DNA of 64,000 nt, from NCBI RefSeq assembly GCF_006345805.1, contig NC_043009.1:72230001-72294000 (forward strand), in the 5' to 3' direction. Below are positions 1 to 64,000 of the stretch, piece after piece (the first letter of the stretch is position 1; each line of letters starts with the position of its first letter). The stretch is from Octopus sinensis (lineage: Eukaryota). The notes under the pieces are model-generated. The model was not told where the DNA came from. It worked only from the letters and a program-made list of their open reading frames with translations, and searched no databases. The translations under genes and the position numbers were made by a program.

Positions 1-27
1 GTTCAACAAATTAATAGAGTCATTACT

Positions 28-150
28 TTGTTGAACAGAATGCTCCATGGCATGTCTTGTAGCTGTTTTATGTTCTAAGTTCAAATCCTGCCAAGATCAA
101 CTTCGCCTTTCATCCTTTTATGGTTGATAACAAAAAACAAAAGTATCAAT
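28..150 (+). mobile_element. Degenerate tRNA-derived SINE fragment (same family as 2728-2956)
   Basis: gttctaagttcaaatcctgcc...caacttcgccttt cat ccttt matches the B-box and body of the copy at 2728-2956. Confidence 0.5.
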
Positions 151-771
151 TGAAGGCAGTGTAAGAACATTAGACTGGATGCTTTGCAGCGTTTGTTTCA
201 ACTCCTTGCATTCTAAGTTCCAATCTTACTGTGGTCTACTTGGGTTGTAGACTTAACTCATCACCTAGTTGAGCACTGACACCTGGCTCACCACAGGTAC
301 TTTAAGTAGAGTTCACTCTAATGCAAGAATTTGGCTTGGTTTCTGGTTTGAGGATACCTTACTTCTTCTTTCCCACCAGTCTTAGAGGTTCTGTAACAAG
401 CGATGGTTACTGCCTTCAGTCTTGATTGAAAGAAGAAAAAAAATGTACATGTCTGCATGTGTATCCATATGTGTGTATATGTAATATTTATATATAATAG
501 AGAGAGAGAGAGAGGTTAAGCAATATGTTGAAGCTCTCTGGTTAGCTCTTTGTTGTAGTGAATGTTCACATGTAACATATTTATACCATCAGTTGTATGT
601 ATTTGGGTAAAATCTGCAAAGAAAACATACAGTGAACAGTAAATATGGTACATGTAATTAACAGAAAACATTCTCTCTACACCTTCCTTATAACTGTTCA
701 GTCTTGTGTTAATGTAACCTATATTATTTCCATGTCCTCTCATTCAAAATTATTATTCTGCTTGTTTATAG

Positions 772-944
772 GTAATTCTACAAATCCAAATCTGAATTCT
801 GATCCTATTCCATACAGACTTGTACTCCACTGCATTAAAGCCTTTATTCTGAGAGAGATGAAGTTGACATCAAGTTACGATGATTACTTTCTTCTGGCTG
901 ACACCATCATAAAACTTGTGCTTACTTTAGGCAAAAAGCAAACG
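772..944 (+). CDS. Candidate internal coding exon of an unidentified host gene (GNSTNPNLNSDPIPYRLVLHCIKAFILREMKLTSSYDDYFLLADTIIKLVLTLGKKQT)
   Basis: Acceptor ttctgcttgtttatag|G at 771/772 and donor ACG|gtaata at 944/945. The 173 nt are open, non-repetitive and protein-like, and end in phase 0, matching the exon at 11812. Confidence 0.6.
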
Positions 945-2139
945 GTAATATACAATTACATTTATTAATTTCTACTTCGGTTTAGTCCTAGGTCACTGCT
1001 GATCAAGCAAGCGTGTAATTGGAGGCAAAGCTGTCTAGCCTGACTATCATGACTCTTCTGTGTTAGGAACTCGGGACCACTTCCAATATATCCCTTTTTA
1101 AGATGGTGGTTAAGCTTTGTAGGAGATGTAGCTGCTATTCTTAACCTGTTGATCTATCACATTGAAGTTGCTCCATTAATCCAAACTCCTTTCTTATTAG
1201 TATGTTTTGATCAGTTGACAACTTACTCCAGTATTTTCATTTTTATTGTGACAAAACAAAACTGTCTTTATCTCCTGCTTTTGGAAGAAGATTGTGTCAT
1301 TATTAAGGTTGCAATCAAGCAGAATCAGACTAAATGGCTAGTGGTTTTTATCCTAGTCCTTCACATTGAGTTTAAATCTCATTCAAATCAACTTTGTCTT
1401 TCATCTTTTTGGGGGTTGATAAAAAAAAATGTACCAAATATGTATTAGTGTTGATGCAATCAACTCTACCACTTCTATGAAAATTGATGAGTTTGTACTA
1501 AAACTTGAAGCAATTCTTATTAAGAACAGTGGATTGACTGAATCCTTAGATCATTGGAAAAAACTTCTTTGCAGCATTTCTTCATGTTCTGCATGCAAAA
1601 CCAGTCAACACCAACTTTATTTTGACTCTGGAGAAATGGAAAGTAAAATACAAATCAAATATTAGAGTTGAGGTTAATGAATATCCAACTGTCCTTAAAA
1701 TTGTTGGCCTTAAATCATTATTATAGGATGGAGAGTTGGCAGAACTGTCAAAGCATCAGACAAAATGATTTGTTACATTTGTTCTGGCTTTTTATGCTGA
1801 GTCCCAATGCCAGCATGGAAAACGGGGTACATTTCTGCTGGACGTCTATAAAATCTCTCTTTTGATATCCTTCAGCCTCTTAAGCAATAATTTGGGTGTT
1901 GTGCTAAGTGCTCCAGTTACCACAGGAATAATTATCATCTGAGTCTTCCACAATCTCTTCATTCCTCTTGTTAGGTCCCGGTATTTCTCTCACTTTTCAA
2001 TTTTTATTTTGTCCTCTACAATCATGTCTGCTCTTGCTTCAATAGTATGGTCATTCTTTGTGAGATCTCATAAAATCCTGTAATTCTTATTCTCCATCAC
2101 AGCGTCTGATTCATATTCATACCACTTTTCTGTTACTTT

Positions 2140-2211
2140 GAATTTATTTTTATTTCATTTTTATTTCATCTAGTTTCAGTTCACGAGCTGTGGCCATGCT
2201 GGAGCACTGCC
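2140..2211 (-). mobile_element. Short 3' tail of the CR1 family seen at 60502-63950
   Basis: tagtttcagttcacgagctgtggccatgctggagcactgcc nearly matches 60514-60554, preceded by a (TTTTA)n-like tail. Confidence 0.6.
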
Positions 2212-2727
2212 AGACATTTGGCTAACATCCCAATACACTCTTTTACCTATAGTCATGTATGCAAATAAACTGTTTACGCTAAGTTACTGCATTTACTCAA
2301 GAGGTAGTTGATATTTTTGTCTCCTTTAGTGAAGATTCTGTATTTGCTCTCCAACTGAGTTTTATCTATCTTTACCTTTATAAAATTCATCCCAGTAGCT
2401 TGTTCCTGAGCAGCTATGGTTAGCTCTTGGGTTTGGATTTCTGGCTTTTGTCCATCAGTGACAACAGGCATTTTTTTAACTACCAACAGGTGGTTGCATG
2501 AATTGACCATGTAATTTCTCTTTTTCCATCTACTCATTCTGTCATTTTTCCTATTCTTGAATTCTGTTGTTTCAGTAACTTTTTGGACATTTCAAGCCAC
2601 TAATAGTATTCTATCTTCACTGCACACCACAGTTTTTCAAACCCAAGATTGCAGTACTAATGGTGTCGTCTGCATTTAGCCATCCTCTGCCTCTTTCTTT
2701 CTCGATAGGTTTGATCTGGTCAGTATT

Positions 2728-2956
2728 TTGCGAGCTGGCAGAAATGTTAACGCGCCGGGTGAAATGCTTAGTGGTATTTCGTCTACCACTACGTTCTGAG
2801 TTCAAATTCCGCCGAGGTTGACTTTGCCTGTCATCCTTTCGGGGTTGATAAATTAAGTACCAGTTGCGCACTGGGGTTGATGTAATCAACTTAGTCCATT
2901 TGTTTGTCCTTGTTTGTCCCCTCTGTGTTTAGCCCCTTGTGGGTAGTAAAGAAATA
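2728..2956 (+). mobile_element. tRNA-derived SINE with 6-bp TSD (AGTATT), inserted in the R4-like LINE
   Basis: A-box-like tggcagaaatgttaa, B-box-like gagttcaaattcc, tail gtaaagaaata; AGTATT at 2722-2727 and 2957-2962. Confidence 0.85.
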
Positions 2957-5285
2957 AGTATTACTTTTAGGGTGGTGTGCATTGTAGCTGTCTTTGTCCA
3001 TATGAATCACAAACTCATAGGTAGGCCTGCATTTCTTCTATATACTTGTTAGTGGGATAAATATAATGATGAAGAGTAATGTAAAGAACAAGTCTTCTTG
3101 AAATCTCCTTCTATATATTTTCATGTTTCCTAATGATTCATTTGCATATGTTAGTTCTACTTCCCAGTCACTTTTCCAAAAAGTTGTTTGTCTTCTCATT
3201 GACTTCACACATTTGTAAGCACTCCAAGAGCCATCAGTATGGAACATTGTTGTAAGCCTTTTTGTGGTGTTTTAGCCAACAACTAAATTCTTCTTTCTTA
3301 CTTGTGTCTCATTTAATATTTCACTATCTATATACAGTAGATCAGCATTTCCCCTTGACTTCTTTCTGCATCCCTTTTCCTCCTCCAACAATAGACTCTC
3401 TTCTACAAAGCTATGCACCTTATCTGCTGTGAAGCCAGATGACAATTTTCAGAGTAGAACGTAATTGGTGTGTAATTACTGATTTACTCTTCTTCTCTTT
3501 GTTCTTCTGTATCAACGCCATCTTTCTTTTTGTCATCCATGTTGATGTTCCATTTTCTATACAGTCAATAAGAAATGGTTAAATATAGTTGTGTATACTT
3601 TTTAGCCAGAACCCCTGACCATCATCTGGTCCAGAGACTTTCCAATTTGGTATACAGATTGATCAGGAAAGCATTGAAGCTATCCCTGATCTGATCAACT
3701 GCCCTAATGGTGCACAACTGAGGTTAGAAGTTGAGATGCACATTTGTGGTGAGACAAACCGCTTAAAGGTTTTCTGCCCCATAGAGAGAAACCAGAAACA
3801 CCCAATACTGCAGACACCTCAAATAACATCAACATCAAAAGCAACAGCAGCACCATCAGCAGCATCAGCTTCAAGAATAGCAGCACCTAAAACAACACCA
3901 GTATCAACAGAAGGAGCAGCAGAAGAGATTAATTCAACAACATTAGCAGCAAACACCAGTACCACACCTGAGATAAACAAAACCATCACTTGCACCATCG
4001 CAAGTAAGAAGCCTTACCTGCACCAGTCAAGCAAACCACCAACTTAGAAATGCAGGACGACTGTGCAGACCTACTTCTCTCCCCAACTATAGATTTCTCT
4101 GACTGTGAAAATTTGTCTCGCAAGGAAAACAGTTTGAGAAAACCACTAAAATGTATCTTGGGGAAGGGAAAAAGAAAAACATTACAAAATATAAAGTACA
4201 GTACAAGACTGAAAATAAAGAGATTAGAGGAGGAATCACAGAAACCAACAAAACATCATACACCCACATACTCTACATCAACACAATTATAAACATCTCC
4301 AACACTACAAACATCACCAACATTACAAACAAAAACACACAGCAATCCAGACCAACAACATGAACATCACTCCCAAAGCATCATCAATTACACAGCAATA
4401 TACAAAAACAACAAGAACTTAATAAAACATTTTCAAAAATACACAGGCACTACCATAAATGAATACATTACACACCTGCATAACACCCCTATTCTCATAA
4501 AAATTATAAAAACAATATAACAAAGTTACAACACACTGAAAGCAAAATATCACAAAGGAATGGGAGATTTCTGTTGGATCATAAACAAAAAAACTCTACA
4601 AAAGATTGCTTGTGAAGACCCCCACAAATAACTAGAAGGACAGAACACATTTCTCTCCATAGAAATAGGGTGATTCTCTTCACTCTCCTTCTTTCTGACA
4701 AACATGGTCTTGTTCAGAATAGGCAGTATAAATGCACATGGCCTGGTGCTACTTTGGAAACAGGTCCACCTACTCAATGACCTCAGGTGACTAAGTATAT
4801 TTTTGGTGAATACAAGAATTACCTCTATATCAACTGGGAGTAGGGAGTGGAACAGCAGTGTTTCAGAGAAGTCTAGATCATGAGATAAGGGCCATTCTGG
4901 TCCCAGAAGGTAAGTTAGTTGTCATAGATGTGAATAGTAGTGACAGGGATGCTTTCAGACTGGTGGTTGTTTATGCCCTAAAAGGGGAAGGAGAGCCAGA
5001 TTTCTTCAGCCATCTGGAGGTTTTGCTGGGAATGTCTTAACCTTTAGTGCTAATGAGTGACTGGAATGCTATCTTGGATGCACATTTAGATTGTGTGGGG
5101 CTAGCTGTTTGATGAGGGGTGTACAAAAGCCATGCAAACCTGCTCAGATATTTTCAATTGTCTGACAGTTACTAATTGGATTTCCCAACTGTGCTTATGC
5201 GGACATGGATGAACCACATCAGGTCATATCTAGATAATCTGTAGATCATTAGATAAGGTTACCATAAGTTGTAGATTTTTAAAAA

Positions 5286-6752
5286 TCACATAATGTGGAA
5301 GACAACTGGACAATCTGCTGAGAGCCACTGACCAGATCTGTGGATGGACCAAAGTCCCATCTCGATCCAAGGTAACGTGGTGGTGGAACAATGTGGTTGA
5401 CAGGGCTATTAGAGAAAAGAAACGGGCTTGGAGGGACTGGAAGAATGGAGGTAGCAGGGAATTGTATCAGACTGCCAGAAGGGAAGCTAGGAGACAGGTT
5501 TATTTAGCCAGAAGGGAAGCAGATAAGAAAAAATTTGCCAATGTTCTGCGCCGTGAGGACCAAAGACTTGAGGTATTTCATGTTGCAAGACAGTGTGTGA
5601 GAGAGAATCATGATGTGGTAGGAGAGAAATGTGTTCGCATGGATAATGGTTCACTTGCGCTAAATGAGGATGCAAAGCGAGAGGTTTGGAAACACCATTA
5701 TGAGAGGCTGCTCAGGAGCAATAAACACTGAAAATGCACAGAGACCATCTTCCGCCACATTCCAGGGAGAAAAACTAGAAATAGTTGATAGCTTCCATTA
5801 ACTAGGTGACCAAGTCAGTAGCCGGGGTGGGTGTGCTGAAAGTGTAACTGCTAGGGTAAGAATTGCCTGGGCAAAGTTCAGAGAGCTCTTACCTCCGCTG
5901 GTGACAAAAGGCCTCTCGCTCAGAGTAAAAGGCAGACTGTATGACGCATGTGTACGAACAGCCATGCTACATGGCAGTGAAACATGGGCTGTGACTGCTG
6001 AGGATATGCGTAAGCTCGCAAGAAATGAAGCCAAAAGTTGGACCTAAGAAGCATCAATTGTGGTTTGCGCTGGTATACTCATGTGGCGAGAATGGATGAA
6101 GATAGTTGTGTGAAAAAGTGCCACACCCTAGCGGCTGAGGGAACCTGTGGAAGAGGTAGACCCAGGAAAACCTGCGACGAGGTGGTGAAGCATGACCTTC
6201 GAACTTTAGGTCTCACCGAGGAAATGACTAGAGACTGGGACCTTTGGAAGTATGCTGTGCGTGAGAAAACCCGGCAGGACAAGTGAGGCCATAACCCGTG
6301 CCCTCTACATGGGATGTAGCCAGTCCACTTATGCATACCTTTCCTTCTTGGGACACAAAACTCTACTTGTGAAGACCTGTTGAGGCAAGTGAAAATGAAA
6401 ATCAAAATCGTAATCGATCAACATCAATGGAATTTGTAGCTGTGATACCAGTGCTGGTGGCACGTAAGAGACCCATCCGAACGTGGCCATAGCCAGCACC
6501 GCCCTGACTGGCCTCTGTGCCGGTGGCACGTAAAAAGCACCATCCGATCGTGGCCGTTGCCAGCCTCGTCTGGCACATAAAAAGCACTCACTACACTCAC
6601 GGAGTGGTTGGCGTTAGGAAGGGCATCCAGCTGTAGAAACACTGCCAGATCAGACTGGGCCTGGTGCAGCCTTCTGGCTTCCCAGACCCCACTTGAAACG
6701 TCCAACCCATGCTAGCATTGAAAATGGACGTTAAACAATGATGATGATGATG
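5286..6752 (+). mobile_element. RTE-clade LINE copy 1, 5'-truncated with an internal deletion that removes the RT domain
   Basis: Collinear with RTE copy 2 at 7630-10278 apart from a 1024-bp deletion at 5709-5712 and smaller deletions; ends in (ATG)n tail at 6738-6752. Confidence 0.9.
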
Positions 6753-6988
6753 CTTGGCTACATAGACCATAAGTTTGTGATCTGCACTGTCAACTTAGAT
6801 AGGCAAGGACATAGCTACTGGAAGCTGAATGCATTACATCTGGCATGCCAAGATTACAGAGACCAGATTAGAAAATTTGTTTGGTGAGCATTGACAAGGT
6901 TAGTCATCAACAACAAATTTAGTAAGGCATTGACGGTAGAAAGAAATAGAGGGCAAACTTGGTTAAAAACTTGTAGATAAGGCGCTGG

Positions 6989-9900
6989 AAAATGGGTAGA
7001 TAAGGTAATAGAGGTAATCAGAGTAAGTGATAGAATACTTAAGATTAGATTAGTGCTTCATCATGGATTAGCAACCATTATATCGGCCTATGCCCCTCAG
7101 CTGGGGCTACCCGATGGACAGAAAGACCGATTCTATGACACCCTACTGCAGACTACCTCGCTGACGAATGACAGAGACCTTCTCTTTGTGGCTGGTGACT
7201 TCAATGGTCATGATGGACGACATGCTGGGGGCCGCCATGGTGTACATGGAGGCTATGGTTATGGTTCCCGCAACGAGGAGGGAACCAGGCTGCTGGAGTT
7301 CTGCGATGCAAATGATCTTATGGTTTGCAACATTAACTTCAGGAAACCTACTAGTCACCTACCGATCGGGCCGACATACCAGCCAAATTGACTACATCCT
7401 TGCCAGGAAAAGGGAAAAGATGGCTGCTTATAAATGCCAAAACCTTTCCTGGCGAAGAATGTTCCCCACAACATAGACTGGTAGTTAGTGACTTTAGGAT
7501 CAGGACTAAGAGGACGACCAGAAGACGACCAACATGGAGAAGAAGGATCTGGAAGTTTAAAGATCCTGCGAATGAACAAAGATTTAGACACATATTACTT
7601 GAAGCCTTTGACGAAGTAGATATAGCTTCACATGGGGTAAAAGACAACTGGAGGTTTCTAAGGGACAACCTGCTGAGAGCCACTGACCAGATCTGTGGCT
7701 GGTGCAAAGTCCCCTCTCAAACCAAAATAACGTGGTGGTGGAACAATGTTGTAGACAGGGCTATTAGAGAAAAAAGACTGGCTTGGAAGGACTGGAAAAA
7801 TGGTGGTAGCAGGGAATTGTATCAGATTACCAAAAGAGAAGCTAATAGACAGGTTTATTTAGCCAGAAGGGAGGCAGGTAAGAAAAAATTTGCCAATGTT
7901 CTGCGCTGTGAAGACCAAAGACTTGAGGTATTCCATGTTGCAAGACAGTGTGTGAGAGAGAATCGTGATGTGGTAGGAGAGAAATGTGTTCGCATGGATG
8001 ATGGCTCACTTGCGCTGAATGAGGATGCAAAGCATGAGGTTTGGAGACACCATTATGAGAGGCTGCTAAATAAGGAAAATAAATGGGATAAAGAGAGTCG
8101 ACCCAACAGAGGGACCAGCTATCCAAGTTGACAGTTCCTTAGTAGTTAAGGCAATTACAAGCATGAAGACAGGGAAAGCTCCAGGCCTATCAGGAATTAC
8201 TGCAGAGATGTTTAAAATATCTGGTAGTGTCGGCTATAGCTTAGTCACCCATATAGTTAACCAGGTGATACACGAAGGAGTCATACCCAATAACTGGGGT
8301 AGCAGCATAATAGTCAACTGCTACAAAGGTAAAGGTGATGCCCTAGATACAAATAATTACAGAGGTATCAAGATGTTGGATCAGGTAATGAAGGTTACGG
8401 AGAGGGTCATAGCCCAACTGATTAGAGAGAGAGTCAGCTTGGATGAGGTGCAGTTTGGTTTCGTGCCAGGGAAAAGCACCACTGATGCCATATTTCTGGT
8501 GAGACAGCTGCAGGAGAAATACCTAGCCAAAGATAAGCCCCTGTACCTGGCTTTCGTTGACATTGAGAAAGCCTTCGACAGGGTCCCCCGATCCCTTATC
8601 TGGTGGTCAATGAGGAAACTAGGGATACTTGAATGGTTAGTGAGAGCTGTGCAAGCCATGTAAGTAAGGTGAGGGTTGGCAACGAGTACACTAAAGAATT
8701 CAGGGTAGAGGTAGGGGTTCACCAACGTTCAGTCCTCAGCCCCCTCCTATTTATCATAGTCCTCCAGGAAATAACGGAGGAATTCAAGACAGGATGTCTC
8801 TGGGAGCTCCTCTATGCTGATGACCTTGCTCTAATTGCTTCAAGTTTCAAGTGTGGAGACAAGGATTAGAATCGAAGGGCCTAAAGATCAACCTAGCCAA
8901 AACCAAAGTCCTAATAAGTAGGAAGGTAGGCAAATCACAAACGCCTCAGGTAGATGGTCCTGTTAGATCTGTAGAAAAGGTGTAGCTAGAAACTCTATAA
9001 GATGCACCAAGTGTAAGCTATGGACACATGAGGTGCAGCAATGTCAAAGGAAGGCTAACTGGGAAGATAGTTTTTGTATGTGGCAGATGCTCAGGAGCAA
9101 TAAACACTGAAAATGCACAGAGACCATCTTCTGCCACATTCCAGGGAGAAAAACTAGAAGTAGTTGATAGCTTCCGTTACCTAGGTGACCAAGTCAGTAG
9201 CGGGGGCGGGTGTGCTGAAAGTGTAACTGCTAGAGTAAGAATAGCCTGGGCAAAGTTCAGAGAGATCTTGCCTCTGCTGGTGACAAAAGGCCTCTCGCTC
9301 AGAATAAAAGGCAGACTGTATGACGCATATGTACGAGCAGCCATGCTACATGGCAGTGAAACATGGGCCGTGACTGCTGAGGATATGCGTAAGCTCGCAA
9401 GAAATGAAGCCAGTATGCTCCGATGGATGTGTAATGTCAGTGTTCATACTCGACAGAGTGTAAGTACCTTGAGAGAAAAGTTGGACCTAAGAAGCATCAA
9501 TTGTGGTGTGCAAGAGAGACGTTTGCACTGATATGGTCATGTAGCGAGAATAGATGAAGATAGTTGTGTGAAAAAGTGCCACACCCTAGTGATTGAGGGA
9601 ACCTGTGGAAAAGGCAGACCCAGGAAAACCTGCGACGAGGTGGTGAAGCACGACCTTCGAACTTTAGGTCTCACCAAGGAAATAACAAGAGATTGAGACT
9701 TTTGGAAGTATGCAGTGAGTGGGAAGACCCGGCAGGACAAGTGAGACTATAACCCATGGTCTCTACCTTGGACGTAGCCAGCCCACTTATGCATACCTTT
9801 CCTTCTTGTGACACAAACCCTACTTGTGAAGACCTGTTGAGGCAAGTGAAAATGAAAATTGAAATCGATCAATGGAAATTGTAGCTGTGATACTAGTGCT

Positions 9901-10278
9901 GGTGGCATGTAAGAGAACCATCCGAGCGTGGCCGTTGCCAGTGCTGCCCTGACTGGCCTCCGTGCCGGTGGCACATAAAATGCACCATCTGATCGTGGCC
10001 AGCGCCAGCCTCATCTAGCCCCCGTGCTGGTGGCACATAAAAAGCACCATCCGATCGTGGCCGTTTGCCAGCCTTGTCTGGCACCTGTGCAGGTGGCACA
10101 TAAAAAGCACCCACTACACTCACGGAGTGGTTGGCGTTAGGAATGGTATCCAGCTGTAGAAACACTGCCAGATCAGACAGGGCCTGACGCAGCCTTCTGG
10201 CTTCCCAGACCCCAGTTGAACCGTCCAACCCATTCTAGCATGGAAAATGGATGTTTAACGATGATGATGATGATGATG
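6989..10278 (+). mobile_element. RTE-clade LINE copy 2, 5'-truncated, with APE and RT remnants (frameshifted)
   Basis: IISAYAPQ, FVAGDFNGH, SQIDYIL, QHRLVVSDF, GKAPG, NYRGIKML, QFGFVPGKSTTDAIF, FVDIEKAFDRVP, GVHQRSVLSPLLF, LLYADD, GRPRKT; 3' UTR tandem units and (ATG)n tail. Confidence 0.92.
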
Positions 10279-11811
10279 AAACACTCAGAAAAGGCATCAT
10301 AACTGACGTGCTCATGATAAAATTGGCCCTGGACCAATTCTTCAATGCTAAGCATGAAGGATGCATTGTTAGAGCTAAGGCATTTGCTCTAAGAAATGAT
10401 GTGCAGGGGTGCAACATGGAAAGAAAGCCACAATTCAGTCTTTGGTGGATCAAAATAGGTGTTTGGTACCCAATCTAGAGCAGATATGTGCTGCATTTCA
10501 GCAGCACTTTGCCCAACTGTTTGAGATGAATGGTAGTCCACAATGTAAGATGGGCTGCGTGGTGGGGTGGCGGGAGGGAAATTGCCTTGTTTGGATGGTC
10601 TGCCCTACAAGCTTTACCTTTGTATGCCAGAATTGTTTGGTAGCCTATAACCAGATATCTTCTGCAACTTTCAGCAAAATGGGAAAATTCTAGTTCTGTG
10701 AGTCAAGGAACAGCGGTACTGCTAAGAAAGGACTCAAACAAGAGGGGCTGAGTAACATCCCAATCAGATCTATCCACGACAACTTCTACCTCACGTGATG
10801 CATCGTACTCACTGGGTAAAGAAGCTGGCATGGATGAGGTCCTGATGAATTTGGATCAATCAAAAGCCTGTGATAGGATTGACTACTAATACCTGCTAGC
10901 CAGTTTTGTTTCCCTTTTCTGTGACTGGATTGCCACAATGTAGAGCAACATCTTGGTAGTTTGGGTAAATGGTTACTTGCCAGAAACATTCAGTATCATA
11001 TAGCTTGTCTGTCAAGGGTGTGCCCTCATGTCTTTTCTCTATATACTGGCTTTAGAGCCAGTATGGTGTCACTCAGCTGGGTTTGACTCAGATGTGTACA
11101 CAGCAACAAAACTGTTCTGCATTCTCTCATCCAATGTGCAAGCATTGCTGGCTTGTTGGTTCATGTCATACAGCTGCTTTATGTGTAGGATGGGTCCAGC
11201 TATCAGATGAGTCTACTGTGAAGATTGTCCTGCCACATTCTTTTAGCCAGGAAGGGCAGGCAGTGTTCATTGATCTTGTGATTGTAGAAAAAGAGGTTGT
11301 GTGGTGAACCAGGTTAAAACATATAGACCAATACTTTCCTCTTTGGACAAGTCTTCATCAACTTTATCAAGTTTTACTTGAAAAGGAAGTTGAGGCTAGA
11401 GAGGGAAGTGATGTCTCCCAGTAATTCTTTTTTGAAGGTGGGTGAACTGGCCTACACTAAGCATGTACTCCTAGATTGAAGGAAGGCCATATGGAGAGAG
11501 CACCTCCCTTAGTGGTCAGGGTGACCGAGGTTTAGTGGAGTCTCCATGAGCAGCCCTAGGAAGTCTCCCTCTGTTGGAGAATTTTTCATTATTGCAATTT
11601 ATATTGTTACTGTTTTAACTTTTTCCACACTCCTCTATGTAATCCCACTTGTTATTATCCTGTGCTGTGCCCAGTGAGTTTTGTGAACCCTGAGTGGTAA
11701 ATAAAGAAAGCATTATTATTATTTTTAATTATCAGTAACAATGGTGGACTGGCAGAATCATTACAGTATAGAGTAACAAATACTTTACAATGACTTTTTT
11801 TTCTTTCCCAG

Positions 11812-11987
11812 ATTGCCAAAGATGTTCAGATATATTGTTTCTCAAAAGTAGGGACAATAATTATGGCTGAAAACAATTCCAGTTATACTCCAGTAACAGT
11901 ATATATTAATGGAAATGATAAGTCCAGAAACATTGTATCGAGCAGAGGGTCATTTACTTCAGCAGATACTGTACCTCCATTGCATCG
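11812..11987 (+). CDS. Candidate coding exon of the same host gene (IAKDVQIYCFSKVGTIIMAENNSSYTPVTVYINGNDKSRNIVSSRGSFTSADTVPPLH-R)
   Basis: Strong acceptor tttttttctttcccag| at 11811 and strong donor CG|gtgagt at 11987/11988. Phase-0 frame is open across all 176 nt. Confidence 0.65.
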
Positions 11988-12329
11988 GTGAGTTCATTTT
12001 CTTTGTTGCTGTCATTGTTGTTGTCCCTTTTTCTCATTAACTAGGAATTTATTCTTAGCTAGGATAAATTTAGTCTGTAGGTAGGCATTCACCAAAGCTT
12101 GCTTTTTGGGCCCCTCCTCTTCATTATTTTCCTCTAGAGAGGAATTTAAGACTGGCTCTTCCTGGGAGCTACTATATGCTAATGACATTCCTTTCAGCAA
12201 AATCTGTAAAAAAAAGTTAGAAAAGAAATTGCAGGTGTGGTAGCAAAACCTATAACCAAAGAGTTTTAAATTTAATTTAGGAAAGATAAGAGTTCTAGTA
12301 AGCAAGAAAACAGACAGGACCCTATCCTG

Positions 12330-14103
12330 CTCAGGTAAATGGCCCTCTCACCATGTAGGAAAGGGGAAGTATCTAGTATAAGCTATGGACACACAAGAGG
12401 TACTCTGAAATTGCAGGAAGGTTAATGGAGAAAGTATATTTTGTTGGTGGAAGATGCACAGGTGTTATAAAGTCCAAGTTCATATGGGATATTGGTCCTC
12501 TTAAATTCTCTGGAGGCTTTGAGAAGTAATAGCTAGCTTTTGTTACCTAGGCAACCTAATTAGCAATGGAGGAGGATATTCTAAAAGTTTAGTTACTAGA
12601 ATGGAGAAAGTTCAGGGAGCTATTACCTGTTGGCAACAGAAGGTCTCTCTCTCCAAATGAAAAGCAGATTATATGATGCTTGGGTATGTATAGTGATGCT
12701 TATTTAGTAGTTTGACATGGACCCTGAATACAGATGACATACAAAGACTAGAATGGAATGAAACTACTATGCTCTTTTAGATGTGTGCAGTATTAATGTA
12801 CATGTACAACAAATTGCAAATGTATTGAGTAAAATTTGACATAAGAGGAATCAAATGTAGCATACAAGAGAGAAGACTGCATTGGTTTGATTCTGTGATA
12901 CATATGGATGAGGACAGTTTCATTGCATAAACAAGTGCTGATCACTTAAAGTAGCTTGAACTCATGGAAGAGGTTGACCCAAGAAGACATGGATTGAGAT
13001 ATTGAAGGCTGATTTCAAGATGTTGAGCCTTACAGAGGAGATAACAAAGGACCAAGCAGACTCGCCCATTATGGTAAAAATGATATCCTAAAACCACTCA
13101 GATATGTTTGTATGTATGAGGCCATGTGCCCACTCCTCTCTCCCTGACGTATCAACCATTCCTCCCCCAACATCTATGGTACTATGTGGTTGCTGTACTC
13201 ACTTGCTAGAAATATTGTATGTATTGTATGTATTACATCCCATACCCTTCCAAACATTATCCGCCCCCCCAAGCTACTTCTATTCCTAATCCTCTCTACC
13301 CAAACCATTTCAACCAATTACCTCTTTTCTGTGCCTTTAACCACTGCTCTTTCCCCCCCCTCCCTTCTATTATATTCCATTCTAAACACTTCTGTTATCA
13401 TTCTCCATTACCTCTCATATCCACCATGTATCACTCTCTCTCTCTTTCCACAGTTGCTACACCTTAAATATCATTGTATTACTTTCTATTCTATTTTTCC
13501 TGAGCCACTCCTTTATCCCTCACCTGACATCTCTGCATACTCATATTTTCCATCATTTACACCCTTTTCTTTGTTCTTCACCCACTACACTAAGCTCTAT
13601 CTCCATTTGTTTATTACCTTCTCAGATTCTTATGAAAGAATCCACTTTCTCATCCCATCCTTGTTCCTTGAGAGTTTGCTTTAGGACGCCTTCACTACCT
13701 TTGTTTCTTTTTTCTCCTTCAGCTGTATACCTCCACCATAGCAAAACACCTGTGCTTATCCCTCTAGCATACTTTAGCCTTTCAACATCTGGCATACTGC
13801 CACTCATCTTCACCTTCCCCTCTTGAATACTTCTTTGTAGTGGGAGCTTTTTCTTCCTTTCCTTCTCCCCATTCTCTATTCTTTGCTGTCTTACAAGTTA
13901 CATGGCAACCTTATTAGTACCATTGATGCAAAAAAAGCACCCAGTACACTCTGTAAAGAGGTTAGCATTGAGAGGGGCATCCAGCCATAGAGACCATGCC
14001 AAAAATGACCATGTTGGAGCTCAGCATGGCCTTTGCAGCTCACTGGTTCGTTGTTAAAGCATTCCAACCCTTGTCAGTGTGGAAAGCAAACATTAACTGA
14101 TGA
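12330..14103 (+). mobile_element. Old RTE-clade LINE 3' portion with long pyrimidine-rich 3' UTR and terminal aaaagcaccc...gggcatccagc module
   Basis: Degenerate post-RT sequence (SGKWP, SFCYLGNLIS, GRPKKTW), then C/T-rich stretch 13100-13890, then terminal module 13895-14103. Confidence 0.6.
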
Positions 14104-14249
14104 AAATAAGCACCACACTGAAATAATTACTGAGGCCAGTGGAATTCACTAATGATTTCAAGGTGTTACTCCAGCATGGATACAGCCTTATGATTGAAAC
14201 AAACACACATCAGAGTGTACTGGGTTTTTATTTTTCATTTTTATTTTTA

Positions 14250-14800
14250 CACTAGCTCTAGCAAGGTTGCCATGCAGCTGGCATGATGAAAAATCCTATT
14301 GACTGAGTGGAGGGTGAGGTGGCTGTACGCTAGATGAGGCATAAAAGCATGAGAGAAGGGACCGAAACAGGACAGGAGTTATATGGCTACTTATTGGTGC
14401 AATGGTGGTAAAATAGCTATGCACAAGCGAGGGTGGGTGTGACCATGGTGGAATTGGAACGAAATAAGAATATCAATGGTGTGGTGTCAGAATGACTCCT
14501 CAAAGTAGAAGTGAAAACATGTGGGTGGTGGGGATAGAAAACGGGCTATGGATGAGTAGGGGTTGCTGCATGAGTGTGTTGAAGATGGAGAGTGGGGGAA
14601 GGGCTGAATGTAATGAAGAATAAGTGTTGATGGATGTTAAATAGGGAAAGTAGGAAAGAGTAGGTGACATCTGTAGAAAATGGGTGGGTTTGAGAGTTGG
14701 ATAGCAGGTGAGGGTGACTAAGGATATGATTTGGGGGAGAGTGGGAGAAAAGTGAAGAGTTCAAGAATACTAATGTTACTGATCACCGAGATGAGTTGGA
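14250..14800 (-). mobile_element. Inverted partial copy of the pyrimidine-rich RTE-type 3' UTR
   Basis: Reverse complement is C/T-rich and ends gctgcatggcaaccttgctagag, matching gttacatggcaaccttattag at about 13897. Confidence 0.45.
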
Positions 14801-17249
14801 AGGGCTGCATCTTTCTCGCATTTAATTCTTGATTTAGTTCCCCTGGTTGGCTGTTCTTTCTAACACCAAACATTTTGCAGTGTCCTGGATGCTCTTCCCA
14901 TTGGACCAACACTAGAGACGTTATGTCAAGGACATGACTAAAGGGGTGTAATTGGGTACTTAGAATTCTGAAATATATACATATACTTAGGACAATATAA
15001 GGCTAAGAGTATAGGTTGATGACAAAGGCAGTGTCATCAAAATGGAGCAGGGGTATTCAGGAGCAATGATATTCAGGATGTGTGGAAGAGAAAGTGTTTG
15101 CAGATTATATCATCACCATCATTGTCAATATCATTGTTTTAACATCCATGTTTTATGCTTGCATGGGTCAGATTAAAAAACTTTGGGCCAGAGATTTTAT
15201 GGCTGGGTGTCCTTACATTGCCTCCTTCTAGACAATGTAATAATCCCACAGTCTATCAAACAACAAATAACCTGGACATGGTGATATGGGTTATATGGTG
15301 AACTGGAAACAAACACCACCATTTTGAATGAGCCTTTTGCTTAAAAAGATTACATGACACCCAAGATTTATCAAGAATCACAGTCCTGCCTTTGTGGTGG
15401 TCTTCAAACAAAAATCAATCATTTGTATGAACAGTAAGGCCTTTGTCTACACTCAGCAAGCACACATGAAGATAAGAGGAAATACAATCTCTCTCTCTCT
15501 CACTCACTCACTCACACACACACCAAAAACTGACAAGCTTCTTTCAGTTTCTGTCTTCAAATTGCACTCACATGGTATTGCTTGACCTATGGTTGTATTA
15601 AAGGATACAAGCCAATAGTATACATGCTGCAAGGTCCTAACCACATGGCTTTGAAGTGAACTTCTTAACCATACTGTCTTGCCATAAAAACTTTAGACAA
15701 TCTCATCTTTCTAAGAATATCTAGAATGACTATTATTTAATGTTTTATATACATTTTAAATATTGTAGAAATTAACTGCTATTTTCATCATGCTGAGTGA
15801 CTAATTACTATATTTGTTTCTACTGTCCCACTTTCTCTTTCTTCTTTTTTTTTTTGTGCATGTAGTCATTCGTATAGTTATTTTATGTTTGCCTCTTCTC
15901 TTTCTTGATTACTTGCCTTTGTCTCTTTCCTGAAATTCTCTCTCTCATTCGCTCACAGAGAGAGAGAGAGAGAGAGAGTTTAATCTTACAGGCAAAAAGA
16001 CTCTGCACATAGCTTTTTTTTGGAAAAAGTGTCAGACAAAGCATTTTTAATTTATGTGTGAGAGTGAGAGACTGTGCATTGTGAGGTGAACAACACTAAG
16101 ATAGCCCTCACTTGCAATGTTTTCTTCACATTCTTGAGACTGAAATATTATTATTGCTTAAGCAAACCCTAAGACTAAGGTCATGTTGTAATATTTACCA
16201 GCCTCTATATATAATTATATTTCTTTTTCAGACAAGTTATAATGATTTTCACACAGAGAGAAAACGCCTACTACCGTATAAGTTACAATACTAAAGTTGA
16301 TTTTAAGGCTAACTGTGTTAATTATCCTCCATTGGACCTACAAGTTAAAGCTCTGCACTCGCCACGCCCCATATAAAAATAAAAAAATAATGGCGGCAAC
16401 AAGACTTCAGCTGTTGGTAAGTTACCTGAAAGTTAAAATATATTCAGATATTCACCAGTTCAACCTAATAAAATCATATTTAAAATACCATTTTATTGAA
16501 AACATCAAAATTTAAATATAAAATTTAATAATCTTGATAGATGCTAACAATAAAGAAGAGGATGCATCTTGCATTTGTGAGGTACCAGATTTGATTCTAC
16601 TGTTTGGCATCTTGGGAAAATGTATTTTACAAAATCCTGGGACCAAACCAAGCATTGTGTGAAAATTTGGGTTGTTTAGAGTTAATTCATCCCTGATTAA
16701 GCAGACATATCATCAAGGTATTCTGGCAATGACTGTCTCCTATTTTGTATCTATGACTACCTCATCCATTGTCCTTCCCTCTCTTTTGAAGATAGAGCAT
16801 CTATTGTCAATGAATTGAAGAATGACACAGTAACTTCCTTGTTGACATCAAAGTGCATCAGATGAACTATTTGTTGTTCGATGGACCAGCTTTGTCTGAA
16901 TGATGATTATCTTACAGGTTTAGTTAAGTAATCACATAGAAGTAAGGTGTTTAGGATGTTATGGTTTGGTAAACTATATAGTAGGGTTATTTCTGTCTGA
17001 CTTCATGAAGACAAAAATTTGGCAACAAAATAAACTGTATATCAGAGAATGATCAAAATAATCATCTTGTTTTAACTATTTGTCTAGTTAAATATGCCTT
17101 CAAATCACACCCTACCGTATTAAAGGAAGAGTCATTGTTCAATGTAGTTGTATGTATAAATCAACATTTTACATCTACTTTTCATGTTTGCTTATATTAA
17201 AAAGGTTTTCTGCAACCCAGTAGCCCACTATTTATTGTTCCTTTGTGAG

Positions 17250-17800
17250 GTTCAGCACCCTGAGGTTAGCTTTCTTCACTTCTATTTTGTCTTCTTGAAG
17301 TTTCCTTTTCCAGCCACTTGGATCTCCTGATGCCTCTTTATATGACTACTAGTATCCATACATATTACATAGCTACGTCACTTCAGTATCTTGCAGACCA
17401 CACCTGATTTCTTTTGTGTCCAGTATTTCTTTTAAGCTCATATATACCTTGTAGTTCATTCATACTAATATTCTACATATAACAGAGCATGCTTATTTCA
17501 TTTTTGTCTAGTTTTTACAAATCCTCTGCATTTGTTAACTCATATCTCACTACCATGTAATTTCACACTTTGTATATAAGCATTGTTTAATCTACATTTA
17601 CTCAGAGAGAATGAATGCCCTTGATGTCAGCAAACGCAATAGCACCTTGAACTTATTCCACCCTATTCTTATTCTGGCTATTATCCTTTTGAAGCACTTC
17701 TCTTCATCACTGATTAGGTTGCCTTGGTAATGGAAGCTATAACCAATTTTTGTGGGGCCTTCTAAGCATTAAAGATCTGGTCTGTAGTAAACTGAACTAA
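17250..17800 (-). mobile_element. Old RTE-clade LINE fragment (post-RT region)
   Basis: Minus-strand translation gives LISDEEKCFKRIIARIRIGWNKFK, matching the RVRIAWAKFRE region of the other RTE copies. Confidence 0.6.
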
Positions 17801-18524
17801 TCTGTGTTGAGTAGTACATTTGTCACTGGAAGAAATTACAATAGGTTGTGAATATTGTTTCTGAAAAAAGGAAGTCTGGTTGAACACCTCTGATCATATG
17901 TTTACTTGATCAGGCTTGGGCTCTCTTTTTATTATTATTATTATCATCATCATCATCATCATCATCTATTAGTCAATGAGGAAGGGTAGTTCTTTGACCT
18001 TTTATAGGATCTTCAAGAGAGGATACCTTACTTGCTACTACCAGTCTGGAGATTGAACCTGAATTCTTGCTACAGATTGGATTCTGTTAAAGGTACCCAA
18101 GGACTTGGTGGTGATGTTAAACTGAGTGAAGGATTAAGTCTACAACAGCAGCAACATAACAGTATGTTTGTGACATAATAGATAGAGCATTACCACCATT
18201 AGCTTAGAAATAGATTCTTTGTTCAAATCTAATCTGGTAATTAGACATACATGTAGGAACAAGGTGTCCAATGACAACTAGAAACATTATTAATAGAAAT
18301 GTAGCATAGATGTAAATATTATTTTTTAAAAAGTTTCATTGTAAAAATGATGTTAATTAGTCCAAAAAATGATTATATTAACAAAAACTTAAATATTTAA
18401 TCAATGTAAAATTTTATTCTATTTGGGAAATATATAAATTAACCTCATTGAAACAACAGCAACATTAAAGTTTTTGCATGTTTTCTAAATCACCTAAATT
18501 TTTCAAATTTTGTTTTTCTTTCAG

Positions 18525-18540
18525 TGTCTTGCAAACATAA
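18525..18540 (+). CDS. Candidate terminal coding exon (..R-VLQT-stop) of the host gene, followed by a long AT-rich putative 3' UTR
   Basis: Acceptor ttttgtttttctttcag| at 18524; CG+T GTC TTG CAA ACA TAA completes the phase-2 junction; about 2.4 kb with no recognisable repeats and several AATAAA follow. Confidence 0.4.
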
Positions 18541-21100
18541 AAACATCTCTTGTAGATTAAAATGTCATTGGAAGAAATGGTACATAACAATTTTCAGGAA
18601 AGCAAGAAAATTTTGATTAAAATTCCACTTTTAACTATCAATTTTAATATCAACTTTTTTTCTATAATTGTTGGACATTTCACAGCATCTGACAATCTGC
18701 AAATTAGGAATTTAATTCAGAGCAGTGCTTAAGCTGGAACTTTTCCACCAGGTTGCTGTGGTTATATTTCATTGTATGCATTGTTAATATATCCACCTTG
18801 AAAACAAAACTGTAATTTACAAAGGAGTGTTTTAATATGCAGCCTATATGATGAAACATTTCCTATTGAGTGCAGTAAGATGTTCCTCATATGAAATATA
18901 TTCAATAATCTGAAAAAAGAAAGACACAATGGTTTTCTCTTGTGCTACATACAAAAGGATATGCATGTGAATGAATGATTGTTATATTGGGATATGGGTA
19001 TGTGATTTTAGAGAAATATTCTGACCTATGTGTTTTTTTTTGTTGTTGAAGAATTAACTTTTAACTTGAAGACACTTTTGTCAATTTTTTTGAGGAAAAG
19101 GTCAGGATCAGTGATAATAGAAAAATATTTTTTTATCTTTTTTTTATGAATGTCTTTTACATTGATCCTACTGTAGTAGCTAAATTAGTTTTGAAATACT
19201 GGCAGGATATTTAAAAATATAACCATAAGAAAACAAAGAGGTTTAATTCAATATTGGGTCCTAAATATTTCTTCAGAACTATGAAGGATTCTGTATTTGA
19301 GCCCCTCACCCCCTACCCCAAGAAAAAATTTATTTTCATTAATAGATAATAATATTCTCAAACAGTTCAGGGATTTTTTGTGAAAGATGTGCAAGATATT
19401 AGGCTAAATTATTAAAGTGAAGTCTTGAATAGATGTTTGGATCAACTTTTAAGTAATTATTGTGATGAGACTAATAATGCCTGGTTACAGTGTAAATAAA
19501 GCCTATTGCAAGTATATTTATTAAGGTCTGTGATAATAATAAACTAGTTTGTAAATGTTACCAAAATTCTTAACTGATATGTTAGTTGTGATATTAAGAT
19601 ATTAACCCAGTGAATAAAAGCAATATTTATGTTAATGTTTTCTTATTAAAAATGTACTTAAATGTTATAAGATCCTAATAGATCTATATTTGTTGCCTAA
19701 AATTATGATGAGACAAATTGTCATTGGGAGACTTCCAATGCTGGTGTTTGCATATATTTTCACTAGCATGTAATTTAATATACATGCAACTCTCTACAGG
19801 GAGAATGAATTCAGATAGAAAATAAATAAAACATTCTTCTCTTTGTTAAAATTGCCTTTCTTCCTAATATTTAATTGAAAATAATTTATTGGAAACATAA
19901 AAATTGGTTCCCCAAAAATGACCAAAGCTGAAAGCATATATATGATTGAAAGTATCTGGAATCTAAGTAATTAAAAACTTTATAAGAGTATTTAATTCAT
20001 TGCCTTTTAAATCATTCCCTTTCCTTGTCACTGAAGAAAATTAGTTTATCTATTTACCACTGCCAAAGTTACTATAAAAACAAAAATTTACATTTTTTTA
20101 AAGACAAATCTTTGTTTTTGTTAACATTTTTTTCTCTCTTTTGATATAATCTTTTGATTGTTAATTTCAATTAAGAAATTTCTTTTTACTGTGTTTTTAA
20201 AATCATAGCATAATTTATATTCTTTCATGAAAGAATTTTTTTTAATTCACAAGTGTTATTGTTATTAATGTTCATAATTATGAATCTCTAAACTCTAAAA
20301 TTCAACAGTAACATTTAAAAATGTTTTTTAATATATTTTCTTTTTTTGTTATGCAATAAAACTTGCACCTCATCCCAGTTTTAACTGAGACAAAAAATAG
20401 ACTCTTTGTCTCTTTTATGAAATTATATTTTCTTTGTAGTTTAAGCAATTATCTCAAATGAATTCTTTTGAGCTAGAGATTTCAATGTTTATAATTATCA
20501 AGCTGTGAATTTTCAAAATTAACTTAGAGAAAAAGATCATTATAATTACTTTTATCCCTTAAATTTCAGTTTCAAATAAATGAATCCAAAGTTTATATTT
20601 TATATTAAGAAACAAATTCACAGAAAAGGTCATGAGAAATAAATCTAAATAGCTCCTTAAATTTTTTCCTTTTTTTATCTCTTTTTCCCTTAATCTCAGC
20701 TAAAGCAGACAAACATTACTGCTCATATGAAACATATATCTATTAAATATCTAGAAGTATCTAAGACACATAACATTGTGTCTGGAAACGTCTCTATTTG
20801 AGGTAATTTGTCATATTAATAAAGAGATGAAAAAAATCTGTTCTCTACATCATCAAATTAATTGCTCAAATATCTTATTAACAAACTTCTAAATAAGATT
20901 AAAGTTTAAAATTTGGAGCCTGAAAATGTAATGCTACGACAGTAAACCTGCACTGAGGTTATAAACACTAAGCTAACAAGTGAGCCATTACAATGTTACT
21001 CATTATACTAGAAGTAGTGACCAACACCCATTGTCTCAAAAGGAGATGTTGAACAATGCTATCTCTGATACAAAAGTTAGGACGGTGTCTGTCAAAACTA

Positions 21101-23290
21101 CATCATCATCATTTAGCATCCATTGTCCATACTGATATGGGTTGGATGGTTTGACCAGAGCTGGCAAGGAAGGCTGCACCAGGTTCCAGTCTGATTTGGC
21201 ATGGTTTCTATGGCTTGATTCCCTTCCTAACCCCAACCACTCCGAGAGTCTAATGGGTGCTTTCACATGTCACTGGCATGGGTGCCATTTTCATGTAACT
21301 GGTACCTGCCATGACTGAAATTTTACTTGGCTTGATGAGTCTTCTCCTCAAGTGCAACGTAAGGTCTCTGTCATTGCATCCATGAGGCACAACACTTGAA
21401 AGGAGCTTTTCATGTGTCACCAGCATCAGCCACTTTGCTGCCATGAGGCCAAATGCTTGAAAGGGCTTTTCATGTGCCATCAGCACAAGTGCCAGTTATG
21501 TGACACCTGCATTAGCCACAACTACGATTTCACTTGGCTTGATGTGTCTTCTCAAGCACAGCATATCGCCAAAGGTCTTGGTCACTAGTCATTGCTTCTG
21601 TGAGGCCCAAAGTTTGAAGATCATACTTCACCACTTTGTTCCATGTCCTTCTGGGTTTACGTCTACCACAGGTTTCCTCCACAGTTAGAGATTGGCACTT
21701 CTTTTCACAGCTGTCTTCAAGTTCCATACGCATTCCATGACCATACCAATGCAGTTGTCTCTCTTGCACACCACATCTGATGGCTCTTATGCCTAACTTT
21801 TCTCTCAAAAGGCTTTCAATCTGTGGAGCATGAACTCTGACATTTCACCTCCAGCAAAGCATACTGGCTTCATTTCTTTCAAGCCTACGCATGTCCTCAG
21901 GTAGTCACATGTTTCACTGCCATGTAACGTAGCTGTATGCACACAAGCATCATACAATCTACCTTTCATTCAGGAGAGTCCCTTTATTGCCAGCAGAGGT
22001 AGGAGCTCTCTGACCTTTACCCAGCCTAATCTTATTCTCACAGGTACGCTTTCGGAGCATCCACCTCCTCTACTAACTTGATCACCTAGATAACAGAAGC
22101 TATCTACTACCTCTAGCTTACCCCACTGGCAGTTGATGGAGTCTATTTTCTGTACATTTTTGCTGTTTATTGTACCTGTGCATCTTCCACTCACAAAAGC
22201 AATTTCCCCTGTTAACATTCCTCTGATATTGCTGCACTGCTTACACTGGGTACTTCTTATGGAGTTTCTACCTATGCCTTTCCTACAGATTGAGTAGGGC
22301 CATCTACCTGAAGGGATCTGTGGTTTGTCTGCCTTACTACTTACTAAGACTTTGGCTTTTGCTAGGTTAATACTAAGGCCCTTTGATTCTAGATCTTGCT
22401 TCCATACCTGAAACTTCTCAGCTATAAGAAAATGGTCATCAGCATAGAGATGCTTCCAAGGGCAATCTATCTTAAATGTCTTTATTGCCTGGAGGACTAT
22501 GAGAAACAACAGGGGCTGAGAACTGATCCTTGGTGAGCCCCTACTTGTACCCTGAATTTTTCACTGAACCTCACCTTATTGATAACATCCCTGTACATAG
22601 CTTGTACAGCTCTTACCAACCTCTCATCTATCCCTATTTCCACATTAACCACCAGCTAAGGGATCGGGGGACCCTGTCAAAGGCTTTCTCCAAGTCAACA
22701 AATGCCAAGTATAGCATTTTATCTGCAGCTGCCTCACCAGAAATATAGCATCAGTGGTGCTTCGCCTTGGCACAAAACCAAACTGCATCTCATCGAGCCT
22801 AACTTCCTCTCCCTAATTAGTTGAGCTGTGACCCTCTCCATAACTTTCATCGCCTGATCCAACAATTTGATACCTCTGTAATTATTGTTATATAAGGCCT
22901 TACCTTTACCTTTGTAGCAGATGACTATGGTGCTGCTACACTAGTCATTGGTATGACATCTTCATGAACCACCTGATTTACAATACAGGTGACTAAACCA
23001 CAACGAACACCACCAGATATTTTAAGCATCTCAGTGGTGATTCCTGATGGGCTGGGGGCTTTCCCTGTCTTTATATTCTTCGTGACTTTATCTACCAAGG
23101 TATTGTTGATTCAGCTAGCTGGTCCCTCAATTGGGTCAACATTTGGCAGACTCTCCTCCTCCCATTCATTCTCTACATTCAGCAGTCTTTCATGGTAGCA
23201 TTTCCAAGCCCCTTTCTTTGCAGAATCATTAAATGCAGGTGTGCCGTCATCCATGTGGACAAAATGGTTTCTTATTTGGGTATATGACCA
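21101..23290 (-). mobile_element. Decayed RTE-clade LINE (RT and 3' UTR)
   Basis: (CAT)n tail at 21101; minus-strand HLYADD, GRWPYSICRKGIGRNS, KLEVVDSFCYLG, YHERLLNVENEWEEESLPNVDP. Confidence 0.85.
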
Positions 23291-26179
23291 ACACTTTCGA
23301 GGAGAGGGGTTAATTGATGTCACTGATTTAGGTCTGATGAAAAGCAAAGTTGATTTCAGCAGGACTTACAGATATGCACAGCATACTGAAAGTAGCCCAA
23401 AATAGGCATTAGACACATCAGTACTGCCACTATAATTATACAAACCAAAACAAAATACTGTACATACTCAATCAAAATCACAAATTTTATTTAACCTGGA
23501 CAGATTTGATCTTGGAATGTAAAAAGTTTACAACTAAAATCTACAAGGTCAACACTTTTCTGTTTCTAAAATCTACTGTTGTCTTGGATACTGCACTAAG
23601 TTTAATTCTCAGCTGCCAGAAGTTGTAGTTCTTTAGGTGCAACTTCTTACTACCAGATATAACTAAAACTAGATATTCATATCTAAAATAGGTGTCTTTA
23701 TATTCATCTTTAACTATCTGTTCATATTACTCCCAGTTTATTTTCAAAATCTTTGTATCCATTGACAATGTTTTATTTTTATTTGTCATTAGTTGACGGC
23801 CTAGTTGTTGATTCTTAGGTGGACTTGGCCCACTTCATGTGCTCAAGCACTAATCACTTATTATTTATAGTATCATTTAATCTTACATCCTCCATTAACT
23901 TCGGTCATTACATTGTGGCTATATCAGGGTACTACCTTTGATTGCTTAGTTAGTTATATCAGTCCCAGCACTTCAGTCTGGTACTCAGTTTATTTAAGTA
24001 CCAGTTACAGAACAAAATGAAAATCTTATTGTAAGTATGAATAAGGTCTAATACGTGTGCATATACTTTTACTCAGTTCAACCATGGTTGAACAGATTTC
24101 TGTACAATACATTTCTTCAGGTATGTCTCAGTTGGTCATCTTGTTCACAAAGTCCAGTTTCCTAATCTCAAGTCATGTTTTGCTGCATTACTATATGTTA
24201 TAATTTGCAGAACTATTTTTAGTTGTTATATTCTTTGTGCTACTCATTATTTTTGCTTCCTGCATATGTTTGCCAACATCCATGTTAATGTAGTTAAATT
24301 TCTGTTTTCTTGTTCTCAGAATGGTAGTATACATTGAATAATTTTGTACTGGATATATTGTTTGAGGAAAAACTTTGTATAATTGTAATGAGTAGATCTT
24401 TTATCACAGGTCTGCTGAATAAGATGATGTAGCTACTAAATAACGCTCTGAAAACATAAGTTCCAGAGATTTCTGTACTTAACACATGTAACTCCTAAGC
24501 TGAATCCTTGCAAACCTGGATGAGCAGACATAAATTGGTGGCAAATTTAGTTTAATTTGAAACTACTCCTTCCCACAACCTAAATTTTTAACCAATACTC
24601 TCCTGTAATAGTTCATCATTTTTATTCCACTTATTCAACAAATTATAATTGAATACAAACCAAAGAGGGAGCCTGTCATCACTTCATGTGTCAGAAATAG
24701 CAGCCAAATCTCCTTTAAATCATGCATTTCTTGAAGCAAGTATCTGCTGTTTTAGAAAATCTGAAAAGAAATGAGAAAGTTTTGAGATTTTCATGGTTCT
24801 AATATCTTTTAATCAGAAGTCTGCTTAAGACTGAATGATGAGGGGATAGACAACAAAAGTAATTAGAATATTTATGTTTAGAAGAATCTTAAATTTTTTC
24901 TTGTAATTAAGAAAGTGTCTGTAACTAAGTACTAAGGGCATTTTGTTTGATTTTCTATTGACTCTGCCAATCCACATGAAATAAGTAGTTATTAGAGAAA
25001 TGTATCAATGTTTATTAGAACTTTTCAAGTATGTAGATCTAAATTCAGTCATGGTAGATTAAATTTAATCTGTCTTGCATGTATTGGGGTCAACACCACT
25101 GCAATATAAAAAAATCTCAGTAAACCAAGTCTGTGAACTTACTTTTAAAATTAACTGGAACTATTCATTGTATAAAAATATATTTACATCACTTTATATC
25201 ACAAAATATATTTACATTCCTTTTGTATCTAACAAAAACAAACAATTGAGTTGTATGTAAATGGTAATGAAAAGAATTCTTTTTAAGTGTGTCATCTTCA
25301 TTAAAACTGTAGTTGTGTTATTGCTGTAAAATCAGTTATAAATTTCAATAAAGCTCAAACATTGATGTTTTTATATAATTTTTGTTTTTGTGTTGTCTGG
25401 AAAATGGGTTGTGATCACCCTTGTTACTATTCCTCTAAAAGAAGTTCAAATTTATGGCTAGTAGAGAAACATACACAAAGAGAAAATTCCTGAGGGTCAA
25501 CATTGTGGTGGACACTATGGAAGACTGCATTCACCCACCTCCTACAATTTGATTTTTGTCCCCAAGGGAGTGATTCACCCCTGGTTGAGAACCACTGAAG
25601 AAAAAGATGAGGGAATTGACTGCAAAGAACAATGGTTGGCAGAATAAGGTGGGTTTCCCTTTATAGAAAGGGATCATACTAGTGTATTTCCAAGGATAGG
25701 GATATTATCACTATAGAGGAAAAGCAGATTGAAGACTTTGTCTTGAATAGAGGCTAGCTCAAGGGCTCATTGTTGGATGGAAAATGTTAGGCCAGTAACC
25801 AGATCTGCTTTTGAAATATATGGTATACATGGTTACATGAGTGATAGAATGGAAAGGGTATTTTGACATATTTAGTGTGGAGGGATATTTCATTTTTTGT
25901 CCTCTAGTAGACGCATTACTTAGAGAACCATTCCAGCCTGGACATAGAATGAAGGCAGAGATTTACCTGCAGATTGTATGATCTCTGAAAGCATCTTTCA
26001 TATTTTTAATAATAGAATTATAGTTCTGGATAAAAGCTGTCTAGATTGTAGAAGTAGGTGACTTTCTCCTAGTCTTCTTTACTTGGAGTGTAAGTATATG
26101 TGAACCACTTGAAATTTGGTTTTATGTTATTCTTGTTAACAGAAAAAAGGGCTGTGAAAGAGAGAAATTTTTTTGTTAA

Positions 26180-26396
26180 CCCTTTTGTTATATTTCTGTT
26201 GAGATACTGTGTTTTTTTCAATTAATTTTAAATATAACAAAGAATTTAGTAAGAATAACTTAGTTATCATTAAGCTAGTTTTAGGAACATAAATTGTGAC
26301 TAAGGTTGGTGGAAGATTTTAATTCACAACTTTTGAGAACCAGACATTTGTCCTACAGAACCAGAAGCTGTTTCAGGTGGGATGGTATCAAAAGTG
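26180..26396. mobile_element. piggyBac-type MITE
   Basis: TTAA at 26176-26179 and 26397-26400; degenerate TIRs cccttttgtta / (rc) cacttttgatac; left end resembles the left end of 29353-30428. Confidence 0.65.
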
Positions 26397-26589
26397 TTAA
26401 AGAAAACAGTCTTTTAACATAAAATTGCCTGCTGACTGAGAAAAGACCTAACACAGGATAAAACTTCTTACAAAAGGTATGAGACACTAACAGAGCAAAT
26501 GTCTTTTAACAGTAAAAGTTCTAGTAATAGAGATATTTAGATAGCTCGCTCTCTCTCTCTATTTGTATGTATATGTGTGCATATGTCTG

Positions 26590-27050
26590 TGAAAGTGCAT
26601 GGCTTAGTGGTTAGAGCATCAAGCTCACAACCATGAGGTTGTGAGTTTGTTTCTTGAATGGGCTGTGTGTTGTGTTCTTGAGTAAGACACTTATTTCACA
26701 TTGCTCCAGTTCGTTCAGCTGTATTAATGAGTTGTGACATCACTAGTACCAAGCTGTATCGGCCTATGCCTTTCCCTTGGACTACAACAGTGGTATAGCG
26801 AGGGTGGCTGGTATGCATGGGCAACTGCTGGTCTTCCATAAACAACCTTACTTCGGAGGGGAAATTACTAGGGGCAATCCCATAGTCATTTGTAACCGAA
26901 GGAATTCTTTATCCTTTATGTGCGTGTATATGTATAAAAGTGGAGGCACATGGCTGAGTGGTTAGAGCAGTGGACTTGCGGGTTTGAATCTCAGACTGGG
27001 CATTGTATATGTGTTTATGAGCGAAACACCTAAGCTTCACACACCAGCTA
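26590..27050 (+). mobile_element. Two degenerate tRNA-derived SINE copies (about 26590-26900 and 26940-27050)
   Basis: Heads catggcttagtggttagagca and ggaggcacatggctgagtggttagagcagtgg; the second matches the 47312-47620 family. Confidence 0.55.
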
Positions 27051-27251
27051 ATAAATACGTACTTCAAATCTGACTAGAATTATAAAATTATAGAATTATT
27101 TTGATTGTTAATTGTTTAAATCACTTTCCATTGCTTTCGGTTTTTTACACGCGTAACAATTAAGAAAAAAAATATTAGGGTTAGGGTTAGTTACAGGATG
27201 TTGTCTCAGTTTTAGACGCAGCAAATGATTTTAGCTCAAAAGAGAGCATAG

Positions 27252-27412
27252 GATTGGTTAAAATTTGAAAAATTAAACTGTTAAACAAATTACAATTTTC
27301 TCAAGAAAGCCAAGAGAAAAAATTGTTTTATTTTGACACATTCTACCAGTATACGAAGTTTTAAAGTGTTTAGTTAACTAGAAATTGTCTGCCGTTCAAA
27401 AGGAAAAGATCC
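27252..27412 (-). repeat. Unclassified ~190-bp interspersed repeat ending in CCAAT (copy 1 of 3)
   Basis: Reverse complement aligns with 30726-30910 and 49327-49520 (ggatcttttcc..tttgaacggca..taactaaacact..tggtagaatgtgt..aaccaatc). Confidence 0.7.
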
Positions 27413-27674
27413 TTAAAAGATATCCATTTTCTTCAAAGTTTTGACGCAAAACACCGGATTGTGTGAATTTTCCGAAAGTCCTCCCCCAGTTCGTTGGCGC
27501 AAATTTTTGTTTTATATCCATTCTTTTATACCTATCACACATTTTTGGTTTGTTTTGGCGGCCAGGTGTTAAAGTAGTAATTAACGGAATGGAAAGGAGT
27601 TTCAGACAATTCACATAATCCGTCTTTCTCCGCCCCCCCCCCTCATAACTTTTATGAAAATGGATATCTTTTAA
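27413..27674. repeat. MITE/foldback-like segment with ~28-bp imperfect inverted repeats; related motifs recur at 45950-46290 and 47650-47780
   Basis: ttaaaagatatccattttcttcaaagtt versus aacttttatgaaaatggatatcttttaa; internal gaattttccgaaagtcctc motif shared with the other sites. Confidence 0.45.
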
Positions 27675-27747
27675 TGAAATTTTGTACAATTATCTTGATT
27701 TAAAAGAAATTGTATGCAAAAAAATGTTTTGAAAATTTGTTCACCTT

Positions 27748-27919
27748 AGGCATAGGAGTAGCTGTATGGTAAGCAGCTTGCTTACAAACAACAAGGTTCC
27801 GGGTTCAGTCCCACTGCATGGCACTTTGGGCAAGTGTCTTCTACTATAGCTTCGAGGCGACCAAAGCATTGTGAATGGATTTGGTAGACGGAAACTGAAA
27901 GAAGCCCGTCGTATATATG

Positions 27920-27966
<47 letters not shown>

Positions 27967-28165
27967 ATGTTTGTGTTTTTGTCCTGCCAACATCACTTGA
28001 CAACCGATGCTGGTGTGTTTACGTTCCCGTAACTTAGCGGTTCAGCAAAAGAGACCGATAGAATAAGTACTAGGCTTACAAAGAATAAGTCCTGGGGTCG
28101 ATTTGCTCGACTAAAGGCGGTGCTTCAGCATGGCCACAGTCAAATGACTGAAACAAGTAAAAGAG
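27748..28165 (+). mobile_element. Full-length tRNA-derived SINE with internal (TA)n(TG)n and CR1-like tail
   Basis: Head ggagtagctgtatggtaag..ggttccgggttcagtccc, body gggcaagtgtcttc..ttggtagacggaaactg, tail cagcatggccacagtcaaatgactgaaacaagtaaaagag; collinear with 53821-54250 and 45425-45800. Confidence 0.85.
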
Positions 28166-28395
28166 TTACCACTTTGGACTGATTTTGGGAGTAATGTCTG
28201 ACTTTCGCTGTTGATCAAGGAAAACGTGCTTGCTGCAGTGATCCAAGAATTTTGCCTCTAACATCGCAATACGAGAAGGCAGGAGCAAGGGCAGAGAAAA
28301 GTATGCTATTAAAATGAATTATTGTTTACATAATTGACAACCCGAAGATTTAACTGCCTTGATTCGACGGGAAGAGTTGAGTGTCGCTCCATGAT

Positions 28396-28471
28396 GGGTG
28401 AGAGTTCAATCTCTGGTTCAATCACACTGAATACAAATATTGTATGATTGAGCCGGAGATTGAACTCACCC
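28396..28471 (+). ncRNA. Pre-miRNA-like 76-nt hairpin (candidate only)
   Basis: Arms 28396-28424 and 28445-28471 pair over 27 bp with one 2-nt bulge; both non-Watson-Crick pairs are G-U on the + strand. Confidence 0.3.
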
Positions 28472-28562
28472 CCTTGTGTACCCCCAAACGCTTACACCCA
28501 CCCATCCATTAACCCGAATGAAAATGAAGAATCTTAAAACTATATTTTCCCACTTAATTTAA

Positions 28563-29348
28563 TTCCGTTTACGTCAGACTATTTTTTTTTTAAACTTGTC
28601 TTTGCCGAGCCAAATTATGACAGATTGCACGACAAACGTTAAATCTCTCTTGTCCTCCTCTTCTGGCATCACTTAATTAGCTACCATGTTTCCTAATTGT
28701 GCTGAATGCAATTTAAGGTCTTGCTCTACCTTTCTCCAATTTCACAAAGATGTTTTATTGACAAACTCGTTGTTTTATTGTTTTTAGCATTACATTCTCA
28801 CCGGAACTCTCACCACTTGTTGCCTTTGTTTAATTTTGTTAATCATTTGTCCTGTCTATAGTTTCCGTCCATGGACCCGTATGTCAATGGTAAGTGAAAA
28901 TTAAGATTCTTAATCTCAACTTTTCCTACTGATTTTTTTCTGTTTACGTCTGACTATTTGTTAAAACTTGTCCTTCCTGTCGTGCCAAGTTATATCAGTT
29001 TGTTCTAGAAATGCACGACAAACGTTAAATCTCTTTCGTCCACCTCAAAATCATTAAAATCTTTCATTAGCGTATTCTTTTGGTATCACTTAATTAGCCA
29101 CCATATAATATAATGTAAATGTTTCGTAACTGCTCTACCTTTCTCCAATTTCACAGCAATGAATCAGACACAAAGATGTTTTATTGACAGACACTAATAC
29201 CACCATAAACGTTGTATTTAGCATTACACTCTCACCGAAATATCACCTGAACTCTCACCACTTTTGATTCTCAACTCATAAAAACACCCCGTTTGCTCTT
29301 AACCCGTTGCCTTTGTTTAATTTTGTTAATCATTGTCCTATCTGTAGA
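28563..29348. repeat. Diverged tandem duplication (about 28563-28862 and 28942-29348)
   Basis: Shared blocks in the same order: gtttacgtc.gactattt, tgcacgacaaacgttaaatctct, tgctctacctttctccaatttcaca, gttgcctttgtttaattttgttaatcatt. Confidence 0.75.
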
Positions 29349-29352
29349 TTAA

Positions 29353-30428
29353 CCCTTTCGTTACTATATTTCTGACCAAATTACACCCCTTATGTGTTTC
29401 AATTAATTTCTAACGTAATCATAAATTTAGTCTGGTTTCATTAAACAACTATAACTTTTTTATTTATCGATATATCAATCTGATTTTTGGAAGATAATTT
29501 AATGAAATATTCTCAACCAATTCTATATTATAATTTTTGTTACAAAGTGACTCTAATTGCAGGTAGATACAGGTAAATTCCACAAAATATAAAATTATAA
29601 AAATTTTGTTCAAACATCGCTATAGAAAATGGGTTATTAGCTAATATTCCATTGGGTATATAACAAAATTTTACGATAGAATTTGTTATTCTGGGTAACT
29701 TTCTGATACCCATAATAATATTTACGGCAAAATAGTCTTAATTTCATTTAAGGTTGAGGGAAACCACAAACTATCGTTTCTTTTGCTTTGTTTACGTTTA
29801 GCGTAACGGTTCGTCTCCGCTGTAATGATTTCAAATAGGCTCATTCGAAAAAGTAAAAAGAAATAGTCTAAGGCTTTACTCTTCTGGGAAAGTCTGTGGC
29901 TTGGTCCAGTTTCTTCAGAGAAATCACCGAAAGAAACAGTTTTTAAATTTTCACTCGATTCAGGTGCCAATTCGTTTTCTTTATCGCTATCGGAGATCTC
30001 AGATTCACTGTTTTCACTTTCGGAAAATGAAACATCAGATTCATTATCAAATACCACATGCTTTTTTTTTTCAGTCATAGAGTTAGATTTATGAAGGTCT
30101 TCAGTAGTAAATCCTTCGAATTCTGACTCACTGCTTGATATAATGAAATTCGTATCCATTTTTTGTCAGAATTACAAATTTTGAAAACACAATAGGAACA
30201 AATTTCGGAAAAAAATCTCCCAAAATTCACGGAATTAAAATTATACTTCGATTATTGTACAAAACTGTAGTTGAACTGTTTACGAAGTATAATACGTGTT
30301 TTCACGAATGTACTGAAGAGATTTGCTCTGATATTCTCATTTAAATATGAATAGGTAAATTCGGGCGGCTTTGGGCGGTTTGGTTTCATAAACAAAAATT
30401 TTGTTCGGGCGGCTTGGTAACGAAAGGG
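29353..30428 (-). mobile_element. Internally deleted (non-autonomous) piggyBac element, 1076 bp
   Basis: TTAA at 29349-29352 and 30429-30432; perfect 12-bp TIR ccctttcgttac/gtaacgaaaggg; subterminal ttcgggcggct repeats; transposase N-terminus inside. Confidence 0.9.
29722..30159 (-). pseudogene. Uninterrupted 145-aa N-terminal piece of a piggyBac transposase
   Basis: Acidic Ser-rich N-terminus (ESEFEGF..SESENSESE), then ALDYFFLLF..FEIITAETNRYA..W..T.NEIK, typical of the start of the piggyBac DDE domain; catalytic core absent. Confidence 0.8.
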
Positions 30429-30519
30429 TTAAGATTATTGTCTGTGATTGCCGCTTTAATTTTGTTAACCCTTCTAGGCCTCAGTCCAATGACTGAAACA
30501 AGTAGAAAGTAAAAGTGTT

Positions 30520-30720
30520 ATCTTATATCGTTTACTTGTTTCATTCACTAGACTGCGACCATACTGGGGCACCGCATCAAAGGTTTTGGTCAAATTGTAA
30601 ACAAACCAACACTGGTTGTCAAGTGGTGGTGGGACACAGATACACACTCGCGCACGACAGGCTTCTCAGTTTTCGCCAACTCACAAGGCTTTTGTCAGCC
30701 ACGGTTCCTATTATATACAG
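30520..30720 (-). mobile_element. Partial SINE (27748 family), tail to tail with another SINE tail at about 30480-30515
   Basis: tacttgtttca..gaccatactggggcaccgc and cttctcagttttcgcc are reverse complements of family motifs. Confidence 0.5.
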
Positions 30721-30725
30721 AAGAC

Positions 30726-30910
30726 GGATCTTTTCCTTTTGAACGGCACTTTTCAACACAATTTCTAGTTAACTAAACACTTTTAAACTTTGTATACTGG
30801 TAGAATGTGTTTATAAAACATCATTTTTTCTTGGCTTTATTGAGAAAATTCTATATGTTGTAACATATTTCGTCTTTAATTTCGAGCATTTCGGCAATTT
30901 TAACCAATCG
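30726..30910 (+). repeat. CCAAT-ended interspersed repeat (copy 2 of 3)
   Basis: Aligns with 27252-27412 (rc) and 49327-49520. Confidence 0.7.
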
Positions 30911-30988
30911 CTGATGTCCATTTAGGTAAATAACATTCTGTGCATAATGAATATATCCCTCCTTTAAGAAACAGATTGGGTTTATTTA

Positions 30989-33050
30989 TGTACAGTCACC
31001 GGAAGTAACTTGCACGGACACCGGAAATACATCTGCCATCAACAGAGAAAACAAAGCAACTACTCCCAGCGACTTGCCTGACCTTTCATTGGACAAAACC
31101 TACCTACCTGCCATTCTATTGGACACTGGCTAAACATCACTGCTGATATTTTTGTATAAATAGACATCATAAATCGCTGTAAAGCAGTTGGCCTTTTGGC
31201 ACTGGACTGATGTAAATCGTGTCCCTCTCGCCTGCCACGCTCGCCACTCACGCCGCCTCGAACCTTTGTACTGCCATTTCACGCCTGAAATAACTCGCTG
31301 TATAAACTTACACCTCTTATCTGCTCGTCATTTCAACTACTGCTTTCGTCTGTCCAGTTTTGCTGATTACGACCACAGTCATTCTCAGAGCTAATTCAAG
31401 TCTGATCTGAATGCGATAACAGTCCTTTTTAGGACTATTCTTGGATTGGATCTAATTGTGATAACCGTCCTTTTAAGGGCTACCCTCAGATCAGAACAGA
31501 AGTAGTGGCCAAGAATCATACCCGCTACAATTGGTGACCCCGACAACGAATCAAGCGAACAGCATATCAAGAATCAGCATGGACACGCCAAAACCAACAA
31601 CAGAGGCTGATATACCAACCACGCAAGCAGCTTTAACCATGAAGGTCCCTGTTTTTTTGGTCCAACGACCCAGCCCTGTGGTTCGCCCACATAGAAGCAC
31701 AATTTGCCGCGAATAGAATCAAGCATGACTCTGCAAAACTCATGCACATCATTAGGTCAGTCCCACCAGAAGGAATTAATGATGCGAACTACCGCATCAC
31801 AGCAGAGACGACTCAACCAACTTGTGTCTGCAGAAAAGTTGGGGGACAGAAAACTGTCCAAACTGCTGCGTAAAATGAGACAGCTGATGGAGGACCAACC
31901 GCTGTCAGAAGAGGTCCTGAAACAGCTTTATCTACAGCGCCTGCCCTTACCAATGCAGGGCATTCTGGCGTCGACCAACGACACAGCAACCCCGGAGGAA
32001 CTTGCGCGTGTTGCAGATAGAATCGCTGAGGTGTCAAACCCCTTTCCTTCTGTGGCACAAATCAACCATCGGACGAACCCTTTCAAAGCGTCCTTAGACT
32101 CTACCTCCGGGATTGCAGAACTGCGAGCTATGATCAGAGAGCAGGCTGGTCAAATTAAAGTCCTCACAAACAAGCTAGAAAACTGGACCTTGGAAACACA
32201 CTGGCGGCGCAGCAACAGTTCATAAAGTCCACTCACCGTCGAAGATCCAGAAGTCCCAGTCAAAATCGTGTGTCTGGCAACATCTGCTGGTATCACTCAG
32301 AATTCGGCGCACGGGCATCTAAGTGCAAGTCCCCGTGCTCTTTCCTGAATACCCCCCAGGGAAATGGGTAGACCAGGGCCTAGCGACGACGTTCACCCCT
32401 GGTACTGAGAAATTCTGACTTTCGGTGAGAAATCACTGACCCTGAAGCGTCGTTTCCAGTTCATTTTCGTCATGGCAGACCTACCAACCCCTATCTTAGG
32501 AACCGATTTTCTCCACCACTTCAACCTTCTGGTGGACATGAAGAACTGGAGGCTTATTGACACCACCACAAACCTCACTGTGAGAGGTATATTTACCACG
32601 CAACCGACAGTGAGCCCTGTAATCTGTCAGTCAGAGCCTTCGCGTTACAACAGCATTCTCCAGAAATATCCAGACATCACTCGCCCGGTATGTAAAGATG
32701 GACCCATTAAACATCGTGTCACACATCACATCGAGACACGAGGACCACCCACAGCTGCCCGACAAAAGGTACGTCACGTAATACGATGTCAATGAACTGT
32801 TGAAAAGTTTGTGCAGCGTTGCGCAGACCGAACAGCATTCGCAGGAATTTGAATAAACCGAAGTGTTGTGATTGCCGTCTTTGGAATATCAGCAGGCTCC
32901 ACATGTATCTGGTTATATGCCCGCACCAAATCTATCTTAGAAAAGATGCGTGCGCCTTGCAGGGGCAGAAAAATCGTGCAAGTGAGGTACAGGGTAATTA
33001 TCGGGCACTGTGGTATTGTTGAGTGCACGATAATCCCCAAAATTTCAGAC
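30989..33050 (+). mobile_element. Truncated Ty3/Gypsy LTR retrotransposon: 5' LTR (about 30989-31529), tRNA-Trp PBS, gag, partial protease, inverted RT fragment
   Basis: LTR TG..CA; PBS TGGTGACCCCGAC at 31532-31544; gag KVPVFWSNDPALWFAHIEAQF (one frameshift), QLVSAEKLGDRK..YLQRLP, CWYH..C; ADLPTPILGTDFL; minus-strand [25 protein letters not shown]-like RT. Left LTR edge is uncertain. Confidence 0.85.
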
Positions 33051-33884
33051 CCTGGGCCTATAGTGGGAAGGGATTATTATTATTATTGCTACTACTGATC
33101 ATCAGGTTCCCCTGTTCCCAACACGCTCTGTGTAGAGTTCAGTACACCATTGGCTGATATGGCAGAAGTATGCCCTGAGACTATATTCTGTGTAGAAATT
33201 TCTGGATGCTAAGCTGATGTGGTCAGAGATGTTTTTGTCCAGCTTCTTTGACAGAGCTACAGTCCTCTGTCCAATAAAGACCAAAACTGGACACTTGTTA
33301 TTTGGAATGTGGTCAAGTATTCACAGTTCTCTAACAGTCTGGCAATGCAGTTAGTAACAGGTGAGCCCTTTCATTCTTGTGAGTGGATTTGGTAGATGGA
33401 AACTAAAAGAAGCTCATCACGTGTGTGTGTGTGTCTTTGTCTTGACAACATTATAAATGAATGTTATTCATTTCCAAAATGCAAAACCATGTCAGACCAT
33501 GGAGAAATATCACCTTACTTGGAAACACATGAGGGTTGGCTACAGGAAGGGCATCCAGCCATAAAAAACCCTGCCTCAGTTAACCCCCATCTCCTCTATG
33601 CAAGGATGGGAAAGTGAATTTCAAAAAGGATGATTATGATATACATGTAATTGTTTCAATGTCTCGTTTTGGGGAATTGGTTTCATTTTTGGATTTGGTT
33701 TGCAAGATTCTTTATATGAGTTCGTGTGTTGAAGCATATTCTGTTGTGTCTGGGGAGAGCCATTTTCTTTTTGTGACTTATTATTTAACACACTCACTAT
33801 TAAAATTTCCACTTTTTTCTTATTTTTATTTCCTAACATTTTCGTTGCGTCTTGCAACCTTTTCAATAGTCTTGACTCTGTCCC

Positions 33885-34270
33885 TTATTTACACTGCGTT
33901 CCCTTTTGTTTGTTTGTGCGCATGTGTGCCTGTGCATGCATAGGTATATATGTGTGTGCATCTGTATGTATGTATTCTGCATATTTATGTGCTTGCATGT
34001 CTGTTTGTGTATTTTTTATGTATGTGTGTGTGTGTTTGTATATGTATGCACTTCTCTCTCCATGTGTGGACACGTGTCTCCATGTGTCCTTGTGTGAAGT
34101 AAAGTGTGTGTATATATGGTCATGTGTTTCAGTTTCCATTTGCGTATGTGTGCTTGTTTGTTCATATAACCTATCCATCTGTACGTTGATCTGTTTTATT
34201 TTCATATCCATATGCTTACATATATTTGCATATATACATATATACCCACACACACACATACATCTATCTA
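33885..34270. repeat. Degenerate (TG)/(TA) low-complexity microsatellite tract
   Basis: Continuous tgtgtg/tatatg-type sequence; overlapping ORFs are C/V/M/Y or H/T/I biased. Confidence 0.85.
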
Positions 34271-34799
34271 CGTAACAGTCCACTAACTATTCTACTCTAC
34301 CTGTGTAAATTGTGGGTGTGGGGGTATGTTTCAATGTCTATTTTTCCTTTTTCTTATATATATAAATGTGGTAACAGTGTGAATGTAACACTTGAATTTG
34401 GTTTCCCAGGCAGCATCAAACCAGCTGAGGAAATCCTTCCTCATCTAAAATACATCTGCAATAATCCTCGGTCGCTCAGCAGACAACCAAGATGTTTGGG
34501 TTGGTGTTCGACAGCATTTTATAGAAACAGGTAATGAGACTGTTGTTGTTGGACAGTCCTGATGGAGTAAACCTTAGACTAAAGGCATTCCAGCCATGAC
34601 CATACCTTCTTTTTACAGAAACAATTATCGCTAAGAGTATATTATCTGAAGAATCTTTCTTTTCTTTAAGATTTGAGGTGCTAATTAAATTTTATATATT
34701 CAAATGAAGTTCAGATATTAAAAAAAATGAGCTTAAAAAAGAATTTATTATATCAAATAAGCAAAGAATATAACATAGACAGGTGAATGAAAAAAATGC

Positions 34800-36990
34800 A
34801 AAGTAAATTTATTGTCTTTTAGAAATTTCCAAATGTATTACATCTTGCATCATTGCTGTCATTAAATAATTTAGCAACTTCGTCCCCCATTCCTGAAAAA
34901 GTGGTGGGGGTACTTGTCCTCTGGTACTTCCCTGAAATAAGACTGTTGATCTCAACCTTATCAGACAAGTCGTCGGATTTGTCCAAACAAGAGTACAAAG
35001 TAGAGTCATCAGCATAGATTATTAGCTGACAGATGATATGATTAGGCGGATTATTGATAAAAAGAAGAGAGTTGGGCTCAGGACAGATCCTTGAGGAACC
35101 CCAGCATTTATAGAATAACTAGATGACCATCTAGGACAACCTTGATCCTACCATCATAAAGGAAAGAGGAGATGATGTTCAGCATAAAACCTGATACACC
35201 AAAGGATAGGAAGTTCCATAGAAGTCCAACATGTCAAACCCTATCTTATACCTTAGAGATATCACGAGAAACTCCCCTAGCTTGACCAGATATATTCAAG
35301 GCACGATGAACATGCTTGGATATAACAGTGAGATCACCAGTTGACCATCCGGCATGGAAACCATTTTGCGAATCGGAGAATAAACAATTTGAGTCAAGAT
35401 ATTTTACAAGAGTCATTAATCAAGGACTCAAAAACTTCACTGATGATTGGTAGCAGACTAGTTAGTCTATAATTATAAGGATTAAATTGATCACCACATT
35501 TCTTAAAGACAGGAACAGCAGTTAGGAATTTCCATAAAGAAAACAAGATTCTAAGACAGACTTTCAGAAGAGCCAAGATAAGATAGAAGACAACTCAGGA
35601 GAGCACTTCTGAAGAACAATAACTGGAATACCATCAAGTCCAGTTGCTTTATATGGATCCAACCATGCCACAATGGCCTTATTTAGAAGTCATATGACAA
35701 CTGTGTAACAGTTTATCAGTTTTGAGAAAAACATCAGGAAGTGGATGACCAGAGTCATTGAGAATATAGAGAGAACTGAAGAGTTGAGCAAAGAGCTCAG
35801 CTTTATCATTGAATGTTGTCAAGACCTCAGATCTGTTGAATAAAGGAGGAATAGAAGACTTCTTGTCACCTCTAACACTTTTAATAATTCTCCAGAAGTC
35901 ACGAGAGCCTGCTTTCTGGGATGATATACGATCATGAATGTGCTGCCCATAGTGTGATTTAGCATCACGAATGACAGCCCAACTGGGATTGCAAGCATTG
36001 GTAAATAGCTGTTTATTCACTGCAGAATTATCTCGCTGAAACTGGTGGGGAAAATGATTATGATGGGTGATAGCAGGAGAAGACCAGGGTGAGGAATGTG
36101 GTTTCAGCTGGTATTTGCGAGCTGGTATGAAGATGTTAATACCAGCAGAAATCCAAGTAGTAACTTCCCCAGCACAGGCCTCAGCAGGTTTAGCAAAAAT
36201 GTCGGTCCAAGGAACGTCACGAAGAAAGCCAAGAAAATTGTCCCATTCACCACAATCATAGCTGAATAGAGCATGATGAATTGGGGATTCCTTGGCAGCA
36301 GAACAATTAAGTGAAATGCCAACTGCAACAGCAACATGATCAAATCCCTGCCAGTAGAGAATCATGACAAACCTTACAGATATCAGGATTTGATGGCAAA
36401 AAGAGATCAAAGAGGGAGGAAGATTGGTCATCGCCATCAGGAATGCGAGTAGGAAAGTCAACGAGTTGTTTGAGCGATTGGGAAAGTGCAAAATTATAGG
36501 CTTCAATGCCAGATGCAGTAGTGCCATGAGAAAACTTAATCCATTCTTCATGACGAATTTTAAAATCACCAAAGACAAATATATTTGCAGACTGTATAAC
36601 AGAACAATTTTGAGAAGATGGAGAACAATAGAGAAAGAACAAGTAGCTAGTTGAGTGCAGAAGAGAAAGCGCATGAAAAGACAGCGGAGGATCCTCAAGA
36701 TCTTTCTCACGAACGATGGGAAGATCGACATGAGCAAAGACGCCCAAGCCATGCATATGATTGTAAGAGTCCTTCTGGTAAAGAGGAAGATAGCTAGGAA
36801 CAACGAAATCATCTGAAATGTCTGAACTGAGATTTGTTGTGCTCAAAGCAAGGATGTGAAAAGAGTTCTGAGCAAAAAATGACTTAACATCTGCAAGATT
36901 AGAACGGAGACCACATACATTGGTGAATGCAATAGTAAAAGGAGCAGGTGATTTAGCTGAGTCTGGTTTGCAATTTTATTTCATGGAGAC
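34800..36990 (-). mobile_element. Decayed CR1-clade LINE (APE and RT)
   Basis: FTNVCGLRSN, SYLPLYQKDS..HMHGLGVF, FFLYCSPSS, FLRDVPWTDIF, KPHSSPW, SLDISKV.DRV, GVPQGSVLSPTLF, YADD-like motif. Confidence 0.8.
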
Positions 36991-37204
36991 TGTCATGATT
37001 GAATTGAATGAAAAAAAAAAGACTAGCCAGGGATGATTTCCACCTTAATTAAGCAAGTAATCAGCTTCCCTGTGGTGTTCCAGCAGCTGCAGGGACAGCC
37101 ACCCATGCGCGTCATGGCACTACAGATACATAGATGGTCTTTTCTGTTTCAGGCACAAGGCCTGAAATTTTGGGGGAGGGGGCCAGTCAATTACATCGAC
37201 CCCT

Positions 37205-37460
37205 GTACACAACCGGTACTTAATATCAGTACAATATTTAAGAGATGAGGAATTATGTGCCTTGTTTACATTTGACAGATATTTGTCAACAAATAAGATG
37301 ACGACAAATATCCGTCAAATGTAAATAATGCGATACTTCATTTATATATTCCGAAAGATGAAAGGCAAAGTTGACCTTGGCAGAATTTGAACTTAGAACA
37401 TAAAGACTGATGAAATACTGCTAAGAATTTCACCCGACATGCTAACCATTCTGCCAGAAA
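37205..37460 (-). mobile_element. tRNA-derived SINE (2728 family)
   Basis: Reverse complement: ctggcagaatggttagcatgtcgggtgaaat..ttctaagttcaaattctgccaaggtcaactttgcctttcatc. Confidence 0.65.
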
Positions 37461-38140
37461 CACTGATATTATACAACTGTCGATAGAGCAGTCTCTCCAT
37501 GTGCCACCGGAGGGTTTAGGCTGCATTCAGGTCACGATTCCTGTGTGCTCTTTCTGATGACACATTTCAGCCACTTGGATATTGTGTGTGTGTGTGAGCT
37601 GTCTTGTCCTCATATCATGGGGGATTTCACCATTGCTGTCTCACAGCATTCTTCGATTTCAATGTTTGGTGTAAACATGTCCAGCCATGGAGAAATATTC
37701 CCTAGCTCAGAAACAGATGAAGATTGGCAACAAGAAGCACATCGAGCAAGATGTACTGCTTTACATCCTTTAGCTTAGCAGTTCAGCAAAGGAAACAGAT
37801 AGAATAAGTACAAGATTATAAAAGAGTATTGAGGTCAATCTATTCAACTGAAACCCTTTGCAGCAGAAACAATGTCAAATGGCATCTTTTATTCCTTCTG
37901 AAATACGTTATAAATGGAAGTGTTGTGAGAGAATGGGTCTTGTGAAGTATTTTATTCCATCATTAGTGGAGCTTGTTCTAAGACACAGCTTCAAGAGTTT
38001 GGTATCATGTGCCATGAGATTTTCTCTTACATTTGCTGTGTGATAATGCATCTGATAAGATTTCTTCCACATACTGACTGATAAAGTTGCAGTTCTCTAT
38101 GTATGCAGAGATGTGCACTTTCTTCTTTTTCGCAAGAGAA

Positions 38141-38225
38141 TCAGTGATATGGTTTCTCTCCTGTATGTGTATGTTTATATGTAGTTAGACTGCTATTGTA
38201 ATAAAATTTGCCATGGATATCACAC
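38141..38225 (-). pseudogene. Decayed, out-of-frame 16th zinc finger just past the ZNF stop codon
   Basis: Alternative frame reads [29 protein letters not shown]-stop. Confidence 0.75.
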
Positions 38226-39590
38226 TCATGACTTCTCTTCTCTATGTGTTCGTTTGTGTACAGTTACATGGCTACTTTGTGTGAATGTTTTACCACAGAT
38301 ATCACAGCGAAATGGTTTCTCTCCTGTATGTATACGTCTATGTGCAGTTAAAGTGCTATTGTGAGAGAATGGTTTACTACAGATATCACAATGATATGGC
38401 TTCTCTCCTGTATGAACATATTTGTGACCAGATAGATGGATATTTTGAGAGAATGATTTACCACAGATATCACAACGATATGGTTTCTCTCCTGTGTGAA
38501 TGCTTTTGTGTTGGTTTAGATTGCTATTCACTGAGAATGATTTACCACAGATATCACAGTGATATGGCTTCTCTCCTGTATGAACACGCTTGTGCGTACT
38601 TAGAGAGTTACTGTTAAGGAATGATTTACCACAGATATCACAGTGATATGGCTTCTCTCCTGTGTGAGCAAATTTATGTCGAGTTAGACTGTTAAATTGA
38701 GAGACTGATTTACCACAGATATCACACTGATATGGCTTCTCTCCTGTATGAGCAAATTTATGTTGAGTTAGACTGTTAAATTGAGAGACTGATTTATCAC
38801 GGATATAACATTGGAATGGTTTCTCTTCTGTATGAATACGCTTGTGTCGAGTTAGATTGCCATTTACAGAAAATGATTTACCACAGATATCACAGTAGTA
38901 TGGCTTCTCTCCTGTATGTGTACGTTTGTGTAAAATTAAATCATACATCATAAAAAATGATTTGCCACAGATATCACAGTGACATGGCTTATCTCCTGTA
39001 TGAATTCGTCTGTGTGCTGCTAAGCGACTGCTTGCACAAAAAGATTTGCCACAGATAGAACAATGATATGGATTCTCTCCCGTGTGAATAAGTTTGTGTT
39101 TACTCAAACTATCTGGATTAGAGAATGATTTACCACAGATTTCACATTGGTACGGTTTCTCTCCTGTATGGATACGTTTGTGTTTACGTAGGTTGCTATT
39201 TAGAGAGAATGATTTACCACAGATTTCACATTGGAATGGTTTCTCTCCTGTATGAATACGTATGTGTCTAATTAAAGCAGCTGTATGAGTGAATGATTTA
39301 CCACAAACATTACATTGATATGGTTTCTCTCCTGTATGAATACGTATGTGTCTAGTGAGAATGCTTTTTCCAGAGAACGATTTACCACAGATATCACACT
39401 GGAACAGTTTCTCTCCTGTATGAATATATGTATGAGTTATAAGGTCACCTTTTCCGGAGAATGACTTCTTACAGAAATCACATTGATAAGATGGGTTACA
39501 TACATCCATTGGCTTCTCATCAATAAAACCAGTCCTTGTAGACTCTGATTCACATTTAATATTCTCCCCACACAATTCATTTTCCATCAT
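38226..39590 (-). CDS. Tandem C2H2 (Kruppel-like) zinc-finger protein, 454 aa, 15 repeats (14 canonical, 1 degenerate), single coding exon
   Basis: Intact ORF of CxxC..HxxxH-TGEKP repeats. The ORF track starts at GTG 39608, but the first ATG is 39590 with an in-frame TGA upstream. Acceptor ttttttctttttatttcag at 39949-39950. Confidence 0.95.
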
Positions 39591-40107
39591 ATTTCTTTCT
39601 TTCACCACAATGTATGAATCCTTTTTTGCTTTTCAGTTTTAACTTTTTATTCCACACTGGTATTTATTGTGATATATTTCACTGAACTGGAATTTTTGTC
39701 AATATCTGAAGAGGCTGAGAATTCCTTTCTTATTCCAAATACATTTGAAGGTGAAAACCATCTTGAACACATAACAGACAGTGAAGTCAAGAAATATCAC
39801 AAAGAATTTCAGTTAAATCAAATAATTCACAGCAACTCTTCCACAGATATCTCTTCTGTATAAAAAACTTCCTTTCAACTTTCAAAGACAGTAATGTTGA
39901 TGTATCTCTCGTATAAAAGTTTCTTTAATGCCACTGTAATTTAGATGTCTGAAATAAAAAAGAAAAAATTTCCGTTAGAAAGGATAGAGCAGTGGAAATT
40001 TTAATATATTTGTAGAACGAGCTTTTGCTATACTCCTTCACATGAACAATTAAAACGTTTACTTTTTAATTTGGTGAGAAAATTACATTATACAACTTTA
40101 TGGGAAC

Positions 40108-40573
40108 CATCCTCATCGTTTAACATCCGTTTTCCTCGCTAGCATGGGTTGGACGATTTGATTGAGGTCTGGCGAACCAGATGGCTGCACCAGGCTCCAA
40201 TCTGATCTGGCAGAGTTTCTACAGCTGGATGTCCTTCCTAATGCCAACCACTCCGAGAGTGCAGTGGTGCTTTTATGTGCCACTGGCATGAGGGCCAGTC
40301 AGGCGGTACTGGCAGTTGCCATGCTCAAGTGGTGATTTTTATGTGCCACCTGCACAGGAGACAGTCCAGTAGCACTGGCAACGACCTCGCTCAAATGTTT
40401 TTCCACATGCTAGTAAGGCGACGCTAGTAACAATCACGCTCGAATGGTGCTTTTTACGTCCCCTGGTATGGAAGCCAGTCAGCTGCTCTGGCAACAACCA
40501 TGCTCGGATGGTGCTCTTAGCGCTCCACTAGCACGGATGCCAGTCGTCGCATTTTATTTCAATTTCACTTGCA
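40108..40573 (-). mobile_element. RTE 3' UTR-only fragment (5 tandem units plus terminal module)
   Basis: Reverse complement matches 44960-45410 of RTE copy 3; (CAT)n tail at 40108. Confidence 0.85.
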
Positions 40574-40605
40574 GAGTTTAGTGTCCAGGCAACATTATTG
40601 ATGTT

Positions 40606-40660
40606 AAACACATTCATACAGGAGAGAGACCGTTCCAATGGGATATCTGTAGTAAACGAC
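40606..40660 (+). pseudogene. Isolated relic C2H2 linker and finger fragment
   Basis: aaa cac att cat aca gga gag aga ccg ttc caa tgg gat atc tgt agt aaa = KHIHTGERPFQWDICSK. Confidence 0.65.
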
Positions 40661-41639
40661 AAAATAGTAGATAATAATATTCATCTATCTTGAGAAACAT
40701 AATTCACCATTATTTGGTGGTGGTGGTTTAGTTCCAAGCCAGCTCTGACTGGGAGAACCTATCATGAAAGACATCTCAAACATAACTACCACATCCATCC
40801 CTCTCACATTAATATATCAATGACATTATTTGAAATAATCAACTGAAATTTGGCTAATATTTCTAGAAGTTTTAGCAACTCTGTAAGGGTCTCTCATTGT
40901 GTTGTTGTTCTCTAGCCTCAAGCCAGCTTAGATTCAGCAGATATGTGACTACAGTTTAATGGTTATGAATTCTATGACAGATGTAAATGGAACATTATGT
41001 TGATGATCAGAGAAAAGATGATAGGGAAAAAAAAAAAAAAAAAAGAAAACAATACTAACAAAAGAAACCTCAAAAGGATGCTGGAGACTGTGTCATGGGT
41101 ATCATTAATGATCGTTCACTTTCTTCCAGGAAGCATAGAAGATGGCCAAATGGTTGTATCATTCTGTGTAATTCTGTACATTTAAGAAGTTAATATTTCT
41201 CCCACGGCCATACATGTTTACAATTAGCATGCAATGACAAGGACATATACACACATCTCATCCTTTAACGCCCACTTTTCTACGCTTGTATGGGTCAGCC
41301 GGAATTTGTTGAGGTAGATTTTCTATGACCTGATGACCTTTCTCTCGCTAACCCTTATTTTTTTTTCCAAAGAAGTCTGGAGATGAATAACATTGTTTGT
41401 ATGAGAAGAGTCAAGAACATTAACAACCCTCACATGACATCAAAGCAACACACAAATACACATCCATATATATATATATACACTAATCCTTTGCCATAAT
41501 GCAGTTTATTACTTAAGCTTACGTCGATTGCTCCGTGGTGTTGTTATGCATTTCTAATAAAGATCAATGAAAATCCTTCAGTACGTGGTGATTAAAAAAG
41601 GAAATAAGAATTAAAGGGGAAATAACGAGGGCAGATAAG

Positions 41640-41925
41640 AAAGTCAACTCACTGCTAAACAACGTAGACATTGGTTATAGCAACCAAAAGGTGAACAAAT
41701 CTCTTTTTCTATAGAATTCCTCCATATAAATTCCTGTAAATACGAAACGAATAAATCACCTGACATTCCAAACTGACGTCGTCGTCTTCCTTTTACATGA
41801 ATATTCTCCACGTTTTGAGTGTCGATGTCCTTATTTGTTGGATCTACAAAGTTCTGATGTACAATCACTTTGTGAGTGTACATAGCATCATTTAGGCTCC
41901 CAATAGTTCCTGGCTGTTAGTTCTC
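41640..41925 (-). mobile_element. Merlin (ISXO2/IS1595-like) transposase C-terminal remnant
   Basis: YTHKVIVHQNFVDP..DTQNVEN..RRQFGMSGDLFVSYLQEFIWRN resembles the H..VNH..NFVDP..HTQ.IE..YL.EF.WR motif; TIRs not found. Confidence 0.65.
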
Positions 41926-41973
41926 TTTTTAATTTTGATATTCTTTTTTAATCACCACCTACTGAAGGATTTT

Positions 41974-42027
41974 CCATAGGTATAAAGTCTTCATAGGTAT
42001 AAAGTCTTCCATAGGTATAAAGTCTTC
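41974..42027. repeat. 3x tandem 17-18-bp repeat CATAGGTATAAAGTCTT(C)
   Basis: Units at 41975, 41992 and 42010. Confidence 0.9.
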
Positions 42028-45000
42028 TGGCAAGGTAACATGGATGGTGTAGGGGGTGTAGGCATTCTCCTTGCGGAGAAATGGGTGGATAAGGTCATAG
42101 AGGTTGTCAGGGTTTGCGATAGAGTGCTTAAGCTCAATTTAGTCCTACAGAGTGGCACAGCTACGATTATCTCCGCCTGTGCCCCACATGATCAGAAGGA
42201 CCACTTTCATGATACCCTTCTACAGGCTACCTCAAAGACTAGTGGCAAGGACCTCATCTTTGTGGGTGGAGACTTTAATGGGCATGTTGGGTGGGAATCG
42301 GGTATCTTCACTGGGGTACACGGTGGCCATGGTATTGGCACCAGAATTGATGAGGGAACTAGACTACTGGAATTCTGTGATGCATGTAACCTTTTAATCT
42401 GCAACACTAACTTCAGGAAGCCTGACTGCCACCTTATAACCTATCAGTCAGGAGACTCCGCTAGCCAAATAGACTTCATCCTCACCAGACAGCGGGATGC
42501 AGGGTCGCTTTTAAATACAAAGACCCTCCCGGGTGAAGAATGTATCCCTCAGCATGGCTAATCATTAGTGACTTTAAGCTTGAGGCCAGAAGGACTCCAA
42601 GAAACAGACCAATCCAGAAAAGAAGGATTTGGAAGCTAAAGAACCCTTCACATGGTCAGAGATTTAGGGACATCCTCATCAAGAAATTTGATGAGAGGGA
42701 GGAGGAGCTTCAGATGTTGGACATAGAAGGTAGCTGGGAATTCCTACGGGACAGCTTGCTGAGCGCCACAGACCAAGTCTGTGGATGGTGCAAAGTCCCT
42801 TCCAGACCTAGAGTTACGTGGTGGTGGAATAGTGCAGTAGACAAAGCCATTAGTGCAAAGAGGCCTGGAAAGCCTGGAGGGATGGGGGTAGCAGGGAACT
42901 GTACCAGGTAGCCAAAAGGGAGGCTGGGCAGCAGGTATACATAGCCAAAGATGTAGCAGAAAAGAAGAAGTTTGCCAATGTCCAGCAACGTGAGGACCAA
43001 AGAACTGAGGTATTTTGGATTGCCAGACAGTGTGTGAGAGAAAATAGTGATGTTACAGGAGAGAAATGTGTCCACATGGATGATGGGGCACTTGCTTTTA
43101 ATGTTGGTGAAAAGAAAGAGGCTTGGAGAAGCCATTATGAAAGGCTGCTGAATGTGGAGAATGAATGGGAGGAGGAGAACCTGCCAAATATTGACCCAGT
43201 AGAGGGACCAGCTATCCGAATAGACAGCTCCCTTGTAGTTAAGGCAATTAAGGGTATGAAACCAGGTAAAGCCCCCGGCCCATCAGGAATCACTGCTGAG
43301 ATGCTTAAAACAGCTGGTTAAGTGGGCTATGGCCTAGTCACCCACATTGTAAACCAGGTAGTTCATAATGGAGTCATACCCAATGACTGGCGTAGCAGCA
43401 CCATAGTCAACTGCTACAAGGGTAAGGGTGATGCTCTAGATAGAAATAACTACAGGGGTATTAAACTGTTGGATCAGGTGATGAAGGTCACAGGGAGGGT
43501 CATAACCCATTTCATTAGGGAGAGAATTTGCTTAGATGAGATGCAGTTCGGTTTTGTGCCGGGTAGAAGCACCACTGATGCTATATTCCTAGTCCGACAA
43601 CTGCAGGAGAAGTACCTTGCTAAAGATAAACCCCTCTACATAGCTTTCGTGGACTTGGAGAAAGCCTTTGACAGGGTCACCCGATCCCTTATCTGGTGGT
43701 CGATGCGGAAACTGGAGATTGACGAATGGCTAATAAGGGCTGTACAGGCCCTATACAGAGAGGCTGTCAGCGAATATAGTGAAGAATTCCGGGTAGAAGT
43801 AGGTGTACACCAAGGCTCAGCCCTCAGTTCCCTTTTATTCATCATAGTCCTCCAGGCAATAACAGAGGAATTCAAAACGGGTCGTCCCTGGGAGCTCCTC
43901 TATGCTGATGACCTGGCTCTCATAGCAGAATCACTACCGGAACTAGAAAAGAAATTTCGGGTGTGGAAGCTAGTTTTAGAATCAAAGGGCCTTAGAGTAA
44001 ATGTAGCAAAGACCAAAGTTATAGTAAGCAGAAAGGCGAACTCAGCACACACACCCTCGGGCAGGTGGCCCTGCTCGATCTGTAGGAAAGGTGTAGGTAG
44101 AAACTCCATAAGATGCACCCAGTGTAAGCTATGGACGCATAAGAGGTGCAGCAACATCAAAGGGAAATTAACTGATAAGATAGCTTTCATGTGCGGCAGA
44201 TGCACAGGGGCAATAGACACCAGATTAGAAAACAGATTCCATCACACTTCAGGGGAAGAAACAAGAAGTAGTTGATAGTTTCCGCTACCTAGGTGACCAA
44301 GTTAGTAGTGGAGGTGGATGCTCAAAGAGTGTCACCACTAGAATACGAATAACTTGGGCAAAGTTCAGAAAGCTCTTACCCCTACTGATGACAAAGGTAG
44401 ATTGTATGACGCATGTGTGCGAAGTGCCATGCTTCACGGTAGTGAAACATGGGCTGTGACTGCAGAGGACATGCGTAGACTTGAAAGGAATGAAACTAGC
44501 ATGATCCGCTGGATGTGTAATGTCAGTGTGCACGCACGACAGAGGGTAAGCACCCTGAGAGAAATGCTGGACATAAAAAACATCAGATGTGGTGTGCAAG
44601 AGCGACACTTGCGATGGTATGGTCATGTACTGTGGATGGATGAGGAGAGATGTGTGAAGAAGTGCCACTCCCAAACAGTTGAAGGTATCAGGGGGAGAGG
44701 TAGACCCAGGAAGACATGGGATGAGGTAGTCAAGCATGACCTCAGGCATTGGGCCTCACTGAGGCAATGGCGAAGGACCGAGATCTCTGGAGATATGCTG
44801 TGACTGCAAAGACCCAGGCTGCTTCTTGCACCAGTTCCGCATAGCCCTTGCTCATTCAAAGTACCTTGGATTCCAGAACATCCCGCTGTGCTTGAGGAGA
44901 CCTGTTGAGTCAAGTACATGAACATCGAAATAAATATCAATGGAAATAGTAGTTGTGATACCTGTGCCAGTGGCACATGAAAAGCACCATCCGAACGTGG

Positions 45001-45412
45001 GCGTTGCCAGCGACGCCTCGACTGGCTTCTGTGCTGGTGGCACATAAAAAGCACCATCCGAACGTGGCCGATGCCAGCGCCGCCTTGGCTGGCTTCTGTG
45101 CCCGAGGCACATAAAAAGCACCATCTGAACGTGGCCAATGCCAGTGCCGCCTTGGCTGGCTTCCGTGCTGGTGGCACGTTGAAAGCACCAACCGATCGTG
45201 TCCGATGCCAGACTCCCCTGGCACCTGTGCAGGTGGCACGTAAAAAGCACCCACTACACTCGCGGAGTGGTTGGCATTAGGAAGGGCATCCAGCTGTAGA
45301 AACACTGCCAGATCAGACTGAAGCCTGATACAGCCCTTGGCTTCCCAGACCCCGGTCGAACCGTCCAACCCGTGCTAGCGAGGAAAACGGACGTTAAACG
45401 ATGATGATGATG
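42028..45412 (+). mobile_element. RTE-clade LINE copy 3, 5'-truncated, APE and RT with frameshifts and stops
   Basis: GVGILL, FVGGDFNGH, SQIDFIL, GKAPGP, NYRGIKLL, FVDLEKAFDRV, GVHQGSALS, LLYADD, GRPRKTW; 67-nt UTR units; (ATG)n tail. Confidence 0.92.
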
Positions 45413-45424
45413 ATAATATATATA

Positions 45425-45800
45425 TATATCTTTTACTCTTCTACTTGTTTCAGTCTGTGGCCATGCTGGAGCACCACCTTTTGTCAAGCAAATCGACCCC
45501 AGGACTTATTCTTTGTAAGCCTAGTACTTATTCTATCGGTCTCTTTTGCCAAACCACTAAGTTACGGGGACGTAAACACACCAGCATCGGTTGTCAAGCA
45601 ATGTTGGGGAGACAAACACAGATACACAAACACATATATATATATATACATATATACGACGGGGTTCTTTCAGTTTCCGTCTACAAGGCTTTGGTCAGCT
45701 TTAGAGACTATAGTAGAACATACTTGCCCAAGGTGCCACGCAGTGGGACTGAACCCGAAACCATGTGGTTGGTAAGCAAGCTATTTACCACACAGCCATA
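45425..45800 (-). mobile_element. tRNA-derived SINE (27748 family)
   Basis: Collinear reverse complement of 27748-28165, flanked by (AT)n. Confidence 0.85.
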
Positions 45801-46308
45801 TATATATATATATATATATACACAAAAGATAAAAATAATTACAAAATACGTTTAACAAAATTATTGAAAGTGGGTAGAAATAAACACTACGTAGTGAAAT
45901 AGTACTACTACCCTAGGATATCTGTAGAAAGTTGAATGTGATTTCAGAATATAATGAGGAAAAATTCGGATCTTGGGAATTTTCCGAAAGTCCTCTCCTC
46001 ACCTCAAGATTTTCCCCACAAATTATTTTATAGTCATAATATATGCCGTTTCAAAGGTATTTATATAAAATTTCATTGAAAAAAAACCCATTTTCCTGAA
46101 AGGTATGAGGGAAAAACTTGGATTTTGTGAATGTTCCGAAGCCCTCTCCCCACCCCCTTGGGAAAGATTTTCCCCACAAATTTCTTTATAATTGTAATGT
46201 ATGCCATTTGAAAGATATTTCTATAAAATTTCATTTAAAAAACCTTATTTGGTTAATGTTACCTGGAAATGAAAATCCCCACCCCCCAAAAAAATACTGG
46301 AATGGGTG

Positions 46309-47282
46309 TGTAGCGGTCTCTGATATCCTCACTGTTTGAGAGACACGGCAGGAATGATCTCGTTTGAGATTACAGCCATCTTTGGCCGAGCTATTTCTGT
46401 TGTGTCCACTGAATTGATTGGTTGACATGTTGCGCGATTTGTCTCTACTTATTTCGCGTCACTGGCCAAAGCCAACCAATCACGGCCTTTGGTTAAGGTC
46501 CCTTCTCCTAGGCTCTGTTGAGCCACCTTACTTGTATATAAAGGAATGTTCTCAGTATACTTAGTCTTTGGTTCTAGTCCTTCTAAGGACTAACCTCTGA
46601 CCACAGAGCTACTCAACATGTTCCAGTTCCAGCGACAGACGATCAGCCACGACGACACTAATGTACACCCGCAACAGAACGCCTTCTATCTCCGCCGCCG
46701 TCGTCACCATCATTGTACCAACTTCAAGTCGTCTCTACCATTTCGCCATCACCATCGTCCACTTCAGACATGTACGCACCAACCTCACAGATCCACGCTG
46801 TTAGAGTGAATCCCTTCACCAAGTAAAACAGTCCATCTGAAGAATTCTATATTAAGAGAACCAGCTCGGCGATTGGGACCACGACCGCGGCTCGACAATA
46901 TTCGTCCAACCAGTCTCCGCCTGAGACACAACATCTTGATATTGAACTCTTACATATCGTGTACCTTATGAACTGTAAACCAATTTCCATCATTAACTCT
47001 ATGCTCTGTACCTTCTATGTCACACGCATTCACCCTCATTTGTATGTCACACACACGAACACACAGACACAACACTTGCTAGCACTCACAACCCTCTAAC
47101 CTTAACACCATTGTAAATAAAATCTTATCTTCTTTCAAACAGTGGAACGGCTTGTCTTTCATCTATATTCTGTTGGCACTGCATTGTATAAATTGTATTT
47201 ATGGCTTATCTTATTTCGTTAGTGATGCGACCGTGTGACTTACCTATGTCGCCAACCTCCACATACGGTCGTATTTCCCACA
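46309..47282 (+). mobile_element. Solo LTR (974 bp), probably Gypsy-type
   Basis: TG..CA termini; 4-bp TSD GGTG at 46305-46308 and 47283-47286; TATATAAA near 46535 and AATAAA near 47117; no internal coding sequence. Confidence 0.7.
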
Positions 47283-47311
47283 GGTGTAAAACAATGTGTT
47301 TTATTTTTATT

Positions 47312-47620
47312 TATGCGCCCTTTTCAAGCGTAGCCAGGATCATGGGCCCATTTTCCCGGTTTCTGTGGCGTATGTGTTCCCCCCAGATGGACGGGACGCC
47401 AGCCCATCGCAGCGTTACTCAAGAAACAGGAAGAAAGAGTGAGAAAAAGTTGGGGAGAAAGAGTACAACAGGGGTCGCCACCTCACCCTGCTCGAGCCTC
47501 GTGGAACTTTAGGTGTTTTCGCTCAATAAACACACGCAGTGCCCGGTCTGAGTATTGAAACTGCGATCCTTCGACCGCAAGTCCGCTGCCCTAACCACTG
47601 GGCCATTGCGCCTCCACGTG
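47312..47620 (-). mobile_element. tRNA-derived SINE (third family; also 56330-56631)
   Basis: Head ggaggcgcaatggcccagtggttagggcagcggac..gtttcaatactc; body shared with 56330-56631. Confidence 0.85.
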
Positions 47621-47994
47621 TAGGAAACGAGTATGAGAAAAAAAAATGTACGCAAAGCAACGGGAGGGTGGGGAGAGGACTTGGGAAAATTCACAAGATC
47701 CGAGCTTTTCGCTCATAACTTTTAGGAAAAGGGGGGGGGGGTAATGTTTACATCTTAACCCGGAAATGAAAATCCAAACCCTCATATCTGTATATATATA
47801 TGTGTGTGTGTACACACACAGACAAGAACAAGCACGCACACACAAGCCATTAGCTTTCTTCTCCTCTTCCCATTTTAGTAGCTGTTACGGAGGTGACGAA
47901 GATATCCGAAGTGAATTGTCGAGTTGTCACGGAAACAACCGAGATTTTGTTTTGGTTTTGTCGAGTCAAAACGAAGGAAACGCCTAATGGGCGT

Positions 47995-48105
47995 TGCTAT
48001 TATATATATATATATATATATATATGGGCGTTGCTATTATATATATATATAAACACACACATATATATATATACATACATTATATATATATATATATATA
48101 TATAG
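47995..48105. repeat. (TA)n microsatellite including a duplicated ATGGGCGTTGCTAT(TA)n unit
   Basis: Directly visible. Confidence 0.85.
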
Positions 48106-48421
48106 GTTGAAAATGCAATAAAATTGAAGCCAAAACATTAAAAATTATGGTTAATGTTTACAGTGCTATTTCTACAAGGATTGTAATGTTTCGTGGGGGT
48201 TTTGGGACGTAACAGCCGCGATGGTTACAGGAGGACAATCCAGAACATGCGATAGAAAGTGGACTAAGTTAATTACAATTAATGAGAATTGAGCGAACTG
48301 TGAACGGAGTTAATTAATTATAATCTAAATAGAAACGTTACGACGGGTCATAGAATACAATAAAAAAGCAGCAGGTCCTTCCGTAATTACTTAGGAAAAT
48401 GAAGAAATGTCTAACTCGACA

Positions 48422-48610
48422 AGGCAGCGGGGTGGCAGAAACGTTAGCACGCCGAGCGAAATACTTAGTGAGATTTTGTCTGCCGTTACGTTTTGCCTTT
48501 CATCCTTTTGGGGTCTATTAAATAATTACCAGTTACGCACTAGAATCGATGTAATCCACTTTATCCGTTTGTCCCCTCTGTGTTTAGCCCCTAGTGGGCA
48601 GTAAAGAAAT
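48422..48610 (+). mobile_element. SINE (2728 family) lacking the B box, with 20-bp TSD
   Basis: aagaaat(g/t)tctaactcgaca at 48402-48421 and 48611-48630. Confidence 0.85.
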
Positions 48611-49118
48611 AAGAAATTTCTAACTCGACAGCACTGGTCAAACAGTCGGTAGATGAACTGTGGAACCAATATCGTACGTACGATCGAGAAGTGGGGAGTT
48701 TGTTCTGGGATAGTTTAGTTTTAGATAAGCGACTATTTTAAACCAGACACGCACAATAATGCTTTTAATGCAGGGAAGGCTATTTGCGCAGTTGATAGAG
48801 TTTTTGTCAGGTTGTAAACATCACATGTATCTATTGAATGAAGGTTGACATTTCGAAAAAATGTATGTTGTGTATCAGTATATGTGTACGTGGCCAACAA
48901 TTTAATTTTTTTGTACGTTAACTTCTGATGTAATTGTAGCCTAAACTATCTGACATATATTTGTAGAAAAATTAATTTCAAAATATCTGAAAATAGAGCA
49001 AAAACAACAACAACAACAAAACATCACAGTAAGAACCATGTTTAAAATGAAACAAAAGAAACAACAGAAAATATAAGAGAAGAAAAAAAAAGAAATTAGT
49101 TGAGAATGATTGTAATAC

Positions 49119-49270
49119 CTTGAGGAGATTAAAGGTGAAAGAGGAATGGGCGAGAAGTAAACAAGAGAATGGCGAGGAAAAGTGGTGTAGTGAAGAAATA
49201 GAGGAGCGCAGTGAATGAGGAACAGGGCTTCGGATCAGAAAGGCCATTTCAGTTGGAATTTCTTTGTTAT
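49119..49270 (-). other. Candidate non-coding first exon of the ZNF gene
   Basis: Pyrimidine-rich on the minus strand, ending in donor AAG|GTATTA and followed by a T-rich intron start; same strand as the ZNF acceptor at 39950. 5' boundary is a guess. Confidence 0.35.
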
Positions 49271-49326
49271 GACGAGGATTTTTTCCCCAAATTTTGTTTT
49301 TCACCACAGCCTTCGAAATGATCTTT

Positions 49327-49650
49327 GGATCTTTTCCCTTTGAACGGCAGATCAAGAAATTAATTTTTTGTAACTAAACACTTTCAAACTTTGGACTCTG
49401 GTAGAATGTGTCATATAAAACATCTTTTACTCTTAGCATTTTTGAGAAAAACTTATATTTTCAAAGTTATTTCACGTTAAAGTTGTCCTATTTCGGTAAT
49501 TTCAACCAATCAATGACGTGTATTCAGCTGGATAAAATTACTGCTGTTGTTGCCAACAACAACTTCCGGCGGTGTATATTTCGTTTGTCACTGTTATTTA
49601 TGACGTCGTTCGTGCGTTTGGACTGGTTTTAGAGCTAAATTAACGAGTGG
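49327..49650. promoter_or_regulatory. CCAAT-ended repeat copy 3 with adjacent CpG-rich patch; possible promoter region
   Basis: CCAAT at 49506-49510, TGACGT at 49514-49519, ETS-like ACTTCCGG at 49562-49569, and clustered CpGs in an AT-rich background. Confidence 0.3.
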
Positions 49651-49964
49651 TCTTAGGATGTGCTAGAAACAATAGCCAAATCTCCTTTGAATCGAACACC
49701 ATTTTGTCTGAAATATATATATATATTTTTTTTTTACTGAAAGGGCTCCTATCACAGATTTTAAGGGCAAAACAAATTGGCCTAGGTCAGTCCAAAGTTT
49801 GATGGTGAGGAGGGAATAATAAAATCACATTTCCAAAACTTTCTTTGTGTTATAATGCTTTTAATGCAGGAAAGGCTATTTGCTGAGTTTTTTATGTGTA
49901 TATTGTTCAGCAAAAAAAATAAATGATTTATGCATTTATTTGTATGTTTTATTTCATATTTATT

Positions 49965-50465
49965 TTGCATTTGGCTATATGTTTGTGAAAGTAGCACTAT
50001 ATCATTTGCAAAGTTGAGATCTTCTAGAGCTTCCGCATCCGTCCATTCAATGCCTGTTTGGCTTTCAATCGTAGTTTCCTTCATAATCCAATCTATAACT
50101 AGTAGAAATAAGAAGGGAGAAAGTATACAGCCCTGTCGAACTCCTGTTTTTACTCCGAATTTATCTGTAGCTCCGTTTCCATGCAAGACTCGGCATGACA
50201 TTCCTTGGTAAGTTGCTCTTATTATAGATATATACTTATCTGGTATGCGCAGTGCTGCATAATTTTCCATAAGCCTTCCCTATCTACACTATAGAAGGAG
50301 AGGTAGGCCTAAGAACTCGTGGCGGAGATCAACACAAAAGGAACTAGAGAAAGGGGGACAGTCATGGCAGAGTATAAGTACAGAAGCCAAAATTTATGTG
50401 ACATGGAATTCAACCATAAGTGGCCTATACTCCACATTGGAGGGTTAAAGGCATAAAGTAAAGTT
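49965..50465. mobile_element. RTE-clade (SR2-like) LINE pieces joined head to head; mirrored at about 51815-52310
   Basis: Minus-strand RT piece GVRQGCILSPFLFLLVIDWIM..LEDLNFANDIVLL abuts plus-strand 3' end RGRPKNSWRRS.. with a TAAAG-like tail. Confidence 0.7.
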
Positions 50466-50539
50466 CAAAAGTTTAATTCATATTTAATACCAGGGGTTGA
50501 AAAAACAGGATGAAAAATGGGATCCTGAATGAAAAAAGT

Positions 50540-50880
50540 TTAAGGGCCGCTGCCCTATATGGATGATGTGAAGCTTTCAAGTAAGAAAGATGAAGAGATA
50601 GATTTCTTAATACAGACTGTAAGACTCTTCAGCAAAGATATAGGCATGGAATTTGGCATAGATAAGTGTACAATATTAGTCATGAGAAGGGGACAGGTAG
50701 GCAACAGCGAAGGCATCCAATTACAAGATGGTCAGACATTAAAATCATTGAAAGGAGGAGAGAGTTATAAGTATCTAGGAGTATTAGAGTGTGACAGAAT
50801 ACTAACTACAGAAATCAAAACGAAAATTGAGGAGTACATCAGAAGGGTGAGGAAGCTAACGAAGTCAAATTTGCTTATCA
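50540..50880 (+). mobile_element. R4/Dong-like RT fragment; mirrored at about 51430-51740
   Basis: YMDDVKL..LIQTVRLFSKDIGMEFGIDKC..SYKYLGVLE..EYIRRVRKL. Confidence 0.8.
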
Positions 50881-53254
50881 GTTGTTTGACCTTAACCAGT
50901 TGAGCATGTCACTTAGTGGCTGACAATATATGCATCTCTGATCACGAGCAGAAGTAGTGGGGGAGCATCATAGCCATGTGTTGAGAGGGATTCTTTGGGG
51001 TTTGGATAATTCACCTCTGGAAACATGGGTGTTTGGTTTAACATCCTTAAACAACTATTATTCAGAGACCTTTTGAGCAGAATGGGCTACTCAACCTGGA
51101 GAAAATTGTGACTGGGCCCCTCTTGCACATGCACCACAAACATATGTGCGCGACATAGTGATCTCTTGCTTGACTTTGCAAGAGGGGCCCAGTCACAATT
51201 TTCTCCAGGTTGAGTAGCCCATTCTGCTCAAAAGGTCTCTGAATAATAGTTGTTTAAGGATGTTAAACCAAACACCCATGTTTCCAGAGGTGAATTATCC
51301 AAACCCCAAAGAATCCCTCTCAACACATGGCTCCCCCACTACTTCTGCTCGTGATCAGAGATGCATATATTGTCAGCCACTAAGTGACATGCTCAACTGG
51401 TTAAGGTCAAACAACTGATAAGCAAATTTGACTTCGTTAGCTTCCTCACCCTTCTGATGTACTTTTGATTTCTGTAGTTAGTATTCTGTCACACTCTAAT
51501 ACTCCTAGATACTTATAACTCTCTCCTCCTTTCAATGATTTTAATGTCTGACCATCTTGTAATTGGATGCCTTCGCTGTTGCCTACCTGTCCCCTTCTCA
51601 TGACTAATATTGTACACTTATCTATGCCAAATTCCATGCCTATATCTTTGCTGAAGAGTCTTACAGTCTGTATTAAGAAATCCATCTCTTCATCTTTCTT
51701 ACTTGAAAGCTTCACATCATCCATATAGGGCAGCGGCCTTAAACTTTTTCATTCAGGATCCCATTTTTCATCCTGTTTTTTCAACCCCTGGTATTAAATA
51801 TGAATTAAACTTTTGAACTTTACTTTATGCCTTTAACCCTCCAATGTGGAGTATAGGCCACTTATGGTTGAATTCCATGTCACATAAATTTTGGCTTCTG
51901 TACTTATACTCTGCCATGACTGTCCCCCTTTCTCTAGTTCCTTTTGTGTTGATCTCCGCACGAGTTCTTAGGCCTACCTCTCCTTCTATAGTGTAGATAG
52001 GGGAAGGCTTATGGAAAATTATGCAGCACTGCGCATACCAGATAAGTATATATCTATAATAAGAGCAACTTACCAAGGAATGTCATGCCGAGTCTTGCAT
52101 GGAAACGGAGCTACAGATAAATTCGGAGTAAAAACAGGAGTTCGACAGGGCTGTGTATACTTTCTCCCTTCTTATTTCTACTATATAGATTGGATTATGA
52201 AGGAAACTACGATTGAAAGCCAACAGGCATTGAATGGACGGATGCGGAAGCTCTAGAAGATCTCAACTTTGCAAATGATATAGTGCTACTTTCACAACAT
52301 ATAGCCAAATGCAAAATAAATATGAAATAAAACATACAAAAAATGCATAAATCATTTATTTTTTTTGCTGAACAATATACACATAAAAAAGTAGTTATAT
52401 TATTTGTCAAAATAACAGTAATTTTAGGATTTGTGTGTTTGTGAAATAACATATAAACTGAAATTTAAGTGCTTGAATTTAATGTTCGCGAGCCTCTTTG
52501 GGGTTGTGACCCATAGTTTAAGAAGCGCTGATTTAGAGCAAATGGTTTATTTTTCTCTTACTATTTCTGAACAGATACCCTGTTTTTACCTTCCTTGCTA
52601 TTAAAGAGAGGGGGATCAAAGAGAAGATGTATATTAGAGGGGATAGCAAGTTCCCTTGGAAAATCTCTTTTGATATTAATTTTCCCTAAAATGGTCTCAT
52701 CTGAGTAGAGGTTTCTTCATGCTAAAGCTTATTAACTCTTTTATGTTGTCTGCTATACTGAATATATTCAAACATTCATTTACACATGAGTGTGGTATCA
52801 TATCATAGGCTTTCCTATAATCTATTCATGCTATTGTTAGAGTTTTCTTTCTAGCTTTTACTTCATTTAGAACTGCTTTTTCTATGTATAATAAACAAAG
52901 AAAATTTTATAATAAAAGAAAATCAAAATACCTGTTCCATTTTGGGAAGGTTTCAATTCTTTTCTCAACTTTTTGAACAGAAAACAAGCAAATATGAGCC
53001 ATCCAAGGAATATAACATAAGATACCACCAGAAGAACAATAGGAAAAATAATCGTTTGACTTCATTTCAGGCAAAGCACCAAGGAAGTAATTGCGAGTGC
53101 CTTAGTGAATAGAAATACACACACGGCAATGAAGGCGGAATACTTTCTTGAGAGAGAATTGTCTGGAAAAGATCATGTAAGAGTATTATAAGATTTTAGA
53201 TATCATGATGGAGAATTATCAGATGAGAAGACAATGTGTTGTTAGAATCAGTAA

Positions 53255-53400
53255 GAGGCCGGATAAAATGCTCAGTGACATTTCATCCGTCTTTATGTTC
53301 TGAGTTTATATTCATCCATGATCGACTTTCACTTTTATCCTTTCGGATTCGATATAATAAGTACCAGCTGAGCAATGGGGTTGATGTAATCGACAAGAAA
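53255..53400 (+). mobile_element. Degenerate SINE (2728 family)
   Basis: aaatgctcagtgacatttc..gttctgagtt..ataagtaccag..ggggttgatgtaatcgac. Confidence 0.5.
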
Positions 53401-53820
53401 GCAGAAATTGAAATAAAGCCATGAAGACAATGATCCAGGTACATCTTCTTGGTATAGGACCTTTACCTGAAAAAGATCACGAAAGAATATTTCAATATGA
53501 TAAGCCTTATAATACAATACCGTGCAAAAGTCTTTGGTCACTTTAAACTATTGTAAATTTCTACTAATTGCCAAATTATAAGTGGATGATTTGCATTGCA
53601 TTTCTTTACAGATGAAACACTGGCCTTGCTGGAGTCATTTCTATACCTAATCTTTTTATTTCATGGTAGTGGTTCTGAATTAGAGGGGAAGATGTGAGAC
53701 AACCACCAAAAATGGCTGAGAAAAAGTTTTTGGACCCCTCACATAAACCAATCAAGATAGTGTTTTAAAACGAAAAAATGTCTGTCATGAAAATATATTA
53801 CATAACATAATTTATTACAT

Positions 53821-54250
53821 AGGCAAAGGAGTGGCTGTGTGGTAAGTAGCTTGCTTACCAACCACATGGTTCCGGGTTCAGTCCTGCTGTGTGGCACCTT
53901 GGGCAAGTGTCTTCTACTATAGCCTCGGGCTGACCAAAGCCTTGTGAGTGGATTTGGTAGACGGAAACTGAAAGAAGCCCGTTCGTATATATATATATAT
54001 ATAATATTATATATATATATATAGTATGTATGTGTATAGTTTGTGTGTTTGTGTTTGTTCCCCTAACATCGCTTGACAACCGATGCTGGTATGTTTACAT
54101 CCCTGTAACTTAGTGGTTCAGCAAAAGAGACTGATAGAATAAGTACTAGGCTTACAAAGAATAAGTCCTGGGGTCGATTTGCTCAACTAAAGGTGGTGCT
54201 CCAGTACACCCACAGTCAGATGACTGAAACAAGTAAAAGAGTAAGAGTAA
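53821..54250 (+). mobile_element. Full-length tRNA-derived SINE (27748 family)
   Basis: Collinear with 27748-28165. Confidence 0.85.
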
Positions 54251-54277
54251 CGTTCTCTTCAAGAAGTTACTGTACGT

Positions 54278-54535
54278 TGTTAATATTTCTTGTGGCTTCC
54301 TTAGTTTGAAGAAGAGCTTCAATGCACCTGTGGTGAGATGCATACAAATCCTTTCCCATCTTCACAGGTCTGAGATACCATTCCCTGTGGCTGAGCTCCT
54401 ACAACTCTTCAAGTTTGCATGAACTCTTCTCTTTAGTTCTATCCGCATTTGCTTGAAGATATTTAAGTTAGGGCTCTGAGCTGGCCAATCTTTCAATACG
54501 GTAACATTTTCATCAGTGGTCAAAATCCTTTCAAA
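54278..54535 (-). mobile_element. Tc1/mariner transposase C-terminal remnant
   Basis: DWPAQSPNLN..MRIELKRRV (WP.QSPDLNPIE motif), then RCIEALLQTK. Confidence 0.7.
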
Positions 54536-55299
54536 ACATAGACGAAAGAATGAACACAAATAAATATACAAACTATACAAAGTATCACCCTAAAAATGTA
54601 TCACTTATCAATGCAGTCAATAAAACGCAACAGTTAATGGCTGTGGTGGCAGTACCAGATGACTTGTTGACTTCAGGATCAATTAAGGAGAGTCATGCTT
54701 TAAATGAGATAAAATGGAAAATGTACGACCCATCCTTGACATCTGCTGAATAAAGAGCAAAATATTATCTGACACACGTTTCGACAGCACTAATTGTTGG
54801 ATACTGATATGCAATGAGATTTGTATTATTGGTACGATCTCTTGAGGGTGCATGAATTTGACACTGTATAATATGACCAACTCTGAAACCCATCAAATAA
54901 CCATGTGACTACAAAGAATGTAAAATCATTCAAAAGAAAAGTATTCTATAAATAACCACTTCTCAACAGACGAAGGAATTCTACCAACTTCAACAAAAAC
55001 TGTTACTGGTGCTGCTGAATTTTACACAAACAATCAGTTATGAAAAATACCTCATCGATGGACGTCAGGATTTACTACTAATAACACCATGCCTAATTCA
55101 AAATGATAACGGAGGAAAATTCCTATTTCAATAGTGTCATATTTATTTATACGCCCTGAAGAGATTGTGCTAATAATGCATAAGTTGTTGTATGCAACAA
55201 TATGCAATTAATGTGATCGAATCACATGTGTCAGAAAATTATTATGCATAAACCAACTGTTAAAAGAGATAAAAATAATTGAAGTGGATAATGACAGAA

Positions 55300-55545
55300 C
55301 ATTCATCTGCGGATCCATTGAGAGTTCTTTGGGCCTCCAAATATTGTTATGTCATTATTTTGCTGCTCTTAACAAAATCATAAATCATGGCTTAGACACT
55401 TCAGGTTTCGCTTCTCAGTATGATCTAGCAGGGCTAGACCAAGGGGACAGTAAAAAGCCTGACGGTATGACAGTTTTCCCACTCGGAGTCGGTAGGGCCT
55501 TTATATGGGAGGACAAATGCTGTGTCACCTTATACTTCAGCAGCT
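55300..55545 (+). mobile_element. CRE/NeSL-like non-LTR REL-endonuclease fragment
   Basis: ALNKIINHGLD..GLDQGDSKKPDGMTVFP..GRAFIWE resembles RH..LN.I..R....RPDG.T..P...G..L.WD. Confidence 0.55.
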
Positions 55546-56084
55546 TGGTGTGTTTAGATACCAGCCCACATAAAAGAAGCCCTTGCCGATGACGTGTGAA
55601 GATAACTCTTGGTAGTAACCCATAAAAAGCATCTGAGCTGGTGACGCTTAAGGGACACTCAGTACCCTTTGTGGATTAGTTGGCATTAGAAACCAAGCCA
55701 GAACAAACGAATGGGACCTGTACCAGTTCTGCTTAACAGTTCCAGTTAAACCGTCTAACACAGCATAAATGAAAAGGGACATTAAATGATGATGGTGATG
55801 ATGATGATGAGGAGGACGAGGAAGAAGGGGAGGTGGCAGGGGAAAGAAAATTGAAAACAACTATCAAATGAATTCTATTAAAATTCTTCACTTACAATTA
55901 ACGTGAAAATGTTGATCTTCTCTGAATATTTCGCCAATAATGAAACTGCATGTCACATTTCCAGAATAATCCAATAAAGTTAATGTTGTGATGTTGCTGA
56001 AAGTTCTTCCATCAGAAGACTTGTTCTCACGGACATTGCTAAATTCCAAAAGTTTCTGAGAAAGGAAAATATGACGAATTACAC

Positions 56085-56260
56085 AGGCGCAAGAGTATCT
56101 GTGTGGTAAGAAGCTTGCTTCGCAACCACATGTTTCCAGGTTTAGTTCCACTGAGGGGTAACTTGGGCAAGCGTCTTCCACTATACTCTTATGCCGACCA
56201 ATGACTTGTGAAGGGATTTGATTGATGGAAACTAAAAGAAGCCCACCATGTGTATGTATA
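56085..56260 (+). mobile_element. Partial SINE (27748 family)
   Basis: gtgtggtaagaagcttgct..ttgggcaagcgtctt..ttgatggaaactaaaagaagccc. Confidence 0.6.
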
Positions 56261-56329
56261 TGTTTATATATTAAATAAAACAGGATGACTATGATAAATT
56301 TTATTTACTGCATATACTTAATGTATATA

Positions 56330-56631
56330 AAGATAAACATTGCCCTTTTCAAGTCTTGCCTGGTTTCCTGGTTTCTGTGGCGTATGTTCCCCTCCCCCCA
56401 CTCAGCTGGACGGGACGCCAGTCCATCGCAGCGTTACTCAAGAAACAGGAAGAAGAGTGAGAGAAGGTTGTGTCGAAAGAGTACAACAGGGGTCGCCACC
56501 ACTCCCTGCTGGAGCCTCGTGGTGCTTTAGGTGTTTTTGCTCAATAAACACACAACGCCGGTTGGGAATCGAAACCACGATCCTTCGACTGCGAGTCCAC
56601 TGCCCTAACCACTGGGCCATTGTGCCTCCAC
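56330..56631 (-). mobile_element. tRNA-derived SINE with 14-bp TSD
   Basis: ACTTAATGTATATA at 56316-56329 and 56632-56645; body matches 47312-47620. Confidence 0.9.
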
Positions 56632-56993
56632 ACTTAATGTATATACTTTGTGTATTTCCCCAGGGCTGTCACAGAGTGGGTATGAAACACCTCAGACGTT
56701 GACAGGTGAAACAACTCACCACCAATCCCATTTAGGAATGATGGACACAGCGTGTTTGATAATTTTTAGAGATTATGTGCACCACCTGTACGCCTGTCTC
56801 CATCTCATGTGTTTCACGCCATGTCTGAGGTGTTTTAAAGCTTCTAAGTCCTTCTCAATTGGTAAAAATAATCAAACTTTAAATCTCTGTAACTATTTTC
56901 GAAAATATTTCTGAAATAATTAAATCAAATTCAGTGCAAAGAATTCCTACAATATACCAAATTTGAAAATTCTCACTTAATTTTATAATTTTA

Positions 56994-58745
56994 CTAGCAG
57001 AGATACCCAGCGGTTGTCCCGGTTACATTCAATAGAAGAATTATTTTTTTTCTGTTATATAATATATATATATATAGTATATATATATATATATGGATAC
57101 CACACACACACACACACACACACAAAATATATGTATATTAATATAAAATACATGAAAGTACATGAAGTTTGTTAAAAAAAAGGGGATCGTGTATATACCT
57201 CCTGGCTGTTGAGATTATAACACCTCGTTGTAAACAATGTTCCTTGTTTTTCCTTGTGGAGCATATACAAAAAGGTTCTTTTGGTTCCTACTCTTGAGCA
57301 GCCAACATACAGTTGCCTATGCGAGAAGAGCAGGGCTCTTCCAAGAGAAGACCAGCTACAGAGGGGTTTGACCCTGAGATTTGTTAATGGACATGGCAAA
57401 GCTGACACGAAGGGAGAATTGCAGTCTTCTGAATGTAAATGGAATTTCTGCTCCTGATGGAGTAAGAAGAAATCTGGAATAAAGACGTCATCACCTTTTC
57501 CACATCCAGAAAGAATGATCGCCTTGATAACGTGTGAGTGATATCATTTTCTTTATCACCAGTCGTGTTCCATTGCAAAGTGTTGGTGGTTCCAGATTGC
57601 GGAGTAGCATTACAGGAGTTCCAACTTTAAGTGGTGATATGTGTGGAGGTAGTCGAGGAGGCTCCAGTGAATTGAGAAATCCGAGGAGTTAGTACAACTT
57701 CATTTATATCCGGAATTGTATCAACAGACTTGTAAGTGTGTATAGTGCCGGGAAGAGAATGCATTAGCTGTTGATTAATTTGTTAACAGTGACGTTTTTG
57801 GAGCTAATATTGCTCTTCACACAGCCAATTGTGATTTGGTAGTTTTGTGTGAAGCTGGGAAAGACTTTGTATTTGAGGTCATCTAGAATTAACAACAGAG
57901 GAAAATGACCACACTTCCATTGTCCTGCAGCATCGAGAGGCATCTTGCCTTCACAAGTGTCAAAATGTCCTGTGCAAACTTTGTGGACATTTGTCGCCGT
58001 GTAGCTGAGCTCTCATGTTAGTGGTGAGACTAAAGATTGTAACATGATGCCACAGGGTAGAGGGACTTTAGGCATGCTTGAACTTCATCAGCTCTAGTGT
58101 CTTTCGGAATGACAGGAAGAGTTTGCCTGAAATCACTGACAACAGAAGCGTTTACACCTCCCATTGGAGCCTGACAGTCTCGGATGTCTTTCAGGGCTCT
58201 ATCTAATGCTCCAAGCTCCCTTGTGAGCCATAGTGCACTCATCCCAGACAATTACATAAACACATTTAAGTACTTGTCCCTGATCAGAGCTTTTGTTGAT
58301 GTTGCATGAATGCATTTCGGATGCTTGCTAATTGAGAGGGAGTTTAAAAGTTGAGTGTGCTGTCCTGCCACCGTGTAACAAAGTAGCTGCAATGTCAGAG
58401 GAGGCTACAGCTACTGCAATGTCCTGATGCTACCTAACTTCTGCAAGGAGAAGCTTTGTAATAAATGTTTTTCCTGTCCCTCCAGGAGCATCGAGGAAGA
58501 AGATTCGTCCCTCGCGTTGGCGTACACTGTTAAGAATAGTTCTGTAGGCTGCAGCTGGTCCGGAAGTAATTAGGCTCATTTTCAACAATGTACTTTGAAA
58601 GCACTTGAGTGTCGTAGGTTGTTTCACGAATGACAGCAGTGTGGGAAGGCTATTTGACCCTGACCTGAATGCTTGTGGCAGGCCATACGTCGACAATTCA
58701 TTTCCACCCAGTTTAGCAATTCTGTCTTCAACGTCAATGAGTGTT
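56994..58745 (-). mobile_element. Helitron 3' portion with a decayed PIF1-type helicase
   Basis: FFLDAPGGTGKTF, VAVASSDIAATLLHGGRTAHSTFKLP, DFRQTLPVIP..ADEVQACLKS, APKNVTV, SFAMSINKSQGQT, QLYVGCSRV; terminus GC-rich near-palindrome then CTAG|T at 56994. Confidence 0.85.
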
Positions 58746-58879
58746 TGTTATAGATTTAATTGAGATACCCTCCATGTCAGGATAGAGCAGTTGAGCTTGG
58801 TGCTGAAGGGGACAATGTTTTTAGATTCCGGTTCGAATGTAAGGCAGGTTTGAAAGTGTTCCCAACAGTTATTAGTTGT

Positions 58880-59075
58880 AGTGTGTAGAGTGTTTATGCC
58901 GAATATGTGTATGCATGTATATATGTATGTATGCCTGTATATATGTACAAAGTCCACTGAGAAGGCTTTTGTTGGTCTGAAGCTACAGCAGAAGACACAT
59001 GCCAAGTCACCACACAGTGGGACTGAAACCAGGACCATGTGTTTGGAACGTAGTTTGTTACCACACAGTATGTGT
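58880..59075 (-). mobile_element. Partial SINE (27748 family)
   Basis: gaagacacatgccaagtcaccacacagtgggactgaaaccaggaccatgt is the reverse complement of the family head. Confidence 0.55.
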
Positions 59076-59661
59076 GTGGTGTGTGTGCGTATGTGTGTAT
59101 GGGTAGATATATTATGCATGTATATATGTGTATAATATGTGTACATATTACATGTACATCTATATATATACATCTACACATAAAATACAAAATACAAAGT
59201 TATATCTTGATATTGCTAGTGATAACAATACTCAAAATATATAACAGACTGGAATTGTAGGCCCATCTCTTGCAATTACGATCAATTGGATCTTGTCCTC
59301 CCTCTTATATAGAAGTGTACGGCTGCAGCGAAATTCATTTTTGGACTTTCTTCTATCGAAGGCATTTTAACAAAAATGCTTCTGTAAAGACGGTGAAAAT
59401 ATTGTCAATTTTCCCAAACAGGGACACAATTCAATTTTTAAACAATAACCAAAGCCCCTTCTCCGAAAGGGGGAGGGTTACGGTTTACAATTATTTAACA
59501 AATGCAACACAACAACATTTCCCTGACGAGGAACCAACAAACGTGATTACAATAGTCAAACAGTAATAATAATAACAACAAACCTTTTTAATTTATCCCC
59601 ATTTATGTGAAACCACTTATTCAAGTTCAAGTCATTGATGCAATTTTATACGAATTGCTAA

Positions 59662-59665
59662 TACA

Positions 59666-59712
<47 letters not shown>
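59662..59712. repeat. (CA)n microsatellite
   Basis: Directly visible. Confidence 0.95.
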
Positions 59713-59715
<3 letters not shown>

Positions 59716-60501
59716 AGGGTGAAAAATTGATTATTAATTTGATTAATATGAATTGAAAACCAGTGGTGTAGCATATAAGACCATAGCGGATCTTCTTCTA
59801 GTAAAAAGGATGACCACTATTAATGGCTCATCCCTGTTATATAACACTTTCACTTTAATAGTTTCCCACTTGCAAAGAGAAAGTAGGAGAAAGTGTGGTG
59901 GTAATAGCAGGAGTAAACCACTTGAAATGAGAGAGGAAAATCGTAAAATATTGAGTTTTTTCGAATTTTTGCTTAATTGGGGGTCAAATTGAAAGAACTT
60001 TATATGCCATGACCCAATCGAATCTACTTTGAAAAATCATAGGTAAATTCCAATTGAAGAAATTCTATATTGTAGAATTGTATTAAAAAGGAACATGGGA
60101 ACAGGCAGAGAAAATCTGCCTTTTATCATAAGAGATGAATTGTGAACAAGACAGAAAATATGTGCCATATAGAAAGAAATAAAACAATATTCCATTGACT
60201 TACATTTCCATCGAAACACTCGATTGATGTGAGAGGAAGGGAATTCCTCGCTATTATTTTGTATTCGCAGCTTCTGTTTGTGATTTCAATTTTCGGTTTC
60301 ACTGTAATATATGTTACAAACATGCTTATGAACTGTAAAGAGAGTTGATACCGTTTACAAATAATGTCGTCTCTATTTTCTGTTTTTTATTGTCTTTTAT
60401 GTGATTCAGATATTTGACTGCAGCCATATGGGACATTTGAAAAAATTTAGTTGAAGAAATAAAATCCAATCCTATGTACCTATATATGTATGTGAGTGTA
60501 T

Positions 60502-63500
60502 ATTGATTGATTCTAGTTTCAGCTCACGAGCTGTGGCCATGCTGGGGCACCGCCATTTGGTGTTGCTACATGGTTTTACTTCACGAATGCTTTTTAGCAA
60601 CTGCCATTTGGTGCAGTTCGATGCAGAGAGTTCGATGCAGCTGCCCTCATCTGCACCTCCTGCCGTGAAGTTGGTTCATCTGGGATACCTGACAAGAAGA
60701 GATCCAGTTTCATTTTAAAAACATCTGCATCCACCCCATGCAGGTTTCTTAGGTCCTTCGGGAGGATATTGAAGAGCTGTGGGCCTCGGAAGCCCAGGCT
60801 ATCACAGTATCTTGTCCTACATCTTGATGGCAAATTTGGAGTCCAAGGCACCACGCAGTAGCGCCCAGTTCTGGCATTTGTGTAACTCTCGATGCCAAAG
60901 TTTGGGACAAGTCCTTCCAGGATCTTCCAGATGTATATTATGGCATATCTTTCTTGCCTACGCTCCAAGGAATAGAGTTTTAATCTCTTGAGTCTTTCCC
61001 AGTAGCTTACATTCCGCACAGAGGCTATCTTCTTCGTGTAGCTACGTTGGATCGCCTCAAGTTCTGTGATCAACTTGACACTGGATGGTGACCATAGCTG
61101 AGAGCAATAGTCAAAGTGGCTTAGGACAAGTGTCCTCCAGAGGACCATCATGGTTTCTTGTTCTCCTGTTCTAAAGGTTCTGAGAATCCATCCGGCCAGT
61201 CGTCTACATTTCATTGCCAATTTAGCAACATGTACACGAAAGGTTGCGTCATCACTCACGTAAATACCCAGGTCACACACTGATTGTGCCTCTGGGATTG
61301 CAATTCCTCCGGGTCCAGTGTATTCATTGGGTATTGCATTTAGTTTTGCATGCTGATAGCATAAAGCTTGAAACTTTTCAGCATTGAACTGCATGCTATT
61401 CTTTTCAGCCCACTTGTATATTTTGTCCAGCTCACATTGCAGGCGTTTAGTGTCCTCAGGGTTCTGTATTGCCTGTGAAACTTTTGTATTATCTGCATAA
61501 CTTTTGATCGTGGCTCTCTGCATGGCTGAGGGCATGTCTGAGAGGGCCATTATGAACAGTAGTGGTCCCAAAACAGTGCCCTGCGGAACACCGCTCACTA
61601 TTTGCGTGTTAATGGAAGTGGCCCCATTGGCTACTACCACCTGACTTCTATCTTTCAGAAAGTCATGAAGCCATTCTCCCAGTTTTCCAACTATGCTAAG
61701 ATCACGCAGTTTGTGACATATCATTCCATGATCGACTTTATCAAAGGCCTTTGCAAAGTCGAGATATATGACTTCCACATTTGAGTGGTTGAGCAGTCAT
61801 TTCAGCACCCAGTCATAGTGTTGTAGGAGCTGAGTTAAGCAGCTTCTTCCTGGTCGGAAACCATGTTGGGTGTCAGGCAGCAAGTCATTTTCTTCAAGGA
61901 AGGTGATCAGTTTCCTTCTGACTATTCGTTCCATGACCTGCTGATGTGTGAGGTCAGAGAGATAGGTCTGTAGTTCTTGGCCTCCGCTCTGCTACCATAT
62001 TTTACCTTCCTTCAGTTTTCTTGGAAGTTTGCCAGCTGCAAGGAAGCTCTGAAAGAGGAACTGCAGTGGTCTTGCTAGGACTCTCTTACATACTTTTAGG
62101 AGGATTGCCGGGAATCCATCGGGGCCAGTAGCTGAGTCTGTTTTCATTTCATCTATAGCCTTTATTACATCGTCTTCCTTTATATCCATGTAATCTATCG
62201 TCGCCGCCTCTGATTTTATATCTGCAGTGGTAAAGAAGTCAGTTGGATTGGTGATTTGGAAATGCCCAAGGGGTGGAGTGAAACACTCTTGAATTGCTCA
62301 TTCAGTATTTCACTTACCCTCATTGGTTTTCCTGTGAGTGTGCCATCCTTTTCAACGAGTGGCCCTATCTACAGTGCACCGTAGCTGTTTCTTTGGCATA
62401 CCTGTAGAAAGCTCTGGGGTTAGATTTTATGTTGTCTATAGCCCAGGCTTCTTTGTCTGCTCTTTCCTTTCATGGGAGAGTTGCAGACATTTTTCAATTT
62501 CCAACAGTTTTATTCTCAGGCGGGCTTTTCACTGCTTTCAATTTGTTTGTTTAGGCGATTTGAAATTTTTGTACGCCGTCTCATTAAAATTTTCCTCTCT
62601 CTGGGGATTTTGTTCTTGTGTACAGTGGCCTTTCTCTCTGGGACACATTTGTAGCATATGGCTTGCATTACAGACATGAATTGTTGAAGTTTCACGTCGA
62701 TGTCTGGCGAGGAGAGACATTCAGGCCAGTTTTGTTTGAGAATCTCTTTCTCAATTTGTTTCCAGTTTGCCTTATGGAAGTTCAAGCTAGAAAGATTCTG
62801 AGGGTTTCTTGTAGGCTGCCTGTCCATGCTTTCCTTTGGCCCGTACATGGTTGACTCTACCATGTTGTGATCCGAGAGTAGTGTCGGTGTCACTTTCACA
62901 TAATGGATGAGATCCATATTATTTGTGAAGCAGAGATCCAGTGTGTTACCTGCCCTGGTTGGTTGGAGTATTACTTGCTCCATGTACAGGGTGTTGATGA
63001 GGTTCAGGAGGGACGTCGCCTGTCCTCGTTCACATCTTGTCATTCCTGGGAGAGAAAGGCCCTCGGGCCATCTGACATTGGGTAGATTGAAGTCTCCCAT
63101 AAGTACACTTATGTGTTGTTCTAATGTGATTAGAACTTCTATTTTTATAAGGCAGTCTTCAAACTTGCCTACATGGCTTGGGGCATCTGGAGGGCGATAT
63201 GTAGCACACACAACTACATCAAGTTGCCTTATATGTACAATTAGTGTGTCACACACCGAGTTTGAGTATGACAAAAGGACTTGGGGGTGTGATGAGGTCC
63301 TCACGGATGTACATAGCAACTCCTCCATGACTCCTTCTTTTCTGTCGGTCAGTAGTACAACATACCGTGGTATGTGTAATTCCGCATCTGCTATGTCCGG
63401 TTTCAGGTGCGTTTCCGTAAGTGCTATGCATAAGGCTTGATTGCATGCAACAAAATCTCAAGAACGGGATTTTTGTCCTGTTACTGAGTGTTTGCAGTCC

Positions 63501-63950
63501 TCTGATGTTCAGTAGGAGAATCGAGGTGAGGTGTATACTGTTGCCGGCGGTGTCACCTTGGTCTATTTGCTGTGGTGGTCTTGTATATTGTGGGTAGTCC
63601 CATCTGCGAGCTTGGGTTTGATGAAGCCAGGTTAGCTGCTGTACAATCTTTTGTGCCATGCACAAAAAAGATTCTTGTTCAGCAGCTGCCTTTCAACAAC
63701 ATCATGTTGGCAGTTTTGTGCACGCACCACATCTGCGTACCTCCATTTTGGGGCAGGTGGTGCGTGGGTCCATCCCTTTCCTTTGTTAGTTGTTTATGAT
63801 CTGTTTCGTGTCTCTGCGGCAGGGTCCCCGATGTACAAAACGGCAGCCTGCACCTTCCTCTCCATGCCAGCAGGTACCTCTCAGGTAGAACCTACACACC
63901 CATGTGCGCTGTTTGTTTCCATTTTTGGTATAGGATAGTCAGTTTTACTT
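60502..63950 (-). mobile_element. Near full-length CR1-clade LINE (ORF1 CCCH finger, APE, RT), frameshifted
   Basis: ORF1 CRFYLRGTCWHGEEGAGCRFVH; LLLNIRGL, ATYRPP, LMGDFNLP, GNTLDLCF, SDH; GPDGFP; YLDFAKAFDKVDH, SGVPQGTVLGPLLF, YADN (catalytic Asp lost); (AATC)n tail. Confidence 0.9.
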
Positions 63951-64000
63951 CTATCTTGGCTGTTTCATTTTTTGGTTTTGTTTGAGTTTTTCTTTTAGTT

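What the first reader, a model, noticed from the sequence alone, without database searches (positions are those of the whole stretch)
49888..52390. 2.5-kb near-perfect palindrome made by fold-back of a TE mosaic
Seen: arms of 1240 and 1214 bp around a 49-bp spacer. The arms contain unrelated pieces (two RTE fragments, an R4 RT fragment and another repeat), so this is a locus-level inverted duplication and not a TIR element. The differences I could find are nearly all deletions in the right arm (13 bp, 8 bp, one 2 bp and five 1 bp, mostly at short runs), plus one 2-bp insertion and one clear substitution; together they account for the 26-bp length gap. The turn falls at a self-complementary TGCA. 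Inference: either (a) a very young template-switch inversion about 0.6 kb from the candidate ZNF promoter, able to extrude a cruciform or make ~1.2-kb dsRNA (ADAR or endo-siRNA substrate), or (b) a fold-back chimeric read or MDA artefact. The one-sided indel bias fits either an artefact or a real hairpin poorly read by long-read sequencing.
Basis: partly seen in the sequence, partly recalled or inferred. Interest (0 to 1): 0.8.

Follow-up and report, generated by a model that had tools for sequence, protein, structure and literature searches.

The report
Young fold-back inverted duplication, octopus
A 1.2-kb stretch of dead transposon debris in an octopus genome assembly has been copied backwards right next to itself, as break-repair "fold-back" events do; it has no evident function, and whether it exists in the animal or only in the assembly cannot be settled without the raw reads.

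Summary
The palindrome is in the sequence as described. The left arm is 49888-51127, the spacer 51128-51176 (49 bp) and the right arm 51177-52390. It lies inside gap-free sequence of what is almost certainly the Octopus sinensis PacBio/Hi-C assembly.

It is a locus-level inverted duplication, not a mobile element. Three independent repeat-family comparisons fix the polarity. The spacer, right arm and right flank are the old, contiguous sequence. The left arm is the new inverted copy.

The centre is a classic fold-back junction. An old repeat copy is cut off internally and joined to its own reverse complement 49 bp back, through 3 bp of microhomology (TGC/GCA). The outer junction at 49887/8 is blunt.

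The 12 arm differences are 11 indels and 1 substitution. All 9 that can be polarised are derived in the older right arm. They are therefore most likely unpolished long-read consensus errors, not mutations, and the true arms are probably identical.

The best reading (about 0.6) is a very recent break-repair or template-switch fold-back duplication with loss of adjacent sequence. The main rival (about 0.35) is a long-read or assembly artefact. No independent reads or related assemblies were reachable. Any function (dsRNA, ZNF regulation) is untested. Interest is low to moderate.

The parts
49888..51127 (+). Left arm: the derived, inverted copy (1240 bp). In order it holds U/F 49888-49958, RT fragment A 49959-50292, B 50290-50458, an unassigned piece 50459-50550, RT fragment C 50551-50869, and E positions 1-262 at 50866-51127.
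   Evidence: At all 9 polarisable arm differences it carries the repeat-family state.
51128..51176 (-). Spacer, or fold-back loop. It is the continuation of repeat E (family positions about 263-326) on the minus strand, colinear with the right arm. It has a private 15-bp deletion.
   Evidence: BLAST of other E copies aligns window 51430->51125 as one colinear block of E 1-329. It is not the SMRTbell adapter: best local score 7 of 45.
51177..52390 (-). Right arm: the template, in its ancestral context (1214 bp). It carries all the polarisable derived indels, which are most likely unpolished consensus errors.
51125..51127 (.). 3-bp microhomology (GCA on the plus strand, TGC on the minus strand). 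[quoted passage not shown]
   Evidence: Alignment to 9 family copies, which continue CTGGTGTACCC... where the window reads AAGAGGGGCCC.
49887..49888 (.). Outer novel junction between the left flank and the inverted copy. It is blunt, with 0 bp of microhomology, and no target-site duplication pairs it with 52390/1.
   Evidence: The left flank 49647-49846 is an old repeat copy, 72-86% identical to its relatives.
51733..52530 (+). Older nested insertion of about 790 bp, flanked by a 7-bp target-site duplication (TAGGGCA / TAGAGCA). It splits one LINE-like fragment into C' (51427-51732) and D (52531-52893). The palindrome's right boundary 52390/1 lies inside this insertion.
   Evidence: In four other loci C and D are contiguous.
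52317..52530 (+). Repeat family F, which runs uninterrupted across the right boundary 52390/1.
   Evidence: Other genomic copies match window 52317-52530 (query positions 8-221 of 52310-52530) continuously at 81-85%.

Best explanation
This is a very recent fold-back (snap-back) inverted duplication in non-coding transposon debris. It is present in the DNA that was sequenced and has no demonstrated function.

Proposed sequence of events:
1. The ancestral locus read, on the minus strand: right flank, F, A, B, C, E, then more of E. (Shown.)
2. A double-strand break or collapsed fork left a 3' end inside repeat E, at family position 329. (Inferred.)
3. That 3' end folded back and annealed through 3 bases (TGC on GCA) 49 bp upstream on its own strand, or on the sister or complementary strand. 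(The junction sequence is shown; the mechanism is inferred.)
4. A polymerase then copied about 1.24 kb of the adjacent sequence backwards. (The copy is shown; the polymerase step is inferred.)
5. The extended end was joined without homology to the other broken end at 49887. At least about 120 bp of E, plus whatever lay beyond it, was lost. (The junction and the missing sequence are shown; end joining is inferred.)

The 11 indels and 1 substitution that separate the arms are assembly consensus errors confined to one arm. The true arms are essentially identical, so the event is much younger than the 2.5-My split between O. sinensis and O. vulgaris.
For: Polarity rests on three independent lines:
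- Copies of family E elsewhere are colinear with the right arm plus spacer (E 1-329). The left arm stops at E 262.
- A LINE-like fragment, contiguous in four other loci, is split in the window by a TSD-flanked insertion that spans the right boundary.
- Family F copies cross 52390/1 without a break.

Junction signatures:
- E is cut internally. Relatives continue for at least 120 bp.
- It is joined to its own reverse complement with 3-bp microhomology. The chance of 3 bp or more is 1/64.
- The second junction is blunt.
- This is the architecture reported for human fold-back inverted duplications: a single-copy spacer plus 2-8 bp of inverted microhomology (PMC3907307). Yeast shows the same for fold-back templated inverted insertions at breaks, where one end is extended by Pol delta and the other is captured by end joining (PMC11724301).

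Against an artefact:
- The spacer is genomic repeat sequence, not an adapter.
- Both flanks differ and there is no N in the window.
- Fold-back artefact reads are symmetric about the read midpoint, have no second junction, and were essentially absent from the PacBio data examined in PMC12870357.
- The derived arm and its novel outer junction sit in the clean, well-polished part of the sequence.

Arm differences are technical:
- Substitutions to indels are 1:11, against 56:5 in natural inverted repeat pairs of the same assembly (Fisher p = 1.4e-8).
- 9 of 9 polarisable changes are derived in the older arm (p = 0.004).
Against: - There are no independent reads, no second haplotype contig and no related assembly. 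Look-ups were empty or withheld.
- Zero real divergence between the arms is what an artefact predicts.
- One arm, and possibly the spacer, has about 1% indel error. That points to thin long-read support exactly where the centre junction lies. Neither a simple real-palindrome model nor a simple artefact model predicts an error-rich older arm.
- Long near-perfect palindromes with short spacers are known to be unstable in vivo (general knowledge).
- Snap-back synthesis of 1.2 kb is far longer than the 5-34 bp seen at yeast breaks.
Confidence: 0.58

Rival explanations
1. It is a sequencing or assembly artefact. The animal has only the spacer, right arm and right flank. A chimeric long read with a polymerase template switch to the complementary strand and back, or a fold-back molecule plus a mis-join or an unpolished gap fill, was built into the contig.
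For: - The arms are identical apart from technical-type errors.
- The error-rich stretch starts at the centre junction, which suggests low-coverage consensus there.
- CLR-era assemblies are known to contain palindromic chimeras (10.1101/173872, listed; general knowledge).
- Findings chosen because they look odd are enriched for artefacts.
Against: - It needs two coordinated novel junctions. A plain fold-back read gives one, is symmetric, and would continue into the inverted right flank.
- There is no adapter at the centre.
- There is no N or scaffold gap.
- The supposedly false arm is the clean one and the true arm is the dirty one, the reverse of what long-read mapping to a false duplicate should give.
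- No systematic fold-back artefacts were seen in the PacBio data examined, although only HiFi, MAS-seq and Iso-seq were tested, not CLR.
Confidence: 0.36
2. It is an old palindrome whose arms are kept identical by arm-to-arm gene conversion, as in sex-chromosome ampliconic palindromes.
For: Near-identity of the arms is compatible with ongoing conversion.
Against: - The arms are 1.2 kb of dead transposon fragments with no gene.
- All differences look technical and one-sided.
- Nothing indicates age.
Confidence: 0.04
3. It is a fold-back or long-TIR transposable element inserted as a unit.
For: The genome does hold hairpin-type repeat families. One example is the family of 49327-49632, which elsewhere forms inverted pairs with 19-117 bp spacers.
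Against: - There is no target-site duplication.
- The unit has no other copy in 2.7 Gb; only its separate pieces recur.
- The right arm is continuous with its flank through two older elements.
- The spacer belongs to one arm.
Confidence: 0.01

Closest known systems
Fold-back inverted duplications with a single-copy spacer (Hermetz et al. 2014, PMC3907307)
   Same: An inverted copy lies next to its template. The single-copy spacer is contiguous with the template. There is short inverted microhomology (here 3 bp; 2-8 bp in patients) where the spacer meets the inverted copy. Sequence beyond the break is lost.
   Different: The scale is very different: 1.2-kb arms and a 49-bp spacer, against arms of about 10 kb to tens of Mb (10,434 bp to 41.7 Mb in the table) and 0.7-70 kb spacers. 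This one is interstitial, with the far end rejoined locally. It was not healed by a telomere or translocation after a dicentric stage.
Fold-back templated inverted insertions at double-strand breaks in yeast (Yu et al. 2024, PMC11724301; see also Al-Zain et al. 2023, PMC10622511)
   Same: The topology is the same. [quoted passage not shown] The result is an interstitial inverted duplication.
   Different: Those insertions are mostly 5-34 bp. Here about 1240 bp were synthesised. The enzymes involved are unknown in octopus.
Fold-back or palindromic chimeric long reads (Heinz et al. 2026, PMC12870357; Pacasus, 10.1101/173872)
   Same: A near-perfect palindrome with arms identical at the level of the true sequence, sometimes with non-mapping sequence at the turn.
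   Different: Artefact reads are symmetric about the read midpoint and have a single junction. Here there is a second junction to unrelated flank, a spacer of genomic origin and no adapter. The library is not known to have been whole-genome amplified.

Membership tests
Fold-back (snap-back) inverted duplication | The inverted copy lies directly beside its template. | tested here: met
   Arms 49888-51127 and 51177-52390.
Fold-back (snap-back) inverted duplication | A single-copy spacer that is the natural continuation of the template arm. | tested here: met
   Window 51430->51125 is colinear with E 1-329 of nine other copies. The left arm ends at E 262.
Fold-back (snap-back) inverted duplication | [quoted passage not shown] | tested here: met
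   3 bp (TGC/GCA), inferred against the family consensus. The chance of 3 bp or more is 1/64.
Fold-back (snap-back) inverted duplication | Loss of sequence distal to the break. | tested here: inconclusive
   Family E continues for at least 120 bp past the break in other loci, and that part is nowhere in the window. However, the ancestral state of this particular locus was not seen.
Fold-back (snap-back) inverted duplication | The structure exists in the organism's DNA, supported by independent molecules. | not testable with these tools
No haplotig was found.
Fold-back / TIR transposable element | A target-site duplication flanks the unit. | tested here: not met
   The flanks read ...TTTGCTGAG | ... 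| GTAGTTATA..., with no direct repeat.
Fold-back / TIR transposable element | Several copies of the whole unit in the genome. | tested here: not met
   Only the window's own two arms match full length. All other hits cover single pieces.
Missed-adapter / fold-back long-read artefact | Adapter sequence, or nothing, at the turn. | tested here: not met
   The spacer is repeat-E sequence. Its best local score against the 45-nt SMRTbell adapter is 7 (the adapter sequence is from my memory).
Missed-adapter / fold-back long-read artefact | A single junction, with arms symmetric to the end of the molecule. | tested here: not met
   The left arm stops at 49888 and joins unrelated sequence, while the right arm continues into its ancestral flank. 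The criterion is from PMC12870357.
Missed-adapter / fold-back long-read artefact | The junctions are absent from independent reads. | not testable with these tools
   No read data were available.
Gene-conversion-maintained ampliconic palindrome | The palindrome is shared with related species while its arms stay identical. | not testable with these tools
   No other cephalopod genome was reachable.

The most novel reading that the evidence does not exclude
The palindrome is real and shows that the octopus germline can repair a break by kilobase-scale snap-back synthesis. That is about 40-250 times longer than the 5-34 bp fold-back insertions at yeast breaks. It would place a perfect 1.2-kb hairpin-forming repeat about 10 kb upstream of a C2H2 zinc-finger coding exon. 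If transcribed, the repeat would be a substrate for ADAR hyper-editing or endo-siRNA production in an animal known for heavy RNA editing.
Probability: 0.07. Interest if true: 0.5.

Novelty: new member of a known kind. Interest (0 to 1): 0.25.

Why it matters
If real, this is a clean, nucleotide-resolved example of an interstitial fold-back inverted duplication in a cephalopod. Its template, loop, microhomology and blunt second junction are all readable. That is useful as a case study of how break repair reshapes transposon-rich genomes, and as a possible hairpin-RNA source.

If it is an artefact, it is a worked example of how to spot one. It also shows that one copy of a recent duplicate in this assembly can remain unpolished, at about 1% indels, which matters to anyone calling frameshifts or dating young duplicates in this genome. 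Either way it does not change what is known about mechanisms.

Tried and rejected
1. Orthologous locus through the ZNF protein. The search for homologous proteins on the 468-aa finger ORF returned only vertebrate, insect and mollusc ZNFs and no octopus orthologue. Dead end.
2. Independent contigs for the novel outer junction. An exact look-up of the 162-aa ORF spanning 49887/8 and a homology search with a 92-aa junction-spanning piece both came back empty.
3. A haplotig or paralogous empty site in the same assembly. Searches with both flanks found only dispersed repeat copies.
4. Genome-wide base rate of such palindromes. Only about 277 kb could be scanned (window plus fetched loci), and the target was the only near-perfect palindrome in it. 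That is too little to constrain the rate.
5. Missed SMRTbell adapter at the centre. Rejected.
6. Heterozygous inversion mis-merged by the assembler. Rejected on logic. An inversion allele would continue E 262 to 263 in the same orientation, not into the reverse complement of E 329.
7. Error-prone copying as the source of the indels. Rejected, because the copy (left arm) has the ancestral state at 9 of 9 sites.
8. Whether the indel-rich zone extends into the unique right flank, which would point to a low-quality patch. Inconclusive. Fragment D has two private deletions (2 and 11 bp) but also 32 private substitutions, which is a natural ratio.
9. The original assembly paper (Li et al. 2020) is not in the library, so the assembler, polishing and gap-filling steps are unknown to me.

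Full report
**Source of the window.** The window is C13:72230001-72294000 of a 2,719,151,902-bp assembly in 13,516 sequences, with C10 = 105,892,736 bp. These figures match the table entry for the chromosome-scale Octopus sinensis assembly of Li et al. 2020: 13,516 scaffolds, 2719.2 Mb, N50 105.9 Mb, GCA_006345805.1 (PMC10700109). From the title of that paper it is a PacBio plus Hi-C assembly. The paper itself is not held, so the assembler and polishing steps are unknown to me. The window contains no N.

The arms are 49888-51127 and 51177-52390, with a 49-bp spacer at 51128-51176. Similarity ends abruptly at both outer ends. The arms differ by nine deletions in the right arm (13, 8 and 2 bp, and six of 1 bp), two insertions in the right arm (AC, C) and one substitution. 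The net difference is 26 bp.

**What the arms are made of.** Searching the arm against its own genome splits it into separate repeat pieces.

| Piece | Window coordinates | What it is |
|---|---|---|
| F | 49888-49958 | repeat family F |
| A | 49959-50292 | reverse-transcriptase fragment (Pfam RVT_1, E = 2.4e-8); copies at 91-96% |
| B | 50290-50458 | further repeat piece |
| (unassigned) | 50459-50550 | 92 bp, no family found |
| C | 50551-50869 | RVT_1 fragment with YMDD (E = 1.5e-4, below the Pfam cut-off); copies at 88-91% |
| E | 50866-51127 | about 93% to its relatives, a young family of roughly 500-700 bp whose copies are 96-99% alike |

No other place in 2.7 Gb matches the arm as a unit. 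The flanks carry no target-site duplication. The arms share private indels relative to their families, at 50247/52033 and 50757/51525. This is therefore one duplication of a pre-existing mosaic, not a mobile element and not two insertions.

**Polarity.** Three independent comparisons show that the spacer, right arm and right flank are the old contiguous sequence, and that the left arm is the copy.
- Nine other E copies align as one colinear block to window 51430->51125, which is E 1-329 running through the right arm and the whole spacer. The left arm matches only E 1-262.
- In four other loci, fragment C is directly continuous with a fragment D. In the window, C' (51427-51732) and D (52531-52893) are separated by a roughly 790-bp insertion bounded by a 7-bp target-site duplication (TAGGGCA / TAGAGCA). 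The palindrome's right boundary, 52390/1, lies inside that insertion.
- Other copies of family F match window 52317-52530 without interruption, straight across 52390/1.

The two novel junctions are therefore the centre (51127/8) and the left outer end (49887/8).

**The junctions.** On the minus strand the old sequence reads ...GTGGTGCATGTGC and then AAGAGGGGCCC..., which is the reverse complement of the left-arm end. All nine relatives continue instead with CTGGTGTACCC... for at least another 120 bp. That continuation is nowhere in the window. The last three bases, TGC, are complementary to the GCA of the TGCA 49 bp upstream on the same strand. A 3' end at that point could pair there and be extended, giving exactly the observed sequence. 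[quoted passage not shown] The outer junction is blunt. The left flank 49647-49846 is an old repeat copy of its own, 72-86% identical to its relatives.

**Mechanism.** The topology has four elements: microhomology-primed fold-back, a loop that stays single-copy, copying of the neighbouring sequence, and capture of the other end without homology. The same topology is described for human fold-back inverted duplications (spacer in 21 of 21 junctions; 2-8 bp microhomology in 13; PMC3907307). It is also described for fold-back templated inverted insertions at yeast breaks (Pol delta synthesis at one end, end joining at the other; PMC11724301; see also PMC10622511). This case differs in scale. Its arms are 1.24 kb, against 5-34 bp in yeast and about 10 kb to tens of Mb in patients. 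It is interstitial, and it appears to have lost sequence at the break.

**The arm differences are not mutations.**
- Natural inverted repeat pairs in the same assembly differ by 56 mismatches and 5 gap openings. The arms differ by 1 and 11 (Fisher p = 1.4e-8).
- At all nine differences where family copies give the ancestral state, the left arm has it and the right arm is derived (p = 0.004).
- A copy cannot be more ancestral than its template, so these changes arose after copying or are errors.
- They sit at short runs or dinucleotide repeats, and include a compensating -AC/+AC pair 28 bp apart.
- Some other young repeat copies in the assembly are similarly rich in indels.

I conclude that the right arm is an unpolished long-read consensus, at about 1% indels. 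A likely cause is that short reads were drawn to the cleaner arm, or that this stretch was filled in late. The true arms are probably identical. With at most one real difference in 1214 bp, the event is younger than roughly 0.65 million generations at 3e-9 per site (the mutation rate is an assumption). That is well after the 2.5-My split from O. vulgaris.

**Real or artefact?**

Against an artefact:
- The centre holds genomic repeat sequence, not an adapter.
- Two coordinated novel junctions are needed. Fold-back artefact reads have one, are symmetric about the read midpoint, and were virtually absent from the PacBio data sets examined by Heinz et al. (PMC12870357). That study did not include CLR data.
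- There is no gap.
- The derived arm and its outer junction lie in clean sequence, while the ancestral arm is the dirty one. This is the opposite of what mapping true reads to a false duplicate should produce.

For an artefact:
- The arms show zero real divergence.
- Consensus support looks thin starting exactly at the centre junction.
- Long palindromes are known to be unstable in vivo.
- Odd-looking findings are enriched for artefacts by the way they are selected.

No independent evidence could be obtained. Junction-spanning proteins are not on record. There is no haplotig. I put a real structure at about 0.6 and an artefact at about 0.35.

**Function.** Nothing indicates one. The arms would fold into an almost fully paired hairpin if transcribed (RNA MFE -2255 kcal/mol, 98% of bases paired), but transcription is untested. 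The only verified ZNF feature is a 468-aa ORF with about 14 C2H2 fingers at 38226-39632 on the minus strand, 10.3 kb from the palindrome. The promoter proposed 0.6 kb away was not testable.

**Verdict.** This is a correctly described, ordinary kind of structural change, or an imitation of one. Its anatomy is now resolved and its reality is not. Interest is low to moderate.

Noticed in passing
window 49327-49632: This is a solo arm of a hairpin-type repeat family. Elsewhere in the genome the family usually occurs as two inverted arms of about 280-306 bp, separated by only 19-117 bp. Examples are C16:29148335-29148965 and C5:121015978-121016584. The window copy stops exactly at the inner end of the arm and lacks its partner, as if it broke at the hairpin centre. 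It lies 255 bp from the palindrome's novel outer junction. Any link between the two is speculation.
   Followed up: partly
window 51128-52390; loci L026 and L029: The assembly contains stretches with about 1% indel error inside young or duplicated repeats, where one copy is clean and the other is not. Users should not read such indels as mutations or frameshifts.
   Followed up: partly
L027 (C9708:~71200-72600) and L032 (C10:~87869100-87870350): Repeat family E (about 500-700 bp, copies 96-99% alike) forms short tandem arrays with a period of roughly 500-590 bp. In L032 there is also an inverted pair at 91.5% identity. The family looks recently active or satellite-like.
   Followed up: no
window 60594-63692, minus strand: An endonuclease ORF (Exo_endo_phos_2) and a reverse-transcriptase ORF (RVT_1) of a LINE. 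At least 39 other genomic copies are 96-97% identical over 1.2 kb, so this is a young and possibly active family.
   Followed up: partly
window 41986-44803 and 5294-9531, plus strand; 21530-23261, minus strand: Three related LINE copies, about 74-76% alike, with endonuclease, RVT_1 and a PHD-finger-like C-terminal motif (PHD E = 3.7e-5 in the 43322-44272 ORF).
   Followed up: partly
window 38226-39632, minus strand: A single open exon of 468 aa with about 14 tandem C2H2 zinc fingers. It fits the large octopus ZNF expansion. Its closest database hits were vertebrate ZNFs at 50-58% identity, and no cephalopod orthologue was returned.
   Followed up: partly
window 58433-58747, minus strand: A fragment of a PIF1-like helicase (Pfam PIF1, E = 1.2e-6), probably a Helitron remnant. 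It is interrupted by microsatellite-rich sequence.
   Followed up: no
window 51733-52530: An older composite insertion of about 790 bp with a 7-bp target-site duplication, inside a LINE-like fragment. It is itself a chimera of at least three unrelated repeat pieces (B, A, F). This suggests an earlier round of template switching or a chimeric retrocopy.
   Followed up: partly
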